A stretch of DNA of 64,000 nucleotides, taken from Selaginella moellendorffii. Lineage: Eukaryota > Plantae > Lycopodiophyta. The stretch is taken from positions 1,098,693 through 1,162,692 of the forward strand of contig NW_003314284.1 in NCBI RefSeq assembly GCF_000143415.4, given 5' to 3'. Positions within the stretch are counted from its first letter, which is position 1. Every line of letters starts with the position of its first letter. A program made the position numbers and the translations under genes. Under the pieces are notes generated by a model that saw only the letters and a list, made by a program, of their open reading frames with translations, searched no databases and had not been told where the DNA came from. Positions 1 to 64,000 of the stretch are shown piece by piece.

Positions 1-128
1 TTTTTGAATGCGCTCGCGGGAATATCCGACGGAGGTGCTGCTTCCAGGCAGCTTCGCGACGGGCGCCACGTACCACTGCTTAGAAGCTTCCTGGGCGACC
101 GCGCGATGGTATCCACGGAGACGATCAT
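1..128 (-). CDS. Possible 5' end of a gene running out of the window (transit-peptide-like N-terminus)
   Basis: ATG at 128 on the minus strand opens MIVSVDTIARSPRKLLSSGTWRPSRSCLEAAPPSDIPASAFK with no stop to the window edge. It is S/R-rich and divergent from the PPR at 199. No family motif is visible. Confidence 0.25.
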   Translation of the reverse strand, partial: MIVSVDTIARSPRKLLSSGTWRPSRSCLEAAPPSDIPASAFK

Positions 129-198
129 GAGGTCGCGCAAGGATCGTGGGTGGAAAGAGGAAAAGAAAACGTAATGTCAAGCACGAGATTGACATGAC

Positions 199-2565
199 AT
201 GGTGTCATGCGCGCCACCCTCGGAGGATTTTGGTTCGGCTCTCAAGCGCTGCTGCGAATCCAAGGACTTGGCGCTTGGCCGCCGGCTCCACTCTCAGATC
301 GATCGAGCTGGGCTTGCCACCAGCGACACATTTCTCGCCAATCTCCTCATCCAGATGTATGGTAAGTGCGGGAGGAGCGAAGACGCGCGCCGTGTCTTCC
401 ACCAGATCCACAGGCCCAATGTTTTCTCCTGGAACTTTATCATAGCAGCATATGCCCAGAATGGGCATCTGGAGCAGGCGAAGCTTCACTTTGATCGGAT
501 GCCCAATCGGAATTTCGTTTCGTGGTGCGCGTTGATCTCGGGCTACGCTTGCAATGGCGAAGTCGAAGGGGCGAAAGCGCTGCTGGATCGAATGCCCTCC
601 TGGAACCCAATCGCTTGGACTGCCGTGATGCGCGCGCGCGCCCAGTCCGGGGATTTGTGTGGCGCTCGGCTGATGTTTGACGAGATGCCCGAGCGGGATT
701 TGATCTCGCGCAACTGCATGATATCTGCTTATGCCGAGGGTGGCGATTTCGATCAAGCGAAGCTACTGTTTGATGATATGCCCGAGTGGGACGTTGTGTC
801 TTTCACTGCGATGATCAGAGCATACACACAAGGCCACTTAGTAGATCAAGCAAAAGCGTTTTTTGATACCATACCCCAGAAAAACACCGTGTCTTGGAAT
901 TCCCTTCTCCATGCTTATGCCCAAGCGGGGCATCTAGCAGAGGCGCGGCAAGTGTTCGAATCCATTCCAGAGAAAAACCTCACGTCATGGACCACGATGA
1001 TCGCAGCGTGTTGCACCAACGGCCAGATTGACGCGGCGGCGGATCTCTACCGTCGGATGCCCGCGCGGGACGTGGTGTCGTCGGCGACAGTGATCGCGGC
1101 GGCAGGGGACCACGCGACCGCGACGCGGATATTCCGCGCGATGCCCCTCGTGGACGAGGTAGCATGCACGGCCATGATCGCGGCGATGTCGCAGGGTGGC
1201 GACCTCGAGGGCGCCAAGGCCCTGTTTGACAAAATGGCGGAGCGCCACCTGGTGACGTGGAATGCCATGCTGGCAGCGTTCGCGGACAACGGCCACGTGG
1301 AGGGCGCCAAGTCGCTGTTTGACAGTATGCCGCGCCGGGACATGGTGACGTGGGCGACGATGCTGTCGGCCTTCGCGCAGCACGGCGGGCGATTCTTCGA
1401 CAGCGCCAAGCGGTGCTTCGATTTGATGCCCGAGTGGAACACCGTGGCGTGGAACTCGATGATCCAGGCGCTGGCGGCGCGGCGCGACACCGCAGCAGCG
1501 CGGGCGATCTTCGATGGTGCGGTGCCGGAGCACGACGTGGTGATGATCAACGCAATGATCGCCGCCCACGGCGAGAATGGGGAGCTGGGCGACGCGCGCG
1601 AGCTCTTCGATTCCATGCCGGAGCGCACGATCATCTCCTGGAACTCGATCGTCCAGGCGTGCGTGATCGACGGCGATGTTCACGGCGCGGTGGAGCTGGT
1701 CGAGCGGATGCCCAGGCGAGACGTACTGACGTGGACGGCCCTGATAAACCTCCACTCTCGGGCCTCGAACCTAGAGCTGGCCAAAAGCATCTTCGACCAG
1801 ATGCCGGAGCACGACGTCGTGGCCTGTACGGCTCTGCTCATGGGGTTTGCACGGAATGGCGACCTGGAGGGGACGAAGAGGGTGTACGACACGATGCCGT
1901 GCAAGAACTCCGTGACAACGCTGGCGATGGTGGTGGCGTACGGGGAGTTCTTGGAGCTGGGCGCCGCGAAGCACCTGTTCGATCGAATGCCCAAGGACAA
2001 TTGCGTGCCCTGGAGCGCGATGGTCACCACGTATGCACGGAATGGATACGTGAGCGAGGCCAAGGCGGTGTTTGACACCATGCCCGATCGCGATCCGGTC
2101 TCGTGGTCGGGGATGATCACCGCCGCGGCGCAGTTTGGATCCAGCGGCGAGGCGCTGGGATTGCTGCGATTGATGGGCATGGAAGCGGCCTCGCCAAACG
2201 AGGTGCTCTTCCTGAGCCTCCTCTTCGTTTGCAGCCACTTGGGGCGCGTCAAGGAGGCGCGGGAGTTCTTCCGGGTGATGAGCGAGCACGGATTGGCGGC
2301 GTGGCGCGAGCATTTCTCGTGCTTGATCGCTGTTCTAGGCCGCGCCGGGGAATTGGCCGCCGCCGAGGAGCTGATCGAAAGAATGCCCTTTGTGCCCAAC
2401 CAAGCCTCGTGGAGCGCACTGCTCAATGCATGCCGGATCCATAGGGATGTGGAGCGCGGGGCGCGAGCGACGCAGCGAGCCCTAGAACAGGATCCCGCCA
2501 GCGCGGGAACTTACGTCCTGCTCGCAAACACGTTTTTGCCGCCTTGCCAGCCGCTAGAGCCCTAG
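199..2565 (+). CDS. PLS-class pentatricopeptide repeat protein (long array of short S/SS motifs, E domain, no DYW)
   Basis: Single-exon 788-aa ORF with ~20 tandem ~31-aa repeats (W/F-x-A-M-I-x-A-Y-A..G....A..LFD.MP). It ends in an S2/E-type region (EHFSCLIAVLGRAG..AEELIERMPFVPNQASWSALLNACRIH..YVLLAN). Confidence 0.95.
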   Translation: MVSCAPPSEDFGSALKRCCESKDLALGRRLHSQIDRAGLATSDTFLANLLIQMYGKCGRSEDARRVFHQIHRPNVFSWNFIIAAYAQNGHLEQAKLHFDRMPNRNFVSWCALISGYACNGEVEGAKALLDRMPSWNPIAWTAVMRARAQSGDLCGARLMFDEMPERDLISRNCMISAYAEGGDFDQAKLLFDDMPEWDVVSFTAMIRAYTQGHLVDQAKAFFDTIPQKNTVSWNSLLHAYAQAGHLAEARQVFESIPEKNLTSWTTMIAACCTNGQIDAAADLYRRMPARDVVSSATVIAAAGDHATATRIFRAMPLVDEVACTAMIAAMSQGGDLEGAKALFDKMAERHLVTWNAMLAAFADNGHVEGAKSLFDSMPRRDMVTWATMLSAFAQHGGRFFDSAKRCFDLMPEWNTVAWNSMIQALAARRDTAAARAIFDGAVPEHDVVMINAMIAAHGENGELGDARELFDSMPERTIISWNSIVQACVIDGDVHGAVELVERMPRRDVLTWTALINLHSRASNLELAKSIFDQMPEHDVVACTALLMGFARNGDLEGTKRVYDTMPCKNSVTTLAMVVAYGEFLELGAAKHLFDRMPKDNCVPWSAMVTTYARNGYVSEAKAVFDTMPDRDPVSWSGMITAAAQFGSSGEALGLLRLMGMEAASPNEVLFLSLLFVCSHLGRVKEAREFFRVMSEHGLAAWREHFSCLIAVLGRAGELAAAEELIERMPFVPNQASWSALLNACRIHRDVERGARATQRALEQDPASAGTYVLLANTFLPPCQPLEP

Positions 2566-2681
2566 ATTTCGGAATATGCTTGCGTAGAGCCCTACATTTT
2601 CGAATATGCCGGCGCCATGGCATCCGAATATCCGCCTTGACCTCTCGATTTATTTTTGCCCTAGGGAGGAAGCGCGCAGCA

Positions 2682-4882
2682 ATGGCGGAGGCGACTGCAA
2701 CGCTAGGGTTCTTCACCGGCGGCGCGGTTCCAGCGGCGGCAGAGGGAGCGGAGGCCTCTCCCAACAACAGCAGCGATTACGACAGCGATGTGAGCGAGGG
2801 TACGCTGGCATTGGCGCTGCGGCGCCGCGAGGCGAGCGACGAGGACGATGAGGAGGACGAGGAAGAAGCTGGAGCTGGGGATGGGGCTTGGCTGGATGAG
2901 GAGGAGGCCGAGGAGTTCATTGACGAGTCGTTCGATGGGCGCCAGCAGCTGGGTAAGGATGGGAATGACTTGGCCCGCAAGGATTCTGGCGAAGGAGGCG
3001 CGGCGGGCGATGAGAAGAAGGAGGCTGAGCCATTTATGGTTCCCACGAATGGCGCATTCTACATGCATGACGATCGATTCCGGGACAGTGGTGGAGCGAG
3101 ACCCAGGTCTGTGATGGTTTTTCCTTTTTTATCGAGCTTGTCTCTAGAAATCTTTTTATTTAGGCGTGGAATGGGAGGAAGGAGGCTCTGGGAGGCGAAA
3201 GATGAGAAGCCTTGGGTCCATGACATGTTCGAGGAGCTTACACTAGGAGCACAAGAGGTTGGTTTTCTAGTTTCTTCTCCTTCCGGAATGAGCTCTGGTT
3301 TATGTCAGAACTTACGGCGAAGAGGAAGAGGCCAAGGCCGCGGAAGAGGAAGAGGCCGAGGCCGTGGAAGAGGCCGGCTTGTCAATCCCACCGAGGAGAA
3401 CGGCCCTGTGCTTACGCAGCGCGTCTCTGTGAAAGGCCGAGGAGCAAAGAAGGACCACGAAGACGCGGCTCCTCTTGCTAACAAGTAGTGGTGGCACTCT
3501 CTTCCTCTGGTGTTTTGGTTTTCGTGCTTGCCTGACGCATTCATATCGAGTGTAAGCCTGGTGTGGGATTTTTCTTTTTGCTCTAGCTAAGCAATGAACT
3601 CTAAAGGACAACTTCTTTGGAGCTACTGAATATCGGCACTGTTCTGTGTTGTAGGGAGCTGGGCAGTCAGTATGTCGCTAAGAAACAAGTTGGCGCTTCC
3701 AGCCTGAGCTCGTCCTCGCCGCCATTCTTCCCAACCGGGGCGTCAGGGGTGCAAGACGCTGGGCATCAGGAAAGCAGCAAGAGAGTTATCGGAAACGGCC
3801 TAAGGAAGCTGACCGCGAGCTCGTCCGTCTTTGTACCGAAGCTCCCCCACGGGAAATCTGATACGGCCGAAGCCTCAAGCTCCTTATTCTCGGCGCAAGC
3901 ACCCACGTCTTCGAGGCACGCATCCAAAGCCGCGGACTCGCATTTTTACTCGAAAGGCCGGTTAGTAACAGGATCAGCAGCTGGGAAAGGCAAAGCTGTG
4001 GCTCAGTCTCAGGCTTCTACGAGTAGGATAGTCCAGCAGCCAGCCCAGGCGCAACACTCTCAGGAGTTTCACTCTTCGACGTCTAGTCTGCGGGGAAATC
4101 CTCTCGTCAGTGCGAACGACTCTGGAGCGGCTGTTGGTGGCGGTGGAAGAGGTGCCCGGACTGCTTCGTCTGGAAAGAGTTCCCTCGTGTATGGCAGCGC
4201 TCCTGCTCGAGACAACGCCTTTTCTCCGCCCCAAGTTTTGAGCCCACGTAAGTTCTATGCGATTTTTTTTGTTGAAGAGACTACTTATGTCCCGGTGTCT
4301 TGGCTGATCAGTTCTTCAGTATGGTAACCAGTCTCAAGGAGGGGTGATGGTTCCAAGCATGATGCCACTCTCGGGGCAACCTCTTTATGGATATGGGAAT
4401 TCCGAGATAGCTTGGTATGCTCTTTTTGTTAGTGTACTCTCAGCTTACATTTTTTTCTCTCTTTGCGATACAGGGTGCCAGTTCTGGCTGGAGGAGGGAA
4501 TGGGTTAGGCACCGGTTTCATGTCACCTTACATTGCTGTGGACAGCACGTCACCAGGAATGTATTTTGCGCAGCCATCTTCCCAGCCAGTGTTCCAGCCG
4601 TCTAGGTAGGATCTTACTCGTTAGGAGACGGTGATCTGACGCCAGTGCTTCTTGAGTAGGGAGCATGGATCGAATAACATGTGGAGGCCGCCTTCTGAAG
4701 CTTCAGGTAAGCATTCAAGTGCCCGGAGTTGAGAGAGTCTCAGCTTTTATACTCTCTGCGCAGGCTTGCCATCTGAAGAAAGGCAAAATAAACCTCGCAG
4801 GTATGCTTTTTGTGCTTCGTTGTTCTACGTTTTGTTCAATCGTTTCTGCAGCTCACTGGCGAAAGCGCAGAGCGCATATTGA
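2682..4882 (+). CDS. CASC3: CASC3/Barentsz/MLN51 exon-junction-complex subunit (multi-exon; 3' end tentative)
   Basis: ATG at 2682 and an acidic N-terminus with RRREASDEDDEE. Btz/SELOR motifs EPFMVPTNGAFYMHDDRF and W.HDMFEE are followed by RGRG repeats and a C-terminal KPR. Confidence 0.85.
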
Positions 4883-5320
4883 GGGAAAAGCTTCTCTACT
4901 TGTGAAGGCAAAGGATTGATCACGCGCTGGCGGTATCGTCGCGTGTGGTTCCTTGCCTTGTTCATTGCGGTATTATACTTACTGGTAAGCTCCTCTTTCT
5001 TTTCTTTCAGGTCTAAGTTTCGTGCTCAGGTAAATACAGTCGATTGCATTCAGTCAAGTTTACGAACTTAATTGGATCCCGAGTTGGAATTTGGGGAAGA
5101 ACAAACGATTTCTGTAAGAGCAATGAGTGGAGAATTTCACGATATGATTGATATATACATTATATTATACTTTTGTTCTTTGATTATATGTGGAGTGAAG
5201 TAAAAGTCGTTCTTGTGTATCGGTTAGTTTTCCCGTGTTTGTGGTGTTTCACTGGATGAATAGGTAGGGTTCGTGGCTGGGCGCGCTAGGGCAAGAGGAG
5301 GAGAGGAGGCTCCCTGGCGC

Positions 5321-5909
5321 ATGGGGCAGATAATCCAGGAGTACTTGTCGGGCAATCGAATCTATTGTTGCAGCAATTGCCACGCCCACGCCGCCGATCA
5401 CGAGGAAGTCGTGTCCAAGCAATTCCATGGCCGATACGGTCGCGCCTATCTCTTTAACAAAGTGTAAGTGGGCGATTCTAGTGCATTTTGTTTTGGGTTG
5501 GGTTGCATTGGATTGGAATTGGAAGACTGGATTGATGGATTTTCTTTGTTTGTGCCCTTTCTTCTTTCTTTGCCCTTTCAGTACTGTTGGATTGACTGAG
5601 TGGTAACAGGGTGAATGTGTTTCTTGGGCCCAAGGAGGAGCGCAATCTCATTACGGGCTTGCACACGGTGAACGATATCTATTGTATTTGCTGCCAGCAA
5701 GTTCTTGGCTGGAAATATGTGAGTCTTTTATCTTTTTTCCTTCTGCTTTTTTTTACAAGTTTGGCGTTTTTTCTCTTTTTTTTTGTGGTTTTTTCTTCTT
5801 CTTTTTTTCTCACATGGACTTCCAGGATACAGCCTACGAGCAGAGGGAGAAGTACAAAGAAGGCAAATTCATCATCGAAAAGAAGAAGATGACCAAAGAG
5901 AATTGGTAG
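5321..5909 (+). CDS. Yippee-like zinc-binding protein (3 exons)
   Basis: [30 protein letters not shown] / [35 protein letters not shown] / [16 protein letters not shown], joined by GT-AG introns. Confidence 0.95.
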
Positions 5910-6555
5910 AGCGATGGCACTTCTCTTTTGTACAGACCGGAGGTAAAGAAAAAGATCCCGAAAAGAAATCACGGCGTCAGGGAAAGTTTGTCGTCAATAA
6001 AGGCCTAAAGTTTTGGTTCGTATGAGTTTTTTTTATGATTGCATCCAAGAAGTCAAGGAAACCTCATGAGCAATCGAGTCAGCTTTGCATCGATGAAGTA
6101 AGACTTGGAAAAGAGTGGTACAAAATGATGACTACTCACAATCTCAAAACTTTCACATCTACAAGCTCCACCAACTTGCTAGGGCAAACTTCGTTCCAAG
6201 CAGGCTGCTAAATGTATTGCCTAATATCTCCAATTATGGCAATGACATATTAATATGCTGTGTCTTGTTGCAAGAGAAGTGAAGGAACCATGAAAAACTT
6301 CTCAAGCGCTCGGAAGGCATTCACAAAATCTCGTTTGGAAGATATCTTTCAAAATTTCTCCATGTGACCCAGAGCTTTGACACACACACACAGTGAGCGA
6401 GCGAGAAGAGAGTGAGAGAGAGAGAGCTCTTGGGAGCTTGGTTGATAGCAGGGAAATGCGGACGGGATTCTGATCTACTATTGCCGCGAGCCCTTTGTGG
6501 TTGTGATCCGAGGACATTTCAACGAGGTGGTGGACACAGGTTTGCCGGCGGAAAG

Positions 6556-7766
6556 ATGCCCCAGGCGACCATCGACATGATCATTGCTGAGTACGCCGTT
6601 TCTAGAATTTTGTCACATCGTCTTTTTCAGATTGTTTGACAACAACAGGGGGGAAAACATCAGGTAAATCCAGTTCATGGCTTTGGGACTTCCTGGAATG
6701 TTTGTGAACGGATAAGGAATGGAGGGAGTACGAGAAGAACAAGTTCATCAAGGGTGTGTTGGGGTAGCGTCTTCGCCAAAAGCTCACAACCAGGGGTTTA
6801 CAATGGCACCCTACATAGCTGATCAAACTCTGGGCGACGACGCCTCAGATGACGAAGAATCAGCAGTGGATGAACACGGGTCTCAAGCCGTGTTGCTCTG
6901 TACAATTGCACAACGAATGGGATCATTCAAGCTGCAGCCTATGCAAGAGCGGGAGTGATTCGCAACGTTCAGAATGGCCATGGACTGCCGGTCTACTTAT
7001 TGTGTCCGGGTGCGACAAAGTGGTACTATCCAAACTGAATGCCAGTCTCCGGTATCTACGAAAGAACTGCAGTGACGAGAAGTGCAACTTCCCAACACAG
7101 AAATATGCGGTTGGCAGACTATGAGATCACCCCGCTCTTTCAGCTTCCACGTTGTTTGGAGGCTGCCCTCATACATGTTGAGATTAATCACTGGGGACAC
7201 CGTGTTCGAATGGACACCTGAGGAAGTGATGGTTGTGAAGCTGATTCAACAGGCAATGATCAGTGATGTATCAAAGAAAGGTGGTGCTCAAATTGAGACT
7301 TTGAGGAAGCTCTGGTCTATAGGGGCCCCGGTACAACAAAGCGTTCAATGGGCGTGAGCAGCCTTGGTCGACACACTTGAGCAGGCCGAGCTACTGTCTT
7401 CCTTGCTACCTCCAGAAGAAGCCATGTCACTCTTGCAACATTCACAGAGTGGGGCTCAATTTGTGCTTGCTAAGCCAGTGCCAGAACATTTTCTTTCTAG
7501 TGTTCCAAAAATGTGTGGCATCAAGTTCCAATGATGTTGTCAATTTTGCCGTTAAGAGTGAAGTTGGTTCTGTGGAGATTAAGACGGACATCGATTCTGT
7601 GGAGTTTAAGATGGGTTCTACTAACGTTGAGCAGACTGTGGAGCAAACAAAAGCAAAACAAAGGAAGCTAAGGGGAACCAAAAGGAAGACATTGGAACTT
7701 AAAGCAAAGCCCAGAGCTAAGAAAGCCAAGGGGAATGTTCAAAGGAAGACATTGGCAAAAGGATAA
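6556..7766 (+). pseudogene. Decayed coding sequence of unknown family (probably repeat/TE-derived)
   Basis: A long, mostly continuous protein-like reading (..WLWDFLECL*TDKEWREYEKNKFIKGVLG*RLRQKL..CSLCKSG..LIQQAMISDVSKKGGAQIETLRKLW..) is interrupted by TGA/TAG stops and a frameshift. It borders the TE island. Confidence 0.35.
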
Positions 7767-8050
7767 ATGGTTAGTATTGATTTATCCATGTTAAAAAACT
7801 TAAGATATAATAAAATAAATCCCTTCTAATACCAGTTGTTAGAACTTAATGAAGAATTATCGCACTGATGTACAATAGATCACCACCCAACCACCTTCAA
7901 GCCCTCTGTGCCTTTATGCCATTGCTCACAGTTGTGAGTGTGCTCCACTTCCACTGTATCCCCAAAAGCCCTTGATTAGTTGTGATTAATCTTTGTAAAA
8001 TAGGTTATGGGTTAACTTTAATCCTAAGATTATAATAATCTTCCCCTAGT

Positions 8051-8993
8051 CTGATGCTGTATTCCAATATTAACACAGTGAGATTTTAATAGCTGTCAAA
8101 TTAGTTTCAATCTGAATCATTTGCTCCTATATATAATCTAAGGTTTTTAGACTAATTAATATGAATATTTTTGCATTCCCATTAGTTAAGGAGAGGGGTA
8201 TCTTTGATTGTCTCTAAGGAGTGCTTAGATTTGGGATTTTGGTTTAGATTTAACTTTTGCATTGTTTAAATCTCATTGTTCTTATAACGTTTTCAATTTT
8301 TTTTTTTTTTTTTGTTTTTTCTAGCTTTTTATTCATCTTCATATGGCAAAGCAACAATCTCCTCCTTTAACTTTAGAGTAATAGTTGATGTAGTTGTTTA
8401 ATATTATTGGTTGTAGTTGAACAATTAGACTCAATTAATAATAACATTTATGGCATATGGTATAACTCTCCGTGCACTTATTACCAATCCTCATATCTAG
8501 TCGAAATGATTCTTAGGATTCTTATAGAAAAACTCTAGCCGAATATGTGGATTGGTAGTAAGAGCAAGAGTAGTTGTGCCACATACTACTACTATCAATT
8601 GAGTTTAATTATTTAATTACAAACACATAGCATCAAACAATTGCATTAACTATTGCTCTATAGTTAAAGGAGGAGGCTGCCATGAAGATGAACAAAAAAG
8701 TAAAAAATAAACAAAAGAGAAGAAATTGAAAAAGCTATAAGGAAAGTGAGATTTAAATAATACAAAAGCTAAATCTAAATTAAATCTCAAATCCAAGCAC
8801 TTCCTAAGGAAAATTAAAGATGCCTTTTACCTCTACTAATGTGAGTGTATGGAATATAGAATTGAAATACAAAAATGTGCATTTTAATTAGCCCAAAAAC
8901 ACTAGTTTATATATAAAAGTGAGTGTTCCAAATTGAAATTAATCTAACAGTTATTAAAATCCCATTATACTAATATTAATATACAATATCATA
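8051..8993. repeat. Diverged inverted repeat (arms ~8051-8503 and ~8537-8993, spacer ~35 bp) containing LTR sequence
   Basis: The reverse complement of 8537-8993 aligns colinearly with 8051-8503. Examples: ggagtgcttagatttgggatttt vs ctcaaatccaagcacttcc, and ctcctttaactttagag vs ctctatagttaaaggag. Confidence 0.85.
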
Positions 8994-9014
8994 GCTGTAC
9001 ACTTGGATCTCACA
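8840..9014 (-). mobile_element. Solo/extra LTR copy of the local Ty3/gypsy family
   Basis: 175 bp, TGTGAG...CTCACA termini. It is a direct repeat of the LTR at 9089-9264, separated from it by a TA-rich microsatellite (9015-9088). Confidence 0.8.
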
Positions 9015-9088
9015 TACATACATATATTTTAGTTACTATATATAGTTAGTTTATTTATATTTATATTTATATATGTATGTATATATTG

Positions 9089-11122
9089 TGTGAGTGCTTG
9101 GAATATAAAAAGGGAATACAAAAAATGTGCATCTCAATTAACCCAAAAACCTTAGTTTATATACAAGAGTGAGTGGTCCGAATTGAAACCAATCTGACGG
9201 CTACCAAAATCCCACTACACTAATATTAATATATGGCATCGTAGCCATACACTTGGCCCTCACATCATCCCCTCCTCTTGGAATAATGGAAGACCATTAA
9301 GGTTCTCTTGTAAACGGGCTGGGATCTGGAGGACTGTCAGGAGGAGGCATCGGTGGATCTGTAAGTGGTATTAACTGCTTCTGATCCTTTTGTATAAAGC
9401 GTTTCAACTGATGTACATGCATAATCTCTGGAGGATTGGCCTGTTGGACATTATACCAAACCTCATAAACTTGAGGTCCAACTTGCCGCAACACCTAATA
9501 TGGTCCTTTCCACTACGCAAGGAGCCCTTAGACAAATTACATACTGTAAGATGGGGAAAACGGATTAACACCAAATCATCCACTTTGTACTCTGTAGGTA
9601 GACGATAATAGGAGTTGTAGCGCCATTGTTATCCCACTTGTATGCGGCCTAAGTGTTTAGCAGACTCAGCTCAAATAAGTGGAAGAATGCTTGTCAAATA
9701 CTGATCCCACGACCTAACATCAGTAGCTCGTGGCAATCGTGAAGGTAAACCTAGCTCTGTTAGTAATATTAGATCATGACCATATAAGAGTTTATATAGT
9801 GAAGCACCAACTGACTCTACACCCCTGTGACATATGCATACTGAAGAGACGGCAAATAACTATCCCAATCTGAATGCTGAAAGTTCACATACTTCGCAAT
9901 CATCCCTTTGAATGTCCGAACGAGCCGTTCCACCAGACTGTCTGATTGTGGATGATAAGCACTCATGAAAGTGTGGCGTATCCTCAACCAAAACGTCAAA
10001 ACATAAAATGCCTTAGCCATAAATGTGGGACCATTATCCGAAAGAATCCGCTCTAGACAAGAATGCTAGAACACCACTCGATTGAGGAGGAAGTATCCAA
10101 CAGTAGTTGTAGAAGCGCTAGCAAGAGCACCAACTTTCACCCAACGAGTCAAGTAGTCAAAAGCAATAATAACATACTCATTGCCAATAATTGATCGTGG
10201 AAAAAGTCCCATAAGATCAAACGCTATCAACTCAAACAGACGGAAAACTGCAATTGACTCCAACCGTCCTTCTGCAGCACGAGGGGGAGTATTACGAGCT
10301 TGACACCAAATGTAACTATGCATATATCGGATAATATTACATCGCATCTCTGGCCAATAGAAAGACCTATGCAGCTTCTCAGTTACACGACGATGTCCTA
10401 TATGCCCACCTAGAACAGGAGAATTATGGTAGGTATGGAGAAACTGTGGAATAAAGACAGAAGGCACCACTAGCCATAAATGATTATCAGGATCCGTCCC
10501 CACAAAATAAAGAAGGCCGTTGTCAAGGTGATATTGAGAATGTAAATGCCGGAATGGTAAGTCATCAATAAGTGATGCAAACTTCTCAAACCCATCTTGA
10601 AGCCTTCGAATTCACGACTCAATCTTTTGAGCCTCGCAAACCTCATCAAGAGAAGGTAGATCTTGCTCTACGCCTTGTGGACACTAAACATCAAGTACAG
10701 CAACCGCCGATGGCACAGATTCCTCATGTAGAAAATCCACAGATGTAGGAGCAATAGACTCATCAGAAACATGAGAAAAGAGTGAAGAAGGAAGAGGAGT
10801 TTGAGAAAGGGCATCAGCATTTGCAATAAAACTCCCTAGGCGATGAATAACATCAAAATCATATATCTGAAGCTTCAAAGCCCATTGAGCAATACGACCA
10901 ACTAGATTCTTCCACTTCAATAATGAAGTAACAGCAGTATAGTCACCTTCAAGTAATGTCTGAGAACCATGTAGATATATATGAAGTTTCTTGAAACCCC
11001 AAATTATTGCTAAACACTCCTTCTCTGTCATGGAGTAGTTCATCTCCGCTAGTTGTAATGTACGGCTTATATATGCAATGGGATGGCGCTGACTAGGCAC
11101 ACTCAAGCTCTTTTGCATCAAC
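9089..11122 (-). mobile_element. Ty3/gypsy LTR-retrotransposon 3' half (RNase H, integrase, PPT, 3' LTR), degenerate
   Basis: RNase H motif NYSMTEKECLAIIW. Integrase motifs YHNSPVLGGHIG..YWPEM..WCQ and SAYHPQSDSLVER. PPT (aagaggaggggatga on the minus strand, 9265-9279) abuts a 176-bp TG..CA LTR at 9089-9264. Multiple stops. Confidence 0.92.
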
Positions 11123-11124
11123 GA

Positions 11125-13512
11125 CTTATCTTGGGTACCGTATTTCTCGTAAGGGTTTGCAAGTTGATCCTAACAAACTTATGGTTGTTTTAAAGTTCTC
11201 TACTCCGAAGTGTATGAATGATGTGCAACACTTCTTGGGCAAAGTGTAATATGTTAATTGTTTTGTGGATCATCTTTTTAATCACACTGCACCATTGTGA
11301 ATGTTGCTGAAATCATTAGCGTTATTTTTCATTTGGTCTTCGGATTGTGAGTTAGCATTCATGGATCTTAAAGAGCTATTGACGACTTCTCCAGTTTTGG
11401 CATATCCTGATTACATTCAACTTTTTATTTTACGCATGGATGTTTTTGATATTAGTCTTGGAAGTGTGTTAATGCAAGAAAGCCCAAGTGTGCCTGGTTA
11501 ATGCCATTCCATTTTGTATATAAGCCATACATTACAACCAGCGGAAATGAACTACTCTACGACAGAGAATAAGTATTTAGCAGCAGTTTGGGGTTTCAAG
11601 AAACTTCATGCATATCTATATGGTTTTTGGACTTTACTTGAAGGTGATCATACTGCCGTTACTTCATTATTGAAGCGAAAGAACCTGGTTGATCATACTG
11701 CTTGGTGGGTTTTGAAGCTTTAGATATATGATTTTGAGGTTGTTCATCGCCCTAAAAGTTCTATGGCTGATGCTAATGTTTTTTCACGAGCTCCTCTTCC
11801 TTCTCCACTCTCTTCTCATGTTTCTAACAAGCCTATTGTTCTAGCATCTGTGGATTTTCCAGACGAGGATTCTGTGCCGTCAACGGTTGCTATACTTGAC
11901 ATTTAGTGTCTACAAAGTGCAGAGCAAGATCTTCCTTCTGTTGATGAGGTTCACGAGGCTCAAAAGATCGAGTTATGGATTCAAAGGCTTCGAGATGGGT
12001 TTGAGAATCTTGCATCACTTGCTGATGACTTGCCATTCCAGCATTTACATTCTCAATATCGCCTTGAAGATGACCTTATTTATTTTGTGAGGATGGATCT
12101 TGATAATCCTTTATGGTTGGTGGTGCCTTTTGTCTTTATTCCACGGTTTCTCCATGCCTATCATGATTCTTCTATTCTATATGGGCATATGGGACAATGT
12201 CGTGTGACCAAAAAGCTGCACAAGTCTTTCTATTGGCTGGAGATGTGACATGATATTATCCAATATATCCAGTATATGCGTAGTTGCATTTGGTGCCAAG
12301 CTCGTAGTACTCCCCCTCGTGCCGCGGAAGGATGGTTGGAGTTAATTGCAGTTTCCTGTCCATTTAAGTTGGTGGCATTTGAACTTATGGGACCTTTTCC
12401 ACGATCAACTGCTAGCAAATAAATATGTTATTATTACTTCTAATTATTTGACTTGTTAGGTGGAAGTTAGTGCTCTTGCTAGCGCCTTTGCAACTATTGT
12501 TGAATACTTCCTCCTCAATTGAGTGGTGTTCTAGGATTCTTGTCTAGAGCGAATTCTTTCGGATAATAGTCCCATGTTTATGGTTGAGGCATTTTATGTT
12601 TTGATATCTTGGTTGGGGATACGCCGCACTTTCACAAGTGCTTATCATCCATAGTCAGACGGTTTGGTGGAATGGCTCGTTTGGACATTCAAAGGAATGA
12701 TTGCGAAGTATGTGAATTTTCAGCATTTGGATTAGGATGGTTATTTGCCATCTCTTCGGTATGCATATGTCATAGGGGTACAGAGTTTTGTTGGTGCTTC
12801 ACCATATAAACTTCTATATGGTCATAATCCAATATTACCAACGGAGTTGGGTTTACTTTCGCGATTACCACAAGCAACCAATGCTAGGTTGTGGGATCAG
12901 TATTTGATAAGCATTTTTCCACTTGTCCGAGTAGAGTCTGCTGAACACTTAGGCCGTATACAAGTGGGACAACAATGGCATTACAATTCCTATCATTGTC
13001 TACCTGCAGAGTACAAAGTGGATGATTTGGTGTTAGTCCGTTTTCCCCATCTTATGGTATGTGGTTTATCTAAGGGGCTCCTTGCTAAGTGGAAAGGACC
13101 GTATCAGGTGTTATGGCAAGTTGGACTGCAAGTTTAAGAGGTTCGGCATGACATCTAGCAGGCCGATCCTCCAGAAATTGTACATGTGCAGCAGTTGAAA
13201 TGCTTCATATTAGGGATCAGGAACAACTGATACCACCTATAGATGTGCTGATGCCTCCTCCTAACATTCCTCCAAATCTCAAGCCATCTACAAGAGAACT
13301 CTAATGCTCTTCCATTATTCCAAGAGGAAGGGATGATGTGAGGTCCGAGTGTACGGCTACGATGCTATATTTTAATATTAGCATAGTGGGATTTTAGTAG
13401 TTGTTAGATTGGTTTTAATCCAGACCACTTGCTTTTGTATATAAGCTAAGGTTTTTGGGCTAATTGATATGCACATTTTCTGTATTCTCTTTCCATATTC
13501 CATGCACTCACA
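11125..13512 (+). mobile_element. Ty3/gypsy LTR-retrotransposon 3' part (RT C-terminus, RNase H, integrase with GPY/F, PPT, 3' LTR), degenerate
   Basis: YLGYRISRKGLQVDP..LTTSPVLAYPD, NYSTTENKYLAAVW and KWKGPYQVL. PPT aagaggaagggatga (13322-13336) precedes the LTR at 13337-13512 (TGTGAG..CTCACA). No gag or PBS is seen. Confidence 0.92.
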
Positions 13513-16500
13513 ATATGTATATTTGTTATTTGATTTTTATTTTTTTTGCCTTCTACTCTTTCCTAACCTTTTTTATTTCATGGCATGAGCTACCTTTTTA
13601 TGTTCTTTAAAGAGGAGAATTTTGCTTTTTTTTTGTTGGTAAAGCTTTTTTATCAGTTTTGGTGTTGAATATTCCTCTATTTCAAGAGTTGATTCACTTT
13701 TGCTAAAGTTTTAGATTGACTGTATATCTTTGGTTATAAATACTATTGACAATCTTTATTTTATTGTTAATATTGAGAAATTTATATGTTCCTTTATGAG
13801 GATGGACTTTTTTTATTAATTTTCTTATCTCAAGTATTGAGTTGTATGTTAAAGAGTTTGATTAGTATGAATTTATTATTTATCTTATGGTGGCTAAAGT
13901 ATTTTCTAATAAAAGGTAATTTATTCTCTTTTTATATCCTTATTTTTGCTTTAAACAATTGCTAAAAATCTTTTTTTGATGCTTCTTTATCCACTTCTCC
14001 CACAATGTGTCTTTATAATTTTTCTCATTATCTCCTCTTTGTCCAAATATTTTGAACTCTTTTTTCTTCAAAGGAGAGGTAAAAGGACAAATATGAGTTT
14101 GGCTCTGATGATGAAATAAGGACAAATGAATTCAATAGTGAAATAAGGAGGAATGATGTGCATCATAAAGTGAAGATGGGTATAACAAGTTTAAATAGAA
14201 CTAATGCTTCAAAAAAATATTTCTTTTGAAGAGGGGATAAGGAAAATGTAGAAGAAGAACAAAGTGAATATTGTGTTAGACGAGGACAAAGGTCATAAGT
14301 TTGAGTTAATATAACACTTGAAGGTTGATCGAAGAGAAGATGTAAATGTAAGTTTTGCTGATAGTTATAATTTGGAGTTAATAATGGTCTTGAAAGATGG
14401 CCAATAGGCAAACTTAGAGATAGGATGTCTCATTTGTTGCAATAGTGTTTTATGGCTAAGTTAGTGATTTAGTAGGAGTTTCAGTTTCTTCTAGCAATAT
14501 ATAACTATCCAGTAGAAACTTTAGATATTCCATCTAATTTATTTTCATCACTTTTTCATCTTCCAAAGGGGAAGTATTAAAAATGTGATTACAGATATCA
14601 AAAATTACCTATTTGTGAGTCCTTTCAAATATTTTTATCTTCCTACCACTAGCAAGAGGCTGATATTGTTGGTTTTATTTATTAGTCTCTACCAAAACTA
14701 CTTGAAAAACTAGTCACTATGTGTGCACTTATCCTAGATAAATATAAAGTAGAAATTTTTATGTATTTCTTGGTGAGTATACTCAACCTAGAATGAGAAA
14801 TTTATATATTGGGTTGCACTTACTAGTGTTAGAAACCCTTATGATATTGAGTTTAGTCTTTTAATATTAGATGATGATTTACTATCTCTGTCAAGACACT
14901 CTCACTATCATTCCCCATATATTGCTTTCGTTCTGTCTCTTTGCTATTTATGAAATTACATTTGTTAGTAAAGCATATTTACAAAATGTAGAAATTATCT
15001 TGAACACAATAGTGTTATTTTCACATCTAAATTCACAACTTAACACCATTCTATATTTAATAAATTTTAGTGATTATTCTAGAGATTAATTCTTGGGACT
15101 AGGTGAAAGCCCAAAATGTGCTTTTATATATGCTTTCATATAAAGGGTTTTAAATGTATAATAGGAATAATAGGTAAGTTGGGTATAACAAACCAACTTG
15201 AGACATAATCTTGCTCCCCACTAAGTGTATATATCTTTATTTTCATTCAACTTAAATTTAAGGCTAAACTTCATACCATGTTAGCTAATAGAATACTTAT
15301 ATCTTTGCAATATGCTATCAGTATGCTTAAATAGTACTAAATTCTATATAGCTCTATTTTACATGCATTAAGACTATTCTATTATCACTCCATGCTTTTA
15401 TTCATTTGCTTTTTGATTATATGTTTGAGAGTTTGGCTCCATCCCTTTGTTAGCAGTCCAAAGTTTTGAAACTTAAGTCCCACTCCATTGCTCTTAGCAC
15501 ACATATCTAAGGGTAAATTTTACTTTGTGAAGGTAAATCACTATAAAACATAAGGTAAAAACCATGTGCTAGTGTAAAGTATATAAATATATGTATCAAT
15601 ATATATGTATTGCCTTTTCTAGGTAATATGTTAATTATAGTACTATAACATATTAGTTGAATCCAATCCATAAAATAGGGGTCTAAACCATAATTAAGAT
15701 ATCTATTCATTTTTTTATTTGCATTATTTTCTCGTTCTCAATATGAATTATTCCCCCACTATCCCTATTATATATTTAGCAAAAATAATATCCATAAGAC
15801 ACCACTATCCCTATTATATTTTTAGCAAACATAAGTTGCTAGCTAAGCTCAAAGTTGATTTGTCCTTTGTCTAGGCTTGTCAAAGAACACTTCTTCTAGT
15901 CAAGCAAATAAAAAAGAATAACTATATTGACAAATCTCAACTCCTTAATATTAATATTACTATTGCTATTACTATTAGTAATATTACTAGTAAAGGAGAA
16001 TTAAGAGGATTAACAAAAGAAATAATGAGGAGAATATTTGAAAGAACATGTTGATATGTAACTTTCAATATTCAAGACAACTACATAGAAGATATAATTA
16101 CCTTAAAACTCAATTATCACAATGTATATGAGAAATTGCCATACAAAGTCATTATGCTCGTAGAGAGCAACTGAGCTATGTTTGCAAGAGATCAAGGAAG
16201 CATCACTAAGATGACCTATAAAATTTTCCACACCACATAACTTGAGTGACAAGTTTGTTCAATACACTTTCTGGAGATACACTCATTGAACAGCACTACT
16301 GGATTGCAGCCTTAGAGTTCTAAATACTATGGTATCAAATCAGTCATTGGCAAGGATCAAGCGTCCAAATCTTAGCAATTCAATCACGTTGTCTAGTAAT
16401 TCAATGGAAAGAGAGTTTTCATCTAAAACAAGCTCCTCAAATCAAAGCCCCCTAAAGATTAAAAAAAGGTTTATCGAACTCCCACCCAGCTGGACGATTT
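13513..16500. other. AT-rich, CpG-depleted non-genic DNA (probably old repeat debris)
   Basis: Composition differs sharply from the flanking genes, there are no credible ORFs, and a ~28-bp direct repeat (ccactatccctattatat.tttagcaaa) lies near 15756-15830. Confidence 0.5.
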
Positions 16501-16814
16501 CTAGGATGTAAAATACACAAGCAAACCGCTCTTATGCCTTATAATTTTTCAAAGCTGGAGCATATTCCACTCCGTGGGGTGGCATCTTTCCCTGGCGGTG
16601 GAGTACCGTGTCAGGGGCTGTGCGGCAGGATACCCGCGCGTCACTGTGGACGGCATTTCCGGCATGCAGCCAGCGGGGATCACATGTGGCGCCGCCGGCG
16701 GTTCCATGCGCGTCGCCGTTGTCCGCCATAGCCAACCTCCCCTCTTAAGCTACTGATGCTCTAACGCACGCACCTAGGGTCTTCCTCTCTACTCGATCCA
16801 TCTCTTCCAAGTCC

Positions 16815-17931
16815 ATGGGAGAAGCGGTAAGAAAAATCCCTCGCAATTCCCCAAATTTCCTCTTTTCTTGACATGCCCCGATCTTCCTAGGTCATCGCAG
16901 CTCCCGGAGGAGAATCCACTACTGTGTCTGATGAGCACGAGCAGCAGCTGGGCGGTGACGCTGGAGCTGCGGCGGCGGACGAATTGGGTCACAATGGATC
17001 GGCGGCGGCGGCGGGAGCGGCGCCAGGAGGCGGTGGCGTTGGCGGAGGAGCTAGCGGCGGCGGCGGCGGCGGCGGCGGTGGAGGAGGAGATCTATGGCCG
17101 ACGGCGGTGGTGAACAGCCTCATCGACCAGTTCGAGGACATCAAGGTCATCAAGCTCAACATGGGTAACCTCCGCAGCCAGCACTGGCGCGAGATCGCCG
17201 ACACCTTGAATTCCACCTTCCAGACGAGCTACGATTGGAAGCAGTGCAAGAACAAGGTGGATCTTCTCATCCGCCTCTACAAGAAGTCAAAGCTCCGGAT
17301 GATCCAGGCGGACGTCCCCCCGACCTGGCGCTTCTTCGACCGCATGGACTCCATCCTGGGCAGGACTTTCAAGCTCTCCTCCGCCGCGCTCGCCACCGGG
17401 AACTCCAATTCCAAGAGGATCGCCGCCGCCATCCACAGCAACAACGCGGACGCCGCCACCACCGCCAGGAACTGCTCGTCGCCCACCAACCTGGACCCCG
17501 ACGACGACGACGACGATGACGACGAGCCACCCGGCCATGGAGGCGCTTGCGGCGGCACTGACGGTGGCGACGCTGGAGAAGAAGGTGGCGGCGATGAGGA
17601 CGACGACCAGCAGCACACGACCGTCTCGTCGCCCAGGACGACGAGCGAGCGGGCCGACGAGATCGACTTCCGGGCTGTAGCGGCGGCGGCGTCGGTGAGG
17701 AAGAAGAGCAAGAAGTCGGGCAGGAGCTCCACGTCGTCGGCCATCAACCTGCTGGTGGGAGCTCTCAATCACTACACGCAGGCGTTCGAGCGGTGCAAGC
17801 AGCTCGAGGTGGAGGCGCAGCTCAAGATGAGCCAGGAGAGCCGGGCCTTCCAGCTCCAGATCGCCGAGATGCAGCTCGAGGTGACCAAAGAGATCGTCCG
17901 GGTCATCGGTAAGAGGCGGCGAGGCTGCTGA
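16815..17931 (+). CDS. Trihelix (Myb/SANT-like, ASIL/SIP1-type) transcription factor; join(16815..16826,16891..17931)
   Basis: WPTAVVNSLID..GNLRSQHWREIA..WKQCKNKVDLL..YKK..WRFFDRMDSIL plus a C-terminal coiled coil. The ORF-track start is a GTG. A 12-nt first exon (ATG GGA GAA GCG|gtaag...cctag|GTC) restores an in-frame ATG. Confidence 0.9.
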
Positions 17932-18236
17932 TGCCATGATCTGGTGGATGATCTCCTCATTTATCTGTATAATTCTGCTCCCTTGTCTGTAATACCATTG
18001 TTCCTGACTTCCATTCTCCGCTGCGTTCGTTCTTCTCTCCCCTGTCGTTCTTGTCTTCCCAGTGACTCCAAAGTTGTAGCTTTCGTTCTTCCTGCAGCCC
18101 TTCCCTGATTCCAAAGTTCGAGCTTTCATAGCTTTCATTCTTCCTGCTTCGATGATCATCAGCCCATCCCTTCCCTGACTCCAAAGTTTTCTTTTCGATG
18201 ACCAGCACCTCCATCAGCCGGTCCCATCCTATCCCT

Positions 18237-20798
18237 CTAGCTGCTTCCAAATTCCTGGCACAACCTGGGAACCTGTTTTCCTGTAGCCGCTTCCAGAACT
18301 CTGGCACGCTCCTCCCACAGACCGCAGCTTCCATAGATGTTGGCCATGAGCAAGTAAGCCGCGCTTTCGTTCTCATCCAGCCGGACCAACGCGTCAAACG
18401 CCAGCTTTCCTACCTCCACATTCTTCCACTTCCAGCAGGCTGACAGTACCGACGTCCACAGCACCGTGTTGGGCTGGAACGGCATCCCCTCCACCATCGC
18501 CAGCGCTTGCGACAGGTGATTCGAGCGGGCCAGCATGTCCACCATGCACACGTAGTGCTCCAGCCCCGGCCTCACTCCAAACTTGGCCGCCATCGCGCTG
18601 AAGTAGCTCTGTCCGTTGCGCACCAGCCCTGCTCGGCTGCAAGCCGTGAGGAGGCTGACGAAGGTCACCGCGTTTGCGTCGCAGCCCTCGTCTTCCATGG
18701 CGTGGAAGAGATCGAACACCGCGCTGCTGTCTCCCTGGTGACTGTACCCGGCGATCAGTGCCGTGAAGTTCACAGAGTCTCTGCTCTGGAGCGAGTCGAA
18801 GGCGTGCTGAGCAGCGTCCATGCTCCCGCACTTTGCATAGAAATCCACTACGCCGTTTGGTACCAGTGAATCCCGTCCGAAGTCTACCCTGCACGCTTCT
18901 GCATGGATCCGTCTACCGGGTTCCAGAGCTGCTATACTTCCGCAGGCCTTGAGAGCTGCTGCAAACGCTAGTGCGTCTCTCGACTCCATAGCCCAGAAGA
19001 TTTCCAGCGCAAGCTCTCCGTCTCCACTCTCGGCATACCCCTGCATGAGAGCTGTTTTGGAGACCGCATCGCAACCAGGTATCCCGTCCAAGAGCCTGCG
19101 TGCGTCTTCCAGGCTGCCACACTTTGCGTACATGTCCACCAGCGAATTCCTGACGAAGGTGTTGGCGTCCCAGCCGGAATTTCTAGCTTGATCGTGAACT
19201 GCCCTGCCTTTTTCCAGCGACACCACCTTCACGAGCTTGCCATCGGGTTGCTGTTTGCCAAGCTCTTCAGCACCCAGAGCCGTGCATGCCTTGATCGCCG
19301 CCACAAAACTTAGAGCGTCCGGCGCACAGGTGGAAGTTCTCATTTCTGAAAAGAGCGCCAGAGCTCCCTCCGCCTCGTTGCTCTCAACGTACCCCTGTAT
19401 CAGTGCGTTCCAGGAGACCTCATTCCGGCGAAGCATTGCATCGAACACCTTGCGAGCATCTGTTAAGCTCCCACATTTCGCGTACAGGTCCACCAGCGTG
19501 CTTGCTAGATAGATATCACCGTCGCAGCCAAGCTCCAAAGCTTGCCTGTGGATGGCTACACCTTTCTCCAAGCAGCCAAGCTTCACCACCTTCCCGTTCA
19601 GGCTTCTCCCTTCTTCTTTTGCTGCTAGGCTGGTGCAAGCCTTGAGCACCGCCACAAACGTCCTGGAGTTGGGTGTAAAGCCCTGTGAATTCATACTCTC
19701 GAAAACCTCCAAAGCCACCTCGGCTTCCTTGTTGTCCGCGTAGCCCAGCATCAAAATGTTCCACAGCGCCACATCCAGGGGCGAAAACTTCTCGAAGACG
19801 CGACGAGCAGCCACCATGATCCCACACTTCGCATACATGTCGACCAAAGCACCGGCCACTTTAGCGTTTCTGTCGTGACCGCTCGCGGTAGCTTGGGTGT
19901 GAAGATCACTGGCTCTCTCCAGAGCCGCCACCTTGAGAAGCCTCCCATCAACGTTTCTCCCCTTCTCCTTGGCCGCCAGATTCGTGCAAGCTTTGATCGC
20001 CGCCACGAAAGTCAGGTGATTTTGCGGAGCATCCTCAATCGATGCCATGCACGAGAAGAGTCTCAAAGCGAGCTCTCCCTCTTCATTCTCGGCATAGCCC
20101 AGCAGCAGCGCATTCCAGGACACCACGTCCCAGCTCTCCATCCTGTCAAAGACCTTGCGAGCATCGGTTATGCTCCCGCAGTTGGCATACATATCCACCA
20201 GAGTGTTCGCGACGTAGTTGAAAGCATCGCATCCAGCCTTGATAGCTTGAGAGTGTGTCGCCATGCCGATTTCCAGGATCCCGAGCTTGCTGGATTCGCT
20301 GCTCGCTGCCATGGTGCTGCAAGCCTTGAGAGCCGCCACGAAAGTCCGGCGATCCGGCTCAGCTTCCATGCCCCGGAACAAATCCAATGCCAGTGCCGCC
20401 TCCTTCACCCCGTGCTGTGCGTAGCCGAGAATCAAAGCGTTCCAGGACACCACGCTGTGGCACGGCATCCGGTCGAAAACGCCGCGGGCCTCCGCCAGGC
20501 TTCCACAGCTCGCGAACATGTCCACGGCCGTGTTGGCCACGTACACATTGGCGAAATGCCCAGTGTGAAGGGCGCGGGCATGGATCGCCCGGGCGATGTC
20601 GAGATCCCTGGCGCTGCTGCATGCCTTCAATGCGGTGAGAAGCTCCTGTGTGCGCGATCCTCCCTCCTGGTCCTGGAAATCCTCTACCTCGAAGTGATTT
20701 CCCAGATATCTTCGATAATCCCAGCCATACGCGCAATGCCGCCCCGGATTCCGCCGCAAGTGCTCTGATCTAAGGAGACAGTGCCAGAAATGACACAT
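18237..20798 (-). CDS. PLS-class PPR protein with E domain, no DYW
   Basis: Single exon with P-L-S triplets (SWNALI.GY / TFVAALKAC / LVDMYAKCGS). Terminal region EHYVCMVDMLARS..MPFQPNTVLWTSVLSAC..YLLMANIY. First in-frame ATG is at 20798. Confidence 0.95.
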   Translation of the reverse strand: MCHFWHCLLRSEHLRRNPGRHCAYGWDYRRYLGNHFEVEDFQDQEGGSRTQELLTALKACSSARDLDIARAIHARALHTGHFANVYVANTAVDMFASCGSLAEARGVFDRMPCHSVVSWNALILGYAQHGVKEAALALDLFRGMEAEPDRRTFVAALKACSTMAASSESSKLGILEIGMATHSQAIKAGCDAFNYVANTLVDMYANCGSITDARKVFDRMESWDVVSWNALLLGYAENEEGELALRLFSCMASIEDAPQNHLTFVAAIKACTNLAAKEKGRNVDGRLLKVAALERASDLHTQATASGHDRNAKVAGALVDMYAKCGIMVAARRVFEKFSPLDVALWNILMLGYADNKEAEVALEVFESMNSQGFTPNSRTFVAVLKACTSLAAKEEGRSLNGKVVKLGCLEKGVAIHRQALELGCDGDIYLASTLVDLYAKCGSLTDARKVFDAMLRRNEVSWNALIQGYVESNEAEGALALFSEMRTSTCAPDALSFVAAIKACTALGAEELGKQQPDGKLVKVVSLEKGRAVHDQARNSGWDANTFVRNSLVDMYAKCGSLEDARRLLDGIPGCDAVSKTALMQGYAESGDGELALEIFWAMESRDALAFAAALKACGSIAALEPGRRIHAEACRVDFGRDSLVPNGVVDFYAKCGSMDAAQHAFDSLQSRDSVNFTALIAGYSHQGDSSAVFDLFHAMEDEGCDANAVTFVSLLTACSRAGLVRNGQSYFSAMAAKFGVRPGLEHYVCMVDMLARSNHLSQALAMVEGMPFQPNTVLWTSVLSACWKWKNVEVGKLAFDALVRLDENESAAYLLMANIYGSCGLWEERARVLEAATGKQVPRLCQEFGSS

Positions 20799-20965
20799 AC
20801 ATGATGAATCGCTCGCGCGCCAGGGCCGCGTTCTCTCAAGAACCCTAGAAGCGAGTTCCAAGAACCCTAAAGTTTTATTTCACCAAAAAGAATGGGGGAA
20901 GAAAGGGGGGGAAAGGAAGAAATCCACATCAAATCTCTCCACTCTTCCCCGCTGCCGCCGCCGAT

Positions 20966-21619
20966 CTAGAAGTCGAAATTCCACACCTTCTCCATGAGCA
21001 CCCGGACGTTCTTCGGTTCTTGGAGCGGCACATTGGCGGAGATCTTGCAAGCGCCGCTGCCATTCTCGGGATCCCTGCTCCACGCCAATCCCACCGTCTT
21101 CACCATATGATCGTAGGTCGCCTTGACGTTGTGATTGCCGGGGAACTTGTGCGCGATCCCCAGATTCCAGGCCCGGCTGGGAAACTCCACCCCCGGCTCG
21201 ATGCTCGTGTGGCCATTGTGGACGTAGCACATCTTGACATGGCCCTTGTTGGTGGGGAAGATCATCCGGCCGTGGAGCTTGTTGGCGGGATTGGCGATGA
21301 GAATCCCATCCACGACGAGCGCGTCTCGGGTCTTGGGCTGGTGCGTGTAGGAGACCTGGACATCCTTGTTGAGCAGCCGGCCGACGCCCGAGAATTGGAA
21401 GCGCGGCACTGCTTCGTGGACATCGTACTCGAGGACGAACGATCCGGGCTTCTCCACCCCGACCGTGAGCCCCTTGAGCCCCGCGCTGCGCACGAAGGTC
21501 CGATCGGAGCAGGAGGCCCGCAATTGGAGATCGTCCACGCCCAGCCTCACCGATGCCGCCACCACCTGTCCGCCGCCCGAGTCATACTTGGTGAGAACGC
21601 TCGCCCTCGCCTTCTTCAT
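20966..21619 (-). CDS. OEP24: Chloroplast outer envelope pore protein 24
   Basis: 217-aa beta-strand-rich single exon with LRASCSDRTFV..LKGLTVGVEKPGSFVLEYDV...RFQF and a C-terminal EKVWNFDF. Confidence 0.85.
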   Translation of the reverse strand: MKKARASVLTKYDSGGGQVVAASVRLGVDDLQLRASCSDRTFVRSAGLKGLTVGVEKPGSFVLEYDVHEAVPRFQFSGVGRLLNKDVQVSYTHQPKTRDALVVDGILIANPANKLHGRMIFPTNKGHVKMCYVHNGHTSIEPGVEFPSRAWNLGIAHKFPGNHNVKATYDHMVKTVGLAWSRDPENGSGACKISANVPLQEPKNVRVLMEKVWNFDF

Positions 21620-21966
21620 CCCAGATCACACCCGCGATCGATCAATCCACGCGACGATCCAGTCGGCAGCGATGATCTAGATCTTCCTCCTGCCGCGGCT
21701 AGGGATTGGAGAGGTAGCGCTGCTGGTGGCGATGGCGACGATGCCGATTGCTGGGAATCGGCGGCAATGCCCAGGCTGCTTTTCCTCATCCCACCCGGGC
21801 AGGCATCGGTTAGGGCTCCCCACGCCCCAAGCCATAGTTTAAATTACAGCCGTCCACGTGTCTAGCGATTCGCAATCTACAAAAGCATATTCCTTTTCCC
21901 CTTAAACGTAGACCAGTCTTTTAAAGGTCAAAATTAAAGGCACTAAAACTAAAGAGAAGGGAGCTT

Positions 21967-22541
21967 TTAGATGAAGAGCCTTTCGTTGAGCGCGAAGTCG
22001 AGCATGAGCTTGGCCTTGATCTTGGACTCCACGGCCTGAGCCTTGGCGATGGCGAGCTCCTCCCTGAGCTCCGCGACCCTGGCCCTCTCCTGATCCAGCT
22101 CCGCCTTGAAGCGCTCCATCCGGGCGGAGCTATCCTGTGCCAGGGCCTGGAGCTCCATGCGCAGCTCCCGCGTCGCCTGCGCCGAGGCCTCCGCCCTCGC
22201 CTGCTTCACCGCCTCCTCCAATGCGGGCCTCGTGTGCTGCCGGATGCTCTCCTCCACGGCCAGCCACACCGGCGAGCTCTCGGCGTCCTCCACTGCGCGG
22301 ATTGGGGAAACCATTGTTAGCAGCACGCGAGGAGGGATTGGTCGATCGATCGCGGATGGGGAAAACATTGCTAGCAGCGGGATTGATCGATCGAACACTC
22401 ACCTTCGGCCGGATCGGGGCCGGGAGGGGCATCGCCGAGATACGCATTGACTCGCATCAGCAAAGAGTCCTCTTCGTCGTTCGGCTCCGCGGGAGGGGCG
22501 TTCTCCACCTCGCCGTGCTGGTCGTCGCTCCTATTGGCCAT
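21967..22541 (-). CDS. Uncharacterised small coiled-coil protein (2 exons)
   Basis: ATG at 22541 follows a telo-box-like motif (aaccctaa at 22561). An in-frame splice GAAG|gtgagt...cgcag|TGGAG joins an acidic exon to a heptad-rich exon (LEEAVKQARAEASAQATRELRMEL..). Confidence 0.6.
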
Positions 22542-22636
22542 TTCTCCTCTCCCCCCCAGGAACCCTAAAACCTTTAGTTTTAACAGTGCCATGCTTCCTC
22601 GTATAAAAGGTTTTTGTTTGAAAAGAATACTGTCAG

Positions 22637-22721
22637 GGGGTGGTGGCGCAGTTGGCTAGCGCGTAGGTCTCATAGCTTCTGAGTTATCCTGAGGTCGAGA
22701 GTTCGAGCCTCTCTCACCCCA
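22637..22721 (+). tRNA. tRNA-Met(CAT), elongator, with 11-nt intron (22675-22685)
   Basis: GGGGTGGTGGCGCAGTTGGCTAGCGCGTAGGTCTCATA[gcttctgagtt]ATCCTGAGGTCGAGAGTTCGAGCCTCTCTCACCCCA, followed by an oligo-T Pol III terminator. Confidence 0.97.
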
Positions 22722-23159
22722 ACGGCTTATTTTTTGCCCTTTTTTAAAAAGAGCATGAAAAACATGGGCATATGATGAAAATCCCCGACAGCCAATCAGC
22801 GTATTCTTTTTGCCACGTGGACCACGTCATTGCCTGCTTGTTTGCCGCTCGCCTCTCTCTCTCAAGCTTCCACTGAGAGACACGCATTCTCTAGTCTGGC
22901 ATTGCCAGGATAAAGAAGCTCTTCTTTAGTGCTCCTCATCAATCGCGCTATAGGGCTGCAAAGCATCGAAATATTTCGCGATCCCCTGATTTTCGGAGCT
23001 TCTAGGGCATAGATCGCTGCTCCAATCAAGTCTTGGAAAGACTTTTGCGGCATTGCTCGCTCTTCTCTCCAGCGCTAGGGTTTTACAGGCGAGGAGCCAT
23101 CACAATGCGGGCGCTATCGATAATCTGTGGCGCGCCATAGCGGTTAGTCTGGCAGGGGC

Positions 23160-25070
23160 ATGGCTCCTGCTGCGGCCATGGCCGGGCTCGCTTGCTCGTG
23201 CCTGGCGCTCAATCACCACAGCTGGGGAAATGCCGACGGAATCCTCTCCGCTTGGCCATCGCGATCCCTGCATGCTCATGGAATCGCCAGTCGCCGTGTC
23301 TGGAGCAGCGGATTTAGTAGAAGAGATCTTCGTTTCTCCAGATGGACATTTGCGACTCCAACTCCAGTTCACGCTCAGGCTCAAGCAGCTCCGGTGATAA
23401 ACGAGAAAAATAATCTGGTAAGCACCAATCCATCGAGCTTGCCACCACTCACCAGTGCTCCAGCTAGTTATCCAGAGTGCCTTGAGATCCAAGGCGGCAC
23501 AGTTCTATCTGGCCACGTCCAGATAAGTGGTGCCAAGAACTCGGCGCTAGCAGTTCTCGCTGGTGCCTTGTGTACCAACGATCAAGTCAGCCTCCGGATG
23601 GTTCCGGACCTCCATGACATCCGGAGGATGTTCCAGGTGCTCCAGTCAGTCGGGGTGCGCATCAGACGAGAGGCTTGCGACATTGTGATTGACTCTCGTC
23701 ATATCACTTCGGTGGAGCCGTGCCCCGACGTCGTGAGGAAGCTCAGAGCGAGCTTCTTTGTCATCGGTGCTCTTGTGGGACGACAGGGTGAAGCGGTAGT
23801 TCCTCTACCTGGTGGTTGCAACATTGGAGCTAGACCGATTGATCTTCACGTCCGTGGCTTGCAAGCTTTGGGAGCGCAAGTGAAAGTCAGGCTAGTGATG
23901 TTTCCTTTTTTATTTTATTTTATTTCTCCTTGTTGACAACTCATCCAACGTTGTACTTTGCAGGCATGGGAAAGTTCATGCTCGAGCAGCGAATGGATCA
24001 AAACTGGTCGGTGGGAGCTTCTGTCTTGACTATCCGAGCGTTGGCGCGACGGAGACGTTGATGATGGCTGCGGCACTGGCAGATGGCAAGTCGACGTTGT
24101 ACAATGTCGCTCAGGTATGATTTTCTTACGTTGCTGCCTTCTCATGAAACGTAATGCATGGAAAGAATTAACGTCGTTCAGGAACCCGAGGTTGTGGATC
24201 TTGCGGAGTTTCTGAACTCTTGTGGTGCAAACATAACTGGTGCAGGAACCAAGTGTCTCTCGGTCGAAGGGGTCCCGAGATTGCACGGGACGTCGTTTAC
24301 GATAATTCCAGATCGCATTGAAGCTGGGACATTCTTGATGGCCGCAGCCATAACACGGTCATCCATTTCCATGTCTCGAGTTGTGCCTCGACACTTGGTT
24401 GCTGTTGTGAGCAAGCTACAACAAATCGGCTGCAAAATTGTGCAAACCGCACCCGACGGGCTCGAGGTAAATTCCTCGTGATCAAGTGGCTTGGCGGTAT
24501 GTACCACGAGTTCGTGCAGGTGACTTGCGGTTCGCGTCTCCAAAGGCTGGATGTGACAACCCTTCCGTATCCTGGTTTTCCCACTGACTTGCAACCACAG
24601 ATGTCATCTCTTATGACAACTTGTTGCGGACAAAGTATCGTGGAAGAAACTGTATTTGAGAGCAGGATGCGGCACGGTAAAAACTTTGAGTGTTCCATTG
24701 CGCTGCTATTTCATGGTGAGGTACTGTGCAGTGGAGGAGCTTCAAAAGCTGGGAGCTAAAATAAGAGTGAGCAAGAACTTAGCATTTATAAGTGGCAAGG
24801 ACCAAGGAAGGTATAGCGTTTTTGGGTCGTTCTTTTGCAACATCATGCGTGTGGTTTCTTGGCAGCTCTTTGTACGGAGCCCCGGTTCTAGCAACGGATT
24901 TACGAGCGGGAGCCGCTTTGGTTCTTGCTGGAATGGCTGGTGAAGGCGTCACCACTATTGAAGGTGTCAGTCACATTGACAGGGGCTACGAAAAACTCGA
25001 TGTTAAACTTGCCAAACTCGGGGCCAAACTAACTAGGAAAGCTTGTTTACCGTCTGAGCTGACACTCTGA
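23160..25070 (+). CDS. MurA: UDP-N-acetylglucosamine 1-carboxyvinyltransferase, plastid-targeted (multi-exon)
   Basis: Motifs [31 protein letters not shown] (catalytic-loop Cys), [42 protein letters not shown] and HIDRGYE. There is a ~100-aa Ser/Arg-rich N-terminal extension. Confidence 0.97.
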
Positions 25071-25343
25071 TGAGACGTTTCGTGCAGTTTTGTGCTGTGA
25101 TTTCTTTTTGCTGTTCCTCATTTTGAGACGATAATCTGAGGAGGTAATAAATTTTTTCTCCACCGTGCTGACCAATCAGTAGTTATTTGTCGGATGGCGT
25201 GAAACTCAGAAGAAGATTATCAACAATCCAGCGTACGAAAAACGTCTATATTTGCAAGAACGAGGAACGCTCCAAAAGCGTGGAAGGTAAGGAGGTTTCT
25301 CTTTCAGTAAAAATTCGATCCTTCTTACTCTTTCAGCTCGAAG

Positions 25344-26399
25344 ATGTCTAAACTCCAGGCTCAAGCAAGGGTCCCCTGCAAAGCTCCTGACTGTTTGAGG
25401 TCGTTTACGAGCAAGGAGTACATGCTACAACATTTCAGAGATAGTCACGGCCAATGTTCTGGCTCAACCAAGGCTCCCTCGGCCCCAACTCCTACTCCGA
25501 AAGTCCTGGCCTGCAGTGACTGTGGAGCGAAGTTCCGGGATCACCAGCAGCTCCATCAGCACCAGCGGTCGTCAGCAGCGCATATGAAGGTGTCCGGCCC
25601 ACGGGACGGGGGAAAGCACTTCTCATGCTTCGTGTGCGGCGCGAAGTTCGACTCCCCGCAGTACCTGGACCAGCACTTCCTGGTAAAGCACGCAGGTAAC
25701 CACTCCTCTGGCCAGTTTCCAGAAGCTCTCTCGTTATTTACCCGTGTTTTTTCAGTGGAGGGCATGCGCAGGGACGACCCGGAACGAGGAAGAGTCTTGG
25801 CATACTTCCGTGCCAAATGGAACCATCCAGGCAGCGAAGCGTCCATCATTGACATCCTCCGCGTGTACAATCCGGGTCACAGGGTGAAGCGGTTCGCGGA
25901 CTACAGAGAAAAGCTGATGGCCCAGAGAGGCAGCAGGGACGAGAAGATTGGAAAGAATGGAAACGAGGTCCTGCGCTTCCACGGCACGACGGTCCTGTGC
26001 GGGCTCGGGACGCCGCAGCAGCAGTCACTGTGCAGCAATCTCTCGTGCAGCCTCTGCAACATCATCCTGGCCGGATTCAAGAAGAAGAAAGCAAAGGTGG
26101 ATGGATTCCTCCGGTTTGGGGCGGGGATCTATGTGACGGCAACCAGCAGCAAGGCAAACGACTATGTCAAGGCCTACGGCAGCTCCTCGGGTTCCAGACA
26201 CCATGCCATGCTCGTGTGTAAGGTTCTGGCCGGGCGAGTGTTCAAGGTGACCGAGGACAGGCCCGAGTTGGTTGCTCCACCGGATGGCTATCACTCCGTG
26301 TCTGGTGAAGTGGGAGGGATACTCAACTTTGATGAGCTTGTGGTGTATGATAATGCTGCCATCCTTCCTCAGTCTATTATTGTCTATGATATCATGTAG
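25344..26399 (+). CDS. Three C2H2 zinc fingers fused to a PARP-like ADP-ribosyltransferase domain
   Basis: Fingers CKAPDC..H..H, CSDC..H..H and CFVC..H..H. ART motifs NEVLRFHGT, FGAGIYVTATSSKANDY, MLVCKVLAGR and DELVVYDNAAILP. Single coding exon. Confidence 0.88.
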   Translation: MSKLQAQARVPCKAPDCLRSFTSKEYMLQHFRDSHGQCSGSTKAPSAPTPTPKVLACSDCGAKFRDHQQLHQHQRSSAAHMKVSGPRDGGKHFSCFVCGAKFDSPQYLDQHFLVKHAGNHSSGQFPEALSLFTRVFSVEGMRRDDPERGRVLAYFRAKWNHPGSEASIIDILRVYNPGHRVKRFADYREKLMAQRGSRDEKIGKNGNEVLRFHGTTVLCGLGTPQQQSLCSNLSCSLCNIILAGFKKKKAKVDGFLRFGAGIYVTATSSKANDYVKAYGSSSGSRHHAMLVCKVLAGRVFKVTEDRPELVAPPDGYHSVSGEVGGILNFDELVVYDNAAILPQSIIVYDIM

Positions 26400-26589
26400 A
26401 CAATGCATCCAAAGTTTGCTAAAATTTTAGCTATAGTTTAAATTCAAGTATTTAAAGGTACTCAACTATCCCCTTAAGCTTTGCATAACTAGTTCCCGAT
26501 TTTTAATCACAGCCAGTAACCTTTTCCTTTTTCCCTAACTCTATATAAATTAGCTTGTGCATTAGGTTTTGCCATAAGGTTTTGGCGAG

Positions 26590-27552
26590 ATGACGAGGTG
26601 GTCGAGGATCTTAGTGTTCGTGGTTGAAATCTTGGCTCTCTGCGTGTGCGTGTATGGGAGGTCGATTCCTCAACTGAGGACTATCTACATGGGAGATTCA
26701 ATCTTCGACGTGGGCACAAACAAATATGTGAAGGATTCAGTTTCGCGCTGTGATTTTGTGCCATATGGGGAGACGAGGTTTAGAAAGCCATCCGGAAGGT
26801 GTAGTGATGGGTTTATAATTCCAGATCTGATAAACAAGGCGATAGGTTTGCCCTTTTCAAGACCATTCTTGGGCTTGAAAGCTGGGAGTCAATTTCCACT
26901 AAGCATCAACTTTGCTTCATACGGCAGTGGTTTACTTGACTCGACTCACTCGGACTGGGGCGTTGTGTCATTTAACGAGCAACTTAAGCAGCTTGGGCAA
27001 CTCTCCAAGAAGAATCTCAATCTCAATGATTTTGTGGTTGTGATATCTTCTAGTGGGAACGATATTGCAGCAAATCTTCAAGACATAGCTAATGTTGACT
27101 TGAAAGCAATGTTAACATCACTCGAGAAGGGCTTACAAGAGCTGTACAATCATGGATTTCGGAAGACTATCTACTCTAGTGTTGGGGCACTAGGATGTTC
27201 GCCTATTGTGACTTCCGGAGGGAGATGTGTGAGTGAGATTAACAATCTGGTGGAAGAATTCAATATACAAGCTCGGGAGATTGTTTTGGGGGTGGCAAAG
27301 AAGTTTCCAGGGATGAAAGGAGCATTTGTGGATGGTTACTCTTTGATTAAATCATATGTGGACAATCCAAAGAGGTTTGGATTTAAGAAAGCTGGTGGTT
27401 GTTGCCCCAACTGCCTTTCACAAAAGAACACATTTAGTGGGTTGTGCAAGAATCCAAGTGATTATGTCTTCTGGGATATAATACACCCAACTGAACACAC
27501 GTACACACGCTTAACTAAGGAATTCATGAAGCAAATTAAAAAATTATTGTAA
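26590..27552 (+). CDS. Secreted GDSL esterase/lipase, intronless
   Basis: Signal peptide, block I MGDSIFDVGTN, PSGRCSDG, NFASYGSG, GND and the catalytic WDIIHPT. TATA box ctatataaat at ~26541. Confidence 0.93.
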   Translation: MTRWSRILVFVVEILALCVCVYGRSIPQLRTIYMGDSIFDVGTNKYVKDSVSRCDFVPYGETRFRKPSGRCSDGFIIPDLINKAIGLPFSRPFLGLKAGSQFPLSINFASYGSGLLDSTHSDWGVVSFNEQLKQLGQLSKKNLNLNDFVVVISSSGNDIAANLQDIANVDLKAMLTSLEKGLQELYNHGFRKTIYSSVGALGCSPIVTSGGRCVSEINNLVEEFNIQAREIVLGVAKKFPGMKGAFVDGYSLIKSYVDNPKRFGFKKAGGCCPNCLSQKNTFSGLCKNPSDYVFWDIIHPTEHTYTRLTKEFMKQIKKLL

Positions 27553-30500
27553 AATTAACAAATTATATTAGCTATTAAAAAAAATTGAATTTCTTACTAT
27601 ATTTCATTCTTTGTTATTACATTATATAAGTAAAAAATTAACATCTCAAGTTTATAATTTCTTGCTTAAGAGAGCAAATACCGTTTTCTTGTACTCTCAA
27701 ATATTTTGCATGTGTTGCCTTGACTGGAGAAAAGGTCTTGTTCCGAGGATTTCATCCGTTTGAACGTCGTTGCACGGGATCGACAGATTTTTAGTTGTTG
27801 TTTGAATCGAATCGTACTTGCTATTTCCCCTTCAATGCCCCAGTCCAACTCCGCTGATCGATCAACTATAAAACGCCACTTGCTAGGCTACTTGCTGCGA
27901 TGATTCTCCACGGGCTCCCTCCGCCTCGCCATTGCCGACAACGACATAGCCTCCCTCAATAACGGTTTGCCAAAAGAGCCGAGGCCTCGTAACTTTGGTC
28001 CTTTGTGCATGGTACTCCTCAAACATCTCCAAGCAAATACGAACTAATTCAAGGATCAAAAGAAAAAAAGTGTGAGCTTGCTTTGATCTGATCGAACCGC
28101 ATATGATCACCGACTCAAGCTTAACATATAATGGTTGTACTTGCGACAAGGAATCCAGTCAAGGGTCAGCTGCCATTACGCTAACTTTTCCGAAGTAGGA
28201 ATTCAGGTTGTTCTTGCGCCAGGCAGAGAAAGCACAAGGCCAGGGTTTAAAGAAAGCAGCACGGTAAAAGGCTACGTACTACTACTACTAGTATACTATA
28301 TAGATTTATTGAATGAATAGCTATATAGTTCGTTCAGAAGCAAATGCAGCCGTGGGTGGCTGTATACCGTGCAGTATGCAGCCGTTGCACAGCGCAGCAC
28401 CATGGCTGGGCTAAGTTATCGTTTCCGAGTGACCTTACCGCCACCATTGGCCATGAAAGCCACGTACAGCGCTCGCAACAGTAGTATTTGTTGCAAGCAG
28501 CTTTTGCTGCTGCTGCTGCTGCTGCTGCTGCTACTGCTGAGGTCGCTTTCGCTCCGCCCCAAATCGATTCCAACCAAGCGAGCAAGGGGTAATCTCTTTC
28601 TTAGAGTCAAACCAGCGCATTTAAAAACCCCATCTCCAGCTTCCGCTTTAGTGTATTCATGAGCCGTGAACTTTCTTCTTTATCTATTATATAGATGTAT
28701 CTAGATTAGATTATAGATTTCGATTTCATGGAGGCGACGACGAAAGCACAGAGAGAGAGAGAACTCGCCTCGTTAATCGTAAGTCAGCCAGCTAGTTTCG
28801 ATACCTCCTTGTCTGTCTGCCTGTCTACTGCGTGCTGGTGGCGCCTGTTATGGAGCATTCTCGAGAGAGATATGGCGAACCTTGAGAGGATCTAAAAAAA
28901 TTATTCTAGATGACAATGGTGTATATATTACAAAAAGAGGAAGAAAAACAAACCAGTCAATATCAGCTGTGCGCTTCTCAGCCACGTTTTCACAATTATA
29001 TGTGTAATGAAAAGCGCGCAGGGAAACATCTAAGACGTGCTTGCAAGCGGTCTTGGAAGTCTCTCGTGGTCAAGACGAGTTAATGGCGCTGGAAAGAGAT
29101 GGCCACGGTTTAGAAGGGGATCGGTCGCAGCTCGCAGCTTGGTTCAAATCTCATGTGCTGAACTAGCTTTCTCTCTGATCCTTTCCTGAGTTGGTTTTAA
29201 TCCCTGTCCCAATGGCTGCATGAATACATTGTAACTACCACGTCGCCATGCTTACAACAGTTGCCAGGGGGAGTCGTCCTCGGAGCAGCAACAGCAGCAA
29301 GCGAGGAGCGCAGCAACAGCTTCGGCTTCTGGAATCTCCGATTAATGTCGTGAAAGAGACGTGCTTTCTTGCTTGCACACACACATAAAAACACCTACAC
29401 ACACTCGCATACAACACTTCTGTCAACTTTTATTATATCACACAGGTCAGAAATCAGAATCAGCAACAGCAGCAGCAGCAGCAGCGGCAGCAGAAAGCAG
29501 CAAACAAGAGCAGCAGAAAGACTTATGAGAGCAGATAGAGAGACAAACGCAAAGAGGCAAAAAACACTATGGAAGCACTGGGATCTGTAGAGTGAAAACA
29601 AGAGAGAAAACAAAGGGGCGGTGCAAAACCCAAGGGGTGCCAATTGCTCTCTCATTTGCAAAGCGGCAGCTTGCACAGTACCCTCATACGTAGACCTTGT
29701 CTCTTTGTATAGTTTTTTACTATTGCTGCTTTCTCCTGCGATCTTCCTGCATTGAAGTTTGCAATGGAGGGGGAGGAAGTGAATCAAATCACCGGGCACA
29801 GAGATGCTATTGTCATGCCAGCCAAGAGCATGGGATTTATCAATCCGCGAGAGCGTTGCGTTTGTAGATTAGTTATTATGCGGTGGTGTTTGCATTTTAT
29901 ATTTCTACAATTTCACAACTTGTTACGCAACGATTATAAGCAGAACACAAGGACAGAATGGGACTTGTCCAGGACTGCCTATAATAATCATAATAATAAA
30001 AATAATAAGAGAAGCTGATTTAGAACGGCAACTTCGAAACTTCGGTGAGCATTTGCCTGTCGTTGTGTTGGTTTTGCTTTGGCCGTTCCTTGAAGGAATC
30101 TGTGCACCGCAATGCCGAGATTTTTTAGGAAAAAAGCCTTGCGGAATTGCTGCGGTGCGCAGCATTGCGAAAACCAAAACACCCAGCTCCGAGTTGACTT
30201 GTAATGCAGTCGTAGATCGATCACGAATCACGAAAGAAGTGGAGCTCCCGAGGCCAAACAACGTGCACTTCACGACGCTATGCTTCGGGAACCAGATCTT
30301 ATTGTTGTTTCGGATGAAAAGTCACTGATCTCAGGAGCAGTACATACTACAATTCTACGTGGTAACGAAAGCTTTCCCACCATGATCACGACAGATCAGA
30401 ACGAAAAAGTCTTGTCCGTGGTGAAGGAAGTCAAGAGCTATCACGAAACCATGCTGTAGACAACAAACGAAGAAACTAGAGTTCTCCCTGCAACTCTGTG

Positions 30501-30614
30501 CAGCTCACAGATCTATTTCAAATGCTACAGTTTTGTTGACAAACTTACCTGCATGGATGCATGGATTCGAGAGAGAGAGCGCGTAGTCGACGACGAAGGC
30601 GAGAGTGAATGGTG

Positions 30615-30750
30615 CAATCTCAGATGAGGGGAATGAAGCCTGGTCCGAGAGCGCACATTTCTGGCACAGTTCTTCTGGAGTACTTCCCAGGAGAGAAAAG
30701 ATCAAAGGAATGCCTCCCTCGAGCCAGGCAACAATCCCCACATCCAGGAC
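30615..30750 (-). ncRNA. MIR166: MIR166 precursor hairpin (mature miR166 30628-30648; star ~30717-30737)
   Basis: The minus strand carries an exact UCGGACCAGGCUUCAUUCCCC on the 3' arm and the complementary GGAUUGUUGCCUGGCUCGAGG on the 5' arm, with extended basal pairing (ggatgtggggat / ttcccctcatct). Confidence 0.96.
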
Positions 30751-31068
30751 TTGCTCCGCAATCGATCTCATCCTCTCACACGTGAACTCAAGGAGGAAGG
30801 GATTGATTGGTAGGGAGGGAAAAGAGAAAACCCAACCATCGAGGAGCGACAAAACGGAAAGACAAGAATTGGGTGTGAATCTCACAGCCCGCGCTGCCGA
30901 ATTTTGAATCGCGGCCAGGACAATCTTGGCATGCTGCTGGCAATCGAGCAAGAACCCCCATGCCTTCTCCTCCCGGAAAGATGAGAGAGAGAGAGAGAGG
31001 AAAGCGAAGAAGAACGAAGAAAGAAGAAGAAGAAGAAGCGAACGGAGGGTTTCCAAAGAATGGGCTCT

Positions 31069-31079
31069 TATTTTATAGC
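31069..31079 (-). promoter_or_regulatory. TATA box of pri-MIR166
   Basis: gctataaaata on the minus strand, flanked by CT/GA tracts, ~320 bp upstream of the hairpin. A 5' splice site CAG|GTAAGT lies just downstream of the hairpin (~30548). Confidence 0.6.
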
Positions 31080-32013
31080 AGGGAAGACTCGAATCGATCG
31101 AGAGAGAGAGAGAGAGCGTGAGAGAGAGAGAGACCGAGAGAGAGGCGCGCAAGAAAGAAAGAAATCGAGGAGGTCTTCTCTTTTTTTAACGGAACGGCGC
31201 TACATTTAGTTAGCGGCATTTTGGTACACAAACAAGGAAAAAAAAAAAAAAGCCATGCCAATGTAGTAAAAGGTCATCGGGGCGGCCCCGTCATTAAAGA
31301 AGGGGCCCGCTGTACGTCCCCCATTGTGGCCCTGTACGGCCCAGGCAAATCCATTCTTTTTTTCTTCTTGGGATGGCCCCATAATGTTGGCGAGAGGGTT
31401 CCCTCAAATTTGTCATGAGTGGCCAATCAACAAAAAAGATAACAAGAAAGAAATGCCAAAAACAAGCAAGGAAAGAAAACACACGGGGTACTACGTGCCG
31501 TACGCGTCGCGCTGGCCAGGCCGTACAGCTGCCCTGTGGCCCATCCAGTCCAGGGGGCCAAGATTTTATAACCCACTGCACGGCCACCACAATTTGCCGA
31601 GGCCCTGGCGAATGCAAGCGGGGGTAAAAAGTTTTGTTACCGGGCCACCTAATTAGAGCGGAATATGCCGCCATGCACGTAAGGTTTAGTTTTGGTTTAG
31701 TTTTTGCGGCAAGAAGGTGGGCAATTGTGTCAGCTTTCAAATTAATGTCTGGAAAAGTGCGTGCATGGCCATGCGCATGCACATGCACATGTTCCAGAGA
31801 CTATAACCCTGATCTGCTTGCTGTATTTCTTTGTTGATAAATGTATAGGCCGCCAGCTACGCCTTGTAGGCCTAGCGTAGCTACGTAGGCAGGCATATTC
31901 AAATCAAAAGATTCCCCTGGATTGACTTCAAGCACTAACAAATGCATTTGACTCCCGGGCCATGAGAAAAATTAGTTGATGGCTATGAGTTTTTTTTTTG
32001 GTATGAGGGGTTT

Positions 32014-32997
32014 TTAGTCGTTTAGTTGCGACTCTTGTTCTTGTTGGAGTTGATGATCTTGTTGTTGTTGTTTGTGGCGGTGTTGCTGTGGATCCCAAGG
32101 CTGGGCGTTTGCGGAGTGGGATTTCTTGGGCGACCCGGAGCTGCCGTCGGAGCCCGAGTCGAAGAAGGTCCAGTGCCGCGCGTCGCCAAACCCGCCGGGG
32201 TATGGCGGGAAGTCGATCACCAGCGGCTCGCCGAAAGGCCACGCGCTGAAGGAAGATCTCCGCTGGTGGTGATGCTGGTGGTGGTGGTGGTAGTTCTCTC
32301 CTCCTCCGCCAAGCTTGGCGGCGGCGGCGACAGCCACAACGGTCTCGCCAATGTCAGCTGAAAACGCCGACGACGACGCCCTCCTCTTGCGCTCGCTCCG
32401 CCAGCTCCTCCGCCAGCAGCGCCACCACCGCCGCCGCCTCAGCAGCCTCGAGCACGCGCCGTAGAGCAGCGTGAGCGGCAGCCGGATGCAGATGAGCGCC
32501 ACCAGGTGGAGGATGGTGCACGGGCAGCAGCACAGCGCCGCGCAGTCGCCCGCGAACGCCACCAGGCATTTGCACGACCGCCGCTTCCACGTCGAGCACT
32601 TGCTCCGCCGCCCCTCCGCCTCCTCCTCCTCGGGCTCCTCCACCGCCGCGCCCCTCGACCTCTTTGGATCCGGCGGCGCCATTGTGGACGAGAGCGACCG
32701 CTCCAGCACCGAGTGCCAGGCCATGTTTTTGGCGGATCCGGATCGAAGGTGGTGGTGGCGCTGCTGCTTTGGTTGCCTCTCGGAGTCCCCAGCCGCCATG
32801 GCCGTGTCCACTTCCGGCGATGGTGGAGGCGCCTTGAGCGTCGGAGCTGCGATCGCCTCCCGACAATCAATCTCCGATTCCGCCGGCTCAATCGCCGCCG
32901 CCTCTTCGCTCCTCCCCGGTGGCTCCTCTTGTGCTCTTAGATCCAGTGCCGCGCTCTCGTTTGTGGCGGCGGCGGCGGCGGCGACGTCCCCCTCCAT
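32014..32997 (-). CDS. Uncharacterised plant protein with Cys-rich membrane-associated motif
   Basis: 327-aa single exon. AGDCAALCCCPCTILHLVALICIRLP followed by a basic stretch matches a recognisable land-plant 'expressed protein' family. The rest is low complexity. Confidence 0.7.
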   Translation of the reverse strand: MEGDVAAAAAATNESAALDLRAQEEPPGRSEEAAAIEPAESEIDCREAIAAPTLKAPPPSPEVDTAMAAGDSERQPKQQRHHHLRSGSAKNMAWHSVLERSLSSTMAPPDPKRSRGAAVEEPEEEEAEGRRSKCSTWKRRSCKCLVAFAGDCAALCCCPCTILHLVALICIRLPLTLLYGACSRLLRRRRWWRCWRRSWRSERKRRASSSAFSADIGETVVAVAAAAKLGGGGENYHHHHQHHHQRRSSFSAWPFGEPLVIDFPPYPGGFGDARHWTFFDSGSDGSSGSPKKSHSANAQPWDPQQHRHKQQQQDHQLQQEQESQLND

Positions 32998-33140
32998 GAA
33001 AAGTCGACCACCATCTCATCTTCTCGCTTCCACCCCCGAGCGTCTCGGCCCCGACAACCAACTTGCCCCGCGCGGGATTCGAGCCCGCGACCTTCTTTCT
33101 CCGAGCGTACAAGCGATTCGAGCTCCCGACCTCCATCTCT

Positions 33141-33246
33141 GTCTCTCTCGGTGCCGGAGCAAGAACAAACGCGTCTCTCTCAGTGCCGGAGCAAGCACAA
33201 ACGCGTCTCTCTCAGTGCCGGAGTAAGAACAAACGCGTCTCTCTCT
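33141..33246. repeat. 32-bp tandem repeat, 3.3 copies
   Basis: Unit gtctctctc(a/g)gtgccggag(c/t)aag(a/c)acaaacgc starts at 33141, 33173 and 33205, with a partial copy at 33237. Confidence 0.9.
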
Positions 33247-33650
33247 GTGGCGTCACATGAGAAAGCAATATGGAATCGTCAGATCCGTGACCAAACACGA
33301 AGTAAAATGCCAAACCCCTGATACACGGCAGCCTGTGCTTCAGTTTTGAGCAACTCAAGTGTGTTCCACCGCTTCTTCCGTCTCGGGAGAACGAGAAAAC
33401 GCATTTTTTTTTGTTCTTCCGGCCTGTGGCCTGGTTGCTTTTCTTGTCCCTGCATGAAAACCATCGCTTTATAACGATAAAGTCCCGTTCCTTAGGTAAC
33501 AGACATCACTTGCCTTGGAGAAGATCCGGAGAGGCCACTCGAGCAGCCAAGCGCGCGAGCTCGAACAATCGCAATGCAGGATGCCGGTAGATCTCCTCCG
33601 CAAGCTCCTGTAAGTTCCCCCTTTTAGTGAGAAGAAGGGAGATATGAACC

Positions 33651-36473
33651 ATGGCTGGAGCAAACTTTAGCGCCGGGAGAGAGCATACCATCGACAGCTG
33701 CTTGCTGGCCGCGGAGTTCCAAGGTAAAGCTCGCAAGCCGGTTGCTGCCAGGAGCTTCAAAGTCACCGCCGGATTGACATGCCTCCAGTTCGTGTTCGCG
33801 GCGTATGCCACATTCCTGCTCTACTTTATGATCCCCTCGGCCATGGACTTACCGCGGAGTGCATGGAGCTCGAAGCTCACCAAGAAATTCTTCCCGGAGC
33901 AGCAGCTCGGCGGCGGCACAGAGGATTTGAAGAAGAGCCTGTGCGTTTACGAGGAGATAAGCTTCGCGCAGAAAGTATCAAACGATACCAACCTGGTCCG
34001 GATCAAGACGCAGCTCTACGAGGAGATTGTCGCCTTCCAAAACTCCACCCGGGGATGCGAGACACTGTCCGAGCTCATGATCTTGCCGTCGTCATCGTCG
34101 CGGACCAGGCCCAAGGTCACTGTCATCCTTAACCACTTCAAGCGGAGAACACTGTGCTCGCAACTGGATTCGCTGCTCCGCCAGACGCTGCCTTTCCACA
34201 GCTTGTGGGTGCTCGCGTTTGGAAGCCCGAACGAGAGCCACCTGAGGAGCACTGTCGAGGCCTACAACGATTCCCGGATCCACTTCATGACCTCCACGTA
34301 CGACTTCAAGTACTTCGGAAGGTTTCAGCTGGCTTTGCAAGCGGAAGGCGCCAACTTTGTGTATATCCTGGACGATGATATGATCCCCGGTAAGAAAGTC
34401 CTGGAGATTTTCTCGTACATAGCGGGCACGGTCCGGTACCACAATTCACTTCTCGGAAGCATCGGACGTATCCTTCCCTTCAGGCAAAAGGACTTCAGCT
34501 TCCCGAGCTACCGGAAACCCGGGTCCAAGGAAGCCGGACTCTATATCCCCGACCCCGCCTATAGAATCATTGTTGACCGGATACTGCAGGTTGATTTCCT
34601 GTCAAGCTCCTGGTTCCTTCCAGCGAACCTCGTCAAAGCCCTCTTTCTCGAGTCCCCACTGACTTTCAGCACCGGAGAAGATCTTCATTTAAGGTGAACT
34701 CTGCCCTGTGAATTCCATCGGCTAACCCGAGCGTTGATGGTTAGTTACCAGCTGCAAAAGTACCTTGGAGTCCATTCTTACGTGGTTCCAATCGATCCGG
34801 ACGACCGAGATACTTGGGGTGATAGCGAGCACCGCCTGGCTTACGTCTCCGAGACCACCGTCATCCACAAGGATATAGTCCAGCTCCGTGATCGCCAGTG
34901 GTGGAGCGCACTGACCCGCGGCTACGTGACACAGTGGGCCGCGATGTTTCCACAGCAGTGTGATGTTTTCTTCTATGCGCATTCCCTGGGAGAGATCCTG
35001 GACCTGGCTCCACTTATTCTGCGCTTCCGGAGCATCCCAGGAAAGAAGGCCTACGTCGTAGTGTCGGGAGGACCTTACTGTCCCTGCGAAGAAGCGGCTC
35101 TCATGCTCGGGTGGTCGTCAAACAGTTGCCACGACCGCCGGTTCAAGATGTTCGACTTGGACATCAGTTTCGTCTCGTCTGGAAATTCCAACACGCAGGT
35201 CTTTCATGAGGTCCTCGCAGCCATGAAAGGCTTGATAAGAATTCACTCACCGGCGATTATTATCAGTGTCGCAGACTTGGTACCCGACGTCCGTGATGCC
35301 ATAGCTTTGGCTGCTTTCCAAGCAAACACCACCGTCTTACAGCTTCCCCGACGCGCCATCGAACATGCACTGTGGATAGCCGACGTGAAAACATCCGCTC
35401 TTCAACGTAAGCTACTTAAGCTTCTCGGGAACTTTCACTGACTTGCTATACCTACAGAATGGAACACGATGAGAATCTCGATAAGCATCATCACGCAAAA
35501 CAGACCTCGCTCGCTGAAGCGTCTGCTGGGAGCACTCGCCAGTGCATACTACGTCGGCGACGAGATCCATCTAACTTTCAGCATTGACAGTGCGGTCGAC
35601 GCGGAAACGCTGAAGATCGTCCACAGCTTCGAGTGGCCACACGGCGAAGTCACCATCCGCCGCAGGATAATCCAAGGCGGACTCATACGGGCCGTGAGCG
35701 AAAGCTGGTATCCGGCCTCGGACGATGACTTCGGCCTCCTGCTCGAGGATGACATCGAAGTCTCGCCATTCTACTTCATGTGGCTCAAGTACGCAGTCCT
35801 CGTCTACCACTACAGCACCGCAGAGGTGGCCGAGCTCAACTCCATCTCCCTGTACACACCGAGAGTTGTGGAAGTCGTGAAGGAGCGACCACGCTGGAAT
35901 GCCACTGACTTCTTCAAGGCGATCTATCCCAACACACCATACTTGCATCAGCTCCCCTGCAGCTGGGGCGCTCTCTTCTTCCCACGGCACTGGCGAGAGT
36001 TCTACCACTACATGGGGACCCGGTACACGGCAGATGCGAAGCAAAATCCCGTGCAGATCCCACGCTCGCGGACAAACGGGTGGCAAGCCTCCTGGAAGAA
36101 GTTCCTCATTGATATGATGTACCTGCGAGGATATGTGACCCTGTATCCCAACTTTCCCAACCAGACCAGCTTCTCCACGAACCATATGGAGCCCGGCGCG
36201 CACATCAACTCGTCGGACAACGTTGTGGAGCACAAGAGGAGCGACTTTGAGGTGCCACTGATGACAGACGATTTCTGGAAGCTGCTGCCTCTGCAAAGAC
36301 TACCGTCGGCTTCCAAGCTCCCTGTCATCAACCTCTTCAACCAGGTAGCGTCGCTGAAGGGGCTGAAAGCTGCCGGAGCGAGCCTGAGGCAAGATGTGCT
36401 GCCGTGTAACATCACTGAGACTGTCGTGGTGGACTTCGTCACGGGTGAGCCTGACAAGTGCGTTGCGTTTTAG
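33651..36473 (+). CDS. Glycosyltransferase family 2-like protein with two GT-A domains (3 exons)
   Basis: N-terminal TM helix, VTVILNHFKRRTLCSQL, YILDDDMIPG, TGEDLHL, RRRIIQGGLIRAVSESWYP..GLLLEDDIEVSP and YLHQLPCSWG. Confidence 0.9.
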
Positions 36474-36555
36474 TTCGAAAGCCAGTAAGCTGATCATCAG
36501 AAAAGCTGATTTTTTCTTCTATGTTCTTCCGAAATTTATACACCTCTTGACACCG

Positions 36556-37382
36556 TTACTTGAGAACAGCGTTCGCTATAGACAAGCTCACGCGTGTGCT
36601 TAGCACAAGCCAGGGGAGAATACCAATCTGCAGAACATCAATGGTTTTAGATTTCTTTCTCCACAGACTTTTCCAGACCTGTACAAGCGACTGTGCCTCC
36701 GAAACCTTGGATGGGAAACTCAAAACTTTTCCTACAAAAGCCGAGAGTGAAGAAGCAAAGTAAGCAAAGCAAGATACGAACCAAAGGGTTGCACGAGATG
36801 CGCTGGTACCGATGCCACGGGAGTTTGCCAAAACCACCAGACAAAAGCGCAGTAGAAGCAGGCCTGAAAAGCAGTGTTGGAGCTAAGCAAAATCTTCGCA
36901 AGCACTCCATACCTTCACGACGAAGAGCACCAATTTTGTCGACGCATTCTTTCCCTTGGCCTCTATCCTTACTGGTAGAAAAAACGATTTCACTGTATGA
37001 GCGACTCGATCACATTCCCTTGATCTTACTCTGCGAGAGCTCCTTCTCTTTCGCATTGGCCGCGCGCCTTAGCTTGGCAGATTGAGCGAAGGTCGATGGC
37101 CTGAGCTCCAAGCAACAAAAAACAAAATTCCCGCTCAAGAAAAATCGCAGCGAAAGATCTTACCCTGCCAAGGCATTCGCTTCCCGAAGCAAACTCCTTA
37201 TCTCAGACACGACCCTAGCTTCTTGCTGGCTCGATTTGCTCGCCTGGAGCAAAACAATCGCCGCATTGGACAGACACAACAACAGAGCGATTGCCACACA
37301 CCTGGTGGAGGAATTGCATTGCGAGCTGCAGGATCAAGACGGCCAAGAAGACCGCCACGGGCGCGGCACTACAATCGATCAT
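36556..37382 (-). CDS. GET1: GET1/WRB tail-anchored protein insertase receptor (short exons; not recovered as a gene by the ORF track)
   Basis: Hand-spliced: MIDCSAAPVAVFLAVLILQLAMQFLHQ / ASKSSQQEARVVSEIRSLLREANALA / FAQSAKLRRAANAKEKELSQ / WWFWQTPVASVPAHLVQPF / IGILPWLVLSTRVSLSIANAVLK*. Telo-box repeats lie immediately upstream (37397-37412). Confidence 0.88.
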
Positions 37383-37514
37383 CTTCCCTCCCTTGGAACC
37401 CTAAAACCCTAGAATCTCACAGTAGATACTTTATTCCATCATCTTCCTCAATGGTAATTTCTACAAGCTCATGAGCAAAATCTCTCTCGTTTTCCTCCTC
37501 TTTCGTCTTGGATC

Positions 37515-38831
37515 TCAGTGTCCCAGCGCTGCCGCAGCTAAAGTAAAAGACAAGCGCAAACGATGAGCAAAGGATCAAGAACAAACAAAAGGAGAAAGAC
37601 AAACCCGCGCGAGAGAGCGTCCCATTGCCGCTATCGAAACTGGCCGTCCAGAAGAAGTATCCTCTCATCCCTTTGCTGCGCAAGAAGCCCACCTTGTTCC
37701 GGATGGATTCCTCGTTGTCGAATCCAATCCACAAGCTTCCAACTTGCGCGTAGGCCGTGACGGTCACATTGTCATACACCACCGTCGCCTTGTCGTCGCC
37801 GCTAACAGTCGCCACGATGCCGGCAAACACTGGCGTCGCGTCGCCCGGCCCGGGACTCTTTGCCGGGGCCCCGATTCCAGCCTTGGCGCTGGGGTCACTG
37901 AGAATCCACGAGTGGCCATACATTGCCAGGCCGAGCACTCCCTTGTCCGGCCTCAGCCCCGCCGCCATCCACCGCGCGACACCGGCGGCGGTGTTGACGT
38001 CACTCTTCGGGTCGTACAGCGCGGTATGGGCGCCGGTCACAGTCGGCTCCCAGCTGCCGTGGTAGTCAAACGCCATGAGCCCGACCCAGTCAAGGTTGGC
38101 GTTGATCGATTTCGTGGGGTACGTTCCTCCTCCCACGAACCTGGAAAAAGTCAAAGAGCAGTCAATGCGTAACTTGCGGTACCGCGCGGTGTGAGTTCGT
38201 ACCTGATGGTGCCCGAGTAGTATACCGCGGCGGTAAGCAGCAGGCGCGGACGGCCCGAGTGGCCGGCCTCCGCGGCCGCGGCGAATCTCCACTCGGCGAA
38301 GAGGGTGCCCAGGTTGTCCATGTCGGTCTGGTTCTGCGGGAATTCCCAGTCGAGATCCAGCCCATCGAAGGCGTTTGATCGCGCCAGCGCGATGGAGCTC
38401 CAGATGAATGCCGTGCGGGACGAGGCCTTGGACGCCATTGCGGAGAAGGGCTTTGGATCGGCTCCACCGCCGCCGATGGAGAGGAGCGTCTTGAGCGACG
38501 GGTTGCGGGACTTGACGGTGCGCGAGAAGGCGGCGATCCGCGCGGCATCGTCGGGGACGACGGTGTTGTCGCTGGCGTTGAGATTGGCGAAGGCGTAGTT
38601 GAGGTGCGTGAAGAGCGTGGAGTCGATGGACGAGGCCGGGTACTGATCGGCGGAGTATGCCGGCCAGTAGGCCACCCTCACCACCTTGGTGTTCCTGGGG
38701 AAATAGTGCCAGTTCCAGGGATCATTCTTTCTCCAAGGATCTTGGGCCGGGAATGCCGAGACTGCAGCGTAGTGATCACTGGCGACAACGAGGAAAGCGA
38801 GGAAGATCGAGGCCAAGCTTCTCCTTTCCAT
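37515..38831 (-). CDS. GH18 class V chitinase (3 exons)
   Basis: Signal peptide, FTHLNYAFA, LLSIGGG, catalytic FDGLDLDWEFP, LDWVGLMAFDYHGSW and GYFFW. Two short introns. Confidence 0.95.
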
Positions 38832-39346
38832 CTCGTTCTCTAGACTTTCTGGATCGTGATCGTGTCGAGAGAATTTATAGCCGGAGAGGAGCAAATCAGC
38901 GCACGCAACTGGTAAGAGGTCTTCTCCGATGGACTAGTGGAAGATCCACCACGATCAACTCGTGAAACTTTCGCTGACTTTTACACAGCGTAGCAAAACT
39001 TCCACGACGATGAATCAAGTCTTGGCTCTTTTAGTAAATTTGTGGAGCTTTTCTAGTGGAGCATAGCATAATTCTCGATGATTGGAAGGAGAAAGTGACG
39101 TGCACTCCAGCAAAAACACCCAAGCGTTACCAAGCTTCGGTCATGGCGAAGACAAAGAAGAAGAAGCCAAAGTAGAATTTGTGTAAAAGAATGTCTCTAC
39201 ACACGCTCAAATCCATGAGCTATCGATCAATCAAAGATCTCTCCAATCCTCTCGAAAGAGCTACCCGAATCGTCTCTATACACTCAAGTCAAATCCATGA
39301 GCGATCGATCGATCAATCGAAGATCTTTCCAATCCTCTCGAAAGAG

Positions 39347-40453
39347 CTACCGTGAATCCAGCGTCGCCGAGGCAGCATTGGCGAGAGCCCCGGTGCTAGA
39401 ATCATAGCCCGCCGTCCAAAAGAAATAGCCCTTCAAAGCCCTGCTCTTGAGGTACTCCACCTTGGTGGCGATGGACACCGGGCTATCGAATCCAATCCAC
39501 ACACCGCCGCCAAAGCAGTAGGCCGTGACGGTCGTGTTGTCGTACACCGCGGTGGCATTGTTGTCGCGGATGAAGCTGACGATGTCCCGGAAGAACGGCG
39601 TGCTGTCGGCCGGCACCCCTACCGCCGCGGCACCAATGCCCGTTGACTCGTTACTGGCCAGGATCCACGACCGGCCGTACATGGCCAGCCCAAGTACGGC
39701 CCTGTCCGCGCGGAGCCCCTGGCCAAGCCACGACGTGACGCCGGCGTCGGTGTTGACGCTACTGTCCGGGTTGTACAGCGCGGTATGCGGCCCGACCGTG
39801 GTGGGATTCCACGCGCCGTGGTAGTCAAACGCCATGAGTCCAACCCAGTCAAGGTTTGCGTTGACCGCGTCGACCGGGTAGGTGCCAGCGCCCACGTTCT
39901 GTACCGTGGCGCGGTAGTATACCGCCGCGGTGAGGAGGAGTGCCGCGCGGCTCGTGGCGGTGGCCTCGGCTTGGATGGCGGCCCTCCACTCGGTCCAGAG
40001 GGCGGCGAGGTCGGACATCTCGCGCTGGGACTGGGGGAACTCCCAGTCGAGGTCGAGGCCGTGGAATCCATTGGCGCGCGCAAGGGCGATGGAGCTGTTG
40101 ATGAATGTGGCGCGGGAGGATGGGGCGGCGGCCATCTCCGCGAAGCGGGTGCTGTTGGATCCGCCGCCGCCGATTGCGATGAGCGTGACGATGGCGGGAT
40201 TGAGCGCGCGCGCGGCGGGCGTGAATTGGGCGATGTTGCCATTGTCGTCGGGCTGGGGGGAGATCTGGAAGGAGGGATCCAGCTGCGCGAAGGCGTATGT
40301 GAGGTGTGTGTAGAGGTGGAGATTGGCGGACGAGACGATTGGGCGCGATGCCAGCCAGTAGCCCAATTTGACGTCGCTGGACGAGGACGAGTGGAAGGAA
40401 GCAATGAGAACGCAGAGGAGGAGGGGGAGAATGCTGCGAGGAGCGATCGCCAT
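39347..40453 (-). CDS. GH18 class V chitinase (intronless tandem paralogue)
   Basis: Signal peptide, YTHLTYAFA, LIAIGGG, FHGLDLDWEFP, LDWVGLMAFDYHGAW and GYFFW. Confidence 0.95.
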   Translation of the reverse strand: MAIAPRSILPLLLCVLIASFHSSSSSDVKLGYWLASRPIVSSANLHLYTHLTYAFAQLDPSFQISPQPDDNGNIAQFTPAARALNPAIVTLIAIGGGGSNSTRFAEMAAAPSSRATFINSSIALARANGFHGLDLDWEFPQSQREMSDLAALWTEWRAAIQAEATATSRAALLLTAAVYYRATVQNVGAGTYPVDAVNANLDWVGLMAFDYHGAWNPTTVGPHTALYNPDSSVNTDAGVTSWLGQGLRADRAVLGLAMYGRSWILASNESTGIGAAAVGVPADSTPFFRDIVSFIRDNNATAVYDNTTVTAYCFGGGVWIGFDSPVSIATKVEYLKSRALKGYFFWTAGYDSSTGALANAASATLDSR

Positions 40454-40745
40454 GGTTTTTCTTCGAGGCAGGGACAAAGATTTGGAGGAACAGGCTTACT
40501 TTTTTATATGGAAAGGAAGCCTTCGTCTTTCTTGCGACGTAGAAAAAAATGGAGCGCTCTCACAAGCGCGTTTGTCCAGAAGGATTTGACTTCGGCCCGG
40601 TCAAAAACCTCGCCTTTACAATCTTATCCTTGGAAAAAACTTTGCGAAACTCACAAGAACTTTGAGAGCTAAGTTCTCGCAATAAACATCGTTTGGTAAC
40701 TAATCGAGAAGAAAAAAAGAGATACGAAACAAAGAACCTCTTGCA

Positions 40746-43700
40746 TCACTTCTTCTTGCCGCCTTTTGCTGCTTTGGGATCTTGCGCAGCGGCTGGATCT
40801 ACCGCTTTCGGCTTGGCCCATTCCTGCAAAACCAGATTTTTATGAGAACTTTGGAAGAACCTCGGAAGAACTAGAATGAGAAAGAACTTCGGAAGAACTA
40901 GAATGAGAGGTTGCTCACCCTGAGTACTTGATGCACCTCTGGATCCACGGGTTTCGTGTCGTAGATGAGCGTCGTGAACTCGTCGATCACCAGAGGCTTG
41001 CTCTTCACCTTGCGCTTGCGCTTCTCGGTCAGGACCGCCTTGCAAAACTGCTCGATCATTCCCGAGCTGTAGCCCTCGGAGACGTGAGAGATGGTGGAGA
41101 GGTTGAAGCGGTCCGTGACGCGACCACCGTGTCTCTCGATCAGAGCTCGCCAAAGCGATGACCGGCAGCCATGGTCGGGATATGGAACGTAGATCCGCTT
41201 GTTGAAGAAGTTGGCCAGTGCCGGAGGCTTTCCTGGCGAGTCCTGATCGAAGTAAAACAAAGATCATCAAAACCGAACTTTTGCGTTTGACACGAAAACA
41301 ATTACCTGAGGACTCGAAGATGTTCCTACGAACATCACACGATCGCCTGGCCTAATGCCTTGGACTTCCTTCAAGAGAGGCTTCTTGTATCGGTTTGCCT
41401 TATCTTTCAAACCATAAGTCTTGAGCTTTTTCTTGTCAGTGACAAAAAGCTGCAAGGGAAAACAGGTGTTTCTTCATCCAAGCTCAAAACTTGAACGAGT
41501 TTTCACCTTTTCAACCCCGTCGACGTGAACTATGGATGGTGCCATGACTCTCGCAATCTTGAAAGCCATTTGCAACATTTTGGTGGCTTGTTTTCCTGGA
41601 TACTGTCCGTCTGTAACTTCCGGCGAGAGATTTATGTACGTAGCTCCCGCCGTTCGACATGCTGCATGGACCTACAGAAACTACTGCTCAGTCAAGGAGA
41701 AAAAGAAGAAAAAGCTTACCAAGAGCTTCTTCCCATTGAGGCTTCCACCGTAGAGAAGGACTGACTTGATGAAAGGTGCATGCTCATGGACGAAGTCACT
41801 GACCAAAGGGAAGACACAGTACTCCATAGCCAGCCTCTTCACCTGTGTCACAGCGATAGAAATCTTTTTGAGAAAATGGAACTTGTGAGCATACCTGAGA
41901 CATGGAAGGATCCAATCCAACGGGATCCATTTCGAAGTTGGTCCCAAAGAAGCTGTCCGTTGCCACGAACTCGGAGAAGTCCCTCTTGGGATAAGCTTGG
42001 ATGATGCCGGCCTTGGCGAGCTCGGCATACAAAGACTCGATAGTTCTTTGAGCCGATGTGTCCTTGAGTTTCTTTGGCTTCTTCTTTGGAGGTGGCGCCG
42101 CCTCGTCGGCGTCGTCCTTCTTGGCTTCTTTCTTCTCGGGCTTGGCCGCGTCTCCTTTTTGCTTCTTTCGAGCAGCTTTGAGCTCCGCAACTATCTTTTG
42201 CTTGACCTTGTCTAAGATTGCTCTCGTAGTTTCGTCAACTTCGAGTCGAATCTGTGAGCTCAACGTCAAACACCGAATAGAAAAGAAGTAAAGATCGGCT
42301 CTACCTGTTCAAAGACCATGGGCCGGAGGTGTGACTTGAGCATCTCCATGTCGTGCTTTTGAGTTAACTCGGCAGAGTTATCCTTGTCGTGCCAGTTGCG
42401 AGTGTAGAGTTCCAGGCACTCTCGGACGTGCCGAAGGAAAAACTTCGGACAGGATGGTGGCTTCTCCGGATCTTCTTCTGGAAGAACTGGATGAGGAGGA
42501 ACTGGAGGACCTTTGGCCTTCTTTTTCTTCCCTTCTTTCTTATCCTCCTTCTTGCCTTTCTTCTCCTCGACATGGAAGCCGAGCTTGGGTGGCGGCTGCA
42601 CAATATACTTGCTGCCTCCATCGGCTGCCTTTGGAAACGGAGGGAAAAAGCCTGTATCCGGGTCGCGGTGGTCGTTCAGCCACTTGTTTATGCTCTCTTG
42701 GATGATCTCCCTCATCTCTTGGCCCTCGAGGTCGATGAGCTGCTCCTTCGCTATCCTCATTGCGTCCAGATATTCGTCATAGTTTAGAAGCTGGATGCTT
42801 CGTCTCTTGAGCTGTATCTCCCTGAGGCGTCCAAAAGCCGCGTCTTGAGCAGCGGAGCGAGCAAAAGGATTTATATCTGCATGCAAAGAGAATTAGTATC
42901 TGCCTGGGTAAAGAATTCCTTACGTACTAAGTAATGACATCTCATTGTTTGCATCATGCTTGACTCGGCAGCGAAAGAGAAAGCCTCGAGCACTTTGGTG
43001 GAGTTAAGAAAAGACGTGTAAGAAAATAACTCTCGATAGATGGAAAAGGATACGCAGATTGCATTCTAATGGCAGCAGCTTCCGAAGACAATGGTTCGTG
43101 TCCAGCTTGTTGCTTCTTCAAAGCTTCTTCTTGCACAGTGCTGTAGAAGAAACGAGAAATCAAAACCAGAAGAAAAACGAGAGAGAGAGAGAGAGAGAGA
43201 GAGATTAAAAAATAAAAAACAAGGGAGGGAAAAGGACCGTGTTTTTGCCATCTGATTGACACGCTCTCGTGCTTGCCTCCCCCGTTCATTAGCCTAGACA
43301 CTTGATCAAAGAAAATGCAAGTTAATTCAAGAACAAAATCATAGAAAACAGCCACTAACCTGCAATAGCGCGATTGCCTGCTCTGGAGTATACGGCGGGA
43401 ATGGAAAGTCTTTGAATGGATCCACCACTTCCTCCTTCTCTTCCTCTTCTTCGAACACTTGCTCCAGAGCTTTGGCCTCTTCCCCTTCCTTTCTCCTCTT
43501 CTCTTCGGCCTCTTTCCTGGCTTGTTCCTCGAGCTCTTTCTCGGCTCGGTGCTTCTCCATCACTTTATGCTGGACAGCTAGCGAGTAGCTGGTTAAGAGC
43601 GACTTTGAGACTACAAAACCTCTCAAAAACGAACCAGAAACTTCTCCCGGATTTCGAGATTTTTGGCATTGTCATTCACTAGGTGCCGCGGAGGAATGAT

Positions 43701-44385
43701 CTCTACAGTGTCTGGAGACAACGTCATGTTCACCTGAAAGCAAAAGGAAACGATCAAGGAAAAGAGAGAGAGAGAGATGAAGAAGAAAAAAGCGTTTCTA
43801 CCAAGGTGTCTTCAAGATTGATGACTTCCTTTCCAGTGTTCAAATGCACCATCCACTGAAAATCACAACTCTTTGAAAAGTTAGCGTCCCAAAAACACCT
43901 CGAACTTACGTGCTTGATCTCCAGTATCCTTCCGACCACTGCCTCGAGCGTCTTCATGCAGTCCATGCGTTTTTGAGGATGGACTAGCTAGAAAGAGTTT
44001 ACTTTAGCAGCGCAACCAAAGAGAAAAAGAAATGAGAGAGCACAACCATGTCGGAGCATTCCTCGAGAAGCTTGTAAGCTTTCGAGTACTTGACGTAAAT
44101 CCGACAATAGTCCACCAGGTTCTTGCGGCAAGAAAGAAAGAAAGACTGAGAAAGAGCGATGCAAAGCTGCTAGAATGTAGCGAAGGGAAAGGGGAAGCTA
44201 CCTGAGGTCCCTGGAATGTGTAAGTGGGAACTTCCAGCTTCAAAACAGACACGAGCTCCCGCATTGCGTCCTCCCACAGATTATCATACGTTCTGCGGCA
44301 AAGTCACAGAAGTCTTTCATTCTTTCTTGCTTCTCTTTCTTGCGTTTCTTTCTTGTTCTAGATGGAAAACTTACACGTGAGACAT
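40746..44385 (-). CDS. DRC11: IQ and AAA domain-containing protein / dynein regulatory complex subunit 11 (many exons)
   Basis: Start MSHV|TYDNLWEDA, then HPQKRMD..LEAVVGRILEIK, an IQ-like AAIRMQ and K-rich linkers. KLKDTSAQRTIESLYAEL precedes an AAA region (SVLLYGGSLNGKKLL, RVMFVGTSS.P, IYVPYPDHG). Confidence 0.85.
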
Positions 44386-44657
44386 TGGATCCGCGAGGCG
44401 CCAGAGAAAATGGAGGAGAAATCGCGGCGGAGACGAGAAAGTTTGCTCGAGCGAAAGGGCTTTGCCACAACTAACCCCTGGCCCCGGGCGATTAGGGCAC
44501 ACGTGGCAGTTAATTGCGTTTTCCTTTAAGAGCTAGTTTAAAAGTTTAACGGTGTTTATTTGTTAGCTTTGATAAAATTCCAGTTCTAGGTAGTGCCCAA
44601 AATTTTTTCTCTTGTCCTCTTAGAATTCGTTCGCGCTGCTCCAGAGGGAGCGAGAGC

Positions 44658-46579
44658 TCACATATCGCGCGAGCCCAGGCCCTTGACTTTGTTCTGGAGT
44701 AGCGAATCGTTCACAAACTTTAGAGACTCTGACAGTCTAGAGAGGAGATTGATCAACGCGATCACTTCGTTTCTTTGGAGATTGAGCTGCGAGGAAGAAG
44801 AAAAGAGCGTAAGTTCTATGTTCTTGACAACAAAAGAGAGAGGAAGAAGGAAGTTTATACCGAATGCGGCGTTTCTTCCGAGAACAAAATCTTGAGGGCG
44901 GTGCCTAGACCAAGTGTCTGGAGTTTTCCCCACAGGCGGCATTTTTCACACCCGACACAGTCCATAAGAGCACTGCGGAGAAAGAAAACAACGATGGTCA
45001 GGATCGCCAAGCAACGCAAAACACGCAGAGAAAAGACGATCAAACCTGATTTTCCGGAAGTGCTCTTGGATATGGCTTTTGAGCTCGCCTCCATCCACGC
45101 TTCTCAGCTGAGCCTCGTCGAAAGGAACCGGGCACAAGTTTAGCAGCCGCTGGCTTGTGACCAAGTCCTTAATCAGCAACTGCGTTGTGGCGTCCTCGAT
45201 CGTGTTGCCAGTGCTGTACTCGGCTTGAGCAAGAAACGCGGAGGCCTACTCGGTCAGACAATCCACGATAGAAATAAAAAACCTCTGGCAAGTTTTGAAA
45301 CAAGAAAAACACTTTACCTTGTTTACTGCTCGAAGCACGAAGAGATAGACGAAATAGAGGTTCTTCACACGGTCGGGGTATTGCACCACACGCTCATGAA
45401 GGAGAGTGTAATTCGGCCCCCACTGCAGAGAGAAACAATACAAAAACCAGTGTGAAACGTTCTGTTTGATGCGAGAAGTGCGTTAGAATAAAGAAAAAAG
45501 AAACTACGTACGTGGTTTGTGGATTCATCCAATAAATAATCGGATGCTATATGGACAGAGATAGAGGAATGCAAACCGGATATCAGCTTGTAGAGGATCC
45601 GCCTCTCCGTGCAGACATCCTTGTGCGCGTCTATCAAAATCAAAACAGAAAACAATCAGAGCATTTGGAGCGACCTGAGTAAACAAACGAACTTTTGTAC
45701 CTTTGAAACAGTTCATCTTGTAGATCGTGTCCCAGATGCGGTGAGCCGATGCACCGATGTAGCCAGTGTATCTCTCGGGATTCAGCACGAGATTTACGTA
45801 CGTCATCTCCGCTGGAAAGAAAGCGAGTGAGATGAAAGCAGTGGTGCTACACATACCATTGTCTGTTTCGTTGTCATACGTCCAGGGATTGTCAGCTTCG
45901 GTCCAGCCATGGAAAGCTTGGTTGTCTAGCGTTCTGTCCACAGTGGCCTGTGGCTTTCCTTCTTGACACTTTGGATCCGCTGGCGAAAGTTGGCCACTCG
46001 GCCGTTTGAAAGTCTCGGGGAACTCGTTCTCCGGGCACTCGCAAACGCTACAGTCGCGGAGATGGCACATACCATCGTCCGGCCAGAACGGGCAATCGCA
46101 CCAAAGTTTCACCTGGGACGAGAAGAACGTAAGAAAAACAAGGAAGAACAACGAAAGTAGCGATCGATCACCTTGAAGTATCGAAAGAATGGCTTCTTTA
46201 CAAGGCTCTGGAGCGCAGGGAAAACAACTTCCTCGTTGATGGTGTCCACGGTTTTGTAGTCACACTGGCAGTCTTCCACAACTCCAGAGAGCTTCTGCGA
46301 ATTCTATACGCAAAAAATTCTTGCAGTGAGAATGAAAGAAGAGAAGAATTTTTCCAGCATTCTCTGGAAAGAACTTACGTGATGCGGCCAAGGGCACGGG
46401 AAGTACGCCCTGTAGTTGAAAAACGAAGGAGACGTCCCAGTCACGCTCATTGCGAAGATCGCCACCAGCGCCGCCAGCACCGCCCAACTCCATAGCCGGC
46501 GGCGCAAACCCTTCCTCCGCTTCTTTCCCCTAGCCTCCAGCTCCTCGTGATGATCCTGCCCATTCTCGGCCGATCCCAT
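44658..46579 (-). CDS. ERO1: Endoplasmic reticulum oxidoreductin-1 (multi-exon)
   Basis: [55 protein letters not shown] and [16 protein letters not shown]. Confidence 0.96.
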
Positions 46580-47139
46580 GCCAATTCCCCCAGAATGCCA
46601 CTCCCAGATCCCAGCACCGCCTTATATTGCGCCACAGATCACTCACCAGCGTCGGCGACGACAGCAATGCTGTGAATCACGCAACTAGACACGGCGATCG
46701 CCTCGATTAGCGCTCCTCGCGACATGGAATTCCTGACAAATCGATGCGCCAGTCCCTTCGCTCACCTCCCTGTGGCGCTGCGATACGATGGAAGACTTCC
46801 ATAACAAAAAAATGCGCGTGTTTGAATGAGAAAAAACCAAACCCTCGAGCTCATGAAGTGGCAGTCCAGTGAGAGCACGCCACGTGGACACAATGGCGCG
46901 TCCTGCCAAACGTTTAATTCCTCCAAGCCTCCATTTTGGAAGAAACTTCCAACCATGGAAGAAAAATCAAACTCAAACTATCCATGGTTGTGCATCATAA
47001 CTTTCGATTAAATTTTATCCCTGGCCGCCAAACAAGAGCTAAGGTTCGAAGAGATTGATCATCAAAATTCTCTGTTCTTTTCAATGGTTTCTCTCTCGAA
47101 AGGAAAGAGAGAAGGAACAAAAAACATTGGCACTTACTT

Positions 47140-49523
47140 CTATTCGAGTTGGGGGTGGTGATTACTTACAGCGTCGATTGTGTAGTTTGTGTGTTGTTGC
47201 GAGCTAGCGTTGTCGTCGTCGGAGTTCTTATTGCACAGGCAGTCCGGGAGAGGATTCGTGTAGAACGCTTCCTCGGTCCGGAAGCGGTCCTTGCCTTTGC
47301 TACCCACGACAGGGCCTTTTCGTTTCCTAGGAGCGCCTTGCCTACGAAAAAAGAGACGAGAGAAAAAGCTTTCATCAAAAGCCCAGGAACGAAAGCGAAA
47401 AGAGGGAGTAGCAAGTGGTGAGATCTTTTATCCAAACCTGCGCTTGTGGATGTCTATGATCCTCTTTGACAGCTCCGAGTCCTCGAGCACACCACTTTCG
47501 GTCTTGCCTATCAGATCGACCAGCGCTTTCCTGGTGAAACACGGAAAAGAGAAAAAGCACCAAAGCCCGTCAGAAGGATTTTGCTCACGAGAAGCTTTAC
47601 GCGCGGCCAACTTGCCTGTCTGGTATTATCGTCTTTCGGTGACCGAGATACCTCCTGTGGCCTTCCACTGCACGGGCCATGTTTCCCGAGTAGGATGGCA
47701 CGAAGACGTCAGCCTCGACTGACATGATGTAGTCCAAAGCCGCCATTTGCGATGCATGCCTCGAGAATTGTGCGAGCGCGGCCGGCGTAGCAACTGTTTC
47801 CTATTCCACAAAAAATATATATAAGAACACAGGAAGAACTAAAAAGAAAACGCAAGAATGTAGATTACCTTTCTCATCAAGTTTGGAAACCGTGCCTGTA
47901 GCTCCTGCATTCGCTCGTTCCCACCATATATCTCTCCTGCCGCAACGTAAATTCGGGTCGCCGAAGGGTATCCTAGCGCTTGCAAGAAAATGCCAACTTC
48001 TTTGGGTGTTAAAGGACAGAAGCCCTTGGCTCGCTGCTCCGTGGCATTTATAATCTTTACCTTCCAATGGGCTGTGCTCTCCCTGGGGCAAAAATGCCGG
48101 ATTAAAACAATTTTCTCACGAAAAGGAGAATTCTTAATCGTACCGTATATCTGCAAGCTCATCTGACTCGTCTTGAGTAAGCCCATGCGTACAGCCGCTG
48201 AAGGCTAGCATATCCTTCTCGTAGCGAAGATGCAAAGCAATATACGGTCCGTGCATCCTCATCCTGTCCACGAGCATCTGCTCGACAGCACACGACTTAG
48301 ATCACAATCTAGCAAACTCGACTCAGCCTGCCTTTCCGAATTCCTCTATGCGAGAGGAGAAACGAAGCGCGTCATAGTGAACTCGACACCGGAGCTTTTG
48401 TATGTCAGCCGGCAAACCGTTGTTCGCTAGCCGCGAGTCCGACTTCACCGCACGAATAACCTGGATTGAACAGAGGTTGCGGAACCGGTTTGGTTGATTG
48501 AATGAGAAGCATACCTGGTATTCGTCGAACAAGGGAGCAATTTCTTCCTCGTAATACTTCACGTTGGACCAGCTCCTAAACTGCTTGCGAGACTTCGGAA
48601 GGTCGGCAACCTCCTTGGGCAGCTTCCTGACGATATCTACATCCTGCTCTAGTGCCTCTATGAAGTAGTCCTCATTAAAGATGTCTGAAAATTTGCTGCA
48701 CGAAACCAAAAAAGAAAATTCGTGGACGCGTTCTTGAAGCACTAGTCAAGCACGAAAATTTTCCCTCACCTAGAATCCTGCCAAAAGGAACGCTTGTCCA
48801 GCTCCGGGATGACGAGGGTTGCGTTCAAAATTCTCGCTACTGCTACCATGTCACAAATCTGGCATGAAAAAACAAAGCTGTCAAAACAAGTGACCAGTTC
48901 CCAGCAATATGACATTACCCCTGCGCGCATCTGATTCAATCCCCCATTGCTCTGGACGACCAAGAAGCCTCTTGATGGCCCCTTGCTAGCTGCGAGTGCA
49001 CAATAAAAACAAAGACCCCCCACCATCAACTCGTGCTTCTTTAAACAATTGGAATTGATTGACACAAACCTTTATACTTCCGGCTCGGCAACACGCAAGG
49101 CACAAATCCCCGGTTTGGTGGGTGCTTCCACAGCTAAAATCCATCCAACCAGCACACAAAAGGCAAAACAAAGAGAGAAACTTTTAATCAAGAACAAGCA
49201 CAACCAAATTTCGTTTAGCTTACCTTCTTGTCAAGACTGGAGCTCGAATCCTGCTTTGTTCCTCGAAAGAAATGGAGAGGAGCCTCCTCCCACGTCCACT
49301 TCATGGGATCGCGGCCATGAATTTGCTGCTGCTGCGCCCCGCCAAGATCCCCAATCGCGGCTGGAAATCGCTGCTCCTTGCTGGCCAGGAGCAGGGAATG
49401 GAGCGCTGGGAAGAAATAGGTCGACATGAGAGCCGCGAGCGTGACGCTGAGATAGGCGGCAATCCAGACCAATCGCGCAACCGGCCCCGTGGAAGAAAGG
49501 CGCCGGATCTTCGCAATCGTCAT
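47140..49523 (-). CDS. O-fucosyltransferase family (DUF246/GT106) Golgi protein (multi-exon)
   Basis: Type II TM anchor, [78 protein letters not shown] and [13 protein letters not shown]. Confidence 0.93.
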
Positions 49524-50453
49524 CGCTGCTATTCCTGCTCGTCACAAAAAGGAGAGGATCATCCATTCTATGTCTAGAGACGCCGCTGCTACGACCGATC
49601 CATTGCCCCGTGCCATCACGCCAGGAGCTCTCCTCCCATCGCTCTCCGAAATTCCGCTCGCCTAAAACCTTGCGAGGAGGACGAAAGAAAGATGCGAGGC
49701 AGCAGACCTAATCCAGCCCCGGGCGATCGCCCCGGCGGCGGCGGCGAGCGGGCGCATCGAAGAAAGAAGAGCGAGGAGAGGAAGAACAAGCTCAATCTAC
49801 ATTTGTCGCTAGCGGCGCTCGCGCCGGCGCCAAAGAATGCCACGCCGCGCCATGCGATCTAGCAGCAAGAATCATCGTCCTCAATCATCACGCGGCGTGG
49901 GGGCGAGCTATAGCGAATGATCCAGGCGCGCTAGAACTCCTCTTTCTCTCTCTCATCAAAGTACTACCAAGGGAGGGCTCACTCTGGAAACGGTCCATGC
50001 TACTACACACACTTCACTCTACACACTGAAAATATTAAAATAGCATACTTTCTCTCGCGACTGGGATTCGAACCCCCGACGCCATTTTTCCTTCGCCCAT
50101 CTTCGTCAATCGCTGGCCACCATCGCCACCATCGCCAAAGGACTTTCACAAGATCGTTTTTTTTCTCTCCTTTTTTCCTGGTGTGCTTGATGATGAACTC
50201 TAGGACGATACGATTCAATCCTAGCTTCCTCTCGGCTCTGTCCGTTTGATTTCATCATCGTCATTTTGGATGCGAGGATCACGTCTCTAGATTGGTTTGT
50301 CATCGATTTCGATCCGGACGATCAAAGCTGCGTCGTGCTTCTTCATCTTCTTCTTCTTAGTTTTCACTAGTTTGCACTGCAATCAACATGACCAAGTAGA
50401 AAGAGTATAGAAGTCCGAGATTTACAAAGTACGTACCTCCCGTCACATGACTC

Positions 50454-52009
50454 TCAGAATTCCAGGCTTAGTTTTTTGGAAAATCCGTTGCCACCAGCCT
50501 CCGCCACCGTTGATTTCTCGTCAATGTCTGCGACGCCCTTTGTACTCTTGATGCCTCGAGTTCTGCTAATGCCCAGCCTTGGAAGTCCGCGATTTAAACC
50601 ATCGAGCAGTACACATGCCTTGCATAGTTTCTGCGAAAATTTTAAAGCGTGATATAGATAGTTGCTTGAAAGAAGGAAAAAAAAGACACTTACCTGGCTA
50701 GAAATGTATCCACACCGAGAGCAAACGCCTTGGACTGGCATCCTAGCAGTGGATGAAATTCTAAAGTCCTCTCCAGACTTAATTATGTCAACTATCGCCC
50801 GAGGTCTGAATAGTCCAGAGTGAGCAGTGACAAAGGAAAAATGGTAAAGTCCATGACCTGATAGCCTCCAAGTCCTTGATAAAGTCTCGGGCATACCCTC
50901 GGTAGGCGTTCGGCGAGTAAATACCTGCAAGCCAAAGTACGCTGGTTACTTTCGAACTACTGCTGAAGGAAAATCCTCACATTCTGTAGAGAAATAGTCA
51001 AGCTTCTTGAAGTACGCATACATGACGATCTCTTTCTCGTATGTGTACTTGAAAGGCTTGCACCGTGGTAATGCACCCTCTTCACCTGTCATTATAGCGG
51101 TACATCGACTTAAGCTGTCCTGGCAATAGTCAAGTTCTCTTGGAATGAACGAGAAAACGGAACGAAAGTGGAGCTGCTAAACATACCGAGCAATGTCGCC
51201 TCGTAACAGATTGAGCAAAATTGTCTCAGCCATATCATCCGCGTTGTGCCCGGTTGCCATTTTGTCAGCCTTCATCAGAGCCGCTCCTCTGTCCAAGGCC
51301 TGCGAAAAAACGAGCCAAGTCTCTGTAGCTTTGGAGAGAGAGAGAGAGAGAGATAGAAAAACAAAAAAGGATCTACCTGTCGCCGGAATACACCGCAGAA
51401 GGTGCAGTTGTTCTTGCGTCCAATCTCTTTGACGATTTCATCCATGGTCCACCCGTAAAGCTCTTTGTAGGACAAGACCTTCAGAGGAATGCCATACTGC
51501 AAGAGAGAGCAAAACAAAAGAACAAAAGAAACTTACGTAAGAACGCAAGAAAAAATGGACATGGTGAAAATCTACCTGGACTTCGTTTCGCTTGACAGTC
51601 TCGAGGGAGTCATCCCGATACCCGGAAATTCCCTCGTCGATGGACAACAAGAAGAGATCCAGTCCATAGTCGTGCCTCGTATTAAGCTCCGAGAGAATGT
51701 GCGCAAGCACAGTAGAATCTAGAAGAAGGAATAAACAGTGAGCTAGAAAAGATGGACTAAAACTCTCTACCTTTGCCGCCAGAAGCTGCGATTGCGACCC
51801 TCTCCCCCTTCTTGAACAGCTGATTTTGCGTGATCGTCTCGTGAACTTCATCCTCGAGCAATTGAAAGAAGCATTCTCGGCAAACCTGGACGATCGCCTC
51901 GCAATCAACACCTTGGCGAGAAATATGATCGAAATTTCACCTTGTGTCCAGTCTTTGGCCGTCGCAGCGCCTGGCGCCTCTCCCCGCAGTGCTCGCACTG
52001 GCGCACCAT
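50454..52009 (-). CDS. CTU1: Cytoplasmic tRNA 2-thiolation protein 1 (NCS6/ROL5 orthologue)
   Basis: N-terminal CEHC..RRPKT, PP-loop [47 protein letters not shown] and C-terminal [16 protein letters not shown]. Confidence 0.95.
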
Positions 52010-52244
52010 TCGATCGATCGAAGGAACCCTAAAATGAGAGCGGCATATCCGTTGAATCTTTACCCCATCTGTTTAAAACCCAAAACCACAAGGGCTTGGT
52101 TCTCTTCGCGGACTCCCCGTGCGCGCTCTTGCGCGCTTCCATTCCCTCTCTCACGGATTTTAGGTCAATCCGTGACAAATCCGGGCCCGGCGCTTCACAG
52201 GATTGGGGCATTGGAGCGGCGCGCCTTGGATTATCCAAGACGCC

Positions 52245-53824
52245 ATGGAAGAATCGAAATGTGAGTGCTCGACGGCCGAGAAGGAGCTCTAATTCTGGTT
52301 TTGTGTTTCCAGCTATCGAAACGCGCGCTGGAGCAGCCACGACCGCGATTCCTTCGAGAAAGCAAATCAATTTCGCTCAAGTTATCATAGGTGTGTGAAG
52401 CTCTTTTTTTTTCAATCCTTCGTTTACCTTTATATTTTTCTCTCTTTGAAAAGAGGGAGCGATTGCTGGAGCCACTGCTGGAGTTGTCGTTGAAACCGTG
52501 CTCTATCCGATTGACACTATCAAAACTCGACTGCAGGAAAGCTCTAATCTCTTTGTTTTTTTTTCTACTTCACTCCTACATGCCTTACTTTTTTTCTCTT
52601 TTCATTCAATGCATGTACCAAACAGGCTGCTCGAACGAGCGGGAAGATCGTGCTAAAAGGCCTGTATTCGGGTTTAGCAGGGAATCTCCTGGGAGTTCTA
52701 CCGTAAGAAAATCTTTACTGGAAAACTGGAATGATTTGGCTTCGTGGTTTTCTTCAGGGCGTCCGCGATTTTTGTTGGAGTTTACGAGCCTGTGAAACGG
52801 AAGCTGGAAGAATGCCTTCCAGATCATTTAAGTTCCATCGCTCACTTGGTAAGCTTGCAAGCTTGCTTCTTCTTTTACCTCTCAAGTTTTCCTCCTCCAC
52901 AGACTGCTGGTGCTACCGGAGGACTTGCAGCGTCGCTCGTCCGTGTGCCCACCGAGGTAACGCGAAGAAATCAATCTTTCCAATATTTTCTTCTTCGTTT
53001 ACATCTCAGGTGGTGAAACAAAGGATGCAAACTCGTGAGTTTCCAAGGGCTCACATAGCTGTCCGGAGTATTGTGAGCAACGAAGGTTTCCGGGGCCTCT
53101 ATGCGGTAAAATATTTAATATTTTACGATTGAAGTCGCTATCATAAGAAAACTGTGGTTCCCCGGTGCAGGGATTTGGTTCCTTCTTGTTGCGAGACCTG
53201 CCTTTCGACGCGATCCAGTTTTGCATTTACGAGCAACTTAAGATCGGCTACAAAAAGATGGTAAATTACTTATGAGTTACGAGTTAAGCAGCTTAATCTT
53301 TCGTTGTTGTCTCTCAGGCCAGACGAGATCTCTATGACTCCGAAACAGCTCTTGTCGGAGCCTTTGCTGGTGAGCAAGATCTTTCGTGTTTCCTTCTACT
53401 TTTTTGTTCTGAGACGTCTTTCCAGGGGCATTAACGGGTGCCTTGACTACGCCCCTGGACGTTATCAAAACACGCCTCATGATCCAGGTAAGCTTTTCGG
53501 CGACTTCAAGGACTTGAAATCATGGACTTTGCAAATCCTCCAGGGAAAATCAAACGCATACAAAGGCATAGTCGATTGCGTCCAGAAGATCGTCCAAGAA
53601 GAAGGAGCTGGAGCACTCACCAAAGTAAGCTCTAATGCTTCTTGGAGTTAGAAAACAAACTATTTACGCAGGGAATCGGTCCGCGAGTGATGTGGATTGG
53701 CATCGGAGGCTCCATTTTCTTTGGAGTCCTGGAAAAAACCAAGCAGGTCCTGGAGCAGTCCCACCAGAAGAAAGTGATCAAAACAACAACCAGCAACAAT
53801 TTTCCCCGAACAAAGGAGCTCTAA
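52245..53824 (+). CDS. SAMC: S-adenosylmethionine carrier (mitochondrial carrier family, multi-exon)
   Basis: Three carrier signatures (YPIDTIKTRLQ, VPTEVVKQRMQ, TPLDVIKTRLM) plus RDLPFDAIQF and GIGPRVMWIGIGGSIFFGVLE. Confidence 0.92.
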
Positions 53825-53950
53825 CCTCAGGTCCATTCCGTTTTACTTTGTAAAGGATGGAAATTTTTTGCGCAATTGAAACTGACTCGTTTCAAGGGAA
53901 AGAGGCAAAAAGAAAAGAAATAGGCATAACCTCCGTTGCGGGTTCGGAAG

Positions 53951-55822
53951 ATGCTGGCGAGTCGTGGGGTTAGGCGCTACGTATGGAATGTATGGCGACA
54001 CCGCTCGGTAAGCGCAAACTTGGTTCTTGGAACTCGCTGAGAAGATCTTGTGTTCCAGTTTTCGCGGGTTCTTGCTATGAAAGAAGCTGGAGTGGAGACG
54101 ATCGCCTTCCCAAGGTTTTTGATAGCGGGAAAATCGGGTTTTTCGGTGATGACTGTGTTCCAGGGAGAGGGTTGGATTGAGCTATACTTTGAACTGGGCG
54201 CTTTCAGCCAAGGCTATCCCACCGTCTGGAGATGTGTATGACAATCTCAAGGACTCGGAGCTCCAGGATCATGGTGCTCGTCCACAAGGCAAGTCACAGT
54301 TCTAGGCTGCTCGGTTATTTGCTTTTCAGCTAGCAAGAATCACTATTCCAGACTCTATCTCTGGATCCAAGATTTTTGCCCGTGGAAGCTACTCCACCGG
54401 CGCTAGTGAGATCAGCAAGGCACAGTTTAACAAGCTATTCAAGGAGGTACCAAAGAGGATCTTTCTTTGATTTTTGCTTTCATTGTTTGCTCCAACCTTG
54501 CTGGAACGATCGTGTGCTAGGTGGCTCAACACCTTTCCTCTTGCAGCAAGCTGTTTGTGCAAGATGGTTCCATTGGAGCATCGTCCAAGCATGTTAAAGT
54601 TCGAGCAGTCTGTGACAATCCTTCGGCTGCGGGGATTTTGAGAAACACACTGTGCTCCACTGTTGAAAGGGGAGACTCTGCGCTTTCCATCTACGTTGCA
54701 TCCGCACACAAGTAAGTTAAGCTAAGAAAGATCAGTTTTTTCTCTTCATTTGCTTATGGAAAACATCACTTCAGGACCAAAGCGTTGGAGCTCCCAGAGA
54801 ACACTCCTTTCATTGCTGCGGACTACGATCGCTCGGCCTTGATCGTTGGTGGAAAAGCTTTCGCCGATGAGAAGGCTCTGAAAGACGCAATCGCCGCTCT
54901 TGCTGCTCCTGCAATCGTTGCGAGTGGAGCTCTGCCTCTAACAGCTCGGTATGGTCGTCTCTCAGGTTTGCTTGCAGCAAAATTCTCACTCCAAAAGCTG
55001 TTTTATTTGTTCTTCCTTTGCTCAGCGTACTCCACATCAAAGACTCTCATGTAATCGTCGCTGGACCGGACTCCATCCTCTCCAAGAACGAGGCCGTGAT
55101 CAAAGCATCGGTCTTTCCAGAAGAGGGAGTTCTCTGGAATGCGAGCTTTGGAGCCACGAGATTTTTCAACACACAGAAAGCCGCTGTGCCAAAGCTTGTC
55201 TCCCCAGCAGCTCTTGTGCTCGTCACGGTTGACAGGTACGTGACAAGAACGAATTCTCCTGGAAAAAAAATCTCATCGTTTCCTTTTTCCAGCTCCGGTG
55301 TTCTTCCAGAGATCACCAAGTTGAGCCCTCAGCAATGTGCCTTCCTCTCTCTGGCCGGCTACGATGGCAAGACTTACACCCCAGCGTACAACAAGCGCCT
55401 GGCCTCCGTCGATCCGGCTACGCTCGCCACGGAGCTAGCTGCCATGGTAAAAGAACTCTTCACGAGAATCAGAGCTAACTTTGCTCGAAAAATTTGCAGC
55501 TGACTAGCACGAATCTGCCTGCGTTATTGGTGAATGCCACCAGCGAAAAGAATGGTATGTATGGCTTGGTTTTCCTCTTCACCATGCTCAAACCATCTTG
55601 GTTCTAGTGCCCAAGCTGATCGAAAGAGCGGCCACTGTTAAAGAGCCAAAGAGCAACGATGAAGCAGGTTCTAAAAACTCTTTCTTGTCATGTTTCTTTT
55701 GAGGATTTTGGTTTGATCGCGTTGGTTCTTCTTCTTCTTTCCTTGCAGTGAAACAGTGGAGTGATCGACACAAAGAATTCGTCGCTAGATCATTTCCAGC
55801 CTTTGCTCTACCCAGCATTTAA
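53951..55822 (+). CDS. PEP carboxykinase (ATP)-like protein, probably catalytically inactive, organelle-targeted (multi-exon)
   Basis: Presequence-like MLASRGVRRYVW, YTLNWAL, LFVQDGSIGAS..VRAVCDNPSA and LVLVTVDSSGVLPEITKLSPQQCAFLSLAGY (PEPCK-like). No GxSGTGKT P-loop. Confidence 0.7.
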
Positions 55823-55934
55823 CGCTTAAAGGAAGAAAGAATGTAATTTTTCCCAAGCAATTCATGTAAGAATTTCTAGGGTTCTAGCGCATGGCGATTC
55901 CCACCAGGTATGATTCTCCGCTGATCCCAGCGCC

Positions 55935-57446
55935 ATGCTCCCTCCCAGCATCCCAATCGCCACAGTCCAGCTCGTGCGCCTCCTCCGATCGCACAAGAAC
56001 GAGCAGCGGCTGCTGGAATGGGGCCGGCAGAGCAACGGCTGCGCGCGCGTCCTCCGCAGCCCCAGGCTCGTCGCGGGCGTGCTGGAACAGCTCAAGAAAG
56101 AGGCCGATCTAGCGAGCGTCTTCTTCCGATTCGTGGCCAGGCCGGAGGTGGGCTTCTCCCACACCAGTTTCACTTACAACAAGCTCCTCGAGGCTCTAGT
56201 CTCTGGCGGTAGACACAGGGAGGCTTTCAGGATCTACAAGGAAGAAATGGCGGTGGCAAGCTCCTCTTCGTCTCCTCCATCGCCGCCACTCTTCGACAAC
56301 TACACGTACTTTGTTCTCGTCCGAGCGCACTGCCTGGCCGGGGAGCTCCAGGCCGCCATGGATTTGCTGCGCGAGATGGAGCAGCAGCCAGGCATGGCTC
56401 CCACTCCTTCCATGTACAACTTCTTCGTCCACGCGCTGTGTAAGTCGGGCAAAGTTCCAGAGGCGATGGAGGTCGTCAAGAACATGAAAGATGGAGCTTG
56501 CAAGCCGGACGTGGTGACTTTCAACACACTGATAGCCGGTCTCTGCAAGGCCGGGAGGCTCGACGAAGCCCAGCAAGTCCTCGACGAGATGGAAAGGAGT
56601 GGCTTCGCTGCAAACCTCGTCACTTACAACACTCTCATCAACGGGCTCTCGAGCGCTGGCCGGAGTGGAGAGGCCGTGCTTGTGATGCAAGGAATGACCA
56701 CCACGCCGGATACCCAGACTTACAACGCAATCATCCACGGCTTCTGCAAGTCCGGGGAGATCGACCGCGCTTACGGCTTTCTCGAGGAGATGAAGCAGCG
56801 CGCTGGCTGCTCGCCGGACACTTTCACGTACAGCATCCTCATCAACGGGCTTTGCAAGTCGTCCAACCTCCGCAAGGCCGACGAGCTGCTCCAGGAGATG
56901 ATCGGGCGGAAGGACTGCTGCGCGAGCGTGGTGGCTTTCAATACTCTGGTGGACGGCTACTGCAAGGCCCAGGATCTGGACCGAGCTCGCGAGCTCCTGA
57001 GCAGCATGCTCGAGCATGGCTGTGCGCCGGACGTGGTGACTTACAGCACCATCATCGACGGGCTGTGCCGGTGCGGGGACGTCGACAAAGGCTTTGCGCT
57101 GCTCGAGAAGATGGTGTCGCGGGGTTGCAAGCCCGACGTTGTGACTTACACCGTGCTGGTGACCGGGCTGTGCAAGGCGGGGAAGATGGTGGAGGCGTGC
57201 CGGCTTGTGAAGAGGATGCTGGAGGATGGCTGCACTCCAAACGCGGTGACTTACAGCTTGGTCTTCGATGGGCTTTGCAAGATTGATAAGCTCGACATGG
57301 CCAACGATCTCCTGACCAGCATCAGAGACAAGGGGCGTATCACGGACGTCGTCGCGTTTGAGGCGCTGCTCTTGTCGGTGAAGAAGAGGCTCCTGGACAG
57401 GGCGGCCTTTCAGAAATGGAAGCTCGAGACTTCGATCAACTTCTGA
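55935..57446 (+). CDS. P-class pentatricopeptide repeat protein
   Basis: Single exon with ~11 canonical 35-aa repeats (PDVVTYxxLIxGLCKxG). Confidence 0.95.
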   Translation: MLPPSIPIATVQLVRLLRSHKNEQRLLEWGRQSNGCARVLRSPRLVAGVLEQLKKEADLASVFFRFVARPEVGFSHTSFTYNKLLEALVSGGRHREAFRIYKEEMAVASSSSSPPSPPLFDNYTYFVLVRAHCLAGELQAAMDLLREMEQQPGMAPTPSMYNFFVHALCKSGKVPEAMEVVKNMKDGACKPDVVTFNTLIAGLCKAGRLDEAQQVLDEMERSGFAANLVTYNTLINGLSSAGRSGEAVLVMQGMTTTPDTQTYNAIIHGFCKSGEIDRAYGFLEEMKQRAGCSPDTFTYSILINGLCKSSNLRKADELLQEMIGRKDCCASVVAFNTLVDGYCKAQDLDRARELLSSMLEHGCAPDVVTYSTIIDGLCRCGDVDKGFALLEKMVSRGCKPDVVTYTVLVTGLCKAGKMVEACRLVKRMLEDGCTPNAVTYSLVFDGLCKIDKLDMANDLLTSIRDKGRITDVVAFEALLLSVKKRLLDRAAFQKWKLETSINF

Positions 57447-57623
57447 GACTTGATCAAGCTCCCAGGACGCGAGTTTCTCCACCAGAAACCCCGAAAAACT
57501 CCGGGACACCGATCGAAAGCTCTGGACAGGACTTTCATTGCGAGAAAGCGGACTTGAGCTAGTTCTCTGGAGACCAAGTTACGATTTATTAGATCGATCA
57601 TAGCAAAGAACACTACCACCACT

Positions 57624-58753
57624 TTATGCTGCCGAGACTATGGCAGAATGGACAGGCATTGCGTGGTTCTTTGGCTCTTCATCTTCGTCAACGTCCCACA
57701 TAAACGCCGCATAAGCACCCAGCACGGAGCTGCGGAAGAACAAACAAGAGAAAAAGAAGAACAGCGTAAGAAAAGAGAAACAAAAACAGAGCTCGAGCTT
57801 GTTACCAGTCGTCTGGCGAGGCCTGGGCAGCTTGCTCGAAGTAACTCGCAGCTCGCTCCTCGTCCCTCCGAAACTCCCAGATGAGTCTAGCATACTGGGC
57901 GCGGAGCTCTGCATCGTCGGGGCTCGCAAGGATGGCTCGCTCGTACAGCTCCTCGGCTCTTGGAAGATCTCGCTTCTGGAAATAACGAGAAGCTTAGAAG
58001 CTAATCACGCGGAGAGAGAAGAAAAAATCTTGGGACCATACGTACCTCGTACAAATATCTAGCATAGTTCCTGAGCAAGAGAGAATTGCCCGGATCTTCC
58101 GCGAGTAGCCGCCGGTAGTGAGCGTCCATGCTGTATGGGCGATCGCGGTTGCCACCACCGCCACCACCGCCGGTGATGGTTCCAAGCCCACCACCACCAC
58201 CAATTCCAAATCCTCCCGCGATGGACATTGCATGGAGCTCGTTGAAATCCTGGAGAGAATTCACTGGAAGCTCCAGTGAGCTCCAATGGTTGATGGTGCT
58301 GCTAGACAATGACGATCCTCCATTCCCTCCAAAGCACCCAGAGATGCTACATCGTTCTTCTTCACAGTCGCTCCCAAGGAGCACCGATTCTTCTGGCACT
58401 GGCGCTTTCAACTCGTCCAAGAAGGAATCCAGCGCGGAACCGGCCCCAGCGGGGAGCGAGGAGTGGCGCTTGAGCGGCGGCATTGATCTTCGAGAGCCAT
58501 TGCGGAGGCGGCCATGGCCGCCGCTATCGCCAGTATTCGCCGAAATGCATGGCGGCCCCAGGGATCTCACTGCCGAGAGATCGCTCTCCGACTGGATCCT
58601 CCTGACCGAGAGCGCGCGATCGAGCTCCCGGCTAGAGCAGCAAGAGCTCGCCGCCGGTGACGCGAATCCAGCGATCCTAGCCCTCTCACCTTCCACTGCT
58701 TCCGCGAGATCGCAGGATCCAAGCGCCGGCGTGGAGGAGGTCCTGAGCAGCAT
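57624..58753 (-). CDS. TPR-like repeat protein (MLLRTSSTP family, 3 exons)
   Basis: N-terminal MLLRTSSTP, a Gly-rich linker, YRRLLAEDPGNSLLLRNYARYLYE and VLGAYAAFMWD. Confidence 0.85.
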
Positions 58754-59205
58754 TGTCGATTGCCCCAGCTTCGTCGTCTCGCCTCGCCGCGGCTATGGCG
58801 GTGAGAGGAGGGCAAAGGCAAAATATTCCCTCACCATCGCGCGTGACACGTGTACCATCAAGAGTATGACACGCGGCGGATTGGCCAGCTCATTACAGTC
58901 ACGTGAAAAAGACGATTCACTATCAATTTAATCACTATCAATAAACCGTTGACTGAAAAGACGACTATGTTCTGTTGACTAAAACCTTGACTAAACCCTT
59001 GATTCTGAGAGAATTTACAGGTCTTATATGTACTCACTGAAAACTTCTCCCACCGCCGCGCAAGATTTGTAAGAACTTGACCTTCGTTCCAGCGTGCTCA
59101 CCAAAAAGAATGCGTGTGTGCTCGATCGGGAGGGACGACAACGCCCGCCTTTGACACCTCTCGCTCCATCTGTGAGAGACCCCCATCTCCTCTCTTTTCG
59201 TGCCT

Positions 59206-62200
59206 CTAGGAGAGATCAAACGATCCTTGTCCTTCGGAGATGGCATACATCAACCTTTCTCGCATCACCTCCTGCAAAAAAGAGTGGTTTTTTTCAGAGC
59301 TTTTCTTCATGAGAAAGTGTTCTTCGCGAGGAAAACATACCCTGGAGGAATAGGGCGGCAGCTTGAGATAGTTGGCACATGTCATCACACTTGGGAGGTC
59401 CCCGTCCGCAAGAGTTGTCCCCATGGCAGACGCGGCACCTGGCGGAGTTGATCCCAACACCACGGAGGATCCATTGCCACCTGTTGGATGCTGGAAAAAG
59501 AAAAAGAAGTGTTAATGGATGAACGAAATGGTGTCAATCTCTTGCTCACCTTACGCACGATCGTAAGCTTGGGATTCAAGGCAGCTAGACCCCCGGGTGG
59601 GAGACGTGGAGCTCCTGTGGCAAATCTCAAGAAGTCCCGCTGCTCTTCAGCAGTGAACTCGCCCATTATCTCCAATAGCTGAAAAGAACATGAGTTAAAA
59701 TTCACCGAGACGTATATAGAATCCTCTTACATGACGAACAGGTGGACTGGCTGAAGTATAGCCGTGATCAAACTTGATATGATCCACCAGAGTTTCCGGC
59801 TGTTAACAAGGACAGGCCCATCAATACTATGACCGAGAAAAAGAAAGAAAAAAAACGCACCGTCCACAGTTCTCGCCGTCCACATAGTAAATTATCGAGT
59901 TCCTGCTCAGTGAAGATCTGCAATGAGCTTAACTGAAACACCTGCAGATGAACAGAACATTAATAAGGAAGCCTGGCGAACTTCTATGCTTACCTGACTA
60001 AATCCTGATCGTAATGCTTCCATCTGTGCGGAAATACCCATCTTCACCGTTGCATCCACAACTAATGCTACATATTCCTCGAGGTTGTCCAGAGTCACCT
60101 GATCACACAGATTAGTTCGTTCGCGTATAAAGTATCTGTCACCATACCATGATCTCGTTTCCACCTTCTTTCAGGTGGAACTCTGGATATCCCGGAAGCG
60201 TGAAGTCGAGGCAAAGGTCTTCAATCCTCGAACCACGGAATCTCAGTCCATCCGACATCTGATGGCAAACGCCCTCCAGATATTGCTTACGGCGGACCAG
60301 ACCTTGCAATTCGTCCAATGTTGACCCGAGTTCTGGGTCAATGGCCTTAACATCGTAAAGGTCCAGTTCCTGTCAAACCGAAAACAATGTTAAGTAGCAG
60401 AAACTAAAGAGTAGCGAGTAAGTACCTGTCCAAGAACAAGCTTGTAAAAGGGGATGGAGAAGGGAAGATCCAACAGACGTCCATCCTGTAAAGCTTTGGC
60501 CATGACTCTCCCAAGCAGTCGGAAGTGTTCCACTGTTTTCGTGTATCTGGCGTCAGTCGACGCGGGGTGCCACGGCCGTGGAAACAAGCCATGCGGAGCG
60601 GTCACGTAATCAATGTTCTGCTCCACTGGCTGAACACTCGCCTGATTCTCTGACGGTTCGTCCAACACATCCTCGTTGATGTCAGGCATCTCAGTGTCTG
60701 CTTGCTGAGGCGAGCCCGGACGAGATTCCGTACGCCACAGATCCAAAGAGTTCTTCTGAAGTTCACGACTAACCAGCGTGTAAAACTCCAGCGTAGGCCC
60801 CAGACCTGTGCCAACCTCCCCGAAGTACTCCACTTCCAAAACAGCCTTGTGACCGGAGTAAAGCTCCATAACCTTCGCAGCCGAGTCGAGAATCCGCGTC
60901 CTGGAAACGCGAACTTTCTGACGTTGTAGCCTGCCAACTCGAAGCTCACGTTCGTTTGCAGAAGATGTCCCGTCTGCACTCTGCTGCTGCTGCAACCGCT
61001 GGAGAGCACGAGAAAGGCCAAACGCAGTCGAATGGAAGTACTGCCTCCTCGTCTCGAACGGGAAGAGAAACGGACACGCTTTAGTCAGCTGGTGGCACCA
61101 CGCCGGCAAGCCGCCGCTGCAGAGGGCCAGGGCGTCTTGCATCTGACGCGCCAGCTTGGGAGTTAGTTTGCTGCTAAGGAACTCTTCCTGTAGAACAGAC
61201 GCCCCTCCCGTTGATGCCTCACTGAGGCTGAGACTTGATACTTTGCCTTCGGCAAAGGCGTCTATCACCCCTTGAGCACGTAAGCGAGGAGCCAGTCTGT
61301 TCAAACCTTCCAACACCCGGAGCAGCAGTAGGATGTTATACGTCGAGCTCGACTTATCTAAGTCACAAGGCAGTTCTCCTTGCAATATAGCGTCCAAAAG
61401 TGATGCTTGTTGCAACCCGTCTAACCCCTGACTACTGGAACCGGCCACCCCAGACTTAGTGCTACTAACCCCTCCTGGAGAAGTCTTTTCAGTCGGATCA
61501 GCTCTCTGATAAGTTATCGTGTAAACCTCGTCCCACAACCTGCGGCCGTGGCCTAACGGATGATCTGGTGCTGCATATCGTTCGTCGTCATCTTCGTCCA
61601 TGGCTGTTTGTCTTTGGATTGCCTGGAAAATAGTCAAGGACCTGTTGAGCAGTTTACCACCCAGATAGAAAGACAGCTTTGGAGGCACGTTAGCGGAAGC
61701 GATAGCTGCGAGAGACTTGCGATCTTTGCTGTTTTTTGAAGCATTTGCGCCAGCCATTGCAGCCGCAGCAAACGAAAGAGCACCCTTTCCAACAGCAGCG
61801 GTCGCTCTTGATCCACTTGCCCCTGTTCCTATTAAGACCGGCGTACTTGAACCTGCAGCACCTGTGCCGAAAGGAGATGGAGTCTCGCTCGTGGTGGCAC
61901 TAGTCGCAACAGCCCCTGCATCCGCAGAATCTCCCAGTTGCACATCATGCACACGATCACCGACGCAAACTTCAGCTGGCTCTTCACCGAAAAGCTGCAC
62001 ACAAAAAAATCATATAAGCAAGATTTGAAAAATATATCTAGCAAGCTGTAGAAACTTACTTCCTCTTCGTCCTCAGAGACATCATCCTCGTCCATTGCTA
62101 CGGCGTCCTCAACTTCAACAGGAGACGCGTCTGCATCGTCATCCTGGAACATAAAATCGTGTCAACAGGGGAAAACACGAAAAAAGAGACTTACCTCGCT

Positions 62201-64000
62201 GTCAATGGGTGCCCGTTGTTTTGTAACAGCTGCCGAAGCTGCCGCAGCAGCAGCTCTCCTTCTAGCAGCCGCATTACGAGTTTCAGGACCCCGACTTTCA
62301 GTAGTTGCTCGAGCTTCAAAAGTTTTAGCCTTTCCCTTGCCTTTAGACGGCGTTGCATCGCCACTGCCAGCAGCAGCTGTACGTGATCTTGTAGAAGGCC
62401 TTGATGGAGTCGATGTTGAGGCCGTCGGAGTAGTCGACGCAGGTGGAGAAGAAACACAGTCGGAAGATGCTGCAACCGTCGACGAGGGAGAACTGTCGTG
62501 TCTTTTAACTCGAGACCATAAGAAGTCTTCAATGGCAGCCAAAGTAGCCAAAGGTTCAATAAGGACCACGTTCGTGGAGTAGTCACGAAGAACCTTCTCA
62601 CCGGATGCTCTGCAAAGTCGCAGTTTGAACGGTTGAGTTAACGCACTGAGGCCGGCAGCAATACTTGCAGTACTTCCAGTTGCACGAGGACCATGGCTCA
62701 AAATAACAGGAAATCTTTCCAAGGAGCCAAGCGCGTTTTGTAGTTTCCGCACCAAAACCGTCAAAGGCGCTTCTCTAATGTCGGATGAAAGGGCCACAGC
62801 AAGGAAGTTTTTTAGCCTGTTCAGAGCCTGCTGCCTCGATCTGCCATCCACGGAACCGCAAGACAGATAGTTCAGCAGCGCACTCACAATGCCACTGTTG
62901 ACAAACTCAAATGTAGAAACGCCTTCCCCGTTTTCGAGTTCCCCGAACACTCCAGATATAGCAGCCAGTAACTGTTCCTCAGATAAAGAGGTCGTTGAAC
63001 CACAAGCTTTGGCTTTCCCTTTCCCTTTCCCCTTCACTTCCGGAGTAGAGTCTGCAGTCAGCTTGGAGCAAAGAGATTTAAGCCTGCATAGACTTTCCGT
63101 TGCCCCGCCATCTGTAATTCCGTTGCAAAAGTGAGCCCCCCTCAAAAACTTGGCTTTTGCGACCGCAGTTGAAAGGAGTCCAAGACGTGCTGTATGCAGA
63201 GGAGAATCGGCATTTGGTGGCGAGCCAACTGGAGCACTGCTGGAACCACCTGGATCATCTGGATGAACGTCACTCGTGCTCCCAGAGCGACGTCGACCAG
63301 ACGTAGCACGACGGGTCTTCTGAGAATCCGAAGTCTTTCCCAGTTGTTGCTCGCATGCAATCAAGGTATCAATGGCATGCACGACACCCTCCTTCACGAA
63401 GGTCTTCGCAAAAACTCCTGGTAGCTTTTGCATCAGCAACTCGGTGATGTGAAGAGCAGTGAGTAATACGGAAGGATCCTTCGAAGCTAGAACCCCGGCT
63501 AGAAAGCTGATAAAGAAATAGTTAGTACACAATACCGGATTGTCTAGAGCACGCACCTAGATATGTTTGTGTCTTTGGAGAGAGAATGTAGCATTTCTGG
63601 TGTACTGAAATAAAGAAGCTTATGAATGGCAGCTAAACACTTGTGTCGCACCGAAGAAGTTACACTAGACCCATAAACCTGCAATTTTTTATGTTACAAA
63701 ACGGAAAACCGAAAAGAAAGAAATTTCATGACACAACTAACCTGAACCAGCACTGGAAAAAGATCAGCTCCAAATCCCAGCAACAGTTCCGGACGATCTT
63801 GCAGGAGCTGTATCCGAGGCGATGCTTGGGTCACCTTAGAGGACGACGTGCTGTCCACTCCATTTGGCAATGGCGCGGCACCGACATCAGGAACAGGTGG
63901 TAAAAGCTCGTTTACAAGGTTCACAATCTCGAAGAGCTGAAAGACAGAGTTAGCGCGTAGCTTCTGGTTGTAGACAATTTACCTGTTCAGGAAGCCTGCT
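59206..64000 (-). CDS. UPL3: HECT E3 ubiquitin ligase UPL3/KAKTUS (5' part lies beyond the window)
   Basis: [65 protein letters not shown] and the catalytic [18 protein letters not shown], ending GQGSFDLS*. Confidence 0.97.

Follow-up and report, generated by a model that had tools for sequence, protein, structure and literature searches.

A Selaginella C2H2 zinc-finger protein with a PARP-family ADP-ribosyltransferase fold and an invariant four-cysteine insert

Selaginella moellendorffii transcribes and splices, from the 64,000-nucleotide stretch of contig NW_003314284.1 analysed here (the window), a gene for a 331-aa protein in which three C2H2 zinc fingers precede a genuine PARP-family ADP-ribosyltransferase (ART) fold. 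Our reading as a whole, to which we assign a probability of about 0.6, is that the protein belongs to an ancient PARP branch carrying the His-Tyr-Glu (H-Y-E) triad, came to Selaginella by vertical descent and is a putative finger-guided ART. Plant ADP-ribosylation is presently framed as PARP1-3 together with the inactive SRO/RCD1 proteins; if forms with an intact active site do catalyse the transfer, non-seed plants would have an ADP-ribosylation writer beyond PARP1-3. The branch, here the Cys4-insert family, is defined by the pattern C-x(6-25)-C-x4-C-x2-C, which follows the HG[ST] strand and precedes helix alpha-1. It is not described in the plant, eukaryote-wide and fungal PARP surveys searched, the latest fungal review recognising only two fungal PARP types, and no biochemically characterised member was found in the literature searched (subscription journals fall outside its coverage). 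The first-pass annotation of this DNA had called the gene a candidate unrecognised plant ART: it is indeed absent from those surveys, but automatic annotation sees the domain, under the names 'tankyrase-like' and 'PARP catalytic domain-containing'. The Selaginella ART is unstudied rather than unrecognised.

Gene structure and transcription

An open reading frame of 351 codons occupies 25344-26399 on the forward strand, as first annotated, but its description as a single exon is refuted by a 60-nt intron that is skipped in transcript contigs from four studies. The features of the gene are as follows, residues being numbered on the unspliced ORF and on the mature (spliced) protein.

25287..25336, +, optional 5'UTR intron of 50 nt (GTAAGG...TTTCAG), from transcript contigs
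25344..25695, +, coding exon 1 with the start codon and the three C2H2 fingers, ending at the first base of codon 118
25696..25755, +, intron of 60 nt, GT..AG, in frame and stop-free, from sequence, contigs and the NCBI protein model
25756..26399, +, coding exon 2 and stop, PARP-type ADP-ribosyltransferase domain, mature aa 118-331, from Pfam PF00644, Foldseek and VIA-align
25980..25982, +, His codon, H213 in the ORF and H193 in the mature protein (FHGT); H in 145/148 family members; aligns with FHGS of tankyrase-1
25998..26057, +, Cys4 insert C-x10-C-x4-C-x2-C, putative zinc module following the HGT strand and preceding helix alpha-1
26130..26132, +, Tyr codon, Y263, mature Y243 (FGAGIY); Y in 144/148; aligns with FGAGIY of tankyrase-1
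26163..26165, +, Tyr codon, Y274, mature Y254 (SSKANDY); Y in 135/148; aligns with SSKSNQY of tankyrase-1
26334..26336, +, Glu codon, E331, mature E311 (FDELVVY); E in 142/145 members with a residue at this column
26400..26476, +, 3'UTR; the contig of run X1 ends at 26476, the last contig-covered base

The boundaries of the 60-nt intron read CAG/GTAAC...TTTTTTCAG/TG, and because the intron is in frame and lacks a stop the unspliced ORF is likewise open. Translation of the spliced coding sequence is identical to database protein P0001 (331 aa; NCBI 'tankyrase-like isoform X1'), the NCBI protein model being without the 60 nt. Upstream of the start codon, loose contig ends at 25286 in runs X2 and X4 run on into CTCGAAGATGTCTAAAC, the sequence from 25337, and the 5'UTR intron (25287-25336) is retained in other transcript contigs. 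Transcript cover stops some 77 nt past the stop codon, with none over 26504-26700 in any run. The runs were taken as RNA by software guess, with which both the splicing and the absent intergenic cover agree. A GDSL ORF lies downstream at 26590-27552, where such a neighbour had been noted, and tblastn found no paralogues within the 64-kb window.

That the functional product might instead be the unspliced 351-aa ORF, by way of intron retention, we consider highly improbable. The intron is stop-free and in frame, and in one run a little cover falls within it (6.4 vs 48.9); against this, depth across the intron is zero in the three other runs, the intron is spliced out in contigs of all four runs, each from a different study, and every long transcript contig is spliced at 25696-25755. 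The 20 extra residues moreover have no counterpart in orthologues: the aligned Marchantia and Mesotaenium sequences pass directly from the third finger into 'HAV' or 'HPV'. The 351-aa, single-exon product was dropped on the strength of the spliced contigs and the NCBI protein model. The residues GNHSSGQFPEALSLFTRVFS form the peptide peculiar to the unspliced ORF.

Zinc fingers, ART fold and four-cysteine insert

The fingers make up the N-terminal third of the protein (C-x4-C-x12-H-x5-H at aa 12-35, C-x2-C-x12-H-x6-H at 57-80 and C-x2-C-x12-H-x4-H at 95-116), and their His residues are widely spaced, as in matrin/U1 ('zf-met') fingers. Pfam returns zf-met at 31.5 bits (cut-off 21.2) and zf-C2H2 at 28.2 bits (cut-off 25.2), zf-C2H2_jaz scoring under its cut-off, and the AF2 model has pLDDT 88-94 across fingers 1 and 3. 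With three motifs and two Pfam finger models above cut-off the protein is a C2H2 zinc-finger protein, and the three fingers first read upstream of the ART domain are borne out by motifs and Pfam alike; their type might hint, weakly, at a nucleic-acid ligand. WGR, BRCT, PARP_reg, WWE and RST gave no Pfam match at E<=1, which upholds the earlier remark that the accessory domains of PARP1-3 and SRO/RCD1 are absent, and neither did ankyrin repeats or a SAM domain. With no match to PF05406 (WGR) or PF02877 (PARP regulatory), the ART domain starts right after finger 3 and stands alone, without a helical regulatory domain.

The ART domain itself matches Pfam PARP (PF00644) at 42.7-43 bits (cut-off 26.7; E about 5e-11, range 4.7e-11 to 6e-11). 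A Foldseek search, proposed in the first-pass annotation, finds the PARP fold with the AF2 model (pLDDT 86.9, pTM 0.75), the match to tankyrase having E 2e-16 and TM 0.8 by target. In VIA-align the model superposes on eleven solved PARP catalytic domains at Z 20-24 (rmsd 1.7-2.5 Å), led by TNKS2 (Z 24.0, rmsd 2.0 Å over 188 residues, 28% identity), with PARP3 at Z 22.0 and PARP1 at Z 21.0; clades 1, 3, 4 and 5 give Z 21-24, PARP16 only 13.6 and toxins of the diphtheria-toxin type 5-7. Profile comparison with PDB sequences gives E-values of 6.7e-15 for TNKS1, 8e-7 for PARP3 and 4e-4 for PARP1. By both sequence and predicted fold, then, the nearest solved relative is tankyrase and not PARP1.

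The four motifs around H213, Y263, Y274 and E331, as well as the spacing of 11 residues between the two active-site tyrosines, are present on the ORF as first described. All four predicted NAD-site residues align with those of tankyrase, E311 pairing with the Glu in the YAEYVIY motif of tankyrase-1. In the label 'PARP1-type' active site the H-Y-Y-E part stands, whereas 'PARP1' is too specific, the same spacing being found in the tankyrases, the closest solved relatives. The Pfam score above threshold, the ART fold and the His-Tyr-Glu triad with a second Tyr place the protein in the PARP/ARTD superfamily. H-Y-E is necessary but insufficient for activity or polymer synthesis, and PARP3 and PARP4 possess it yet are classed as mono-transferases. 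The triad alone, as read from the sequence, cannot tell whether the Selaginella protein would add mono- or poly-ADP-ribose. PDB entry titles name PARP4 a mono-ADP-ribosyltransferase.

Between the active-site His and the first Tyr lies the Cys4 insert (ORF C219, C230, C235 and C238; mature C199, C210, C215 and C218). The four cysteines after the His had been tentatively placed in the donor loop; they are present and invariant, but precede helix alpha-1, the order in the AF2 model being the HGT strand (188-193), the insert, a helix (216-223) and the equivalent of the D-loop (224-241). The motif C-x(6-25)-C-x4-C-x2-C occurs in 148/148 aligned members with fixed x4 and x2 spacings, and is kept in 38/38 streptophyte and outgroup rows, catalytically dead ones included; pLDDT over the insert is 88-96. 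Judged from the alignment, the insert is a real, invariant module that defines the family, and its conservation makes it a putative zinc-binding module.

Family distribution, descent and loss of the active site

Exhaustive profile searching (E<=1e-30) brings the Cys4-insert family to at least 287 representative clusters from streptophytes, fungi, Amoebozoa and brown algae, and the full H-Y-Y-E set is found in 130/145 members, from algae to fungi. The profile search also recovers closer relatives of the Selaginella protein from a fern, liverworts, lycophytes, charophyte and zygnematophyte algae and seed plants, and the architecture of fingers plus ART is common to Marchantia, Adiantum, Mesotaenium and Selaginella. 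All streptophyte members form one clade with Selaginella (support 100/100, and 100/99 in a second tree). In an AU test, forcing Selaginella into the fungal clade is rejected with a delta lnL of 56.5 and p 4.9e-5, a p-value weakened by the constraint, the whole fungal clade, having been chosen after the tree was seen. A constraint on ten named fungi was set aside, since these interleave with other sequences and its huge delta lnL is uninformative.

Because of the streptophyte clade and the AU rejection of a fungal placement, we take the gene to have been inherited vertically. The opposite view, transfer from a fungus into Selaginella, draws on the word-index protein searches, in which named matches outside Selaginella are nearly all fungal, seed plants are missing and Marchantia paleacea is the one other plant, and on language-model and shape searches, in which Basidiomycota clusters rank first. 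The fungal excess in these first searches is a sampling artefact of the word index, and the fungal look of the family was corrected because the exhaustive profile search and cluster look-ups recovered the plant relatives. The closer plant and algal relatives, united in one clade in both trees, the likelihood cost of a fungal placement, the spliceosomal introns of the gene and a plant-specific C2H2 head in common with Marchantia and Adiantum all speak against such a transfer; it is rejected on the trees and the AU test, and we give it barely any chance. The family tree being unrooted, a far earlier transfer, at the streptophyte root, may have occurred. Of the two origins first proposed, ancestral retention or horizontal acquisition, the data thus favour retention within streptophytes, on a phylogeny of plant, algal and fungal homologues of the kind that had been suggested, with H/Y/Y/E retention scored on it. 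Fungal relatives do carry the motif RFGxGIY..SSKxNDY that had been ascribed to them, and the Atlas holds, near the Selaginella catalytic domain, an Ascomycota cluster of 227-aa PARP-domain proteins.

Within the streptophyte clade a single degenerate lineage (support 98/96) holds every named seed-plant sequence, from Brassica, Prunus, Zizania and Ginkgo. Each of its members has lost Y254, often together with Y243 and/or H193, and K250 is usually R. Selaginella and the rest of the intact grade, which extends from a zygnematophyte alga to ferns, keep H, Y, Y, E and K250 without exception. The earlier statement that flowering-plant relatives read GNELLRFH without the tyrosines thus proved right in seed plants. 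These 'C2H2-like zinc finger proteins' (Prunus dulcis BBG95669.1, Brassica cretica KAF2589395.1, Ginkgo Gb_30270 and Zizania KAL5225695.1) share with the Selaginella protein the GNE[LV]LRF motif, the invariant Cys4, an upstream C2H2 finger and the clade (100/99); they give no Pfam PARP match at E<=0.1, and an Atlas shape search matches clusters of the seed-plant type at TM 0.60-0.65 over 233-252 residues. Presumably they are pseudo-enzymes, the sister lineage having, on our reading, lost the active site once and become the only form in the seed plants sampled. Its retention across vascular plants with Cys4 intact indicates that the fold probably has a non-catalytic use there. That H-Y-Y-E has survived in the Selaginella lineage, while the degenerate lineage shows relaxed constraint, is an argument for selection on catalysis.

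The same observations bear on the view that the Selaginella protein is itself a pseudo-enzyme, a C2H2 transcription factor whose ART fold has lost transferase activity and is used to bind NAD+, ADP-ribose or a partner, or as a scaffold. Non-catalytic ART folds act as binding or scaffold modules in RCD1/SRO, PARP13 and TASOR, and against the model the pseudo-PARP domains of RCD1, SRO1 and TASOR reach Z 15-18. The persistence of the degenerate sister lineage across vascular plants also counts in favour, as does the cataloguing of the Marchantia polymorpha orthologue as a transcription factor. This orthologue, MpC2H2-23 (Mp6g04430, MARPO_0034s0076), belongs to the same clade, is 35% identical to the Selaginella protein and has C2H2 fingers plus ART, H-Y-Y-E and Cys4. 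It is expressed in the archegoniophore and belongs to the core pangenome, but is lost in Riccia and Ricciocarpos (PMC11923412); the literature searched yielded its transcription-factor catalogue entry only, with neither a functional study nor a mention of the PARP domain found. Against the pseudo-enzyme view stand the intact H, Y, Y, E and K250 across the intact grade and their quick loss in the degenerate lineage, a contrast that is what purifying selection on catalysis predicts, and the higher scores of active PARPs against the model (Z 21-24 vs 15-18). We regard a pseudo-enzyme in Selaginella as unlikely, and prefer the putative active ART.

Relation to known PARPs and proposed activity

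Tankyrase-1/2 (human PARP5a/5b) resemble the Selaginella protein in H-Y-E, the second Tyr at +11, the SSK motif and the lack of a helical regulatory domain, and among solved structures their catalytic domains match it best in both sequence and fold. We nonetheless attach virtually no probability to true orthology with tankyrase, which the label 'tankyrase-like' in RefSeq would suggest. Ankyrin repeats and SAM domain are missing, the margin of tankyrase over PARP3, PARP10, PARP4 and PARP1 is just 2-3 Z units, and the zinc sites do not correspond. A zinc site inside the ART domain is shown for tankyrase and putative here: the tankyrase loop (Cys-His-Cys-Cys) lies 12 residues past SSKSNQY, a zinc site within a PARP catalytic domain having been called unique to tankyrases (PMC8941426). 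This loop aligns to a gap in the Selaginella protein, whose Cys4 insert comes about 40 residues earlier and faces just 4 tankyrase residues in the alignment.

Membership of the tankyrases (clade 4) is accordingly refuted by the missing defining domains. PARP1-3 (clade 1) were rejected on the absent WGR and helical regulatory domains, SRO/RCD1 (clade 2) on absent RST/WWE and an intact triad, and PARP6/8/16 (clade 6), for which the criteria are a triad whose third residue is other than Glu, Cys-rich sequence ahead of the ART and a helical extension, on the Glu present, the Cys4 inside the ART domain and the low PARP16 score. The Cys4 pattern also differs from the CX2CX9-19CX4C of PARP6/8. SRO/RCD1 proteins are likewise plant PARP-fold proteins outside PARP1-3 (RCD1 Z 17.9, wheat SRO1 Z 15.5), but they carry WWE and RST and no catalytic triad, whereas the Selaginella protein has neither domain and keeps the triad. 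Analogous in design are the animal PARP12, PARP13/ZAP and PARP7, with nucleic-acid-binding zinc fingers N-terminal to a PARP-type ART; ZAP binds viral RNA via its CCCH fingers, and the PARP13 domain matches the model at Z 19.8. The animal proteins differ in having CCCH fingers, WWE and H-Y-I or degenerate triads, and in lacking the Cys4 insert. PARP clade 3, to which these animal proteins belong, was found only in animals, Dictyostelium and Tetrahymena (Citarelli et al.).

As we picture the putative finger-guided ART, the fingers would recruit the protein to RNA, DNA or a partner in chromatin. Constitutively open for want of an autoinhibitory helical domain, the ART domain would take ADP-ribose from NAD+ and attach it to a protein or nucleic-acid end close by. 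The four cysteines may hold one zinc, steadying helix alpha-1 at its start as well as the loop beside the NAD+ pocket; the zinc motif of tankyrase, though placed differently, has been shown to play such a structural role. More tentatively, as something possible rather than probable, we propose that the Cys4-insert proteins make up a seventh ancient eukaryotic PARP clade, one that the scheme of six clades overlooked, with a second kind of ART zinc site, the intact plant form being active and aimed by its fingers at RNA, DNA or chromatin, and the seed-plant forms being its pseudo-enzyme descendants. If the intact form is active, it is a new ADP-ribose writer in non-seed plants, fungi, amoebae and brown algae and provides a second example of a zinc site within a PARP catalytic domain. 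The seed-plant 'C2H2-like zinc finger proteins' gain an origin and a predicted fold, their ART ancestry being invisible to Pfam. The contrast between intact and degenerate forms, together with the tractable Marchantia gene Mp6g04430, makes the question directly testable.

A Fusarium protein termed 'PARP-C', which we liken to the Selaginella protein by description and not by sequence, is short, has an H-Y-E PARP catalytic domain and stands separate from PARP1 and PARP-Ubc; in some strains it is MMS-induced (bioRxiv 10.64898/2026.07.25.740670).

Gene structure and expression

The ADP-ribosyltransferase (ART) gene is read in the window as an ATG-to-stop ORF of 351 codons. Its best database match is the Selaginella moellendorffii protein 'tankyrase-like isoform X1' (P0001, 331 aa), which has the same sequence save for 20 residues (118–137) absent in P0001. 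Contigs from four runs, each belonging to a separate study, were aligned over 25100–26700. The features of the locus are as follows.

24478–25180, +, final exons of a MurA-like gene of the EPSP_synthase family (upstream ORF pieces)
25287–25336, +, optional 5′UTR intron, 50 nt; loose contig ends at 25286 resume with sequence from 25337
25344–26399, +, ART ORF
25696–25755, +, in-frame intron with no stop, 60 nt, canonical (CAG/GTAAC...TTTTTTCAG/TG)
26590–27552, +, GDSL lipase ORF downstream of the ART gene, 320 aa

The 60-nt intron is spliced out exactly, with a GT..AG joint, in every long contig of the four runs, and depth over it is 0 in three of these and 6.4 versus 48.9 in the fourth. Joining 25344–25695 to 25756–26399 reproduces P0001 exactly, and with the spliced contigs this establishes that the ART gene is expressed, from two coding exons, as a 331-aa protein; the first-pass annotation was wrong in calling it single-exon. 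The RNA type of the runs was guessed; that they are RNA is supported by the splicing and by the lack of intergenic cover. Cover stops at about 26476, and none of the four runs has any over 26504–26700. The first 110 nt of the GDSL ORF likewise have no cover in these transcriptome-like runs; the ORF spans the whole Pfam model in one piece, consistent with its earlier description as an intronless neighbor. Contigs of the MurA-like gene stop near 25180, some 100 nt ahead of the first ART-gene contigs, and since contig X3 spans without a break from 25100 to within the ART coding sequence, read-through or a longer 5′UTR is possible. In three of the four studies, contigs at 25181–25358 carry eight clustered substitutions and, after 25273, one inserted nucleotide; depth is split, part agreeing with the window and part bearing the variants, most simply a second haplotype of the S. 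moellendorffii genome.

Catalytic domain and four-cysteine insert

The four residues picked out at first pass are all present in the ORF, with H213 in FHGT, Y263 in FGAGIY, Y274 in SSKANDY and E331 in DELVVY (H193, Y243, Y254 and E311 in the mature protein). So are the three C2H2 fingers reported N-terminal of them (C-x4-C-x12-H-x5-H, C-x2-C-x12-H-x6-H and C-x2-C-x12-H-x4-H for fingers 1 to 3), which are of the long-spacing zf-met kind and lie directly upstream of the ART domain. Pfam finds PARP (PF00644, E 6e-11, 42.7 bits, cut-off 26.7), zf-met and zf-C2H2, both latter above their cut-offs, and gives no match in the ORF for WGR, PARP_reg, BRCT, WWE, RST, ankyrin or SAM, the first five of which had correctly been called missing. 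The PARP domain is already flagged automatically by databases.

An AlphaFold2 model built with a 148-sequence alignment (mean pLDDT 86.9, pTM 0.75; ART domain mostly above 85, about 80 in two ten-residue blocks, 88–96 in the insert described below) renders finger 3 confidently as a single unit with the beginning of the ART domain. The best 49 Foldseek matches in the PDB are all tankyrase-1/2 catalytic domains (E ~2e-16, TM ~0.8 by target, 25% identity). VIA-align, an independent wide structure search, gives TNKS2 (Z 24.0, rmsd 2.0 Å, 188 residues, 28% identity), TNKS1 (22.3), PARP3 (22.0), PARP10 (21.3), PARP4 (21.1), PARP1 (21.0), PARP13 (19.8), RCD1 (17.9), PARP16 (13.6) and diphtheria-type toxins (5–7), the tankyrase lead over other PARPs being only 2–3 Z units. 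The family profile against PDB sequences returns TNKS1 (6.7e-15), PARP3 (8e-7), PARP4 (2e-6) and PARP1 (4e-4). HMMER pairs RFHGT with LFHGS, FGAGIY with FGAGIY, SSKANDY with SSKSNQY and DELVVY with AEYVIY of tankyrase, and H, Y, Y and E therefore fall at tankyrase NAD-site positions. In the model the ART fold is confident and the predicted NAD-site residues are the tankyrase/PARP1 set. The earlier term 'PARP1-type' is too narrow: tankyrases also have an H-Y-Y-E set at this spacing, and the core is closer to TNKS2 than to PARP1. The catalytic core is tankyrase-like, yet the protein is not a tankyrase: ankyrin and SAM domains are absent, and the tankyrase zinc loop after SSKSNQY falls opposite a gap.

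In tankyrase, four residues separate FHGS from the helix AIIHKGF, whereas the Selaginella protein has about 25 at this position, holding C-x10-C-x4-C-x2-C (219, 230, 235 and 238 in the ORF; C199, C210, C215 and C218 when mature). In the model this Cys4 insert lies between strand 188–193 and helix 216–223, with the last two cysteines at the helix start; because the D-loop equivalent (224–241) comes after that helix, the insert is predicted to adjoin the donor loop from outside. A four-Cys insert after the His had been noted correctly, though its placement in the donor loop does not stand. All four cysteines are invariant in 148/148 aligned family members, the last two at fixed spacing and the first at 6 to 25 residues, which is stricter than for H193 (145/148), Y243 (144/148), Y254 (135/148), E311 (142/145) or the full H-Y-Y-E set (130/145). 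From this pattern we infer that the insert binds zinc, which would steady helix alpha-1 beside the pocket. According to Sowa and Lehtio, tankyrase is the sole ARTD member known with zinc in the catalytic domain, and its zinc motif is structural (PMC8941426).

The regulatory helical domain is absent from the Selaginella protein. The fingers would target a nucleic acid or chromatin partner, and the ART domain would use NAD+ to modify a protein or nucleic-acid end with mono- or poly-ADP-ribose. Evidence neither for nor against a defence role was found.

Family distribution and descent

An HMM profile built from four close catalytic domains, searched exhaustively against 1.84 billion representative proteins, gave 2976 matches at E ≤ 1e-3, 1236 at E ≤ 1e-10 and 287 at E ≤ 1e-30. 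Members of the family, defined here by C-x(6–25)-C-x4-C-x2-C inside the ART domain, occur in many genera of Basidiomycota, a chytrid (Siphonaria), Mucoromycota/Glomeromycota (Endogone, Glomus, Gigaspora, Dentiscutata), Amoebozoa (Balamuthia), brown algae (Ectocarpus, Pylaiella), streptophyte algae (Mesotaenium, Coleochaete), liverworts (Marchantia paleacea, M. polymorpha), lycophytes (Diphasiastrum besides Selaginella), ferns (Adiantum, Psilotum, Ceratopteris) and seed plants (Ginkgo, Zizania, Brassica, Prunus). Because the N-terminal partner varies between groups, with C2H2 fingers in plants and Cys-rich repeats in Basidiomycota, the Cys4-ART unit behaves as a portable catalytic module. It is fused to three EH domains and EF-hands in the Glomeromycota Gigaspora margarita (P0218) and Dentiscutata (P0214), and to an AAA_12 helicase and a 'development and cell death' (DCD) domain in metagenomic protein P0215.

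Within the literature searchable, this large family is new, as is its link to seed-plant C2H2-like proteins. Citarelli et al. 2010 describe six PARP clades, fungi encoding only clades 1 and 6, and do not mention Selaginella; the Cys4-insert type is also missing from Perina et al. 2014. A 2025 plant PARP phylogenomics paper covers PARP1–3 only, and a review of fungal ADP-ribosylation from October 2026 names fPARP1 and fPARP2 only. A short 'PARP-C' with H-Y-E from Fusarium (2026 preprint, bioRxiv 10.64898/2026.07.25.740670) may or may not belong to the family. The Marchantia polymorpha orthologue, MpC2H2-23 (Mp6g04430), appears only in a transcription factor table, as archegoniophore-expressed, core pangenome and lost in Riccia and Ricciocarpos (PMC11923412). 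Among the best-ranked papers for 'C2H2-like zinc finger protein' together with PARP or ADP-ribosyl, none contains that phrase. The literature covered for all of these points lies mostly outside subscription journals.

The first-pass annotation had left ancestral retention and horizontal acquisition as alternatives, and the fungal look of first searches proved a product of the word index. An unrooted ML tree built from 71 catalytic domains places the seven named streptophytes with ten further sequences in one group (100/100), and each of the ten named sequences from Dikarya and chytrids in another. Forcing Selaginella into the 30-member fungal group, defined after the tree was seen, lowers the log-likelihood by 56.5 units (p-AU 4.9e-5). 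The finger-plus-ART architecture, including a second finger 'ACxDCG..F......L.QH', is common to Marchantia, Adiantum, Mesotaenium and Selaginella, and the ART gene has spliceosomal introns. A fungal origin by transfer into Selaginella alone is rejected; the gene was inherited vertically, and of the two alternatives retention is favored. Since the family tree is unrooted, very old transfers between kingdoms may have occurred.

Two plant lineages and further copies

Key residues were tabulated for 38 sequences, 32 from the streptophyte clade and 6 from outgroups. H-Y-Y-E with K250 is intact in Selaginella, Adiantum, both Marchantia species, Mesotaenium and eleven further sequences; Ceratopteris and one further sequence keep H-Y-Y, the matched stretch stopping short of the Glu column. 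A degenerate class comprises Diphasiastrum (two genes), Psilotum, Coleochaete, Ginkgo, Zizania, Brassica, Prunus and five further sequences. Here Y254 is always lost, Y243 and/or H193 often, and K250 is usually R (Brassica Q-R-A-D, Prunus H-L-K-E, Ginkgo H-F-S-E). Its motif, GNELLRFH/Y, agrees with the flowering-plant C2H2-like proteins with GNELLRFH described at first pass. Overall, the first-pass observation was largely right and its interpretation partly so. The four cysteines are kept in 38/38 tabulated sequences, across both classes and outgroups.

Members of the degenerate class group as one clade (98/96, in 97% of bootstrap trees), Coleochaete basal, nested inside the streptophyte clade (100/99), and those of the intact class make up a paraphyletic grade. 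The simplest reading of the tree is one duplication before land plants, then one active-site loss. The main rival to an active enzyme, a pseudo-enzyme or transcription-factor role, is less likely because the intact grade is strictly conserved, whereas its sister lineage rapidly decayed. Named seed-plant sequences recovered are all degenerate, with no Pfam PARP match at E ≤ 0.1, and an Atlas shape search gave large Streptophyta C2H2 clusters without PARP annotation (TM 0.60–0.65 over 233–252 residues); this sample suggests that seed plants lack the intact form. Selaginella copies recovered are only intact-type, and no intact-type gene of Diphasiastrum complanatum occurs among named matches; the two may have kept opposite paralogues. 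D. complanatum (P0110, P0170, P0220, P0221) has at least two degenerate-lineage loci, the adjacent O6H91_08G024300 and 024400, plus O6H91_01G016400.

Degenerate S. moellendorffii copies, none inside the window, lie on the same 2.03-Mb scaffold (P0004, P0005, P0007, P0035) and on another (P0002), with identifiers SELMODRAFT_414288, 414283, 414286, 414281 and 410097. Their models stray into other reading frames or end early, and all five look like pseudogenised or fragmentary duplicates. P0035, a 558-aa model with no Pfam match, is 85% identical over its last ~52 residues to the ART protein C-terminus (BLASTP). Within the window, 8001–16000 is AT-rich (GC 0.29–0.40, against 0.45–0.60 for the rest).
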